64,000 bases of DNA from Leucoraja ocellata. Lineage: Eukaryota. The stretch spans positions 8,742,001 to 8,806,000 of the forward strand of contig JAWMAR010000025.1 of NCBI GenBank assembly GCA_036785375.1. The letters run 5' to 3'. The notes beneath the pieces were generated by a model. It did not search any database. It saw only the letters and a list, made by a program, of their open reading frames with translations, and was not told the origin of the DNA. The position numbers were made by a program, and so were the translations under genes. Positions 1 to 64,000 of the stretch are shown here, in pieces; position 1 is the first letter of the stretch; every line of letters starts with the position of its first letter.

Positions 1-229
1 GTGCTGGAAGTTGAAGTATAATCAGGATCTTAGTGATGGGAACGTTGGCCTGGGAGAGATGTGGATCTTCTTTGTGGATTTGGATCTTTGTTGCAGGCAA
101 TATTGTTTCCTTCCTGTATTTTGCGATGACTACCTGAATTGTCATTGTCTCAGAAGGTGCAGAAAAGATGCACAAGGATGTTGTCTGGACAGGAGGACTA
201 GTGTTGAATAGACCGTTTTCCCTGGAGCC

Positions 230-470
230 GATAGGGCTAAGGGATATCTGTGTAGAGGTTGCCAAAATTATGAGGGGCATAGATAGGGTAGATGGTTACG
301 TCTGTTTGCCAAGAGGAGGGCAGTCTAAACCTAGACGATATAGTTTTCAGGTAAGAAGGGAGAGATTTAAGAGAGAACAGAACGACAGGCTTTTTAACCA
401 GAATGGTGGATATATGGAATGAGTTCCCAGGAGAAGTTAGTGCCAGGTTTTGCATGTACATAAAAATAGG
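230..470 (+). mobile_element. Degenerate CR1-type LINE 3' fragment
   Basis: ...aaaattatgaggggcatagatagggtagat...tttaagaga...ttttaaccagaatggtgga matches the CR1 ORF2 C-terminal region seen in better copies in this window. Confidence 0.6.
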
Positions 471-3178
471 ACTCTAACATCGCCAGGTTATGGAGTTCTC
501 AGAATATACTGCCAATGAAAAACATACCACCGCACTTTCCTGATCCAAATTTGTAAAGGCATTTGGGGAAACACACAATACTATGAAACCATTACTAAAT
601 TGTAGTACTTTGAAAAGATGACAATCTTATTCTGTTTTATTTTCCTAATAAAATTATATGAAAAAAATTCTATATGCCAACAAAATGATTAAAAATAATA
701 GCATTTCAATGTTCCTTGTGTTATTGCATTGTGATGATGCAGTTGAAACAAAAATAGTTTGTTTAGGGCATTCGATGAGATCATGGTTAATCTTTGACCC
801 AACTCACAAACCTACCAATGCTTGGCATATGTTTTGGTTAAAGGAATTTGTCAATTGTAGATTTAAAATTAACAAATGTTTCAACATAGATTTCAATTTG
901 CAGAAGAGTTTCAAATTTCTGGCAGCCTTTGTCTATAGAAGTACTTATTAAGATTGAAGTTGGATATAGTGGTTCATTATGCATCCGACAACAATAAAGT
1001 TCAGCAAGCAGCTTAACATTATTGTATAAATTGATTCAGAGTTTTGACAGTTAACCTTGATTGGTTTGCGAAATTTATGATAACTGTCGACTTTGAAACA
1101 AACTATTGATTGCTCATAATTTTCTTGTGGACCCAGACGTATTTACTCGTGTAGATTAACAGTTGCAAACATTCTGAATACTCAAGTGTACAAGAGGGTT
1201 GTTGAACCTTTGCCAACCAAAAGTGAGTGTTGTCAGATCAGAATAATAAACCTCCCCTTTGTATTTCTAGCAGGAGAGTCCTATGCTATAAAATGTTGAC
1301 TTTGAATTGCTTGGAGCTAATGTTGAAGGAATACCATTCCCCAATAGCATTCTAACTTTGCACATTCCATTACTAAAAAAATACATCCCTGCACTTTCCT
1401 GATCCCACTTTGTAAAGGTGCTGGGGAAGCACATAAAACTACGAAACAGGTTTGCTGATCAATCAACCACACACATTTATAAATCATTCATTATGAGAAT
1501 TATTAAGAAAATGCTACTGGTAAAATCACAAACTTACCAATTTGACAAAGTTAAATTTGGTTCTTGGAATACCAACTTTAAAAGTAGTGACTTTTCTTAA
1601 AGTTGATTTACTCTGGGACAGTTGCCACAAAATATAATTTCAACTTCTTTTTGGCAGAATCGAAATTAGATTAAATTAAAGGCATATAGCCATGTTTTCT
1701 TCTCTCGGGCAAAATGCAAAATGCTAGCGGAACTCAGGCAGCATCTGGGGTGGGAATTTTAAGTAATTACTTGTTAACCATTTTAACTTCTCTTCTCATT
1801 CCCATACCAATCTTTCAGTGCTTGGCCGCACGTAAACTGGAGGAATAGTCTTTCATATTCCTGCTGAACTCTCCAAAACTTCGCCTGTCCATTTTCTCCC
1901 CAGATGCTGCCTGACACGCCAAGTTCCTCCTGTACTTTTGTTTTCAAGATTCCAACATCTGTAATCTCTTGTGCCTCATTCTCTCCTCTTGGGCTTAGAT
2001 TTTGGGCAGTTGCATTTGCCACAGTATATTGATTTAGTCAAGTACTGTTCAACCTCTTCAACCTTGAAAGAAAATTATTTTAGATGTTTAATCGTATTTC
2101 TGCATAATGTAAATACATTTTTATGTGAATATTACTGTTTTGTTTCTCAATCCATTTCATTCATCTAATTTCTCTTTTTGTACCTGATTTGATTGGTTTC
2201 TGTTGTTACGACTTAATTCTCAAATTGCATTGGTTAGTCCATAGTCATATTACTCTGTATAATCTCAGATGCACTGTTGTGCTTGCATGCCCTTCTCAAC
2301 TTGTACACCGAATCTTGTAATTGGAGAAAATGCAGGAAAGCTGATGGGGTGTGCCATGTGATACTTCAGCGAGATTTGGCTCAAATATATCAATCATCTA
2401 AATGAACATTGGTGCCCCAAGTGGCGTATATTGTGGCTTTTATAAGGCAGTCAAAATTAGTTTCCAGCAGTGCACAGTGACTGTTCCAGATGTACTGACA
2501 TGAGTGTTACATAAAATATTTTGGTATTTATTGGAGTGCGGTGTCCAAGTATGTGTCGGATACAATTATGTTTGATAATTTGGGGAGTTCTCTTAAGGGT
2601 GTTAAATTGATGTGCAGGGAGGTAATGGATGACCAAGTGATGGGTCTCCTTGGACATACTGTGGACTTGTTTTGTTACTGGTTTCCATAGAACTGGGGTG
2701 TAACTGCATTTCTGCAAATGTGCGTATTTTGAAATGTTTTTTTCTCTTGATAACACCACCCTCTTTGCTGCAAAAAAACAGCTTTGTTATTATAATTATT
2801 AAAGCATTCCTTTAGGTTTAGTTTTATGTGCTATACAATTTCACACACTCGCACAGATGCAAGAGGCTATCGCGTGCTTGCTGGGTCCATGCAAGAGCAA
2901 TCTAACTGCTCTTCCTGCTCTCCCTCCATACCCCTGCAAATGTTCTCTTTTAAAATACTTTTGCAGTTTCCTTTTGAATGCCATGGTTGAACTTGCCTCC
3001 CTTGCTCAACACCAGCAGACTCCAGATTTTCACCATAACCTTTTAAAGAAAAGCTATTGATCCTTGCATCAATTTGATCCTTGCATCTTTTAAAAGATCA
3101 CCTTCATACTGTGACTTCTAGCTCTTGATTCTTCTACTGGTCAGAGCGGCTTCTCTCCATCTACGCTACATTTAATAA

Positions 3179-3660
3179 ACGGATAGTTCTGCTTTAATGT
3201 GATAGTTGTGTTCCTAAGAAACCTTGTTATAGAAAATTGCTTAATAAAGACCATTGTGTCTATGGGAGGGGAGAGGGGGGGGTCCTGCAGTTATTTTCCC
3301 TGCAGGATTATCAAAAGTAAAGGGTTTTTTAATAGCTAAATTTATATTTATTACTGCAAGCTAAAAATACTTAAGGCTGCATGTTACATTGTTTAATGTA
3401 ACATTGTTCATTGCACAAGTGTCAATAGAAGCGATTAGCATGTCACTTTCAATAACATGCCATGGTTACATTGGTAGCTGTCTTAAGAGACAATGGTGCC
3501 TTGATTACTGCAGGAAGGTTACATGAAAACAAGTTTTGGGTTAGGTTATTTTCTTTCCGCCTATTAATTCACAAAATAGCTTTTAAGTGGTTCTCTAGTT
3601 CTCAATCAAAATTGCGGTATAACCAACTCTGCTTGCATAATGCATATAGTGTTTCCTAAA
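3179..3660 (+). mobile_element. Old non-autonomous DNA transposon (Tigger/pogo-like), copy 1
   Basis: Collinear similarity to 33981-34565 (+) and about 8560-8918 (-), e.g. agttctgct...atagttgt...gttatagaaaattgc. Confidence 0.55.
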
Positions 3661-4660
3661 TCATCACTCACTTTGTATCCAGTTAATGTTACTGAAAATA
3701 GACATAAAAAGCTGGAGTAACTCAGCGGGACAGGCAGCATCTCTGGACAGAAAGAATGGGTGATGTTTCCAGTCAAGACCCTTTTTCACACCCTTCAATG
3801 TTCTGGAAATGTGCATTATAGCTGAATTTCTTTTACTTCTCTCAGGGTTCCATCTCATTCTTTCTCATTGGAAGTAGAACAGCTCAAGCTTCTCTTGTCC
3901 CTTCCTGTAATTAGAGTCTCTATCATCCTAGCATGATTTTAATAAATCTCTCCTACAACCTCTCAAAGGCCATTACATCTTTCTTACGGTAGTGTCTAAA
4001 CTAATGTTTTACAAATATTCATCATAACCTTTTTTTGCATTATGTGCCTTTGGTGTTAGATGCCTAAGGTCCAAACATTTTTAAACTGTTCTCTCAGCTT
4101 CTACTATTTGCTTTCCAACTACATTGCACACAAGGAAAACATTAGTCTGACATTGGGAAATCAGATGATCCTGAAATCTTGCGGTTTATTTTGTTCATTT
4201 AAAAATAGTGCTTAAAAGTTGTTCCTGGGAGCTATTGTGTTTTCATATTTCTTTGTGATATTTGGCCCATCGGTCACTTCTGGCTCAGTGGGAAATCCCT
4301 TTTCCCAGTTAATTGCAGGGAGAATCTGTTAATTCTATGCAGACGGCACTGGAGATCAGGATCTTTCGTTTCACTGCACATCTTGTATGTGTATGTGACA
4401 AATAAACATGACTTGACTTGACTTGGATTCTGAACCTGAGTCACCGGAGGAAGACAGCACTCATTCTAGTTACACCATTGTACAGTCTGATTTGAATGTC
4501 TCGTTTATTGAACACCATTTCTCCTTCAATTCACAAATTTATTTTCACATAATTCTATTGTAACTGCTGTACTGACGCTGAAAAATATAATGTGTTGGGG
4601 CGCAACTTTTAGAAAAGATATGTATCTAAGTGTTTATTTTGTTTCATTTTAAGGCTCATC

Positions 4661-5146
4661 ATGACAACAGAAATTAGCTTGAGTGCTGCCACAGGAAATC
4701 CACAGCAGCCAAGTTCTGAACAAGAGCCTCCCAAGTTTGACAAACCGGAAAGTCAGCCAAAGGAGAATCAGCAGTTGGAAGAGGTGGTGGACAAGCAAGC
4801 GGGTGGAGACCAGAACACGCCAACAACACCAGTCAATGGTATTCCAACCAACAAAGAGGAGGCAGCGAAGGAGCAGTCATCCGGTAGCAAAGGCTTGTCT
4901 CGTTTCTTGCCTGGCTGGTTTAAAAGACCCAAGTCTCAGATTTCAGAAGAGGAAAGTGGAAAGGAGGTTGGTGTTGCTTCTGAACCCAGCAACGCAATAC
5001 CAGAGCAACCACTAGATTCGATAAAGCAAACAGAAGAAGGCGAATTAGTTGAGCAAGGAGCACCTATCGCAGATCAGGAGCTGGATGATAACATTGACGA
5101 AGAAGCAACATTAGATTTGCATTCTGTTAGCAGTGCTGAAACTCAG
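4661..5146 (+). CDS. EPB41: EPB41 exon 2 (AUG1; U1 headpiece), 162 codons
   Basis: ttttaag|GCTCATC ATG ACA ACA GAA; encodes GLSRFLPGWFKRPKSQISEEE and LDLHSVSSAETQ; donor CAG|gtaatt at 5147, phase 0. Confidence 0.93.
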
Positions 5147-6389
5147 GTAATTGATACTTTTATTAGAATACATTTGTGCTTAATAGCCACATGATGTAAA
5201 AATGTATTTGATTGTTTTAAGTCTGGTCTTGCATGCAATGGGAACTTTTTGTTGCCACATAGCAATGCTTCATCCACAATTGCACTAACTACTCTGCAAT
5301 AGCAATATCGTGCAAAAGAAATCTAAATCGGTGGAATGTTCCTCCGTGTGGAGCAATTGCTTTCTTTGAATTGAATGAAACTTTGGCTCAAGCTCTATAA
5401 TGGTGAAATAAATACCATATGCATTGTAGCCAAGCTACTGGGGGAATAGCTTTCATTACATATCAAAAATTTAACTCGCTATCAATGTTAGTTAAAATTA
5501 TAATTTAAAAGTTTTCTTGAATTTTCTCACCTGCTGCCATTTTTGTTTACCATTTTACCCTTGAATAGATGTAATGTATGTTAACATTGCAAGTCACTTT
5601 TAGACAGTTGTTTCTGTTTTGCAAGTTTGCAAGACTAATATTTGTCCTCTATGCAATCAGAAGTTTGATTGAAAAGAAACCTCATAAAATGGTGCAAAAT
5701 CAATAAGACTTGGGAGAGGAATGAACCTTTTCGTACATCTTTTAAAAAATTGCTAAAAAATTTTAAATAAATACACCCATAGGTGGGCTATAGGTCCATG
5801 ATAAATGATGATTAAACCAAGATCATCCGCATAGCTACAGGGCTTAATGATTGGGATAAGGAGGTTTTTTTTTCCATTTCAAGAATGGTTTTGGATGGAT
5901 ACTAGTTTCTCCATCCATTTATCAGAATAATTGTGTTTATTTTAGTGCACAGCTTGTAAAGTTTTACCTGTGGATGAGAGCTTTACTGATGATTTACTGA
6001 TAAATGTGGAAAATAAATATTTAGAAATAGAATACCTTTTTATTTTGTCATTATTGAACTAGAGTTCACCTGATCAAAACAATGCAGTGAAAATCATAGC
6101 CTATGGACAATGGCAACGCTTGTTAATAATGGCTAGCTCAAAAATCCACCTGTGAATCCCAAGAAATAGATTCCTTTTTGTCTTGGATCATATTTGTTTT
6201 TTCCCCATCAGAGTTGCGATTGATTCTAGTGGTGTTGTCTTATTTAAATCTGACGGTCATTTGTCAATTATCGCTCTTTAAAGTATATTAATTTAACTGT
6301 AAAAAGAAATGTGATCCTCAGGGCCTAAGACTCCTGAAATTCACGTGATAATTTGTAACAGTTGCTTAACAATTTTGTTTATGTTACAG

Positions 6390-6602
6390 CCAGCCCAAGA
6401 GGAAAAAGAAGATATTGGCCCAGAAAAGGATTCTGAAGTTAAGGATGAAGTAAAGCTAGATGTTACTGAGGAAAAAACTGAAAGTACAGAGTTAAAAACC
6501 AGTAAGGATTTAAAACCACCACTCAAGGTTGCCAAAAAATCAAAAACCATGCACTGTAAGGTGACTCTTTTGGATGAAACTGAATTTCAGTGTGATGTTG
6601 AG
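6390..6602 (+). CDS. EPB41: EPB41 exon 4 (contains AUG2 at 6549; start of FERM), 71 codons
   Basis: ttacag|CCA GCC CAA GAG (PAQE)...ACC ATG CAC TGT AAG (MHCKVTLLDETEFQCDVE)|gtaaga; 213 nt. Confidence 0.95.
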
Positions 6603-8107
6603 GTAAGAATAATGCACTCTTTCTTGTATTTAATATTTTCTCTGTGGCTTTCAACTGATGACTAAGATTTTAGGTGTCAACTTGGCCAGGGAGGTTCATA
6701 GATACTTCTAAAACCTTGTAACCAAAAGGGGGTCTGCCCAGTAATAGTCTGCATTGAAGATAAACTTCAAAGCAATATGTGTGAAACAAATTTTCATTTG
6801 TTTTCCCGCCTACTCTTTGGTCGTACTGCACTGTTCTCCAACTGAGAGGATGGGACGATAACCTGCCTCCAGGTATTTGCACCATTTAACTAGCCACTAG
6901 GTGTGCAAGAATGCTCTGGGGTGTTCCACTCTTTTTCTAATCTTCTCTTCACAAAATCTTCTGCACCATTGGTTTGCAATTTCTCTGTTGTAAACTTAAA
7001 TGCTTAATCACTATTTGATGAGTTATATGAGAGAGGTTCTGCAGTGTGGTGGGACACCAGCTCACTATCATGAGTCTAGCCACCTTATTTTAGCAGAGAA
7101 CCACAAATGAACTGCCAAGACCTACACTGTAATAAACTGGCGAGTTTGAAAAAGGTTTGAGAGCAGAATAGCTTAACCTGCCATGGATGAACTAACTATA
7201 AGGCTGGGATTGAAAGCAGGAGAAAAATACTGATTTTGTTTATGGCAATTTTGTCTTATCTTTATATTTCTGGGAAAGAATCTGTAGGCTTTCAGTGGTA
7301 AAGTCACTTGTCTCGAAAAATAATTTTTCAGTGTTGTTACACACAAGTTGGTTATTTTGCATCAAATGCAGGTAAGCAATTTTCAAAAATAGCAAGAATG
7401 AATTTCTATCCAATATAGATAGTTTGGTTTTTCTAGAGCATGTTAGTTTTTTCGTGAACTAGACGTCTGAGCCTAACCTTCCTTTGATTGTCAGTGGATG
7501 CAAAACCCCAGAGCTGAACTGCCCACACAGTGCATTATAGCTGCTTGAAGTGCTCTTAGCATGGCCGAACAGTGGGTCCTATCTAATCGTAATATCCAGG
7601 GAGATGCATTAATTTTGCCAGTTGACGGGAGCCTCTGTTTAAATACAAAAGCTAAATGTCATTCTATTAAAAAAAAATCTGACTTGACAAAGGGATGATA
7701 GTAATCATTGACAAAGTCACCCCAATCATTGTTGTCACCAGGCTTAATTGTATATTGGCAAGTTGCAGATTACATAAGTGCTGTTTTCTCAGATGCTACA
7801 ACAAACAAGTCTTTATTTCAGTATTGTATTACTCAAGGTACTGTTGCTGGAACAAAATCTTTACTTGCACCGCCAATTGTTGTTCACAGTTTAAATGGGC
7901 GCTGTAATAGAAATTGCACTATAAATTATGCTTCTCCAAAACCTAGTGACAACATGTGTAATTACACAGCAATAATGCATGTGCAATACTTGATGATGTT
8001 GTATGAATTGGCTTTAATATTGAGCATTAAAAGTATTCCGCCTCTTAAATCGTGGTACCGCAAACTGATACATATTAAAATACTGTAATATATCCTTGTT
8101 GATACAG

Positions 8108-8212
8108 AGACATTCCAAGGGGCATGAGCTGTTCACTAAAGTGTGTCAACATCTTAATCTTCTGGAGAAGGACTATTTTGGACTGGCCTTTTGGGATTCA
8201 ACAAATCAGAGA
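8108..8212 (+). CDS. EPB41: EPB41 exon 5 (FERM N-lobe)
   Basis: atacag|RHSKGHELFTKVCQHLNLLEKDYFGLAFWDSTNQR|gtaaga; 105 nt, phase 0/0. Missed by the ORF track. Confidence 0.95.
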
Positions 8213-8559
8213 GTAAGAAACTTTATTTTATTTTCAAAATCAGGCAATGTTCATGTCAAAATCTAGCTATCCTTTTTCTTTCTTATTGAGGCATTCAAAA
8301 TTTGATTTGATAATTCAGCTTAATAACCGGTCAGATGTAAGCAAGCAATGTTCATCTTTGAATTGTAAATGCGGGAAGTTCTGCTATGATGTGTATTTTC
8401 ATACCACAAATTGAATATTGATAAATCAGGCAGCACTATTTGTATTATGCAGGCCAAATTGGCTATGAAGCAATTTCTATTGCGACTAAGGGAAACACTT
8501 AAGTTATTTCAAAAATTGAAAAGTAGAAAGAAAAACCGAATTGGAGGAGAAAAAACCCT

Positions 8560-8918
8560 TAGGGGGGAAAAAACTGTTTCCATGTAATCTCCCTTTAATC
8601 GGACATTGTCCCTTGAAAACAGTCTGTCAGTTTCACTACAGGTGGCCCTTGTAACTGACAACTAATCACTTATTTTGACATGGGTGCAATGATACTCTAT
8701 GAAACAATGTAATGTACACCCATTAATGTTTTTAACCTGCAGTAACAAAAAAAGTTATAGCTATTAAAAGGATATTTATTTTTGAAACCCTATGAGAGAA
8801 ATAACTTCTGTTACTGCTAATCTCCTTTCCCCACTAACACAATAGTTTTTACAGTGTGATTTTTCTGTAACATAAAATTTCTTATGAATGCAACTATCGT
8901 ATTATAGTAGAACTTCGT
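8560..8918 (-). mobile_element. Same old DNA transposon family, copy 2
   Basis: Reverse complement begins ...agttctactataatacgatagttgc...gttacagaaaatc, collinear with copies 1 and 3. Confidence 0.5.
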
Positions 8919-10699
8919 GAATATAAAGAAAACTATGACATAATGGAATAATGGATTATTTGTATCACTTTTCTGGATGTGAATGGTATAGTAGGAAAGT
9001 GCCAGAATTTATATATTCTTGCAAGCTGTTCCTTTCCTACATTTCACGGAATCAAACCACACATAAGGAAGCCAAGTCTTGTGAAGACCCAACCAATTAT
9101 TATTCACTAACTCTTCTCCCCATAGTCTAGCATTTTTTTCCTTCAAGAATGTATCCAATTTCCTTTTGAAAATAATTATTAAATCTGTTCTCACTGCACT
9201 TGCATTACAGTTAACTCATTACAGATCAGAGTAACTCACTAACTAAAAACAAAAGTTATCTCTGGTCCTTCTACCAGTCAGCTTCCAAAATTGTACCTAT
9301 GACCCTTGTGTCGCTTACATCTATCTGTTTACCTCATCAAAACACTCTCTTATTCTGAACATCTGTCTCTATTAAATCTCCCTGTAATCTTTTGTGTGCC
9401 AGCAAAGGACAACTTTGTTTTTAAGATGTTCTGTGTAAAGAAAGTCCTTTGCCCCTTGTATTAAACAAATCTGCTCTGAAAATTTGTGTTGGTATTAAAT
9501 GATGAAGATGTTAAGAAAAATGAGCAAATATTTAATAAGATTTGGCAGGAAAGGTGTATCTGGAAAATGTTCCTGAAGGTGAATAAATGGATAGATTGGT
9601 AGTTTATATTATTTATCAACAAACAATAATGGTGCCGGTATTCTGTTACTTTAGTGCTTTTATATTCAGGATTTATATTGGCTTTCAACTAAATGAGGCA
9701 CAGTTTACCACTTAAAGTACTGTTGCCGGTTTTATAGAATGGGGCTCAGTATATTCCCATGATGAAGGAAATTGCATGGCAATATCAAGTTGGTAGATAC
9801 CTGTGAGATGCTATCAGACTTGTAATAGCAGAACAGAGGATTGTGAAAGAAAGTGCTGGCGAACTAGTATTTAGACTATTTTTCCTATTTGCTCCTCCAG
9901 TAGTCGGTGATGTATGTGACTGAGCCTGCTGTGTATTTCAAAGAAGTCGTGATTGGTCTGCATTTGGATTATACACATAACATAAATACTGAGCACTTTA
10001 TGCATGTTGTGTCATTTGAAACATCGCATTAATTTTGCTTCCTATTGAGATGTGATTGCTGTGCAATTTGAGAAATCATACTTTTTATCCAAAGTATTTT
10101 GTTCACTGGTTAAATGGTCTGCACGGTGATTTTGATTATATAAGGAGTTCAGTTATCACTTTCCATCACAGTTGGGAAAGAATAATGGATGAATGAACCC
10201 TCAGAGATAATTTAATTTCTATTTAGAACCATTTGAATGGCTTTGGTTTATTTGATGAGTAAGGTTAAATAGTGCTATCAAACACTTGTCATTATCCCTG
10301 GCTTTTGAGAGCTGAATGTGATCTGAATAACTGAACATGGAGTCAATTGTGAGCCAGAGTTGTAGTGCACATTATTTGTCATTAATGAGAATCTCATAGC
10401 ATCAGAACACCAGGTATACCTGATCTTTATTTATTAGTTCCATATATTGAACATGTTTATGGAAAACAAAACATATTGATTTTTGGCACCAAAACGGACT
10501 ATCTTGTGCATTTGAAATTAATTTTATAATCCATTTGATAATCTGGCATTTTTAGCACTCTGAACTCCATGTGGGCAATTCAGCTCATAATATTTCATGA
10601 TGGTAAATTGGGGACTCTGGGTTTACAAATAAAGTTTTATGTCAGAGTTGTCCTAAAGAGGTATTGGTTTAAAGGTTGATTGATATGTAAAATTATCAG

Positions 10700-11525
10700 G
10701 AGGTTATAAAAATATTGTATGAAAAGTTGTGAACTGCAAATTATCAGTAACTTGGTCCTATGGATTCTGAACTGGCCTATTGATAGAATACAGAGGGTTG
10801 TGGTGGAAGGACAATATTCAGGCTGTATATCTGTGACCAGTGAGGCTCCGCAAGGATCCCTGATCTTTGTGATACATATAAATGAACTGGACACAAGTGT
10901 AGGCGGCTTGATTAGTAAGTTTGCAGATTACGCCAAGATGCTGGGATTGTGGATAGTAAGGAAGGCTATCGAAGTATACAGCAGGATATAGATCAGCTAC
11001 AAAAATGGGCAGAGAAATGGCAGATGGAGTTTAATCCAACCAAATGTGAGGTGTTGAACTTTGGATGGTCAAATGTAAGTGGAAAACATACAATTAATGG
11101 AATGACCCTTAACAGCATTGATGTACAAAGGGATTTTGGGTCCCAAGTCCATAACTCCTTGAAAGTGGCAACACTAGTAGATAGTGGTAAAGAAAGCAAA
11201 TGGTACGCTTGTATATATAGGTTGGGGCATTGAGTATAAGAGTCAGGAAGTCATGATGCAGCTTTATAGGACTTTGGTTAGGCTGCATTTGGAGTATTTG
11301 GGGGTATGGAGAGAAGGCAGGTACAGGATACTGAGTTGGATGATCATATTGAATGGCGGTGCAGGCTCGAAGGGCCGAATGGCCTACTCCTGCACCTATT
11401 TTCTACGTTTCTATGTATTGCGTGTAGATCAGGTCGCCCCAATACAGGAATGATGTGGAGGCTTTGGAAAGCCTGCAGAGGATGTTTACCAGAATGATGC
11501 CTGGATTAGGAGGTATTAGCTACAG
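10700..11525 (+). mobile_element. CR1-clade LINE ORF2 (reverse transcriptase) fragment, frameshifted
   Basis: Frames give QRVVVEG...VTS.APQGS...INELD...ISKFAD and IQQDIDQLQKWAEKWQMEFNPTKCEV, LYRTLVRLHLEY; classic CR1 RT motifs. Confidence 0.9.
11299..11414 (+). mobile_element. Young CR1 3' tail nested in the older CR1
   Basis: ggctcgaagggccgaatggcctactcctgcacctattttcta tail flanked by GTATT (11294-11298, 11415-11419). Confidence 0.75.
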
Positions 11526-11707
11526 GTTTTTTTTTTTTGTTTTTGTTTTTTTTTCCTTCCTTTTGAATATACTAAAGGAGCTTTCTTTTATGATTATAGT
11601 TGTGGTGACTACACTAATATGTTGAACCTATTGTTCAGGATTTGGTCCACAATGTGATTTATATTTGTCAAACAAGCAGTTCATGTAACATTTTTTTATG
11701 ATTTCAG

Positions 11708-11750
11708 AGTTGGCTGGATCTTACCAAAGAGATTAAGAAGCAAATGCAGG
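11708..11750 (+). CDS. EPB41: EPB41 exon 6 (FERM)
   Basis: tttcag|SWLDLTKEIKKQMQ G|gtaaga; 43 nt. Confidence 0.93.
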
Positions 11751-12414
11751 GTAAGATATTTTCTCATCCAATCCATCTAAAATCACTTATCTGGTTTACG
11801 CAATAGCAGGATTCTATTGTCTGATGTATTCCAAAGCTTCTAATAGTTTGTCTGTGCAACATAGATCTTAAATGATCCTTGAAGGATTGCCCACAGCTAC
11901 TTGTTTATAAATTCCTCACCAAATAAATCTGAACATGTTGGTAATGTAACATTGGCATAAGCAGTACTTTTATTTTGTACACATTAGGGATTTCATGATG
12001 GCTTGGATTTTTTTGAAATTCTGTTTTGCACTTGGACGCATTCTCTCAATGGTCTCTCTGACTTTAATGCCTTGAATATTTGCAAAATAAATTACCATTG
12101 AAGGCCAGGTCTAGATCCTGAACTTGCAACTGATGGGGGATGGTGGGGATCACAGCCAGAGTTGGAAGTAAGCAATGACTCGGAGAAGGGAATCTAGGTA
12201 AACCAGGGCCAAAGCTGCAGTAGAGCAATTAGGAACTTGGCGATCAGAGCTAAAATATGGAGCAGGGAGGGGAAGTGTAGTGGTGCTGTGATCCATGGGC
12301 CAGGGTCACGATTGGGGGGCCTTAAGGGGGACTTAAGTTAGAAAGTGAGTTGAGGTTTGGTGGATCGTAGACGGTCAGGGTTTAATGACAACACATTGTT
12401 TCTTTCTGCTTCAG

Positions 12415-12490
12415 GTGGTCCATGGGATTTTACTTTCAATGTGAAGTTTTACCCTCCAGACCCTGCACAGCTGACTGAAGATATAACAAG
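12415..12490 (+). CDS. EPB41: EPB41 exon 7 (FERM)
   Basis: cttcag|(G)[24 protein letters not shown](R)|gtgtac; 76 nt, phase 1/2. Confidence 0.95.
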
Positions 12491-15400
12491 GTGTACAGCT
12501 GTGTTCTCTTAATTTTTTTTAATCAATCATATATTTGATCATAATGTTTTTGAAAATGTTAAGTGCTTTGCTTGGGTATGCATGGGTACTAAATATAATT
12601 ACCATGTAATTACAAATGTGTGTAAAATAATAATGTAAATTTTGAAATCTTGTGCAAGTACACTCATTTCACGGCAGTAGAAAATAGAATAATTTTAAGA
12701 TGGTTAAATATAAAAAACGTGCTGGGCTAGATTTTAATTTGGTTAGGATTTTAACAACTATTTATAGGTAGCTCAAAATATTATTTAGAAGACTATTGTT
12801 TACAATATTCCATAGCGTACTGAAAGCGGATTATTTAAAACTAATGAAACGGGCATTTGTAGTTGATTCGACTATATCCAGAACTGTTTCATGAAAGATC
12901 TGGATTTTGTGGTAATAACGCCAGCAAAATTGATGGTATTCACAGTCATTACAGAGTGAAATTGACTGCAGTTACTAGGATACATATTTAGATAGTTGAG
13001 AAAATCCCATAAATATTTTGGTGATTCATTGTTCCCGACAGAGAGCACTGTTTTGCAACTCACCCCCATGATATTCTCCAACAATCAGTTGATGCAGACC
13101 TCATGTATTTATCAAATATTGGTGCTCCAAAGTACCCTGAAAACATTAGACTTTACTCCTGTAATGTAATGGTTAAACCCTGCATATATTTCATTACAGT
13201 TACATGAGGCTAAGCGTTTAAGCATCATAGAATCCTAGAAAGACACAACACAATAAGCGAAACATCTTCAGCACACCAAGTGAGGACTGAAAATTACCCA
13301 TGCATTTTCACACCCATCCTAACCTAACCTATTTTATTCTTCCCCCCCCCCCCCCCCCCAATACAAAAAACAAAAGTACTGTAAGAATTCAGAGGATCAG
13401 GGAGCATCTGTAAAGGGGATGAACAACAAGGAGTCTGAAGAAGGGTCCCATCCTGAAATGTTATCTGTCCATTCCCTTCACAGATGCTGCCTGATTTACT
13501 ATCCTCCACCACCAAGTTTTTTGTTAATAACTACAGCTTCTGCAGTCTCTTGTGTCCATTACTCTCCCCATATTTCTCTCTGCCCCCCCCCCCCCCACCC
13601 CTCCAAACTCTACCATTCATCTACAGATTGTGTTCAACTTGCAATAGCCAGTAAATCTGCACACTCGTCACTAGTTTTGAGAGGCAGCAACTCTACTTAC
13701 GGTGCCACTCCATTCCCCATGTGGCTAATGAGTCACGATTATGGCTTTGAGAACTCTTTATCCCATAAATAAACTAATCATATCCATGTGTATTATAATT
13801 CCCTCAGTCAAATATTACAAAAATAGAATGCACTATGATAGCAGTAGGAAGCTGAAATGCCAAATTTTGTGTACTTTGCACTTCTTAATTCATGTTCTGA
13901 AAAAAACATTTAAATTGTTGAAATTGAGCTGCTTACCCCCTGGATAATTGACTCTCTAAATAATTCAAAGAATTGCCTGGAATGTTACTGCATTTTTAAG
14001 CATGTTGCCCATTTTTTCAGGCACTGTATTCAGGTCCAAGTAGGCAGCTTGATCTATTTTAGTTTCTTTTTCTAAACCATTTGCCCCCTTCTATTATAAC
14101 ATTAACAGTATTCCCATCACATAATACTGATAGTTGAGGATCATATTTAAGAGCCAAGACCAGTGCAGAATCTTTATTTAGGTTATATTCCGTTATGACA
14201 TGTCCTTGAGCATCATTTGGTGGATCCATAAAATATTTAATGCCTCTCTGACACCAACTGGCTAAAAAATCTCTTCTCGTTCCCAACAGTCTAAAACTTA
14301 GTTGATTCGAAAATGTTGCTAGTTTTCACTAATTCTGCAAAGTATTTGTAATTTTTGTATGTTTTTCTTTTAATTTGCATCTAATCTTCAAACCCCTTTT
14401 TGCTTATATTTAATCAGTCGGCATCCTTGGGCCTTTTTTGTTTTGATTTTGAGGGTTCACATATTTTTTAATGTGTTAAACTAAGAATCATATTATTCAA
14501 GTTAATCCTTTTAATATCCAAATTGTATGTTTCTGGAATCTTTACTTTGACCAGTTTCCTTTCGGGTATTTTCCCTGACAGATTTGAAAGCAAATTGGAT
14601 GCAGTACTAAACACTAGATCTCAGTGTAGATATTTAATGAGTGGTCATTTTTTTTTCAGAAAATGAGCCATCTGCTAAGCCTGAAAATAGGTGGATGGGA
14701 AATATGTTTTGTTGATGAAGGGTAAACAATAGGAATCCTTTATCCATGCTGAAGGAAGTGATAGGCATGGGAAAATTAGAACACATAAAAGACACAGAAA
14801 GGTGTATATATAGGAAAATGTGGAGGGAAATGGACCAGGTACTGGCTAATCGGACCAGCTTGATTTGGCAACTTGATCGGCATGGATGAGTTGGGCCAAA
14901 GGGCTTGTTTCCATGTTGTACAACTTTGTGACTAATTCTTCCAAGGACACAGCTGCAACTTTATTATAATTTGTAATATTTTGTCAGACTTTTTTACATT
15001 TGTTTATTGATTATTCTGGACTGTTTTGCATTTATATGTCGTTTTCCTTTTATGTTCCCTACAATTATTGCAAACTATATTCTACCCTCATTGGATAACT
15101 GCTTTTCTTTCATCTGTCACCAGTCACCCTGTGCATGCACTGTACAGGCAGCATGCTTTTGTTATAATGCTACTCACTTGCTGCTTTGAACACGATCAAG
15201 CTCTGTACCTTAACCTGTGAATTTCCAAACACCTGTTACTTCCTTATTTTTCATTGTTCTTTTTCATTCATTTATGTTATGTAGAGAAGCCCACACATAT
15301 TGTCCTTGAGAAAGTACTAATGAGCTACTTGACTGCTGCGGTTCTCACACAGTATGTGACTGATCAAGTAGCGCTCATCTACTCACGGTAGTTAGACCCA

Positions 15401-15709
15401 GTGAGGATGATAGAATAGTTATGTATTTCTAAATTGGGATTTATTGTGGCTTGGAGTGGAACATGCAGTTAGTGTTATTCCACTGGAAGTGGGATGTATT
15501 CTTTATAATACATTATCAAACCATTGCCAATACGATTGGCTACACAGTTAAGCTGCAACACATGTCATTACCCAAGTTATCTATTATATGTTTATTTAAC
15601 CTTTATTCAAAATGATTTAGGATTGTTTACGTGGAATTTACTTGTGCTTTAAATTTACTCTTTCCAATAGCTTATTAAAATACAATTGATTACAAATGTG
15701 TTCTTTCAG

Positions 15710-15928
15710 ATATTACTTATGTCTTCAGCTGCGTCAGGACATAATTACTGGATGTTTGCCTTGTTCATTTGTTACTCTTGCCCTTTTGGGATCGTATACA
15801 GTTCAGTCAGAGCTGGGCGAATATGATCCAGAGCTACATGGAACAGATTATCTCACAGAGTTAAGGTTGGCTCCAAATCAAACAAAAGAACTGGAAGAAA
15901 AAATAAAGGAGCTTCATAAAACCCACAG
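15710..15928 (+). CDS. EPB41: EPB41 exon 8 (FERM alpha-lobe)
   Basis: tttcag|(R)[44 protein letters not shown]...ELHKTH(R)|gtattc; 219 nt. Confidence 0.96.
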
Positions 15929-17300
15929 GTATTCATTCTTAAATTAAAAACCTTTTAACTTGGAAGTTTGCTGGTTGAAATGCTCATGTGATCATAATTC
16001 TATTTTCCTCGATAAATATCTCTGGTGCCATCTTGGAAATTGGTCAGTCATTTTTTAAATATGGTTATACCTATTGTTCATGGTGCACTTTGGAAATTAA
16101 CAGTATCTTAGTTGCACTATAGATATTAGCATACTAATGGTTAAGGGGAAGCTTTTCAAAGTGGTAAACAAAAAGCAAACAAAAACAGGCACATGGACAA
16201 GGTTGAGTTGATAAAAGATTTGTAAAAACATATATTTAAAGACTAATTGTGTTTCATTAACCTGATTTGAATTCTTCTGCTGAAATACTAGAGAATGTTG
16301 ATAAACTGAGCATGGAAGATGTTGACCTCATGGATTTTCAGAGGCATTCAATAAAGCCCTACACCAAATGTTTGTTTACAAAATTGATACATCAAGATTT
16401 GAAGGGTCTGTCATTGAATATACAGGAACTTGAAAGCAGACTGGAGGATGAAAGACAATGGCTTTCTGTGTGGGTAGACAGTAGGGAACTGCTCTGTATT
16501 TAATTATTGATCAATTCATCTAAGTTTAGTTTTAGTTTACCGAGGCAGGGACTAATCAAAGATAATTAGCATGGCCTTGTTAGGAGGAAATGCTGTCTGA
16601 CCAACACAAATGAATTTTTCGAAGATAACAATATTTGTTGACAAGGCCAGTGCAATTGATGTTGCCTTTGTGGCCTTCAGTGAGGCCTTTGACCAGGTCC
16701 CAATAACAAGCTGGGTCAAAGGTTGGAGCCAGTGAGCTCCGCAGCAGGTCTTACTGAATGGTGAGGTCTATGTAACCCAATAGACCCTTCACCTCTGAAA
16801 AGTGAAATAATGAAAGTGGCCATATTATGCAGAAACCTTTCCTTCCAACTTCCAAAATTTGCTTGCTCTCATTATTGCTGTATATATTCTGTGGATGGGC
16901 GACATCTGTGATTTTTGATGACGAGGTATAGCCAGACTGCATTGATGTGTATCTGTGGTGAAGGACATTGAAAATTGTGATTAGTTTGCTCGTATCTAAT
17001 CCAAGCATCAATTGAAGCATTTCAAATGAGCTAACAGCATAGACCATGGATATAATCGTATTTTCTTTGTCAGGAGAACTGATCATACAGACATAATACC
17101 ATTATGATAGCTACTGGATATTTGTCAGTGGTGACTGTTATGGACTGGGTCTCCATTACACTGGTTGGGTAACTTGTCACATTGCTTATATTTAAAAAAG
17201 CAGACGCTCTCCTTCAAAGACAAAGGAAATATTAATCTCTTATGATATTGAGACATTTGATTATCAAAGTGCTTAAGTATTTTAAACTATTTCTTCCTAG

Positions 17301-17388
17301 GGCCATGACACCTGCACAAGCAGATCTGCAATTCTTGGAGAATGCTAAGAAGCTTTCAATGTATGGTGTAGATTTTCATCCTGCAAAG
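17301..17388 (+). CDS. EPB41: EPB41 exon 9 (FERM)
   Basis: tcctag|(R)[29 protein letters not shown]|gtacac; 88 nt; includes the AKKLSMYGV calmodulin-related segment. Confidence 0.96.
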
Positions 17389-19092
17389 GTACACTATCTG
17401 TTCATTAATTCTTTTACAAAATACTAAATATTCAGTTTTCCTCATCAAAAACATTGCAGGTCAAATTGTAAACATTTGCTTGTCTCTTTTATCTGTAGGA
17501 ACTAATGCAAGAAACTAGTGCAGAATGTTTAATTTCATAATGTCTGTCTATGCCTTTTGTGTCTGCTTAACATAAATATTTGGAGCTAGCAGTATAATTC
17601 AATCTTGTTAATGACTGCGGTTTAAATGTTCCAATTTCTAAACCATTGTTAGCAAAGCAGTGATTTAGCTATTAGGAGAAATGCACAATTAAACATTGGT
17701 GGGTGTCACAAGAGAGGAAACATACTAAGATCCAGAAACCAGTATTGCAATGGTTGAGGGCGATGTAGCCCAACCTTGCTTATGAAAAGTGAAATACAGA
17801 AACCAATAGTGCATGTGTGCAAAAGATAGTCCAATGATTGAAATGTAATTTTATATGCAGCTTATAACGCTTCCCAATGTTTAAACGTCTGTGGGATACG
17901 ATTCATAATGTTAAGCACTGTTGAATAGTTTGAAGACCAGTGTGTATTAATGTATCATTTGGTTTTTCAATTAGAATAGATAGTTGAATGCAATAGTTAA
18001 AAATGCAAATATTTTAACCATTTTGGTTACAGGTAACATTTGCAAATAGTAGGAATGCAGAATCTCAATATCATTGTCGGGCTACAAAGAAATTAGATGG
18101 GGGGGGTGGGGGGGAACCTGATGGGATTACTCTTCCAGGAGCTTGCCCAAATGGTGGCCTCCTGTGCTGTAATAATTATCTCAAAATTAGTAGAGCTGAA
18201 TGACTGCTTGTGTCAATGCTAATTGGAACAATTAAAATAGCATCCCAGTTCAACAAGTCTAATTCTGCAGAAAGCATTTCAGTGCTATAGTTGTTGCATT
18301 TTTAGTCACATTATCTTTTTTTTTTGTCTGTTTACCACAGTTGAACTCTTATTTATAATTGTTCAATTCTGGTAATGTCACCCGTGAATCTTTGTCTATT
18401 TCTGCATTTTCAAATATTACCAAAATAAGGAAAAATACAAGTTTTTTTTTTGCTTGCATTGCAGCATGTTGTTTCAAGTGATTTATTAATCCTTCTTACC
18501 CACAAAAAGCTTTTATCCTTTGACCCCATGACATTAATTTATAAATGTGCTATATACTGTACGTAACTTGTATAATTTTATTAACCACTTAAATTAATTG
18601 AAACCAGATAAATACAGTGAAGGCGCGGTGGAAGGTCATTTATGTTATGAATTACCAAGCTTTGGTGAAATTTATAGGTTACCCTGGCAATGTCAGAAAC
18701 TGTCAATTTGTGTAGAGATGAAGCAATTTGTCCCCTTTACAAACTACCCATTTTTCATCCCCCAGCAGATGAAATGCCTTCAACACATAAAATATGCAAG
18801 ACCTATTCAGAGTGCCTTGGGTCTAGAGTTTTGTAATTGGGGAGATGTATAATTTAAAAATGATAGTTATAAGCAAAGTTTGAATGAAGAAATGACTCTC
18901 ATTCTTGCATCTGTTGAACAGATTTTACCAATCATTGTTAAGTGCACAATGAGAAGATTTAAAACTTTTTTTGACCTTTTCAATTCCACAAATACATAAC
19001 CTTTTAGCATAAGAGGATAAACAAAAAATATATTTCCTTGGTGCAAACTCCAGCTCTTTGTGTTCACTACCCTTAATTACTTTGGCTTTTAG

Positions 19093-19245
19093 GACTTGGA
19101 AGGAGTGGACATCATGCTTGGGGTATCGTCTGGTGGCCTCCTTGTGTATAAAGACCGACTCCGAATAAATCGCTTTGCATGGCCTAAGGTTCTAAAAATT
19201 TCATATAAACGCAGCAGTTTCTTCGTTAAAATTCGTCCGGGAGAG
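19093..19245 (+). CDS. EPB41: EPB41 exon 10 (FERM C-lobe)
   Basis: ttttag|[51 protein letters not shown]|gtatgt; 153 nt. Confidence 0.96.
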
Positions 19246-20826
19246 GTATGTCTCCAGTTTAATACAAGTTTACGATGTGAAATTATTCATATTTTGGTTT
19301 AAAATATTAATTAACTCTTGCATCTACATACTTTAAGCAAGTACTTTCCATCATGATGTTCTGTATTAAGAATTTTCTGAAAAGATTTTTGATCTAAGCA
19401 TATTTTGTTGTGCTTAAATATCCATTTGTGAGTTTTGCTAATGCTCACATTTGGGTACTTAAGCACAATAAAAGCATTAATTGCCCGAGCCTTGCTGTCC
19501 TGAGGAACTGTGGGTGAATCTTTGTATTTGAACTGCTGTTCTATAGTTTCATACAGCTGAGTTACTTGGTCGACCACTTGAAAAGGCATTTACGCATGAA
19601 CAACATAGCCGCTTGGAGTTGCACATAAACCAGATCAGATCAGGAAGACGAATGCTTGGACATGGCAGTGAATCAGTTCTACAAGCACACTGTCTTGATC
19701 CATTTCTATAGGTGGCTTCATATCCCTTGATTTATTTTACAGAGAATTGAAGTTCTAATGCTACAGTGTTGAAAGTGGAATTCACATACGCTAGTTCAGT
19801 AGCATAATCATGACACTGCCATAGCTATATTCAAAATGTATCACACTCCTGCACTGTTTATGAATTCTATATTCTGCGATGTTAGCTGTATATCACACAT
19901 TCATTTATTGAATTCCTAGAAAATAACTACCCATTAGCTAGTTTGAAATAGGAAAACAAGGATTATAGATATTCTTTACTTGACAATGTTAAACATTAGT
20001 TTAACATAGAAAATAGAATCAGGGTTAGGTCATTTGCACCCTTGTGCCTGGTCTGCATTTAAAGAAGATTGTAGCTAATTGTTTGTCATTATGGCTGCCA
20101 GTTTCCTGCTTGTTTCCTATGATATCCAAAATTTTAACAATCCCTATCTTGAATATATTCAGTCACCAAGTCTCCATAGCTCTTATAAAGAGATACATAC
20201 TTGTTGTTAGTTGTATTTGGTTAAATGTTAGTCATTCTGTTCTTTTTAATCTGCATACGATCACTCCTACTCACCTGTGTAGTAATGGCAAGGGAAAGTT
20301 GGACATTGGAAAAGAGAGAAATTGCCATTGCACAATATTTTGATTTGTTTTAATGGGAAGAGACTGGAAAACAGAGTAGAATTGGGAAAACATTTCAGAG
20401 AAATGCCAAAACTATTATTCATTGTAATTGTGTTTCTTATCCAAGCAAACTAATTATATTTAATTTGATGTTTGAAATAATGAAGTTTCAATTCGTATCA
20501 TATTTTATTTTTATAACATCTGGGCTTTCTGATGTTACCGACGGTCAATTGAGTGCTTTTGAGATATCATTGTTCTGATGCAAGTAAAATCAACAAGAAT
20601 TCTACAGCTTGCAAAGTGGAAATAATAATTGTGAGAAATAGCCAAAAAAGCTGTTTTACCTCATGGTCTTCATGTACAATGTTGTGTTTGATGCACAAGG
20701 TTTTCTTGTGTCTTTCTCAATTCCTCAGGACATAGTGGGTGTTTGGAAGTATTGTTGTTTATAGAACTTATATGGACAACTTATTGTTGTCCATATAAGT
20801 GCTCGTAGTTGTGTGATGTGAAACTA

Positions 20827-21126
20827 AATGGCCTGATCCACTATACGAGTTTACCCAAGAGCTCTCCCGAGTTTAAAAAAAAAAATCAAACTCGTGGTAA
20901 GTCCGTAGCGGGTACGTTGGAGCTCGGGACGTCTCTTAGTGGCTCGTAACGCAAACGGCAGGTACTCGGGGAAACGCGGTAAGCTCGTGAAGTTTTTTCA
21001 ACATGTCGAAAAATGTCCACGAGAGCCCCGAGTACCTACGAGTGGCTATTACCGTAATTCTCCGAGTTCGTATCAGGGCAAACCCGGGAAAACTCTTGAA
21101 TTACCTCGTACAGTGGGACAGGGCCC
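20827..21126 (+). mobile_element. About 300-bp MITE, copy 1
   Basis: Imperfect TIRs ggcctgatccactatacgag / ctcgtacagtgggacagggcc, TA flanks; high similarity to 28539-28846. Confidence 0.8.
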
Positions 21127-21492
21127 TAAGAGAATAATCCCAGTAAACATGAACCAGACTATAAACTTTTGAGTTTAAAAAAATAGATGTAGCGCCATCT
21201 GTGGGCAGAATAAATTGTTGTTAGATCTCATTAAGATTTTTTTCTTTTCTGATCTGCCCTATACTATGTTCTCGTGAAAGCAGTAATATCTCTGGTATTG
21301 TGTTTAACCCAGTGCCACCTACTTTTTAATCCTTCCTGTTTTAGGATATTATTCTTGGGTAAAATACAAGTAAAAAATGCAGGTCAGACCTCCTTGGTAG
21401 AAAGACTTAATGTTTCAGATTGAAGACTTGTTTAGAAATAGAAAAATAAGAAAACTAGTTGGTTAGTTAGAATAAAACAAATCTCCTGTAGA

Positions 21493-21790
21493 GGATGGCA
21501 CAGTGGTGCAGATGGTAAAGCAGATGTCTCAGTGTCCGAGACCTGGGTTCGGTCCTGACCTCCGATGTTTGTTTGGAGGTGGACTGTTCTTCCCAAGAGC
21601 GCGTGGATTTCCTCTGGGTGCTCCGGCTTCCTCCCACATCCCAAAGTAGTGCGGGTTTGTAGGTTAGAATTGGCCCTGGTGTATATTTCCCTTATTGTGT
21701 GGGATAAAATAGAACTAGTGTGAACAGGTGATCACTGGTCAGAGCAGACTCATTGGGCCAAAGGGCCTGTTTCCATACTGTATCTTTTAA
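21493..21790 (+). mobile_element. tRNA-derived V-SINE (HE1-like)
   Basis: tRNA-like head (ggcacagtggtgcag...gggttcggtcc), V-domain gggtgctccggcttcctcccacatcccaaag, CR1-like tail gggccaaagggcctgtttcc. Confidence 0.8.
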
Positions 21791-22590
21791 TCAATCAATT
21801 ATGGTCGAGGACAAATTTGGAGTATGGCTTCTGTAGAAAGGAGATAGATTTTTTTTTTTAATTGCACAAAGGTATGAAGCAGAACTGCAAGCCACAATGC
21901 TGCTGAGTATGAGGTTTGAGGATTTATGGAGATATATTCCCAAATCCGAATAGTTTGTAACTTAAAGGGTATTCATCAGGTGTCATTGACAAGTAGGGTA
22001 TCTTTGTCATTGACTATGGAATATGATCCATTATATTTCTGTAGTACTAATTAAGCACATGCTTACACAGCAAATGTGTCAAAATACAAAAGATGGGTCA
22101 TATTCTCGGTGCTTTAGCAACCGTGTGACGTCAATTTCCAGTATTTCAAGCTGTGGCGATTCTTGTAACGCTTTAAAAAAAAATAGCTGCAAGTTTGTGT
22201 TGAAACCAGGAACTGCAGATGCTTGTTTACAAAAAAAGGCAGTGCTGGAGTCTGGAGTAATCAGCGTGTTGGGCAGCATCCCTAGTGAACTCATTCTGGA
22301 TGATCAGCCATTATCATGTTGAATGGTGGTGCTGGCTCAAAGGACCGAATAGCCTACTCCTACACCTATATTCTATGTTTCTAACGTGGCTAGGCGATGC
22401 TTCGGTTCAGAACTTTTTTCAGACCACGTTTGGTGTCGGGAACCTTCCTCAGACCTGAAGTAGAGTCCCAACCCGAAATGTCTCCTATCCATGTTCTCCA
22501 TGCATGCTGCCTGACCTGCTGAGTTACTCCAACTCTTTGTGCAAGTTAGTGTTGATGGAATTATTTATCTGTTCTGCATTCATTTATCAG

Positions 22591-22685
22591 GATCAGTGTG
22601 AAAGTACTATTGGGTTTAAGCTGGCCAATTACCGTGCTGCCAAAAAATTGTGGAAAGTATGCGTGGAAAATCATACATTTTTCAG
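22591..22685 (+). CDS. EPB41: EPB41 exon 11 (FERM C-lobe end)
   Basis: tatcag|[31 protein letters not shown](R)|gtatgt; 95 nt. Confidence 0.95.
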
Positions 22686-22878
22686 GTATGTATCTACAAC
22701 ACACAGCTGGAGGAGTAAAGAATAATTTGCAGAGAATGTAAATGTTTATTGATTCAAATATTTAACATTAATATTATGATCTTCCCATTTGCAATCGCCT
22801 ATAAGTTCAGCTTGTCGGTAATTCAAGTTGAAAAACCTAAAAGCTATCCCATAAAAGACTTTAATTGAATAATTAATA

Positions 22879-23190
22879 TAGTTTAGTTTAGAGATACAGC
22901 GCGGAATCAGGCCCTTTGGCCCACCAAGTCCGCATCGACCGGCGATCCCCGCACATTAACACCACCTTAACAATACACTAGGTACAATTAACACATACAC
23001 CAAGCCAATTAACCTCCATACTTGTGCATCTTTGGAGCGTGGGAGGAAACTGAAGATCTCGGAGAAAACCCACGCGGTCACGGGGAGAACGTACAAACTC
23101 CGTACAGACAGCACCCGTAGCCGGGATCGAACCCGGGTCTCCAGCGCTGCAAGTGTTGTAAGACAGCAACTCAACCGCTGTACTACCATG
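22879..23190 (-). mobile_element. tRNA-derived V-SINE (HE1-like), near full length
   Basis: Reverse complement has B-box GGTTCGATCCC, V-domain and (CTAAA)n tail. Partial copies at about 26988-27140, 27617-27746, 31150-31355, 37345-37570, 58225-58395, 61385-61465 and 62955-63100. Confidence 0.85.
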
Positions 23191-23393
23191 AACTAAAGTT
23201 CCTTAGTTGTGTGTATGAATTCTTTGCATGGCCAGGAAAACAAAAACAAACTTTAAGCCTAAAGTACCCATAAAGATTTATTTGACAACATTTTGATTAT
23301 TTTTTTTTGCCTTCACAGTAAAGAGAAAAATATTAGAATATTATTGTATGCTTTACCTCCCTACGCTATTTAACTTGACGTTTTCCCCAGTAG

Positions 23394-23566
23394 GCTGACA
23401 ACTCCAGAATCCTCGGCAAAAAGCAAGTTCTTGTCCCTGGGTTCCAAATTTCGTTACAGCGGTCGAACACAAGCGCAGACCAGGGAAGCAAGTGCCCTAA
23501 TTGACAGACCAGCGCCCCGTTTTGAACGTACTGCAAGCAAGCGGGCATCCAGAAGCCTTGATGGAG
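23394..23566 (+). CDS. EPB41: EPB41 exon 12 (FERM-adjacent FA domain)
   Basis: cccagtag|(R)[57 protein letters not shown]|gtaact; 173 nt, or 176 nt if the CAG at 23388-23390 is the acceptor. Confidence 0.95.
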
Positions 23567-24892
23567 GTAACTTTATCTGGGATTATAAATAAAACATCCT
23601 TACCTGCACAGTATCTTTGAAACTATAGGGTAACCACACCTATTACCAATGTAATGTTCAGTGGGTTTTTTAATTGAAACTACTGAAGATAGCCAGAGCA
23701 AGTTGATGGCAATTTTGTTTTATCAAATTATATTGCTTTCAATAGAAATCACACATTCAAATCATTTCTGCAGTTACTAAGTTTCCCAGAAAGCTACAGT
23801 ATATTAGATAAGGATAGCAATTGACTTTTTAACATATGTAATAAGTACTATGTGTGAAAATGTAGTTGTTCAACAGTTTGTTGAAACCTAGGAAGTGGCT
23901 GGTGCTAAAATCTTGTTTTATTTGCTGGTTATTACATTATTTTTTTCTTTAATTGGGAAAATTCCACTCGTGATGTTCTTACCAGCCTTTTTGCATTCTA
24001 AAAGGAAACTATCTCTTTGGGATATTAAATACATATAGTTGATTTGATTCAGTTTCCCTTGACATTAGAAATTGCAAGTGGTTCTGGCAATCAGAGCTAT
24101 TCGGCACCAAAACAGGCTCTTTGGCACAACTTGTTCGTGCCGAGCAAGATGTCGATCCAAGGTAGTCCCACTTGTCTGCATCTGCCCCACATGCTCCCAA
24201 ACCTGTTCTGTCCATGTACCTGTTAGTGACTTTTAAATGCAGCTACCACTTCCTCTGGCAGATTGTATGGAAAAAGTTGCCCCACGGATCCCTTTTTAAA
24301 TCTTTTAATCGAATGCAGAGGAATTGGAGGAAATTGGAGTAAATGATTAAAGGCTTTGACTGGCTTAATGGAGGAGGAATGTTTCTCGTGCTGAGGAGTG
24401 GAAGTTCAGGGGGTGCCGTGTCAGAATAAGAATTGGCAGTTTAAGACAGATGAGAAGAAATTTCTACTTCCAGAATGGTGAATCTTTGGAATTCTCTACC
24501 TGGAACAGCGGTGGAGCTCACTAATCGTGTTCATTGAAAACAGATCACTGGGCATGAAGAGAATAAAGGGCTATGGGGAAAAGTACTGGAAAAAGGTGCC
24601 GAGGTAGAAGATCAAACATGATCTTGATGAATGGCAGAGCAAGCTCAAGCTGTGTGATAGTTTGTTGCATCCTTTCATTATTCACCTGAAACGTATCGCA
24701 TCCCTCGTCCTCGGATGCTGACTGATCTGCTGAGAAGTTTCTGTTTTTTAGCATTTGCAATATATTTTGCAATTGCAATCCGAAAGCAGCATTTTCCTTT
24801 CCAGAAATTAATGATTTCCCTTGGAACTTTTCAAATCCACGATATGCTAATAAAGTTTAAATTATTTTAAAACGTTTTTCTTCTCATTGAAA

Positions 24893-25255
24893 CATATGAG
24901 ATTGTTAAGGGTTTGGACACGCTAGAGGCAGGAAACATGTCCCCGATTTTGGGAGAGTCCAGAACCAGGGCCACAGTTTAAGAATAAGCAGTAAGCCATT
25001 TAGAATGGAGACGAGAAAACACTTTTTCTCACAGAGAGTGGTGAGTCTGTGGAATTCTCTGCCTCAGAGGGCAGTGGAGGCGGGTTCTCTGGATGCTTTC
25101 AAGAGAGAGCTAGATAGGGCTCTTAAAAATAGTGGAGTCTGGGGATATGGGGAGAAGGCAGGAACGCGGTACTGATTGGGGATGATCAGCCATGATCACT
25201 TTGAATGGAGGTGCTGGCTCGAAGGGCCGAATGGCCTACTCCTTCACCTATTGTC
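24893..25255 (+). mobile_element. CR1-type LINE 3' end
   Basis: ...gagagtccagaaccaggggccacagttta...gtgagtctgtggaattctctgcc...ggctcgaagggccgaatggcctactcc tail. Confidence 0.85.
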
Positions 25256-25879
25256 TTCATTAAGACAAAACATGATTTTCGAATGAAAGGAACTGTAAAT
25301 GGTATATTTGTGCTAACCATGTGTGCATGTAAAATGGTAAAGTGTACACATTCTCTCCAGCCAAACGTAAGCTTCCAAAAACTTGCATTGAATTACCAGT
25401 GGACGAGGATCCTGAGCACAGATGCATTGAAGCACCCAAAGAGCAGCCAGGTACTGGTTTGTTGGCTTGAAGCTCTGTGGTGCTCCTGTTAATTCATCCT
25501 ATCCTTCTCAACAAGAAATTGGTTGCACTCGCCATCTGAAGTTCTTCTGTTGATGTAGTAATTTTTTTTTCTAAACATGATGATTAGAACTTAAACTGGA
25601 GATAAATTATTATTTTTAACCACTCGCTTTGGTGCTGTGAAAGATTTTGCAATCAAGTAAACACAAAGTGTGGATTAAATAGTCATCCAAATCAAATGCT
25701 CTTATAAGAATGATTTATCAATAGCAGCTGTTTTCTTCAATACAAGGTAATGAGTACTTTTGTGGTAGTTTTGAATGATTAACAAAGCATTTGACATAAT
25801 AAATGTGCATGCTTAAATTTGTGCTGGTTTCTAAAATGCATAGTAATTACTTTTGTAGTTTTGAATGAATGGCAAAGCT

Positions 25880-26321
25880 TTTTTTTTTTTTTTTTTAATT
25901 AGAAGTACAATAAGTTACAGTAGTACAAGCCACATATATTTTATTACATTTGTTGTACCCCTTCATGTTTTGAGCTTTAAGAAAGATAGAAATAAAGGAA
26001 GTAAAGAAAGTGAGAAAGAGTCGTGATAGTGCAAGAAAGTGTTGAAAGAAAAAAGCCCATTAGAGGAAGAGTTAGAGAAGAAAGTTAAGAAATAGACCCT
26101 AGGAAAGAAAGAAAGAAAGAGAAACAATTGCTGTATTATTTAAAAAAACGCGCAAAAACGGATATACCAACTTCATATTTTTCATCCCCCATTACCAGAT
26201 CCTGGCACCATTTATTTTTTTAAATTACTGTTGCACCTTATACTTGTAGTAAATCAATAAATGCAGACCACGTCTTTTGGAAGTGGTCTGCTTTGCCTGC
26301 AAGGAGGAGTCTCATATCTTT
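25880..26321 (-). mobile_element. 5'-truncated L1/Tx1-like retroelement with poly(A) tail and 10-bp TSD
   Basis: Poly-T from about 25879; TGGCAAAGCT at 25870-25879 and 26322-26331; minus frame DMRLLLAGKADHFQKTWSAFIDLLQV* resembles fish L1 ORF2 C-termini. Confidence 0.75.
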
Positions 26322-26744
26322 TGGCAAAGCTCTTGACATGAAGATAAATGTACACAGCCACAGTTTCAGCATATCTGTATGAGAGTCCACTCAGGGGTTT
26401 AATCACTACATGTTTAGTGCAAGATGCTGCCACATATCATTGCCCTCCTTAAGGAATTGTAGAGTCTGTCCCAACGTTTCCAAAGAAGGCATTGATCAGT
26501 TAGCTGCGGTGGAACCTCACTATGTTTACTCAGATGTTGTCTCTATATTTTTAAATATTCAAATATTTAAAGAATGTACACGAGTCAAGTCACCAAAACG
26601 GGAAGTGCTGGAAGCACTCAGCAGGTCAGGCAGCATCAGTGGAACAGGAAACAAAGCAATTAGCGAATGGAAATAAGTACCAAATACTTTATTAAAATAA
26701 TGTTTCATATTACCAGTGATTGACTTTGATGCATTTCATTACAG

Positions 26745-26959
26745 CTGCAGTAGTTGTGACTCCGGACAAAAGTCCAAGACCAGTTACCACTTCTGTGCCA
26801 ACAATATCTCAGAGTCATTCGGTGGAAGTCAGTAGCCCCCCCACAATTGATACAACAAGAGTGACTGAATCGAATGCAGTTGAACAGGAAGCAAAGGGTA
26901 AAATAAAACAAGAAGAACGTCTGGTTGACAGAAGATCTGAACCAGCCCAAGAAGTCAAG
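26745..26959 (+). CDS. EPB41: EPB41 exon 13 (U2 region)
   Basis: ttacag|(A)AVVVTPDKSPRPVTTSVPT...EPAQEVK|gtatgc; 215 nt restores phase 0; SPRP motif as in mammalian exon 13. Confidence 0.88.
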
Positions 26960-27429
26960 GTATGCCCTGAACTGATTTTATGTTTTTAGTCTAGTTTAGT
27001 TTAGATACAGCGTGGAAACGGGCCCACTGAGTCCGCACCATCCAGTGATCCCCACACGTTGAAACTATCCTACACACACAAACATTAGGGACAAATTTTG
27101 CACTTGTACCAAGCCAATTAGCCTACAAATCTATACGTCAAACCTTTTTAGTAATTAAATCATCCAGAATCTAGCCCGAGCACAGGTTTTATTATCTGGT
27201 ACGGTTTAGCAGCCTTCTGTGGTATTTTAAGCAATTTGCATTCTAGGTGTGTGTTTTTACTTAAGAAAGAATAATTCATGTTTTCTTTGCCAAATGAAAG
27301 GACTAAAAATGTGAGCTGAATGATTATTGTTAACAGATCAACTTTATTATTCACTTTGCGATATAAACCTGTCAAGGAAGAATTGGAAGTGCATCCTAAA
27401 AATAAACCTAGCAATCTGTTTGAAAATTC

Positions 27430-27990
27430 CAGGGTTGATTGGGTTAACATTTGAAGAGCATTTGATAACTCTGAGCCTGAACTCACTGCAGTTTGGTAGC
27501 ATGGGGGGGGATTTTGTTGAGATCCATGGAATAATGAAAGGCTTAGGTAGAATGGGTGTGGAGCGGATGTTTCCTGTAGTGGGAGGGTCTGAGACCAGAG
27601 GGCATGGCCTGAGAACACCCAAAGAAAACCCATAAGGTCATAGGGAGAATGTGCAAACTCTATACAGGCAGCACCCGCAGTCAGGGTCGAACCCGGTTCT
27701 CCGCTGTTGTATGGCCGCAGCTCTATCGCTGCGCTAATGCGCCACCCAGAATGATGAGGAGGAATTTCTTTAGCCAGAGGGTGGTGAATCTGGAATTCAT
27801 TGCCACAGACTACTGTGGAAGCCGTCATTGGGTATTTTTAAAGTGAAGCCCAATTAATTGTTCTCAATTAGCAAGAGTATAAAAGGTTACGAGGAGAATG
27901 GGTTTGAGAGGGAAAAATAAATCCGCCATGATCAAATGGCGGGGCAGACTCAATGGGCCAAATAGCCTAATTCTGTTCCTTTCTTTTATG
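27430..27990 (+). mobile_element. CR1-type LINE 3' fragment interrupted by a V-SINE (27617-27746, minus)
   Basis: MKGLGRMGVERMFPVVGGSETRGHGL frame resumes as MRRNFFSQRVVNL after the SINE. Confidence 0.8.
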
Positions 27991-28538
27991 ATCAAAATGG
28001 CATACAAGCCTCCACCAGATTTTTAATGGTTATGTGCAAATATTTTTTCTAATTATTTATTCATTATTGGTAGTTGAGTGTCAAACTGATAACGTGCTTT
28101 ACCTGTTTGAACATGTACTGCCTTTGAAATGGAGCAGCAACTGATGTGCGGGAAGAGCCACACTTCTTATCGCTTAATTTTTTTGCCTTTATTAAAGAAA
28201 CAGCAGATGCTACCTTTTTACTGCAGTGTATTCACAGTAATACATGAGGGTTTTTGTTTTGATTTGTTGAAGCTTATTGATATCGGATGCAGTTGTGTAC
28301 ATCAAGGTTTACAGATATTTATGAAGGATAAACAGAAGGAACCAATCTGCTGGAGGAACTCGGTTTGGAGTGGAGGCGTTGAGTGGCATCCGTGGAAGGA
28401 AATGAACAGTCGACATTTCAGGTCAGAAACCTTCATCTGGATTGTCCAGATAAAGGGTTCCAATCTGAAAAGTTAACCATCCACTTCTCTCCATGAATCC
28501 TGCTCTACATGCTGAGTTCTTCCAGTAGATGGTTTGTA

Positions 28539-28846
28539 AAGGGCCTGTTCCACTATACGAGTTTACCCAAGAGCTCTCCCGAGTTTAAAAAAAAATCTAA
28601 CTCGTGGTAAGTATGTAGAATGTACGTAGCAGGTACGTCGGAGCTCGGGATGGCTCTTAGCGGCTCGTAACGCTAACGGCCGGTACTCGGGGAAACGCGG
28701 TAAGCTCGTGAAGTTTTTTCAACGTTGAAAAATGTCCACGAGAGCCCCTATCACCTAGGAGCGGCTATTACCATAATTCTCCAAGTTCGAATCAGGGGAA
28801 ACTCGGGAGAACTCTTGAATTACCTTGTACAGTGGGACAGGCCCTT
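28539..28846 (+). mobile_element. About 300-bp MITE, copy 2
   Basis: TA|AAGGGCCTGTTCCACT...AGTGGGACAGGCCCTT|TA; subterminal inverted ctcccgagttt/aaactcgggag; interrupts a Penelope-like repeat. Confidence 0.85.
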
Positions 28847-29124
28847 TAACTCTGATTCCCGCAGTCTCTTGTATGTGCAGAAGTTAATTCCTTTCTATTG
28901 AAAACTGTCAGTTTAATTTGAAAAGTTAGTTAAAACATATCTATTGTCAAATTAGATCAATTGAAAATGGAACACTTAACCTGCTAATGAATGAAAGTTA
29001 CAATGAGAGTTTCAAAATGCAAAATTTTACTCAACCCAGATTTGAAACATTTTAATATGTAAAATTAGATTCCTGAAAATAAAATTAATTTTGAGTATTT
29101 CCTTTTTTATTTCTGATGACCTAG

Positions 29125-29184
29125 GCCCCTGCGCAGCAAACTGAAACCACTCCAATTCCTACCACAGCAAATGATAAATTACAG
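29125..29184 (+). CDS. EPB41: EPB41 cassette exon 14 homologue
   Basis: acctag|APAQQTETTPIPTTANDKLQ|gtttgt; 60 nt, phase 0/0; position and sequence resemble mammalian exon 14. Confidence 0.75.
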
Positions 29185-29299
29185 GTTTGTTTCCGAATTG
29201 GAATGAAAACCAGTTCAAGTATTAGATCATTTTAAATTTTTTGGAAGTCATGAGGACATGGCTCACTAAATTTCATCTCTTTCCACAACATTTATACAG

Positions 29300-29338
29300 C
29301 AAAAGCCTGAAGGAGAAGAAGTCGTTAAAATGCGCAAG
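29300..29338 (+). CDS. EPB41: EPB41 cassette exon 15 homologue
   Basis: atacag|QKPEGEEVVKMRK|gttagc; 39 nt, phase 0/0; ends in MRK like mammalian exon 15. Confidence 0.82.
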
Positions 29339-29626
29339 GTTAGCATTATTGGCGTTTTTGTAGCTCGGTCTTTGTCCTTGTTTCCACAATTGTTTCCTTT
29401 GGTTTATAGCATTATGTTTGTTCATCAATAATGAATTGCCACATTCTGCTTTTTTTCTTTTTTGATCAAATCTGGGAGTGTTCTTGTGGTTCCATGATCA
29501 TCCCGTATAGATTCTGCTGCGCTAATGGAAGTTTTTTTGGACACTTTTTATTTGCTACTTTGCAATGCCACAAGAACAACATTTTAATTTTTGTGCTTTT
29601 CTTTTTTCCCTTCTTTCATTTCGCAG

Positions 29627-29689
29627 AAGAGATCAAAGAAAATTGAGGGTGAAAACATTTATGTCAGGCATAGCAATTTAATGTTGGAG
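29627..29689 (+). CDS. EPB41: EPB41 exon 16 (regulated SAB cassette, 21 aa)
   Basis: tcgcag|KRSKKIEGENIYVRHSNLMLE|gtttgt; 63 nt; long polypyrimidine tract; weak GTTTGT donor. Confidence 0.96.
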
Positions 29690-29775
29690 GTTTGTATGAA
29701 CTGAAAGCTTGTTATCATCAAGTTGTCTTTAGCCTACAGTTCTGCATTCATTCTTTGGCTGCATTAACACAATTT

Positions 29776-29867
29776 TGCATGTGCTGCATGTGAAACAAGA
29801 CACATACATTATTATGTTTTTGTTAATAAAAGCCCTGCTTCTTTCTTTATAAGCAAGCATGGGCATG
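29776..29867 (+). promoter_or_regulatory. RBFOX-type intronic splicing enhancer cluster downstream of exon 16
   Basis: TGCATG at 29776-29781 and 29785-29790; GCATG at 29857-29861 and 29863-29867. Mammalian exon 16 is activated by RBFOX2 through similarly placed UGCAUG motifs. Confidence 0.8.
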
Positions 29868-32800
29868 TTTGTGCTTTTTTTTCCTTTAAGCTGCTTGAAA
29901 TTATGGATGGGAAAGTGGTCTATTAAGATGATCCATTTTGTAAGTGTGTAGTTAGACCAATTGAACAAAATGAGAACTATTTTGGAACCTGTGCAACGCT
30001 GTTCTGGTGATGTTGCACGCAATGTATTTCCGTGAATATAGAAATTAAAGTAAGATTCACTGCTCACATTTTGGTGATTCTTGAAACCACAATGATGCAT
30101 TTTGGCTTAAAGAGACAGTGTTCCATTTGGGTAATTTACATCCGTTACTGAATGAGCTGTCATAGTTCTGGACTCCTGATCAAGTGACACAAATTTGAAT
30201 CCTACCATTGCAGCTGAGAAATTTATATTCAGGAAAGGGAACTAGAATTATTTTTAAAGAAATGAATCTACTGGAATATCATAATGTCCTTCAGGAAAGG
30301 AAACCTGGCATCATTACCCTATTTGGCCTCTATGTGACCCCCAGATCCAGCAGTGCAGCTGACTCAACTACTTCCTCCATACAGGAACAATTAAGGAAGG
30401 ATAATAATTGCCAGCATTGTCAGTGGTGTATTTGTACCCTGAACAAATGAATGAGGAGAAAACATCAGAAACATAATATGACCTTATCTCCTTTTGAGTT
30501 TAAACTATTGTTTTGCTAACTACATAAAATGTATGGTATCTACAGAAGACTATCACTTATGTTTGACCTGTGCATTTTATTCCATGGTTGTTGTTCTCCT
30601 CTCTTGCCATGTAGAGAACATATAACAGTACAGTTGAACATGAGGCCAAGTTAAATTAATCTTCTCCGCCTGCATGTGATCTATATCTTTTCATTCCCTG
30701 TATATCCATGTACCTATCCAAAAGCCTCTTAAATGCCACTATGGTATCTGCCTCCATCGCCAACCCTGACAGCTCACTCCAGACACCCATCACTCTCTGT
30801 GTATAAAAACTAGCCCCCACGCATCTTTAAACTTTGTCCCTTCTTTAAACTTTATCCATCTCATCTTAAAGCTATGCCATCTGGCCTTTCACATCTCCAC
30901 CTTTGGAAAAGGCTTCTGAAGATGAGAATGAAGATATCTTGAATTTATATTTAAAGAAGATGATTTGAAATTCAACATCTCGCAAGTTATTTCCTAGAAA
31001 TTGCAAATGCTAATGAGACTTTGAGCTTCATATTTCACATCTCATTATATCACAGAAGATGCCATTTGGCTCATTGAGTCTACTTTATCCCTCGGAGAAA
31101 CCAATCAATTCCTCCACATGCAAGTATTTTCACATGGGGCCATTGACACCCCCTCAATTTTCCACCAGCCACATACACCAGACAATTAAACCCCAATCAG
31201 CACATCTTTGTGATATGGGAGGAAACCAAAGTACCGGAGGAAACCCATGTGGTCACAGACAAAGCCACGCAAACTCCACACAGACCACATCAGAGCTCAG
31301 ATTCAGTCTTGGGTTACTGGAGCTGTGAGGAAGCTGTAAGACAGCTGTACCGTGTAGGTAGACTAATTATTTTAGAAAATAGATGAATAGATGTTACCTG
31401 TTCTGAAGATTCACAGAAAAGTACTTTAGTGAGGCAACTAAGACACAGAAAAATTGTGTAATCATTGTACAATGGCAATGTAGTGTGAGAAAGCTGAAAG
31501 AAAATATGCAGAACAGCACCCTCTTTTGTGCACCAAGGTAAATTCATCAATTATGTGTATTCTTAACTGGTGTATTTTTCCATCAACAGTATAACAAGGT
31601 TTTTATATATACCTTTTATATACCTCCTTATAAACATTCATTCTCCTGATTACATTCACTTACATTCAGTAACAATAACAATATTTTTCATTGTATCTCG
31701 ACACATGACAATAACACCCTGATAATCTTTTCCTTGAGCCATTCTCCCGCAGATTGTGCTTTTTAAATGTGTGGGGTTAGCTACTCTATATTCCACATCA
31801 GGGCAGCTATACCTAGATCTTTTTATTTAGTGTTCAGATGGGCTCTTTGCAGGAGGTATTATGAATAGTGATAAAATATTGGAGACCTTTTGATTTTTTT
31901 TTTTTAAACTGCAAATTGTGCTGAATTCTGTCAATTCACTGCAAACTGGGAATAGGAACTGGAATCGTGGTGTTTTATTACCTCATCATTTTTTCCCCGT
32001 ATATTTCAGACTTAATCATGAAATCTGGACTTTCTAAATCTAATCACCTGATTTGCATCTAAGTTCCCATAAAACAGGACTTCTTGATGCAGTCTGATAA
32101 AGATCGGTCGATTCATCATGGATCATTACATTGAAAAATCACACAATAAATAATCTATTCTCACGTCAGTTTCAGCATCAACCATAGAATCAACCATAGA
32201 TCAGCCATGATCACATTGAATGGCAGTGCTGGCTCGAAGGGCCGAATGGCCTACTCCTGCACCTATTGTTTAATTGGGATTGATTCTGGATCTTGGTATT
32301 TAGCAATGTTCCCATTACTTTTGTTTTACTTTTAAATGTTAAAATATTAAATAATATTTAAAATGGTAAAATATTACTTTCAGATCGGGCTTCCTTTTAA
32401 ACATTCAGCAGCTTATTTTGGGTTCTCCTCTACATAAAGGGAATCGAGTGATGAAAAGTGCAGAAAAGTCACCGTGAGATGAAAAAATTCGGCCATGACC
32501 GACTTAAAAGTTGGAGTAGGGGTAGGCCTGAAAGGTTCAACGGTCTCCTCCCACTTTTGTTTCTTGTGTTCTCGCACAAATAGCAGCAAAATTTACTTAT
32601 GGACCTGCAGAATGCTGCTTATTGCACAAAAACAGGAGAGTAAAGTGCAAAGAATCAATGATTTATAATTTTTGGACATATCAAACACAAATGTAATGCT
32701 CCTTCTTCACTGTCTCTTTATGCTGCAATGTACTATTTTGCCAACTTCCTATCCATAAGCTTGTAAAGAAAACAGAACGTTTTTTTGTTGCTTCTGGCAT

Positions 32801-33592
32801 TGTGTGTGTTCCATTTCATCTGTGCCTGTGTTCAAACATTGTGGTAAGTTAGTAGGGCAGCTGAAAGAGAAGTAGGATTTGTGGTACAGTTGCTTAATGA
32901 CCCCACCATACATCTTGGAAGATTTGTTGCTTTCTCCTTTCCATATTGATTCATTGATTTTCAGAGTGTTCACTAGTGAGCAGTTTACTTGAAGACTTTG
33001 ACGTTGTGCAGAGGTATACACTAAAATGGTCAGTCAAATTTTTATTTGCTTTTTTGGCAGTGGTGGAGGGGGGAGGGGGGAGGAAAGAATTTAAATTCCT
33101 TAATACCTCCCTGAGCCAGGAAAATATTCAACCCATGACCCTGACTAGAAAGTGGGTGGATTGGCTGAGAATAGATTTGGGATCAGTTTAGAATACCTGA
33201 GCAAAACACATAGTCTGTCAACAGCCATTTTTCAACTTCATGCATGAAGATTGACCAGTTGGGTAAGATACTAGAGGGACACCACAAGGCCCAACCTCAT
33301 TAAGGGGACTATCCTCCTTGGGAAGAAGGAAAAAAGTGGTTAAAAATAGAATGCATCTACCATGCTCCAATAAAATTCTGCACTAAATTTGAATAACAAA
33401 GCTAATGATACAGAAATGTATCTTTAAATTTATTTGTAAAATATCTAGTATTCGCTTGCTTTCTCTAAAACATGGCGATTAACAAATTAATTTTATGATG
33501 GTCCTTTGAGAATGGTGCAGGCCTTTCAACTTTTAATAAAAATGAGTGAAATTTAAAATATCTTTCTCCTTTGCTTCATTGTTTTGTAATAG

Positions 33593-33772
33593 GATCTCGA
33601 CAAAACCCAGGATGAAATAATGAAGCATCATGCTAGTATCAGTGAACTAAAGCGGAACTTTATGGAGTCTGTACCTGAACCTCGCCCCAGTGAATGGGAT
33701 AAACGCCTCTCGGCACACTCGCCTTTTAGGACCACGAATGTCAACGGACCAATTCAAGCCGGCACAGAAGAA
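33593..33772 (+). CDS. EPB41: EPB41 exon 17 (SAB core)
   Basis: taatag|DLDKTQDEIMKHHASISELKRNFMESVPEPRPSEWDKRLSAHSPFRTTNVNGPIQAGTEE|gtaagt; 180 nt. Confidence 0.96.
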
Positions 33773-33980
33773 GTAAGTTTGTAATTGTAATTATTAGCCA
33801 AGTATGTATGATATTTTGTTCCTTCATTAAAATAAAGTTTTCTTGCAATAATACATCACAGAGCCAGATGCAGAAAACAACTTTCGACTTTCTTTCAATT
33901 CCAAATGCCTTGGAAATGTATGACTCTTTCTGCCAAAAGATCTGGGTGCAGGGTCAATTAAGACGGACTATTGAAGTATA

Positions 33981-34565
33981 CAGGTAGTTCTGCTATATCA
34001 TAGTTGTATTACGAACAAATCTTGTGTTATAGAAAATTGCATTAGCGTACCAGTTGTATCAATGGGGGAAAGTGGGGTTAGGGGGCTAGAGAGTTTCAGA
34101 TTCACTAACAACATTTTTTCCTGCAACATTTTCAAAAGTAGGTTTTTTTAAAGTAGTTAAGTTTATTTTTGTTGCTATAAAATACAAATACTAAAGGCTG
34201 TGTCTTTTACTGTAAAAATACTAAAGGCTGTGTATTACGTTGTTAAATGGAGTATCATTGCATAAGTATCAATAGAAGTGATTGTTGTCAATTTAAATGG
34301 CTTCCCCATGGTGAATCTAGTAGCTGTGTTTTTATGAAATGATGGCGTCTGAATGCTGTGGTGAGATTATATGTAAAGGTCTTGCTTGCAACTCTTTTTT
34401 CCATTATGGGGTTTTTCTGCACATTATGTCCAAAGTAACTTTTAAGTGGCCGTCTAGTTCCCAATCAAAATTGCATTATAACCATTTCAGCCCTTGTAAT
34501 ACAAACAGTATTCCCTAATTCATCAATTGCTTTATGTAAACTGACATTATAGTAGAACTGGATAG
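33981..34565 (+). mobile_element. Same old DNA transposon family, copy 3
   Basis: TA|CAGGTAGTTCTGCTATA start with imperfect inverted end TATAGTAGAACTG near 34548-34560. Confidence 0.55.
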
Positions 34566-36053
34566 TTGAGAATTGACTAGAGGCAGGAATATGTTGAAAC
34601 ACCAATCAGTCATGATCTCAGTAAATGGTACAGTAGGCCAGTGGCTGTAGAGTTCCTGATCATACAACAAACTTTTTGCAGAGGTTTGGAAAACAAATTT
34701 CATAGTTCAGGAGCAAAACGAGACAGGCTGAACTTGAGGTGAAAACTGCCGGAGTTAGAAATGGAAATAATTTCCACAGCTGCCTCTAGAAGCTCTTATC
34801 TAAAGTGCCTGCCACCATAGCTATATCACATTTAATCCGGCCAAAAAATGTATCCATCTTTCTTACTTGACCAGTTTTAATGTATTTATAATGAAAACAC
34901 ATACAGGCTTCCCTCAATTCATAAATCCAAAAATTCGCTCTCTTTGAATTTATGTGGGGGAAAAAAAAGTAGGTAAATGTAATTTTTTTTTTTCAATTCT
35001 GGTTTCTTGACGCATGTGCAGATAACAAGACTTTGATTTTATGGAGAATCACGATATTGATTGTTTTCTAGGAGTGCAACCCTCTCCCCTCTCCCAATAT
35101 AACGCAGTGGCCACCTGTATTCTCGCAGGTCCTTTAATGGCATGTATATTTTTATATAAATTCTTAAGATAAACAAAATGCTGGTGTGATACAAATTCCT
35201 GTTTGATGTATTTCCAAGTTATTTTAAATCGAACTTTGAATTCCAAGAAATGTTCAAATCTCAGTGCTTGTAAGTCAGCTTACATTGCATATCTTGTTTT
35301 TTAACCTCTCGAGTGAGGGGCCTGCAGTAACAAATGATCTTGTTAAATTGATTCAAATGGGATTAAGATATTACATCAGTGATTAATTAGAACTGAGTGG
35401 TGCTTGAAAGAATGGATGGTAATAAAAATCGAGGTCCTTATACAATCTTGTTGAACGTTTAACCTTTTAAGATATTCTTTTGTGTAGCTTGTTCCACATT
35501 TACACCCGTAATATTTACAATGTTTGAAATCTTATCCTTTACCAGTTTGAAATATGCTTTTAATTCGTATGTATCTGCTCAGAAATTGGATTGGTTATTG
35601 TTTTATTTTGGCACAGTGTGATCCAAAGCAAGAGTAAATCATGTTAATGATCGTTTTCAGGTTAAAATTCTGTCAATTGCTAAATCGATGTGGGCACTTC
35701 CAGTAGCACAATCAATGTTTTCCATTATCAGACGTGCACCAATGATGTGCAGCATATGTTTTAACTGCTTGGAAGTCCCAGGTCCAGAAAACAGCCATCA
35801 TTGAATTATCACTGGGGGAAAAAAAAATGCAGAGCACAATGTGTTGCGTTCTTCATTTATTTGCCATTTAAAGAGTCACTCTGCTGACATCAGGACAATT
35901 TGCAAGGCTGGAGGCAGTCCAAGGTGCTCCTCTGTGTTCGCATAAAGAGATTGTTGGAAAAGGTAACTCGGGAGAAAATTTACATCTATGATCATCCTGT
36001 TTGCAGGCAACACAAGGATCAGACTAGCTGTGGCAGGCAATGTAGGAACCCAG

Positions 36054-36149
36054 GGTTACACAGAAAAGCTGGAGAAACTCAGCGGGTGCAGCAGCATCTA
36101 TGGAGCGAAGGAAATAGGCAACGTTTCGGGCCGAAACCCTTCTTCAGAC
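36054..36149 (-). mobile_element. Penelope-like short repeat with intact minimal hammerhead core
   Basis: Minus strand GT-CTGAAGA-A-GGGT-TTCG-GCCC-GAAA-CG-TT; 95 nt identical to 61732-61826. Confidence 0.7.
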
Positions 36150-36942
36150 AAACATGTAGGAACCCAACTGACTCTCAGTGAGGGGGTATAAAAATGCACA
36201 ATGGTTAAGACGCGTCTTCTGTGCAGCCTCCCTCTTTCCCCTCGGTATCTTGTGTGCAAGTCATGCTTGGTTGTCTGGGGATAGTGCCTTTACTGCTGCT
36301 GATATTTTCTGAGAGTTTGCAAGGCAAAGTGTTAACTAACGTTACTCCTTTTTGGACCCACTAGTCACAATTGAATGTATTCTGAATCAGAAACCAGGCC
36401 CACACAGTTATGTGCTTGTTCTTAACACATTTTCCATTCTCTTTGTGGGAGGACCTGATTTGGAACTAGAACTTCATGCAGTGATCTTTCACCAAGAGTG
36501 TTTTCCTTTAATCATTTGAAAGCCTAATCCGATAAAATGTTTTGAAAAGGCTTGCCTGCTTAGAAACCAACCCAAAAAAGATCCTGTAACTTTTGCTGCC
36601 GTCATCATTATTCAGGAAATCCCATAGTAACTAATCTCTTATTTCCTGAGTATGGCTTCTTTCACTTTGGCTGCAGTTGAAAATTAACTAGATTTGTTCA
36701 TCTCAGGAATTGCTTTTTGAGTGAAAATCGCCGCAAGATAAAAAGGAGCAATAACAGAGCATTATTAATTAGGTTGAATTTATTTTGTAATTTATTCATT
36801 TAATCCGTTGTTTAAAATATCTACAACCATTGTAAGCTGTGACGTAGACATTTCGTAACTATCTAAATTCCAAAATTCATGCCAAAATAACAATTGGTGT
36901 GATGTAATTATTTTCTGATTTAAGATCATTGACCACATAATA

Positions 36943-37333
36943 CATAGACATAGAAACATAGAAAATAGGTGCAGGAGTAGGCCATTCGGCCCTTCGAGCC
37001 TGCACCGCCATTCAATATGATCATGGCTGATCATCCAATTCAGTATCCTGTACCTGCCTTCTCTCCATATCCCCTGATTCCTTTAGCCACAAGGGCCACA
37101 TCTAACTCCCTCTTAAATATAGCCAATGAACTGGCCTCAACTACATTCTGTGGCAGAGAATTCCAGAGATTCACCCGTAATATTTACAATGTGTAAAAAA
37201 ATGTTTTTCTCATCTCGGTCCTAAAAGATTTCCCCTTTATCCTTAAACTGTGACCCCTTGTTCTGGACTTCCCCAACATCGGGAACAATCTTCCTGCATC
37301 TAGCCTGTCCAACCCCTTAAGAATTTTGTAAGA
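36943..37333 (-). mobile_element. Young CR1-type LINE 3' end
   Basis: Close reverse complement of 57290-57666; (CATAGAAA)n tail. Confidence 0.88.
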
Positions 37334-37599
37334 ATTTAAGAACATGCAGAACAGTGGTGCAGGTAATAGAGTTGCTACTTCGCAGCTCCACCTCTGGTGC
37401 CTCTACCATTTGCATTTTCCCTCCTTGATTTCCTTAGTGTGTTATACTTTCTTAGCGCATTCCAAAGACGTGCAGGTTGTTCGGTCACTATAAATTGTAC
37501 TTTAGTAAATTAATCTGGGGTGGGTGAGGGCAGTTGATGGGAAGGTGGATGTTTCCATGCTGTATAACTGACATTTGATGTAGATAAGGACATAAATAT

Positions 37600-39350
37600 T
37601 AGGAGCTTTCAGCCATTTGATCCTGCTCTGCAGTTCATTAAGATCATGGCTGCATTGTGCCCATGTCTTTTGATTACTTAATATCCATAAATAACACTTT
37701 TAAATGAAAGTAATGGCTGAATCTCTGCAACCATCCCAAATGGACAATTCAAAAAAATTCACTATCTTCTGAGTGAATAAACTCCTTCTCATCTCAGTCC
37801 TGGTTAACCCACCCATAATTGTGAGATTGTGACCCTTGGTTCTAGATTCCACTACCATGGGGAAAGATCTAGCCTGTTGTGCCCTATAAGAATTCCAATT
37901 TTAAAACGTCACATCTTAATAGACTGGGCATCATGGGCCAACTCATCATTGCTAGAACTGGAGTAGTGTACCTAGTAATCCAGGTTTAGTTTTACTCGTT
38001 TTCTATATGTTTGCAGTGATACCACTGTAATCCTATACTCAAAGCCATTTAGTAAAAAAGGGTCATATGCCATTTGCTTTCCTAATTGTATGCCTCATCT
38101 ACATGTTGGCATTTCGTGACTTGTGTTCTCAACTCTTTTCTGAACATCAACATCTGTCATTCAGTCACCTTTTTTGGTTTTGTATAAGTAACGTGAATTA
38201 CCTAAAAATAAATTCCACATTGTTTTTAATCAGCTATGCTCTCATTCAACCCATCTATAATCCTGCACCTATATTTGTACCATCATCTAGTTTGGAATTA
38301 TGATGTTTGGTTCCCTGCAGAAAGCCACTGATCACACCCTGCCAACCTGTTAAAGGCCAATTGATTCCCATTCTTTGCTTCCTGTGCATTAACCAATCTC
38401 ATTCATTAATGTTACATTACTCCCAATTCCATCTGCTTGCAGTCCAACTTTCTCTGGACCAACTAAAAGCCAACCGAAAATCTAAGTATATTATTCCTAT
38501 ATTATTCGACATCATCCCCCTTAGATTAACCAGTAGATTAGCCACAAATGATTTTCCTATCATAAATCAATTTTGACTCTTCTCGATCTTGCTCTTCTTT
38601 CTCAATGTTCTATTATTACTGGCTTCATTTTGATTCCAGTTTTCCAACAACTGACATTTAGGCTAACTGGTCATTAGTTCCCAGTTTTTCTCTCCTTCCT
38701 CAACTAGTGTAGTCGCATTTGCTGCTCTCCAATCCATGGGGGCCCTTCCAGAACCTGTAGAATTTTGAATGATGATAGCCAATGCATCGGAAAACTCTAT
38801 AGTTATGGTTTTCAAAACCATGGAATATAGATCATCCTTGTGGCTACTCGGCTTTCATTTACCATCAACTTCTCTAGTACTTTTGTTTTAACTAATGGCA
38901 ATTTGAATCAGTCCCTTGATTCTTTCTAACAATTAGGTTTGCATATGCTGTGAAGGCAGAAACTGTTTGTTTCACATTATAAGTTCTCTCTGTTAGGAAC
39001 ACACATTTTTACTTTCTAGCCTTTTCAGTTTTACATAGCTACTGAAGTTCTTGCTGTCAGTTTAGATGCTTCTCAGTAGTTTATACTATCTACCTTATCA
39101 GTTTACTGGCCAACCTTTGAGTTCTAAAATGCTTCCAATCTCTAGGCCTACTGCTATTCCTGGCTAATGTACAAGCCCTTTCCTGCGACAATACTATCTT
39201 TAATTTCTCCTGTTGGCCACAGACATTTCCTGTTGGGGTTTTGTGCATTGAAAGAATATCTGGATTTGACAAAAAAAAAATTAAATGCTCTCAATTATCT
39301 GTCTCCTGCTTTTTTTTTAAAGGAACTTTCCAAGCAACCACAATCACAAT
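37600..39350 (-). mobile_element. Old degenerate CR1-type LINE, antisense
   Basis: Scattered CR1 signatures (gacccttggttctagattcc; gccatttgctttcctaatt; aggctaactggtc...agttccc). Confidence 0.5.
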
Positions 39351-39521
39351 GCTGCTTATAACTTGGTAGTTTCCTCTGTTAGATTTAAGAAACTAATCTT
39401 GGATTTGTCTTTTAATTGGGTGTATGATAAGTAACCCATCTCTTTGTTGCTGCTAAAGCAAAAGTACATGTGGTAATTGTATCTTATAGTATCTAAAACT
39501 AATAACTTTATCCACGTACAG

Positions 39522-39572
39522 GCCATGGTAATTTCAGGATTGCATCCTGAAAAGAAGCTTGGTGGGCCAGAG
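39522..39572 (+). CDS. EPB41: EPB41 exon 17A homologue (muscle-type cassette, 17 aa)
   Basis: gtacag|AMVISGLHPEKKLGGPE|gtaaag; 51 nt, phase 0/0; same length and ...GGPE ending as mammalian 17A. Confidence 0.85.
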
Positions 39573-40126
39573 GTAAAGTGGTTACAATTGTCCTATGAAT
39601 GCTGATATTTTATTTGCTCAAGCAGATCCCATCAGCGCTGAGTTCTATTTTAGTTGCTAGACAAGAGACATCAGTTTTTCTATTCTTGCAGTTCCAAAAA
39701 CTAACTCTGAAGATTTCCCAATGCTACAGCTTTATGAATGCCTATTAAACAGTGCATGGCTGGTTAAAGGTTGCATGAAGTAATGACCATACTTTTTCCA
39801 AAATAAAAGCTACCAAAATGCAAGTGAATGCAAGTGTTTATAATATTTTACATTTTATTCTTGTTTTTCCTTTCCTCCTTTTTTTTCTAAAATGTCACTC
39901 TTGCTATCATTTTTTTTTTTTCAATTTTGAAGATCAAATTTAAATATCCACCTAGGAAAATCCCCGAAACCCAAGTCTTCACCACATTCTTTTGATATTT
40001 TTCCCTCATTTGCCACCTTTGTTCTATTTTCTCTTTGCACACCTTTTCTTTAAATTTCATACTTACTTTCCCATCTTGCATTTGTTCAATTCTTTTCTTT
40101 CTCTTGGTCTCCTGTCATAAAAGCAG

Positions 40127-40378
40127 ACAAAGAAAATGCCTCTGTTAGTACAGGAAGAAGATGAGGTAAAAGAAGAGCAGGAAACCACAGGGACTGCGCT
40201 TGCACAAGAAAGCAATGAAGACACTTCTCAAAAGGTTTCCATTCAGATGCCTGATGACAAAAGTAAAACAAAACCTTGTCACCCCTATTCAATTGCACTT
40301 CATCGCCCTGGTGTTTCCTTCATAATGTCACTCCTAATAATATTTGTGATGGCAGTCTGGTGGCTTATCTTTATATGA
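40127..40378 (+). CDS. Candidate extra EPB41 exon: cassette (ending 40165 or 40234) or terminal exon ending in a hydrophobic tail
   Basis: About 145-nt AG-free pyrimidine tract, then AAG CAG acceptor; phase-0 open frame, acidic (EEDEVKEEQE); reads to TGA at 40376-40378. Confidence 0.6.
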   Translation, partial: TKKMPLLVQEEDEVKEEQETTGTALAQESNEDTSQKVSIQMPDDKSKTKPCHPYSIALHRPGVSFIMSLLIIFVMAVWWLIFI

Positions 40379-42519
40379 CCAAGAAATGGTGCTGTAGCTG
40401 AAACCTTTCAAAACTTGTTCTTTTTTGAGCTGTACTTTTTTAAAATTCTACATTGTTCTGAAATTCCTCTCTTTTTAACAAAATCCTTGTCCAAATTGTT
40501 TTTCTTGTTTGTCATTTACTAAACTGTACTGACATGTTTATTTCTGTTACGCTGAATTGAATGAAATCATCAATGTTCTCCTCTCTTTCCTGTGAAGATA
40601 TCTATTTGTGTTTGTGCTATGGGATGCCATGTCATTTGTAACCAGTTTCAATACAACATTAATGAAGATGTTGCCATTTACATTTCACACTTTAAATCCC
40701 TTTCAAAGGTGGATTTAACCAAACTCTTGTTACTGAAGTAAAATAATTTGAAAGGTGGCACTCACATTTTCTGTATTTCTTTAAGAAATACAGCCAATTT
40801 TGAATGTTTTTCTTTGATCTGGTTTTAAAATTGACACTTATCTACTGGTGCTATGCTGTGAACCAATGATTGTATATTAAAAATGTCTATAGCAAAGTAT
40901 AATATTTAGCATTAATGGCAGAAAGATACTACTTTCAGCTTCAGTTAATTAAGGACAGGTGAACTGCAAAAATATTCTAACATCTCTATCTAGAATGTTG
41001 TATTTAAGGACAGAATAGTTGATAAATTACTATATTAGTATTTGCAGCACATCAATATTTCAAAAATACTACAGTTTCCATTAGGAATAAAGATAGTATT
41101 AAGACATATTCAAATTTAAAACAAAATTTTAATTGCAAGAGTTTACATTTAATTGTGAGTGGATAGCCAAGTGCACTAAGACAGATACAGTAAGAGTATT
41201 ATTCAGTCAGGTGTAAATTTTCTTATGCTTTTAAGTAAAGGAGTTCACGATTAAAGCAGTTTAATTTTGTTATAAAGTTTGCTGTGCATTTCGTGGTAAA
41301 CCCAAGAAAATGTAATGAGACCTCAGTTGCCATTTTAGATTGATGAATCGCCAGGGCCTATTTTTTTCTTTTTCTGGCATACCTCAAGTTTGTACTCTAG
41401 GCAGAAGAAATCAGTCTAAAACTCTTTGTGTGTGTCATGTGTGGCAAGTTTGTTTCAGGTATATAATATGTACACAGAGACCAGTAGTCACGTGCAATGA
41501 TTAAACAGCGTGCAAGACCCATGGTGTATATCTAATATAGCCATTGCCTTGATCTTCATATGATCATTGTTATTAGGCATAAGTATTATTGTGAGAGGAG
41601 CTTTGTGTGTATGGACGAGACTACCTGCATACGGCCTGTGTAAGTTGCCTCTTGACATGCAGAAAATGTCTAAGCTAGGATGTTGTTTCTGCCTGCAAGT
41701 ATAAAGCTATGATACATGCACCATGATATCAGCAATTTGATGCTTTTGTGAATTAGCATAACATGGGTAATGGCATGCCTGAGGAATTCAAGGCTATATT
41801 TATGTTCATTTATCCAAATGATTTAGCCTTGGTATGAGATCAGTGTTTGCTACTATCAAGGTCAAGTGCATAACAAGTCCTGAATAAAATGAAAAGGAGA
41901 CTGATCTTTTACCACAGTTATCAGAGTTTTTTGGACAAAATTTGAATTAATATGTAGGCTTATATAATGTTGAAATTATTACAAATGAAAGAATAGAACT
42001 ATCGGGAATCTAGATAGATTTTAAAAAGCAAGAAGGGCCAGAAAAAATGGTGAATAGAATTTTGTTTAATGTATGGGCAATTAATTTTCTATTAATAGAA
42101 AAAAATGTGCCTTGGTTGCATTCATCAGCACTTCTAGGAATTTCAAAATATATTAGAACCATGTTCTGTAAGAGTTCAGGAAAACAATGCCAGAAATTAG
42201 AAATCATAGTTTTGAGGGAAAAGGTTAAATTGATTTGTTTTTTTCATCTGAAAAAATTAAGTTAAAATTAAATCTTAAGTTATACAAAGTTATTATTTCT
42301 ATTTTGTTGGAAAATTGGTAAAGGGTGAATATAGAATCAAGATTAAAGTTGGGAGGTTGTTAAAAGAATATATGTCCAACTGGAATCTTGTTTCAGCAAA
42401 AGATTTTTCCTTTGTAAAATGTAGGAGGATTTTGTGCAAAGTAGGCAATGGATTAAAGGTATGTAATTGAGGAACTTGGAGCTGTACAACTTAGAAAAAT
42501 ACCTGCTGAATCTCTTAAA

Positions 42520-43015
42520 CTCAGTTCAGTTTCATTTATTGTCAAATGTACCGAGGTACAGTGAAAAGCCTTTGTGTGTGAACTAGTCAGCGGAAAGACA
42601 ATGCGTGATTACAATCGAGCCATTCACAGTGTGCAGATACATGATAAGGCATAACGTTTTGTGCAAGATAAAGTCAGCAAAGTCCAATCAAAGATAGTCC
42701 GAGCGGCAGATAGTAGTTTAAGATTGCTCTCTAGTTTTGGTAGGATGGTTCAGTTTCCTGATAACAGCTGGGAAGAAACTGTCCCTGAACCTGGAGGTGT
42801 GCATTTTCACACTTCTATATATTTGTCCCCATGGGAGAAGAGGGAGTGGCCAGGGTGCGACTCGTCTTTGCCATGGCAGCGTGAGGTGTAAATGGAGTCA
42901 AATGGAAGGGAGGTTAGTTTGTGTGATGGTCTGGGCAGCATCCACAATTTGCTGATATTTCTTGTGGTCGTGGATGGAGTTGTTCCCAAACCAAGCTGCG
43001 ATGTTTCCCGATAAA
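42520..43015 (-). mobile_element. Rex1/Babar-like LINE 3' fragment
   Basis: tttattgtca tail; ataacagctgggaagaaactgtcc (minus: DSFFPAVI); IYTSRC motif. Confidence 0.7.
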
Positions 43016-45564
43016 TTGTAAATTCTACCAGTCAATCAATAGCTTGCATTTTCCTCCTCTAAGTAATACAAAGTGAAATTCCAGGAAAAGGGCTGCAAAT
43101 TTGTAATAGGATTATTCCAAAAGTATTTAGTGATAATGTAAATGCCTAATGGTTCGTATGAAATCTGTTTGGCTCTTATAGAATGTCAAGTGTATTGTCA
43201 TCTTGTTTATTCACTTTTTAGGGTCTGCGCACGTTAACCACATTTGATTTTTTTTTTTCTATTGCAAATCTCAAATTGTGGAGTTCAGAGGCAAATAAAT
43301 AAATAAATGATGGGTCTTTGTCCCAAACATTATGGAGGGCACTGTCCCTCATCATATTTTTTCCTTATCTTTGTCTGCATCAGTCAAAATGATATATACA
43401 GTTAAATAAGTGTTGTAGAACACAACCAGATCACAAATTGGACATAATAATAGAACTAAAAGATAAGACGTAATAAATTAAACAAAAGGCCTGTCAGTTA
43501 AAAATCCAACATGCTCGAGTTCCTCTATTCCTTTGCAATGATAAACTGTCCATATTATTTCAGCAGCATCACAGAATTCTTAGAAATGGAGAGAAAATAA
43601 ATCTACCCTTCCAATACACAGTTCAATTACATCCTGCCATGATAATTTTTCACTTGGATCCATGCTTAAACTTTTTCTTGGATGAGATGGGAGAGAAACC
43701 TAAACAGAGGGGTTAATTATTTATAAAACCCACAACCGTCAACAAAACATACGAGTGCAGTAAGCCAGTATAACATTTCTTCTAATAAGCAAAATGAAGC
43801 TAAGAAAGGAAATAATCTATAATTGTGGCAATATTCTTACAGCAATATTGTAGTGAAGTAGCACTAGTTTATGTACTTCAGCCTTTTAATTGAAGTCACA
43901 GAAGTTGCTCTTCCTGCTAAGCACCTACAAGTCGATCAAAAGTGAAGATACCATTTTACTCCGTAGCAGCAGTAACTGCAAATATTATGGTACTTGATTT
44001 TGGAAATATCTTGTGCAAGATGATGGATTAGAATTTGTTACTTGAAACTAAATGGTTGATATTAATATAGCTTACATAAATAGCATCTGTAAGAAGAGGC
44101 ACAAATTTGGGATAGCTTTGTCTTCAAATGTCGAACTGATGTGCCAAAGGTAAATGTATGTAGCATCTAAACAAATAGCATGTAAATAATATGTAAAACA
44201 GAGTAAGTTATCTTAAAAGAACCCAGCTGATAAGTTCACATCAGCAGTCATTGAAGTTTGGTCAGATTATTGGAAGTCCCAAGTCGGTAGAATTGGGTGT
44301 GCAATGTTCAGGATGGAAACTGGAAGCTCTCTGATGATACTCGTCTGCAGAAAAGTTATTCAAATAAAGGTGTTCCTTTGGACTTTCACGTTGATGAGCA
44401 GGTGCTTCACAGTTGCATCTCAGGTGGCTGTGAAATACAGATTGCAAATTGAATTGTTGTGAGTGTGGTGGTGTAAAACAGGCAGCTGTGTATAAATATT
44501 TTTAGCTGTTGTAACGTACAGGGCAAGGTTTTTGCACTGGGGTGGGGGAGAGCAATTGGTTTGTGGGGGAAATTATATTAGGAGGCAATCGTGAACTGTA
44601 AAAGCAACGTTTGGAAACAAATTGTAACATTAAACCAGATACTTCAATTGTCAATCTGAAAGAAAATCAAAAGTTCAATCTAAAGTTTAGTTTAATAATT
44701 TATTTTTATACACATAGTTTGAACTTTAACTGAGTATCGTCAGATAGTGTAGATAGCATGTGTTCCTTTAATGAGTTGTAGTGCTTCCTCAAAGTTTGAG
44801 AGAGTTCTGAGTCTAGCTGACAGCATTGTAAAATGATAAGACATTAAAAACTTCCAATTTTTTTTAATGAAGTTATCTTCATTGTAAATTAGATTGATTT
44901 AAAAATTCCATTTGGTATAACTTGTTGTTTTTGCTTACCTGATGAAATCAAATGATAAATACAGAGTAACTGTAAATTGTACTGAGGCGATGATCTAGAT
45001 GTGAATAATTGAGGTTACCACAGTGGAATTCTTCCCTCAAGTAGTTCCTGCAAACAACTTTCCAGAATCTATCAAATTGATTTAAATCATTGGCAGTACA
45101 TATTATCTCTCAGAACAAGAACTAAATATAATGAACCCTTGCAGTAGAACTTTGTATATTCCTGAATCTCTCTTGTACATGTGTAAGGAAAATAAACACG
45201 TTGTTAAAACTAGATCTGCCGACTTATTGTTTTATTTTGAACTGTGCTAATAGATCAGCACTTTGCTTTCTAATTGGCTTTGTTGCATGTTAACCATAAT
45301 GCATTACAGAAATTTATTAAAATTGGCAAACCAATATATTGAGAGAATAATGTAAATACTTTAACGAATTGTGTGATTCAAATGACCTCAACCGTCAGAA
45401 AATCTACAGATTTCCTAGGATTATGTGTTGTGTAATCACTATAATTTAGGACATGATGAGATTAGAGTTGGTATTTTATTTTGCAAATGGAAGTTTAGTC
45501 AATTTTATGCTTTTATTTTAAGACTAATCCAAAAATTGGTTGTAAGGAAATTGAATAGAAAGTA

Positions 45565-45624
45565 TAGTGTAATATTAGATGTTTGGACTTTGATTAGTGT
45601 AATATTAGATGATTGGACTTTGAT
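45565..45624. repeat. 30-bp tandem duplication (2 copies, 1 mismatch)
   Basis: TAGTGTAATATTAGATG(T/A)TTGGACTTTGAT x2. Confidence 0.9.
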
Positions 45625-46516
45625 TATTAAAAAATCAACAAGGGATTTGGACTTAATATAAACTACCAGTGAATTGTGAAGTTTGAATACGTCAAATATT
45701 TTCTAATTTTAATGAATATTCTATTTATTGTGTTCATTTGCCTTATTATGTTCGGGTGTTTTGTGGTTAGTTGAGGATTGTACAGTCGGCAAGCATCTGC
45801 ACATTAGTTAAGATGATTGCAATTTGATATTGAGTTACTCAAACCTTGTTCTTTAAACTGAAGGGTGCGATGATATGAATGCTTTATCGAAAAGAGATGC
45901 AATGTGTATATAGCCCTGTTTCCGAAGATGGTCTACACTTAAAATAAATAATTATGTTGGATTAAAGAAATTTGAGGTGCACAGAAAATATGGTAGTAAG
46001 CCTTCCTGATTACAATTTTATTAATTTTAACTTGTACACAACCAGATTGACAAAGCAAAGTTGGTAATAGCTGCAGTGTAGGAAATGGAGGGCAGTACAT
46101 GCAACGGAGGACACAGAAGGCTGCAGTTCACATTTTGAATGTGAAAGAGCTTTGTCTTTGTGTTGTTGGCCAATGAATTATTATTTTAAAGACACTTTAA
46201 ACTGCAGATGCCGGAATCTTGAGCAAACAAAAAAAATGTGCTGGAGGAACACAGTGGGTCAGGCAGCATATGTGGAGGGAAATGGACAGACATTTTGTGT
46301 CGGTACCCTCCTTCAGTCTGAAACGTCGTCTGTCTGTTGTCGTCCATAGATGCTGCCTGTGCAGCATCTGTGTTTGTTAAGCACTTTTTCTTTAAACCAT
46401 TACTTTGTTTAGTAGTTCCTATTGTAAAATGAATGCTTATTCATGATATAAAAATCAAAAAAGTGACTTTGGAGATTGAAAGCTAGGTTTTAGAAAAAGG
46501 GGATTAGTGTAGTTAA

Positions 46517-46615
46517 AGTCTGAAGAAGGGTCTCGACCCGAAAAGTCACCCATTCTTTCTCTCCAGAGATGCTGCCTGGCCTGCTGAGTTACTCCAGCAT
46601 TTTGTGTCTATCTTT
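46517..46615 (+). mobile_element. Penelope-like short repeat, sense orientation, hammerhead core with altered stem III
   Basis: CTGAAGA-A-GGGT-CTCG-ACCC-GAAA-AG-TC, then agatgctgcc...gctgagttactccagcattttgtgtcta. Related degenerate copies at about 1710-1972, 3700-3790, 13370-13555, 22392-22545, 24685-24775, 26595-26650, 28328-28536, 46198-46378, 53615-53790 and 56650-56757. Confidence 0.7.
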
Positions 46616-49600
46616 AATATAGTGAAAGACCTATATTAAATGAGATTTAATAATTTAATTAAAAATGGCACACTAAACAAATTGTGTTTTTGTTTACATG
46701 TGTATGCTTGTTCATTCCTGATTACGATTTTGCGTTTTACTGTACTTGTTACCCTGGAATGGTGCACATACAGTAGTTAACTTGAATCTTTAAGCTCTGA
46801 ATAATGTGATCACATTCTCTAATGAAGAATTTGTTAATGCCAATTATCAAAGCCAAATTAGTTTTGAGAGTATTTATTTTGAATATTCTTTGTGTTGCTA
46901 ATAATGTCAAGCCAACTTTTGCAATAGCCAGTTTAGTTCCATAGAAATTGGTTGCCATGGATATGAACCTTAGATCTGCCAAAGTCCGCTGCAGCATTAA
47001 AATCTAAACTATGGATTGTTGTTTTGATTATTTTAACTTTTAATTTTGGTCAAGTTTGCCAACATTAAATGCATTAAATATTGATGTTGCTCTTATAATA
47101 ATACTTTGGAAGACTTTACATTAAACTTTGGCCCATTTACAACGAGACATATTGTCAAGTTTCAGAGCATTTGTGTATAATGTAAAACAAGTTCTATAAT
47201 GTGTGAGCATGATTAAAAGCTTTTCTCATACAATCCTTATTTACTTTGCATTAGGATGCATTGAATACAACTTTTTTGCACTCAGCTGCAACGTGTTAAA
47301 TTATTTACTATCTTTCTTGCAATAAAATGTTGCTGATATTTTGATCCTGGTTGTGCTAAAAAGGCTCTGCTGCCAAACATCATTCTGGTTCAAAAACTAA
47401 TGCAAAATTATGATCTGCTATCTTATGTTGGCCATATTTGCTTGTACTTCAAATTCGCTTGTTACTGTAAAGGATAAGCTCAAAATAGTTTATCTTAAAA
47501 ATTGTTCATGAAGTAGGATTTATCCCTGCTCCTAATTAAAACCTTATTTAAACTTAGGAACATTTCATGAATAAAATTAACAGTTTCATTCTGAAATTTC
47601 CTTAGTGTCTAAAAGTATTTTACAATATAACAGTACCTGGACCATCTACAATGATCTTTTTGGAAGTGAAATTGAATTTGGTTTCCTGGACCCCTGATTT
47701 CACATGATCAATGTTGACCCCCCCCCCCCGGACACTTATTTTCAAATCGTTTGCTATGCCGCTGTTCAAGGGAGATGCTAAATGCATTTCGTTGTCTCTG
47801 TACTGTACACTGACAATGACAATTAAATTGAATCTGAATCTGAATTATGTATGGGGTTGGAGACTGTTTTAGTCTACAAATCAGGTCTGTAATTCATATT
47901 GCGTATTTATTGTTCAGTATATAACATTTATTACTAACATTTATTAAAATCACATGATTATGGAATTGACGAGGTAGAAATCTGCTGTCTCCCCTTGCTC
48001 CTGTGATATAGTAATGTGTGCATTGTTCTGCACATTAGAAGTTGATGGTCAGTAAATTTTGGAACCCCAGTGCTTGAGAGCATTGGTTTTGTAGCTTCTG
48101 CAAATGGCGCTCATATCTTGTGGCACTAATGGTGATTCAGACTGAAGAGGTGCAACATTCTTGCCGTGACTTTTAATAATTAAAACATTGAAGAGAAAGA
48201 AGGAGGTTGTTTGTGTTGTATAAGGAATGTCCAGATTGCATTGCTAATGTGAATGGCATCTTGTTGATTAAGTTAATTGTCTTTGTGGTTGGTCTTCCTT
48301 TTTTGGACAAAAGGTGAGTTTCATCACCATTCTACTTAATGATATCTAATTAAGCACTTGAGTCATTCCTACTCTGTACATTCACTGTGTTGCACAACCA
48401 ACAGGTGAAACTACAATAGTTACTGGTGAGTGAATCGTAATACTATGCGCAACGCAGTTTACTTTTTATTTTGATGGCTTTCCCTGACACATTGCTTATT
48501 TGTATCTGTTATAGCTAATGATTCGTGTTTGCTTGGAATGGACAAATATCCTTGTCTTGACCTACTTAGGCAGCTCTTCTACATTGTTTAAATTTTACTT
48601 ATTCATTAACTTGTGGAAAACTGTATGGCAAAGTTTTCGTTGGCAGCGTGAACTTCTATGCAAATGCATTTTACTGAATTTTTAATGGTAGATTAGATTG
48701 CGGTTCACTATCATTTTAAAATTTAGTTTGGGATTTGGCAATATTATGTTAGGAGTACAATTTAAAGTAACTGTGGTCTGGAGCAGTTACTCTAGGGCAT
48801 CAGATAACCTCTGTTTCCTTTCACCATCAGATTTTAGTGGGGCAAGAAATGGCACGTAGTTACTTTAGCAAAACTGCAGTCTACGTAGGTCAAGGAAGAG
48901 CCTCTAATTTGCTTTGGTACAATTTATTTTCCTTTCCCACTGAATTTAAACAAAATGACAAAGTAATGTCATGCGGCATCACCTTTTGCTTGTTTTCTGC
49001 TGACCAAATAGCTGGTGCACACGCTAATCTTATTTTGAGGCCTTTACTTTGGTTGAAGCATTTATAATTGTTTACAAGATCGACGAAGAACTTATTCCAA
49101 GAGGGGTTAAAATACTTGTGAAAAATGGAGGGTGTCCATCTGAATGATGAATTCATGGAACATTGTGGCTCTTTGGTAATACTTTGGAAGACTTTTACAT
49201 TAAACTTTGGCCCAAAACCCACTGTCCAAGTTCTGAGCATCTGTGTATAATGTAAAACAAGTTTATTTTCCAGGCCAAAATAATGTCATAATGTCATAAT
49301 CACTTTTCTTGACCTGTTGGATGAGAGATTTTGTACAGCTGGTCTGAGCAGATGCAACCCTTTTAAATTATATCTAAGACACAGCACTATATTGGGAACA
49401 AGAAAGGCCTAGGTGAACGCGAGGCAAAAAAATAATTGCTGTAAGCTGTTATACACACATTTTTAAAAGTAGGAAATTAATAATTTTTAAAATTCACAAA
49501 CTATCTTTTACCCTCTGTTAATAGTATAATATTGTGAAATCTACAATTTAAGGTATTTAATTCATCAAATATTAGCTTTACAGTTGTTATTTATATATTT

Positions 49601-51106
49601 TTTTTAAACACTCAAACAAGTTAAAGGTTTCTGTGAGATGTGAGAAGCTTTTTACTCTGGAACAGTGAATTTGAAACAGATGGAAATGCCCATCTGCTAC
49701 TTGTTTTATTGGTCATTTTCCATTTTACTGTTGACTTAAACACTGCTTGTTGAATCTATTATAACAGTATTGGAGAACCAATTAATCTCAGGTCATTGCA
49801 GGATAATATTTTTGATAAACCATTAAGGCTAATAATGCATTTTTGTCTTTTGGATGCCAAATATTCCACTTTTATTCATGGATGGTTCATAACTTTGTAA
49901 TTGGTTCCTATCTTTTCATTTGAGATTAATTTGATGTCGAAACACACTCTGTTTTCTTAAAGAAAACTTCACTTAACATTGATTACAATCAGGGTCCGAT
50001 ATCCTGAAATGAATAATCGTGATACCTAAAATTCATCTTATTTTATAGGTTAAGAACATCTATTATCTCTCGACTTTGTTTTTGTTCTCGTCCCTCACGA
50101 TCATTCAAGATCTCATTTGAATAAGCCCCACACAATCTACCTCATAATATTTGAAACTAACAGTAGCTATGTTAGGTTGCTACTTGTTATTTTGCAATTG
50201 CTTTCTTTATTGCCGTAAAGACGTACAGACCTACCTCATGGGTTTGAAAATTGACGATGAATTTTTGTGTTTGATATTTTGTTGCCTACAGTGTGATCAA
50301 TGGAGTCATGACATATTCATCTTTCTGGTCTTTCAAAAATAGATTTGATGGGCACCCAAGTATTTTAAACCCTGTTAAGGTGTCTCTTTGCCCAGTTGAT
50401 TACTTAATTATGCAGTTTATTTTATTTTCTGCAACAGGTTTGTAATTGATTCATATTTCAGAGCATGCTGCTTGTCACATGGATGTACATAACAAGGCTG
50501 CAATAACCCTCTATCAGTAAATATCACTTCTGTATCTCTAATGTTTAAGATCGACAAAATTGTAACCACTTCAGACAAACTGATTTAAGAATAGGACCTT
50601 GGTAAATGGGTTAGTTCAGCAAATTAAATACTTAACATTCACACACCTTGTTAAGTCTGGAAATCTTGGGGGGGGAAAAGGGATAATGAAGCTTAAATAT
50701 TTTGACAGGTTTATCCATCTGTTTTTGAATCTTATTTTTAAAGAATAGAGCTTTGGAGAAGGGTTAGATTAAAGGACTTCTAGGTAGCATGTTCTTAAAT
50801 ATCTATTAATTTGTTTAACGTTTCACAATTTGCGACTATAAATTAAGTATTGGTTTAAGCTAAAAACAATGCTCTGTTGTATTAACAAAGTAGCATTCTG
50901 ATTCCATTATCTGTTTTAAAACATTCCCTTATTGCATGAAGCAACTATGTCTTGCAAATGAAGGAAAGCAATTCGAACGCACGCCTTGTTTATGTTTTAC
51001 TATCATTTTAATCCTTAAATTCAATCTTTGTCTGATGTCTAACTTACCTTATTACTCTCTCTTCTCTTTCTTTCCTTTTCTCTATTCTTTCCTATTAACT
51101 GTCTAG

Positions 51107-51268
51107 AAATTAATAGAAGGCCTATATGGACATTTGCGTGCCAATGAAAAGCCAGCAGTATTCCAGGCAACCTGCTTCTTTTATGCAACACCAGAAAAGA
51201 CTGCCAGGGAAGGACAAGTGCAGACTCCAAATAAAACTGCTTTGCCTTCCTCTATTTTTCATGCTCAG
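51107..51268 (+). CDS. Candidate extra EPB41 cassette exon (54 aa)
   Basis: Strong CT-rich tract 51040-51095, gtctag| acceptor, open phase-0 frame KLIEGLYGHLRANEKPAVF...SSIFHAQ, weak donor CAG|gtgcta. Confidence 0.4.
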
Positions 51269-52444
51269 GTGCTATATATATATGTTTTATTCTCAACTTA
51301 CTTGTTCTACTTGTATTCATAAACACAATTTATTTTATAAGGGCATATGCTTTCACACTTTTTTTAAAAGCTGGTCAATCTTTAAGCTAAAAAATGTAAA
51401 TGAGATCTTCTCCCCTCTGCAAAATGTTCAAATCTAGGCTAGACTCCACTTTCCGCACCAACACAATGTGAAATAATATACAAGATTTATTTTCCTAAAG
51501 ACCAAAATTAGTTCATGTTTATCAAATACTACTACCATTTAACCCAGAGATATGTTTTTAGCACGTGGACATCAAATTGCAGCATTCATGTTCTTGTTGC
51601 TTGCATTGGATTTTTGCCAGTAATGTAGCTGAGGGTATGTTTCCTCTTTGGCCATGTGCCCACTAAGTTCTACCCACATAGTATAAATTTTCAAAAATGC
51701 AGTGACTTTTACAGTGCAAAACTGAGCAACTTTTTACTCCAGCAGTCCTTTATAAAATAGAGACATTTTAATGTGTTAATTCTTTTGATATTTACTGCGA
51801 GGTCTTGCACTTAATGCTACTTTCAATTTACTTTTATTAGATTGAATCTTCACTCATGATTAGCACCAGAATCTGGACACAACTTGTGAAGATAAAATTG
51901 GGATGGAGGAAGGGTTTATCCAAACACGTTGATTGATAGCTTGATTTTTATGCCAATTGATATTAATTAGGTTTTATAAGTTGATGAAAGAAAATGTGCT
52001 ATTATTTGTTGGAGGTATTTTTCCAATGAATGTTTCATCTGTGAAGGGTACTATTGATATTGGAACAAATTATGCCAAGACTGAAACCTCTTATAAGATA
52101 TCACTGAGCCTTGCTATAATATTACTTACCCATAAAAATGCTATTATAGAACGGCATGGAGCGTATTTTCCCCTTTATAAATTAGACAAAATTGCTAATG
52201 TTTTTACGTTAATTATTCCTTAAATTTCATTAAATTAAAGGTTTTAGTGTTGCCTCATTGCAAAAGCACGGGCAATATTTGAATCCAAATTGTAATCAGT
52301 CCTTCATTTACACAACATGAGTCTCCTCATTGTAGCCAGAACATTTTTTTAAATGCAAGGTTGCCAACTTGATATTTAATTTCAACTACAACTCTGCTTA
52401 ATAATAATTTTCTTTAGGCCTTACATTTGCCCGTTTTCTTATAG

Positions 52445-52858
52445 AATATGGATGACGACCTGAAATCAAAATTTGAAGAGCTGTCAGAGTGTGTAAAGAT
52501 TGATCACAAGGCAGAAATAGAGGGACTGAAGCTTGAAAATGGCTTCAGCATGAGCCAAGTGACTGGCCCGTTGGAGTCTCCACTGAGACATGACTCTGAC
52601 CCTTCCTTTCTGAGTAACAGCAAGGAGGAGGAAGAATTCTGCCTCCTTCAGAACAAGGAGCTGAAGTGGCAGAGCAGGGCAGATATAGGCCTGGACATGC
52701 AGCCTGAGGTTTCAGAGGAGATTGAAGCAAAGGCCCTCATGAGCTCTGCTTCTCCTCAACTAAACCACCATCTGCAGGAAGGTGAACAGAAAGAACGACC
52801 TTTAAAGATAAATGCCTTTCATTACAATGAACCTCCTCGGCTAATCCGCTGCTTTCAG
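52445..52858 (+). CDS. EPB41: EPB41 exon 17B homologue (138 aa, acidic U3)
   Basis: ttatag|NMDDDLKSKFEELSECVK...LENG...PPRLIRCFQ|gtaaaa; 414 nt, phase 0/0; large acidic exon just before exon 18, as for mammalian 17B. Confidence 0.82.
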
Positions 52859-54315
52859 GTAAAACTGAAATCAGGAAACCACTGGGTCTTTTCAACTTCC
52901 ATCAAACGGATTTGCTTTCCACCATTAAAGCAAGGCACTGCAGCATGTTGATTTAACATTAACCTCCAAGTGAATCTGACTAATTTTAGCTACCTTCAAA
53001 ATGCAATTTGCTTTCTATATCGATTTTACGGAAAGCAAAGGGCTTCTTGGTGTTTACTTGCTTCAGTGTTGATGGTTTCTGGACATGGGAAATGTCGGTA
53101 AAGTACTTGTCAATCCAATTTGGAAACTGCAACAAATATTGCCTTTTGCCTGATCTCTGTCCTCTCTAAACTCTGACCAGTTCTGATACTAATGTTGGCT
53201 TTTGCACGGTGATTTATTAATGGTGGTTATAAATGGTGGCAGTTATGATGATTAACACTTCATTTATCCAAGTAAAAGAGCTATCAAAGATTGATCCTCA
53301 TCTCATGAATGTCAGTGGGCAGCAGTATCTGACACAACTGATTTGTAGGCCATGCATTTTTTTTCAATTTGTTCAAGTTTAACTGTACGGTATCATTGGC
53401 TTTGGCCAGAGTTGAACTATAAGAAGATTGTTCCCACAGGTTGTGCAATGTGGTGATTACACTGCATTGCCAGCAGTTAATGAATGAAAAACAAATTTGT
53501 GTTTTCATGTTTACCTTCAGTTTTATTTCCTCACGAACCTTGCTTGGACAACTTAATACAACAGCTACTATTAAATTGCTCCTAAAAAAAAAACCCCCAT
53601 AAATATTGAATGTCAAAAATATGCAGATGCTGGAAATCTGAAATGAAAACGAAGTGCTGGAAACACTCACCAAATCAGCAGGCATACTGTGGAAACTGGT
53701 GGGGCTATTGGCCTGAGATGCTGGCTCTGTTTCTCTCTCCACAGAATGCTGTCTCACCTGCTGAGTGATCCCAGCAATTTCTGGTTTTATTAATATTGAA
53801 CAATATAATTGATGCACCCTTTGGAATCTTGTCACTTGGGTTTGTTAAATGTACTTATTCATGAATACTTACACATATCACTAGCATCTGATTTTTTTTT
53901 TTTTTACATTTGGAGAGATAAGCGCTGACAGTTATTGATACCAATGGTAAAATTAAAGGCCTGTGTCAGAAATGCTCCTTTGACATGAATATTGCAGTTT
54001 GTGTTGGGGGATTGCTGTGTAAAGCCTGAACTGACTTCAATGGCAAAATAAAATGCAGGCTGCATTAATAAGTCAATTTGGATTCAATCACAGCATTAAT
54101 TACTGCTGTTTTGTGTTACTGCTGGACAATCCCTAAGTTATTTTAGGTATGCAGTGAAAGAAGATTTGGAAGAGCTCCCACTGTTGTGCTCTACAATACT
54201 GATGCAGCACTGATATTTGTTATGTCATTGGTAAAAGTTGCTTACTGTGGCCAGTTATATAATCTCCTTTGGGGAAAACTCAGCAAATCTGACTTTCTTT
54301 TTCCACTTGGAACAG

Positions 54316-54441
54316 CCGCCACTTGTGAAGACTCAAACTGTGACCATCCCTGACGTGCCACCCTCTGAAAATGAAATTGCTACCAATGAAGTTCCTGTTG
54401 TTCACACAGAAACAAAGACCATCACCTATGAAGCAGCACAG
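54316..54441 (+). CDS. EPB41: EPB41 exon 18 (CTD)
   Basis: gaacag|PPLVKTQTVTIPDVPPSENEIATNEVPVVHTETKTITYEAAQ|gtttgt; 126 nt. Confidence 0.95.
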
Positions 54442-54774
54442 GTTTGTAATTATTCTGAGATAAATTTGCTTTGTCGCAGCTTGAGCATTCGATTAGAATT
54501 TTGTGGCACCTCTTGGGGAAGGCGTCACCACACAAAGCTTATTCAGTGAACGGGTTGAGCCTTACAACTTGGGGAAGCTCTCAGGTCTGATCTTGCCGTC
54601 TTTGCTATTTATTAATGTCAAGCAGCTGGTTTTAATGCCTCTGGGTTAAAGTGTTAAAATTTGGTCACAGTTCTGTTTGTCTTCACCAGTAAATTATTTG
54701 TATCGGATTGTGATTCTGTGGTCTTAAATTGAGGACTTTGTATTTTGGGGACATTGTGACCTCAAATACCTGCT

Positions 54775-54879
54775 ACCAAGATGCAGGACAGAACGCCACA
54801 GGAGATCCTTCTTCCCTGTGGCTATCAAACTGTGCAACTCCTCCCCCTTCTGTCGTGGGATAGACTGAGACTTCCTTCT

Positions 54880-54914
<35 letters not shown>

Positions 54915-55036
54915 CTTTGCACATCCCCAATCCTTTTTACTCCTCACTTTAATTTCCTGTCTCATGTATTTTTGTGTTTTCATGACTGTTGGCAGATCAA
55001 TTTCCCTCCTGGGATAAATAAAGTTCTATCGTATCG
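54775..55036 (+). mobile_element. Rex1/Babar-like LINE 3' end with 8-bp TSD
   Basis: RCRTERHRRSFFPVAIKLCN C-terminus; tail gggataaataaagttctatcgtatcg; TACCTGCT at 54767-54774 and 55037-55044; internal poly-C. Confidence 0.8.
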
Positions 55037-55991
55037 TACCTGCTTGCATTACTCTTACCGATATGGCATATAATAAGGGTGTGGGTAACTAGCAAATACC
55101 ATGGATTGCAGGAGAGCAAGGGACATTTATTTTAATTTACCTCTGAATGTGCCATTCTGTAGGATTCAACTCCATGAAAGCCCCACATAGAATATTAAGA
55201 ACTGTGACATGTTGCATTATGTACACCAACTTTTCAGTTCAACTGCCTGACATTTTATTGTGTGTTACTGGGCCTGTAAAGCTACAGCAAGAAATAATTT
55301 CATTATTCCGTTGCTTGTACATATGACAATTAAACTGTCTTAACTTGATTCCCTTGACATTTTGAGGAGTAAAAGCTTTCCTCCCACAAAACTAATTAAT
55401 TGACATAGTATTGGAGACTTGTCACTGTTTAACTTTTAGTTATGTCACCTGTTCAATTTCTGTAATCTTAAATTGGTTTTTTGAGTGTTTTAGATGGGAT
55501 CTGTTGGCTCTAGAATAACATTGCCTGCAAAGTCAGCTAATATAATGCACAATTGGCCAGCCACACATCTTTCACAATCCATAAACTTGAGTTTGTTCTT
55601 AATTCAGTTGCCAGTATCCTAACAAATGCCAAATCCTGTTTATTCTTCACTGCTATGCTTTTTGGCCTTCATATCCACCAGCCCCTCAGTATTACAATCC
55701 CCATCCTGGTTTTCAGATCCTTTTTATAGACAGCTCTCCCTCCACAGCTCTGCAATCCTTTCCAGTATTAAAACTTTGAGAACTTGGTGTTCTTCCAGTT
55801 GTGGCCTATGTGCCCGCTGTCTCCTATCGAGCAGAGGCAGCTAGGCGTTAAACATCTGGGCCCAAAGCTCTGAAATGTATTTCTTAAATCCCACTGCCTG
55901 CTTTCTTCTTGTGCTGGTTATAAATGGCCATTAAACTACTGAACACCCATTTTAATAAATCTCCATTCTGGTTTGTTGTAATTTGGTGCAG

Positions 55992-56093
55992 ACAGGTGAT
56001 TGTAATAGTGATGGTGAGCCTGGGGTATTGATGTCTGCTCAAACTATCACAGCTGAGACTGTGTCCACCACCACAACCACACAGATCACAAAG
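55992..56093 (+). CDS. EPB41: EPB41 exon 19 (CTD)
   Basis: gtgcag|TGDCNSDGEPGVLMSAQTITAETVSTTTTTQITK|gtaagg; 102 nt. Confidence 0.95.
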
Positions 56094-56371
56094 GTAAGGG
56101 TAACGTATCCAAATTCCGAAAGATTTCCATTGAATATTTTGCTGATTCAAAAATGGTGCATGTAACTTTTCTAATATAATACATTTATAAGATGAATGAA
56201 TTTACAATGTGTAAAAAGATGCGCAGTGGTATTTGTCAATGTTGTTTCCCAGTCAGTTATAGGAAGTATTCGGTAATGACACCAGTGAGTGTACACATCC
56301 CAGTTAGTTTTACATCACTATATTCAATGCAGTAACATTTATAATGTGCTTTCATTTTTTTTTTGTTCCAG

Positions 56372-56452
56372 ACTATTAAAGGAGGAATTTCAGAAACCAG
56401 AATTGAGAAACGAATTGTAATCACAGGAGATGCAAATGTTGACCATGATCAG
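56372..56452 (+). CDS. EPB41: EPB41 exon 20 (CTD)
   Basis: ttccag|[27 protein letters not shown]|gtgaaa; 81 nt. Confidence 0.96.
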
Positions 56453-57226
56453 GTGAAAACCCTTTTTTTTTTTTTTTCCTGTGCCGTGAGTTGATAGATT
56501 ATATTTATAAAACTATGTTTTGGATAAAGATATCAATCCTCATATGAATGCAAATAGTATTTATCTCTCAATTAATAGTGCTAGTATTTCTCAATACACC
56601 TGGTACTGTCCGCGAGTGATTAGTTTCATAAATAACAAGGTACTTGGATAAACACCAAAGATAGACACAAAATGCTGGAGTAACTCAGAGGGACAGGCAG
56701 CATCTCTGGAGAGATGGAATGGTTGGCGTTTCGGGTCGAGACCCTTTTTCAGACTGACTTAGATAATGTTATTAATTAGTTCCAGAGAATTTTATCACAC
56801 TGAAATGATAAATTATTATCATATTTCTGGACAACATATGCTTTAGCCTGGTCTCTAGTTTTCCGATCGCAAGATTCTTATTGCAACCAGGTGTATGAAA
56901 TTGTTTTTCCCCCCAGCTTTAAGGAGGTCATCCAAGTAAACACTCGGCTTCCTAGGTCCCAGAATTAGTCTCAGTCATGAGATTTCCTAGTATAGAATCA
57001 TGATCCTTGTATCCTGTGGTGCAGGAGGCTGGAGCACAGTATGCAGCACCTGCGACAGCCATTCTACCACTGAAGTCTGATTAGGATGCAATATATTGTC
57101 AGTGTATACCAAGATTGCTCCTTAGTACTTCATTTTTGTTATTCGACAAGTATTTTGGTGGGTTAGCAATCTGCTCTTTTTAGGGAAATATTCCGTTGAC
57201 ACTCTGAAGAAATAGAAAATGACTGG

Positions 57227-57666
57227 ACCAGAAAAAACTGATAGACTCGGCTTGTACTCGCTAGAATTTAGAAGATTGAGGGGGGGGATCTTATAGAAAC
57301 TTACAAAATTCTTAAGGGGTCGGACAGGCTAGATGCAGGAAGATTGTACCCAATGTTGGGGAAGTCGAGAACAAGGGGTCACAGTTCAAGGATAAGGGGG
57401 AAGTCATTTAGGACGGAGATGAGAAAAACATTTTTCACACAGAGAGTGGTGAATCTGTGGAATTCTCTGCCACAGAAGGTAGTTGAGGCCAGTTCATTGG
57501 CTATATTTAAGAGGAAGTTAGATGGGGCCCTTGTAGCTAATGGGATCAGGGGGTATGGAGAGAAGGCAGGTATGGGATACTGAGTTGGATGATCAACCAA
57601 GTTGGATGAGTGGTGGTGCAGGCTCGAAGGGCCGAATGGTCTACTCCACCTATTTTCTATGTTTCT
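57227..57666 (+). mobile_element. Young CR1-type LINE 3' end
   Basis: SRTRGHSSRIRGKSFRTEMRKTFFTQRVVNLWNSLPQKVVEASSLAIFKR plus the conserved tail. Confidence 0.9.
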
Positions 57667-57766
57667 AAAATGTAAAACACGTGTAATTAACAAACTGAAG
57701 TATTCCAAGGAACATATTTGATTAAATATTTGGAGATGTTTTTTTCACATTTGTGTACTTTGGCAG

Positions 57767-57865
57767 GCTTTGGCACAAGCCATCAAAGAAGCCAAAGAGC
57801 AACATCCGGATATGTCTGTGACCAAGGTGGTGGTGCATCAGGAAACAGAGGTGGAGAAGGAATAA
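57767..57865 (+). CDS. EPB41: EPB41 exon 21 (CTD end, stop TAA 57863-57865; exon ends 57872)
   Basis: tggcag|ALAQAIKEAKEQHPDMSVTKVVVHQETEVEKE* then AACCCAG|gtaaag donor. Confidence 0.96.
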   Translation, partial: ALAQAIKEAKEQHPDMSVTKVVVHQETEVEKE

Positions 57866-58854
57866 AACCCAGGTAAAGCATTTAATCAGAGATTCCACTG
57901 TCTTTGGCATTGGGATTGTGAAAAAATGGCAACTGTATTTGCAAACATTATTAAATTAATGGATTTTCTGGCAAGATTACACGTTATGTGATGAATTGAA
58001 ATCAATATCCCTCTAATTTTATGTGGGTGTAGTTTTGAGCTGATAATACAGTGTACTGCACTGTAGCAAAGATTATAAACTGCAGGTAGGTTTTGTTACA
58101 GATCAATCAATAATATTGAATAGCAAGCAGAAAATTGCCAATCCGGATCCAATCGATTACACAATACTGCCTCATTGCAGCGTCAAAAATTGTCCAATGG
58201 TACATCCTCATGTTAAGATAATTGTGTGCTCCGGTTTCCTCCCTTGCAACATTCCAAAGACGTATAGGTTTGTAGATTAAATGGCTTCAATAAAATTGTA
58301 AATTGTCCCTAGTGCTGTGGATCGCTGGTTGGCACGGACTCGGTAGAGCTGAGGAGCCTGTTTCCGCGCTGCATCTCTAAACTGAACTAAACCTATAAAT
58401 AATTAACACAGTGCAATAATGCCTTGGATGTCTAGAATGGGAAGGTGCCATTTTGGATGTTGGCTATTATAATGCAACCTTTTCTGGCAGCTCGTTCCAT
58501 ACACCCACCACGCTCCGAGTGGAAAAAGTTGCTGTTCAGGTTCCTATTAAATCTTTCCCCTCTCAGCTTAAACCTATACTCTCTATTTCTTGATTCCCCT
58601 CCTTTGGGTAAAAGATTCTGTGTGTTCACCCTGTTTCCCTCATGGTCTTGTACACCTCTGGAAGATCACCCCACATTTAACTGTCTGCCACTTTTTGTGG
58701 GGAGGGGGGGGGGATTAAACTAAGATGATTTGTAGACAAACTGAATTGCAGTCACGGCAGATTGAAATCTTGGATTGCATTGGCAATAAAATGCCTATAT
58801 TTAGTGTTCCCTTTGGCATCAGGGTGATAATAACTTCCCCTTTTTGTTTTACAG

Positions 58855-60500
58855 CGGTAAAGAAAATACAGCGGGGAGCAGCTTTCCAAGTCCTGCTACT
58901 TGGCCGTTCATTAGAAGATTTTTATACCTCTTTTTAGGATCTGCTCACTGCCATTTGTGTTTGCTTTGCAGCCCTTCAATAATTACCAACTAGACAAAGA
59001 ACCTATGACTAGAAGAGATATCTAAGCCAAGGAATAATCCTGGACTTTTTTTGTTTTTTATTATTACATGGAAACATCCTATTTGATACAGTTTTAGATC
59101 CATAGATTTTTACATATTTCAGAACCTAAAAACACAGATTGGTGGTGGGGGGGTGGGGGAGGGGGGGTGCTTTGTATTTGGGGGAGCTGTGGGATCCCAC
59201 AGCCTGTCTTAGTGCAGAAGATATCAGAATGAATTTTCAATGCATAGAAAGGGAAATTAAGTAATTTGGATAGGGTGGAGAAATAAAATCGCAGCACAGT
59301 TTTAATCATGAACCATTTTATACTGTGAAATAAAGGAGCTGTGAATAGTTGTGAACTTGGCATTTAATTTTTCAAATGTTTTAGCAAAGGAGTCTTAATT
59401 TTTACTTATCAGGAGGAGCCTTCCACATTTTCCTTCTGAAAGCAGTAGAAACCAGCTGGCATTTCTTAAAATTTGGTCGATTCTGGTGGGGTTTTTGATT
59501 ATAAGCGGCGATTGAATCGCTGAAGTTAAAATGAAACTCCAATGTTTAAGGCTAATGTTCAGGAAATCTTTTAATTTTTCATTCTACTTTTAAAGAAAAT
59601 CTTTTTAACAACTTTGGAAAAGGGATATTACAGCTTTGATATTATCCGGAAGTTGTATCGGGCTTAAATGAACAGCCAAAAAAAAAGGTATGGCCTTTGT
59701 AGGATTCAAGGTCATCAAGTTCTAAATTAAGTAATATGGAGTAAATTATTGAGAATTGCTATCTTATTTATGTTCCAGATTTTGTTTACTATATGGGGAA
59801 AATTCTCAATATGCATTGCATGGTCTTGGCTGGATAATATAATCTTTAATACCTTTTCGCACTGTTGATCATCTGTGTTTTAATGTGTCATGTAAAGTGA
59901 AGTATATCCAGCCTGGACTTTTGCTGGTAAATTTCATGTGCCTCGCCAAAACTGTGCTTGTAGATTTAGATATCGAAACAATATCGAGGCACTGGAATAC
60001 CTTTTAGTAGTTTTATAATCCGAAGGGGAAGAAAACCTTAATTTATCATGCACATAGATTTGTATTGTCAAATGTTGATCTGTGAGCCACATGAAGTATT
60101 GGGGGAAAAAGAAGTCATTTAAATTTATGATCCCAATCCTACTATGAAAATCAGCTCAGTACTTTAAATTCCATTTTTTAGATGTGGGCTCTACTGATTT
60201 GAAGGATTTTTGTACAGTTCTTTATATTGTATAGAATTAGCAACTCAAACTTTTACTCCATTAGGTTTTACTTTTAGAACATGTAATCATGAAAATGAAT
60301 CGAGGAGTCTTTGTAGATATGAATTAGTGGGAATAATCACACTACTGTGGGACTTCAGTTAAACCATGATCATATTGATGATGTGATAGGAAACTTCAGT
60401 TGTAGCATTTGGTAGCTGAAAGTGTTGAAATGAAATCATCCTTCTATGGCTTTTGAATACAAATTTTAAAGAAATAAACCTTTTTGATCATAAACTGAAC
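58855..60500 (+). other. EPB41: Probable non-coding terminal exon / 3' UTR of EPB41
   Basis: Donor after the stop implies a downstream exon. Best acceptor is tttttgttttacag| at 58854 (alternatives 58937, 58971). Repeat-poor AU-rich sequence with AATAAA at 59282, 59329 and 60473. Boundaries uncertain. Confidence 0.5.
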
Positions 60501-60681
60501 TGCCGAACTTTTGTATTATTTGTGACTGTTTGCCTTAATTCTTCCTTTTCATAGGAAGAATTGTGTTAATATGGCACCTTTAATGATCCCAAAGGAATTC
60601 AGAGAAATGTTCAATACCGTTTCTATGTAATCATTGTTAATTTGCAGAAACTTTGTTGCAATTTATAATTCATTGCATGTA

Positions 60682-61340
60682 CAGTGCCCTCCATAATGTT
60701 TGAGACAAAGACCCATCATTTATTTATTTCCCTCTGTACTCCATAATTTGAGATTTGTAATAGAAAAAAATCACATGTGGTTAAAGTGCACATTGTCAGA
60801 TTTCATTAAAGGGCATTTTTATGCATTTTGGCTTCACCATGTAGAAATTACAGCTGTGTTTATACATAGTTCCCCCATTTCAGGACACCATCATGTTTGG
60901 GACACATGGCCTCACAGGCGCTTGTAATTGCTCAGGTGTGTTTAATTGCCTCCTTAATGCAGGTATAAGAGTGCTCTCGGCACCTAATCTTTCCTCCAAT
61001 TTTTCCATCACCTTTGGAAACTTGTATTGCTGTTTATCAACATGAGGAGCAAAGATGTGCTAACGAAAGTCAAAAAAGCCATTATGAGACTGAGAAACAA
61101 AAGTAAAACTGTTAGAGACATCAGCCAAACATTAAGCTTACCAAAATCAACTGTTTGGAACATCATTAAGAAGAGAGCACTGGTGAGCTTACTAATCGCA
61201 AAGGGACTTGGCAGGCCAAGGAAGACCTCCACAGCTGATGACAGAAGAATTCTCTCTATAATAAAGAAAAATCCCCAAACACCTGTCCGACAGATCAGAA
61301 ACACTATTCAGGAGTCAGTTGTGGATTTGTCGATGATTTT
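60682..61340 (+). mobile_element. Tc1/mariner transposon, 5' remnant (left TIR and transposase DNA-binding domain)
   Basis: TA|CAGTG terminus; outer/inner repeats ccataatgtttgagaca / ccatcatgtttgggaca (IR/DR type); ORF from 61042 with paired-like HTH (VRDISQTLSLPKSTVWNIIKK) and GRPRKT; truncated before the DDE domain. Confidence 0.88.
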
Positions 61341-61694
61341 GACAATTTGACAATGACCAATGATTTGTACGATGATAGTTTCTTATAGTTTAGAGCCACA
61401 GCATGGAAACAGGCCCTTCGGCCCATTGTGTCCAGGCCGACCATCAATCACCCATTCACACCAGTTGTCTTTGAAGTTCTAAAGGAAATATCTAGCAGGG
61501 CAGGCAGCAAATGCAGAGATCAAAATTGAGTTACATTACACGTTGCAGATTTGTCATCAAATACTAGCCAGTTATGATGCACATTGAATTTTTTTTTTTA
61601 ATGGAAATGCTAGAAATCTGAAATAAAAAGTAAAAATACTGGAGACATTGCAGGTCAGGCAGCATCTGTTGAAAGACAACGTGTAATGCTTCAT

Positions 61695-61860
61695 GTGTTT
61701 AAGAGGGAACTGCAGATGCTGGAGAATCGAAGGTTACACAGAAAAGCTGGAGAAACTCAGCGGGTGCAGCAGCATCTATGGAGCGAAGGAAATAGGCAAC
61801 GTTTCGGGCCGAAACCCTTCTTCAGATGCTGCTGCACCCGCTGAGTTTCTCCAGCTTTTC
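61695..61860 (-). mobile_element. Penelope-like short repeat with hammerhead core, inverted segment and 15-bp TSD
   Basis: CGTGTAATGCTTCAT at 61680-61694 and 61861-61875; perfect 37-bp inverted repeat 61741-61777 / 61824-61860. Confidence 0.75.
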
Positions 61861-61969
61861 CGTGTAATGCTTCATACTCTCCTTGTGCACCTATTTTGTG
61901 GAAATTTCTTCGAGCTCCATAAAGTATGCAGGTAAATTTCTGTAGTGATGTGAAAGGATTTAGTAGTCA

Positions 61970-62420
61970 TCAATCAACCAATCAATCAATCAACCTTTAT
62001 TGTCATCTTGCAAGCAACAGTTGTACAGTGCAAAATGAAAAGACGTTTCCATGGGAATAGCGGAGCATCGCACATGAAATTTAAAACATTTCACACATAA
62101 TAACACTAAAAACAATCCAGTCCCTGATGGAACAGTATAAATAGTTAAAAGCAGGTAAATCACAACGTTAAAATACAATAAACCAATCATAAAAATGTCT
62201 GGGGCAGCTGATTTGAGTGGCCAGTGCCAGTTATTAAAGTGTCCGTGCCAGCCGCAGAATCAAGTGACTGTGAGTACAGAGTGACTGTTTAGCAGCCTCA
62301 CAGCCTGTGGTAGGAAGCTGTTTAGCAGTCTTGTAGGCTTTGATGCTTCGATATCTCTTGCCTGATGGCAGGAGATCCAGGTGTATGTGGAGGGGGTGCA
62401 GTTTGTCCTTAGCAATTCCT
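61970..62420 (-). mobile_element. Rex1/Babar-like LINE 3' fragment
   Basis: (CAAT)n tail then tttattgtca; agcctcacagcctgtggtaggaagctgtt (minus: NSFLPQAVRL). Confidence 0.7.
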
Positions 62421-63689
62421 TAGCAACATCTTTCATTCCAGTGAAGAGCAGTCTTCAGTTGCATAATGGTGGGTGAAAAATGAAATACCAAACGACCGTG
62501 TCACGACTGTTATCAAAATAACTACTTACCAGCAAATAATGAGCAGCTACACACACATTGATGTAACACAAGTCAAGTAACACTCAACCGCATTGTGGCT
62601 GGATGGAGTGTATGACAAGACCATCAGTTTGTGCCAGAGATTGTACTGTAGTCAGTGATTCATTGAGGAATGCCTTGCAAAATCTTAGAAGCTGCATTAA
62701 TATATCTCGCACCGAAATTCCAACTTGGGTGAATAGAGAAATAAATATAGATATCCGTTAAGTAAATGTGCGAAATGTTGACGTATTGTGTGCAAGGTAT
62801 TTATAGATTTTGAGTGTGTTTGAAATTACTAAGCAGCAATTTCAATTAGACAACGGGCATATACAACTATTATATAAATCATTGCCAGAGGTTAACTTTG
62901 AACATTTTCATTGCTTATTCTGTACCAAGTGGTTAAGACAATTTCCAGGTGAGTCGTACAGGTTTGTAGGTTAATTGGCTTCGGTGAAATTGTAAATTGT
63001 CTCTTGTGTGCAGGGTAGTGCTAGAGTATGGGGTGATTGTTGGTTGGCGCAGACTCGCTGGTCCGAAGAACTGTCTCCACTCTGTATCTTTAAAGTCTAA
63101 AGTGAGTCATCTCCTGTGCATCATCTGCTATGACTCTCTGAAAACTGCAATTCCCACAGTGGATCTATTTAGAACAGTAAATCTAATTATTACAGTAAAT
63201 AGATTCCATTACTCACATACTGAACTCGTTATTTTCATTTTTCTGCACTCGCTTTAGTCCATATATAGCTGTCAAATGTACATTTATTCTTGCAGAACAG
63301 GTGGACAACATGGTGAGTATTCAGACCTCCTCACAATAACAGACTGGCGACGTGTACAAGTGCAACGAGGTTCCTATAACCATCAATATTTCCCAATCTG
63401 TGAACATTAAGAAGAAATTCTGATTTTGCTCTTATGTGCCACAACAGATGACCTCTCACTTACTCTTCATCTGCCATGTAGTTGCCACTCATTCAGTTTA
63501 TTTCGAATCCGTTCGAGCACCTCTGCATCCTTGTCAATTACTCAAATTATAACATATTATACATTTCCCTTCTCTCCTAAAGCATAATATCCTGTAGTTT
63601 TTGAATAACCTACCCCGGGGGGGGGGGGGAATACTGTGACTGTTCACCTTGTATTGCCCTCATGATTTTGTACACCTCCTATAAGGTCG

Positions 63690-63948
63690 ATGATTAGAAT
63701 GGGTGTCAAGGGTTGTGGGGAGAAGGAAAGAAAATGGTATTAGGAGGCAGAGATCAGCCACGATTGAATAGCGGAGAAGACTCGTTATGGCTGAACAGCC
63801 TAATCATAGACAATAGGTGCAGGAGAAGGCCATTCGGCCCTTCGAGCCAGCACCGCCATTCAATGTGATCATGGCTGATCATCCCCAATCAGTACCCCGT
63901 TCCTGCTTTCTCCCCATATCCCCTGACTCCGCTATTTTTAAGAGCCCT
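63690..63948. mobile_element. Two CR1-type tails, tail to tail (+ then -)
   Basis: + tail 63690-63805; minus tail catagacaataggtgcaggagaaggccattcggcccttcgagcc from about 63805. Confidence 0.7.
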
Positions 63949-64000
63949 CTAATTCCACTGCTATAATCTGTGAACCCCTTAACCGCTTTTTTTCCTAGAA

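Follow-up and report, generated by a model that had tools for sequence, protein, structure and literature searches.

The intron downstream of exon 17 in the protein 4.1R gene (EPB41) of the skate Leucoraja ocellata was found to contain an alternative last exon, which probably yields a tail-anchored FERM-FA-SAB form of 4.1R without the CTD. The exon lies in a window of 64,000 nucleotides (contig JAWMAR010000025.1, positions 8,742,001 to 8,806,000), the whole stretch of DNA that was analysed. Predicted models of other species splice a coding exon located 5' of it to its in-frame acceptor. It is a genuine exon that dates back at least to the divergence of cartilaginous and bony vertebrates, which corresponds to a conservation depth of roughly 430-450 million years. 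Among membrane-skeleton adaptors, 4.1R is the standard case of a protein that attaches to membranes solely through its partners, and an isoform with an anchor of its own would contradict this usual picture.

A tblastn search with nine protein 4.1 isoforms placed coding exons between positions 4661 and 57862 of the + strand, mostly with 94-100% identity to Leucoraja and Amblyraja 'protein 4.1-like' models. The exon 17 peptide retrieved protein 4.1 isoforms with skates on top (best 120 of 7990 matches), and the Pfam domains FERM, FA, SAB and 4_1_CTD were detected in this order on an ordinary isoform (P0001). Judged by these comparisons, the gene carried by the window is skate EPB41 (4.1R). Its exon 17 ends in the donor GAA/gtaagt; cassettes of 54 aa (at 51107) and 138 aa (at 52445) follow 3' of exon 17A, and exon 18 and the CTD exons start at 54316. 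The same contig carries a second copy of the whole EPB41 coding region some 214 kb upstream (8532362-8586565, corresponding to 4650-58100 of the window). Both copies are 97.6-99.4% identical over the 20 kb compared and encode the same terminal-exon peptide. The second copy may be an uncollapsed haplotype or a very recent tandem duplication, and it lends the exon no independent support. Elsewhere in the skate genome no paralogous exon was found by a single-sequence search, which is weak for distant paralogs (beyond the two EPB41 copies, the best match had E 1.8).

Table. Features of the EPB41 locus relevant to the terminal exon (window coordinates)
Feature	Position	Strand	Basis
EPB41 exon 17, second half of SAB	33593..33772	+	tblastn with skate/ray isoforms, 92-98% identity
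Exon 17A, 17 codons, donor GAG/gtaaag	39522..39572	+	tblastn mapping and sequence
Pyrimidine tract without AG over 148 nt, followed by a NAGNAG tandem acceptor	39975..40126	+	sequence
Predicted cytosolic segment of the terminal exon (acidic linker, conserved stretch, basic residues)	40127..40312	+	tail alignment
Predicted transmembrane helix up to the last residue, then TGA	40313..40378	+	hydrophobicity, tail alignment, AlphaFold
Putative 3' UTR containing candidate poly(A) signals	40379..41888	+	motifs only
Downstream cassettes and CTD exons, skipped by the terminal-exon isoform	51107..57862	+	tblastn, Pfam

The initial annotation, made from the sequence alone, had proposed a phase-0 terminal frame behind a very strong acceptor, 555 nt after exon 17A. 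All of this was recovered: the frame comprises 83 codons from 40127 and closes with a TGA at 40376-40378, the spacing agrees with the mapping of 17A, and the acceptor is a tandem AAG/CAG/ site (40124 or 40127), with 83% pyrimidines at -30 to -7 and no AG in the preceding tract. Use of 40124 adds one Gln. The in-frame GT donors after 40165 and 40234 exist as well, together with four further phase-0 GTs inside the exon (40147, 40312, 40345 and 40354). Downstream, the poly(A) signals ATTAAA at 40876 and AATAAA at 41086 and 41883 were all found, along with two extra candidates (ATTAAA at 41250 and 41500). The AU-richness of this region, remarked on before, has no evidential weight, since its GC content (33.9%) is ordinary for the window (range 32.5-41.1%). 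The last 21 residues, described before as uninterrupted hydrophobic or aromatic, are indeed uncharged but include two serines. Among the 226 six-frame open reading frames of at least 60 codons in the window, the terminal exon was the only one to end in a 19-mer with a Kyte-Doolittle mean of at least 2.0, reaching 2.83 (mean 0.0, sd 0.78).

The same last exon was found in 111 database isoform models from catshark, stingray, paddlefish, turtles, lizards, birds and mammals, among them primates; the whole of this database support consists of automatic predicted models, some of the mammalian ones possibly projected from one source. Conservation of frame, hydrophobicity and stop position in shark, ray and fish loci had been named as a check, and all 111 full-length models terminate at one common residue and are without the CTD. 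Over the 83-residue exon, identity to skate was 73.5% for catshark, 69.9% for stingray, 50.6% for paddlefish and 37-46% for most amniotes listed. The suggested splicing of exon 17 or 17A to the terminal exon is also modelled, via 17A (in a long or short form) in 109 of the 111 and directly from exon 17 in one paddlefish (P0270) and one owl (P0389) model. Both tandem acceptors are modelled in stingray (isoforms X12 and X13), paddlefish, bat, duck and lizard, and 14 mammalian models use a third acceptor, in frame and eight codons downstream. That species far apart are modelled with several donors and acceptors suggests that junction evidence may stand behind the models.

Five of the 276 proteins first gathered end in the exon. 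These are red stingray (Hemitrygon akajei) X12 (XP_072884557.1) and X13 (XP_072884558.1), which differ by the one Gln that the tandem acceptor can add, small-spotted catshark (Scyliorhinus canicula) X10 (XP_038652208.1), and paddlefish (Polyodon spathula) X11 (XP_041096528.1) and X12 (XP_041096529.1), which differ by the use of 17A versus direct joining to exon 17. Trachypithecus francoisi X29 and Ovis aries X13 are further examples. A phmmer search against 1.84 billion cluster representatives gave 12 matches with E up to 0.001, all of which align with the terminal exon described here, and a profile built from 13 tails matched 127 proteins. Among the 120 of these matches listed, 106 were protein 4.1/EPB41 models and 14 were contig open reading frames; mammals were represented by rodents, bats, carnivores, ungulates, porpoise and primates (langur, colobus, gelada, orangutan and two lemurs), and non-mammals by birds, lizards and turtles. 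No human, amphibian, crocodilian or named teleost protein occurred among these 120 of 127; three diverged matches (P0286-P0288, E 6e-5 to 6e-4) are, as a guess, teleost. The exon was absent from the Leucoraja, Amblyraja and Rhinoraja protein models retrieved, from eight coelacanth models and from the first 120 protein 4.1 isoforms compared. The skate peptide alone had no match as a protein query among cluster representatives sharing exact words, no Pfam family covers the exon, and the ESM Atlas returned no usable match. An apparent read-through of the stop in contig open reading frames was discarded: P0289 is the skate peptide followed by Trp and the downstream frame of the window, with TGA translated as Trp by the gene caller. 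The same translation is inferred for the mammal-like frames, because the named mammalian models terminate at the common stop.

Six of 24 listed sequencing runs (X1, X2, X3, X11, X14 and X21), none recorded as RNA, were compared with the window; none of the six gave a junction read, and the region 39400-42300 was inspected in runs X1, X11, X14 and X21. It was matched by 4 contigs, 10 reads, 2 partial poor matches and 32 reads, respectively (n=48). No splice junction or 3' end was present among these 48 reads and contigs, at a depth of at most 5 and with zero depth over 17A in all four runs. The reads of X11 and X21 show no splicing and are scattered across intron, exon and downstream DNA, in the orientation that sense RNA has in most stranded libraries. 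Two signals considered as splicing evidence were rejected: that of X11 at 39503-40169 turned out to be unspliced reads over the intron and the exon start, and the X1 contig over 40124-40379 has a depth at intron level and contains no joint. The four thin runs neither show nor rule out the terminal-exon isoform in skate. Frameshifts or stops in close relatives had been named as evidence against the exon, and the X1 contig, which comes from a relative, covers 40124-40379 without gap or stop. It carries nine differences in 8 codons, giving 7 amino-acid changes and 1 silent change, with hydrophobic character retained in all four changes that fall in the helix; this ratio speaks mildly against tight constraint and is drawn from one contig at a depth below 5. 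The comparison of reads over 20 kb was swamped by repeats. High-copy repeats of intron 17 at 35900-37400, 42500-43400 and 46200-46620 have very deep read and contig coverage.

The conservation of the tail was assessed on 57 distinct sequences, 56 from the database and the skate tail. In none of the 57 do the last 19 residues include D, E, K, R, N, Q or H. Five helix positions (Phe -19, Ser -16, Trp -6, Trp -5 and Phe -2) are invariant in all 57, as are Ser -46 and Cys -33 upstream of the helix. The basic residues reported ahead of the tail are likewise kept, with a net charge of +2 to +4 at -40 to -21. KD19 values were 2.31-2.72 in the database models, with the skate value above these, and on a translocon scale the tails scored -3.1 to -4.9 versus +2.9 for the best-scoring stretch elsewhere in the catshark protein. 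In an AlphaFold model of the catshark isoform P0245 (47 sequences), residues 842-861 form one helix with a block pLDDT of 77-93, the most confident part of an overall poor model (mean pLDDT 39.8), and such a predicted helix does not prove membrane insertion. P0245 has no second hydrophobic 19-mer. The layout of a tail anchor, as first proposed, is borne out by computation: the one hydrophobic helix falls within the final ~30 residues, and no other membrane segment is predicted. The confident helix and the charge-free, conserved tail together make a tail-anchored FERM-FA-SAB protein likely.

The exon could instead serve to lower the output of the gene, either through a truncated and unstable protein with a hydrophobic degradation signal or as a poison exon whose onward splicing past the stop leads to decay. 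The skate reads, with a depth at intron level and no poly(A) site or 3' end among them, agree with such a role, but a poison exon needs no conserved amino acids, whereas this exon preserves, in sharks and primates alike and in the groups between them, an uncharged tail of 19 residues, seven invariant positions among the final 46 and the exact stop. We regard a role in lowering output as improbable. It is also quite improbable that the tail is a binding helix, lying on a partner, on the FERM domain or on the membrane surface instead of spanning the bilayer. The invariant Phe, Ser, Trp-Trp and Phe go beyond what a plain anchor needs, and nothing follows the helix; yet no polar face remains in a segment free of charged and amide residues in every tail, and its hydrophobicity is far above that of the rest of the protein.

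Separately from the helix, a conserved stretch of the K-V-S-I-x-I type was observed at 40238-40280 of the window, with an invariant Ser and, amid basic residues, an invariant Cys. We take the stretch to be a candidate docking or phosphorylation motif and the Cys a candidate acylation site.

The domain content expected of the tail-anchored isoform was confirmed by Pfam in the three terminal-exon isoforms scanned, all of which have FERM, FA and SAB and lack 4_1_CTD. Exon 16 is included in 96 of 111 terminal-exon models versus 197 of 269 other isoforms; as long-range exon combinations in automatic models are unreliable, we take this as a hint of a full SAB domain in the terminal-exon isoform. The initial annotation had also considered a plain cassette leaving through the donor after 40165 or 40234, in which case the hydrophobic run would be intron. 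Although both in-frame GT donors are present, none of the 155 proteins with a profile match continues into exon 18, so the cassette reading fails; no partial profile match was seen among the remaining 4.1 isoforms, and the most conserved part of the exon lies 3' of both donors. We consider an ordinary cassette highly improbable. A separate microprotein of 80 residues starting from the Met at 40136, or an annotation artefact, is hardly credible: gene callers do predict such a frame on contigs (P0277), but this Met is not kept outside the cartilaginous fishes, while the phase-0 acceptor and the join to 17 or 17A are kept in all groups.

Tail-anchored proteins have a strongly hydrophobic C-terminal helix that is inserted post-translationally into the ER by GET/TRC40 or EMC; they keep their bulk cytosolic and stay in the ER/SR or move to the plasma membrane. 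For the tail-anchored 4.1R, the following sequence of events can be proposed. In some tissues exon 17, mostly through 17A, would splice to the terminal acceptor, and cleavage of the transcript at an intronic poly(A) signal would drop exons 17B-21 and avoid nonsense-mediated decay. By the rules for tail anchors, the protein would insert into the ER with its bulk cytosolic, and would then reside in the ER/SR or at the plasma membrane. The isoform would hold spectrin-actin with no need for glycophorin C, band 3 or a similar partner. It would lose the CTD and with it the binding of NuMA and FKBP13, named as CTD partners of 4.1R in the excerpts of PMC2148212 and PMC10887211; according to the former, NuMA binds exons 20-21. 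A wider proposal is that all jawed vertebrates, including humans, make a so far overlooked integral-membrane 4.1R in the ER/SR of exon-17A tissues as a splicing-controlled tether between ER and plasma membrane that is linked to the membrane skeleton, with FERM contacting plasma-membrane lipids and proteins and SAB contacting spectrin-actin. We hold this wider proposal to be rather unlikely.

The EPB41 isoform models in RefSeq/UniRef (ray, shark, paddlefish, langur and sheep) share the exon, acceptors, stop and domain order with skate. They are automatic and named just 'protein 4.1 isoform', and no paper on them was found. Canonical 4.1R, from the same gene, has the same FERM-FA-SAB core, and the new exon falls into the variable U3 region between SAB and CTD, as far as the sources excerpted describe it. 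Exons 14, 15, 17a/a' and 17b are the tissue-specific ones described in the excerpt of PMC2148212, and the variable exons described for 4.1R comprise 3, 14, 15, 16, 17a/a' and 17b. The excerpt of a 2024 review (PMC10887211) gives four domains plus variable regions and mentions no membrane anchor; its one use of the word 'transmembrane' concerns another matter. In contrast to the tail-anchored isoform, the 4.1R forms described in these excerpts keep the CTD and reach the membrane via FERM binding to membrane proteins or lipids, with no anchor of their own. In the literature searched, which leaves much of the older 4.1R work outside, a membrane-anchored 4.1R is not described. EPB41 does not occur in the excerpted supplementary text of the intronic poly(A) atlas PMC5928244, and the excerpts of PMC9926112, PMC3142162, PMC12946277 and PMC8408529 contain nothing relevant. 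The exon is already part of the automatic annotation of many species and seemingly unstudied, and the term 'undescribed' is provisional.

With regard to other membrane-bound proteins, FRMD5 is a FERM protein with a membrane-spanning segment, and neither FRMD3 (4.1O) nor FRMD5 is known to have a SAB domain. FRMD3 is a single-pass transmembrane protein according to the excerpt of PMC11687992. No FRMD protein was present among the 120 listed of 127 profile matches to the terminal exon; the comparison with FRMD3 and FRMD5 is an analogy, and the anchors were likely gained independently. Junctophilins, phospholamban and syntaxins are tail-anchored, with a helix that ends the chain. Like the 4.1R exon they have one C-terminal hydrophobic helix with basic residues before it and few or none after it. 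The likeness drawn here is one of layout, and the 4.1R anchor, unlike theirs, is optional and chosen by splicing of the last exon.

If the isoform is made as proposed, the view of non-erythroid 4.1R action would be altered, as spectrin-actin could be nucleated on a chosen membrane, and the isoform could not act via the CTD at the spindle or nucleus. Antibodies against the CTD and primers placed in exons 18-21 would fail to detect it. Should the human exon be intact, it would bear on EPB41 variants now classed as intronic. The exon offers a precise and cheap test target, with one junction, one tail and one deletion.

Some related exons were also observed. In 4.1R models of tarpon, paddlefish and hummingbird (P0088, P0095, P0102 and P0273), exon 17 or 17A is followed by another conserved terminal exon, which is non-hydrophobic and has a shared basic, amphipathic-looking end; it was not found in the skate window. 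Bony vertebrates may consequently have two alternative last exons here. The 54-codon cassette (51107-51268) lies between 17A and a 17B-like exon in skate, ray and shark models, has a chimaera counterpart of 52 codons and is likewise preceded by a long AG-free tract (140 nt). Three small exons in the U2 region (25360-25449, 29125-29184 and 29294-29338) are variably included among ray and shark models.
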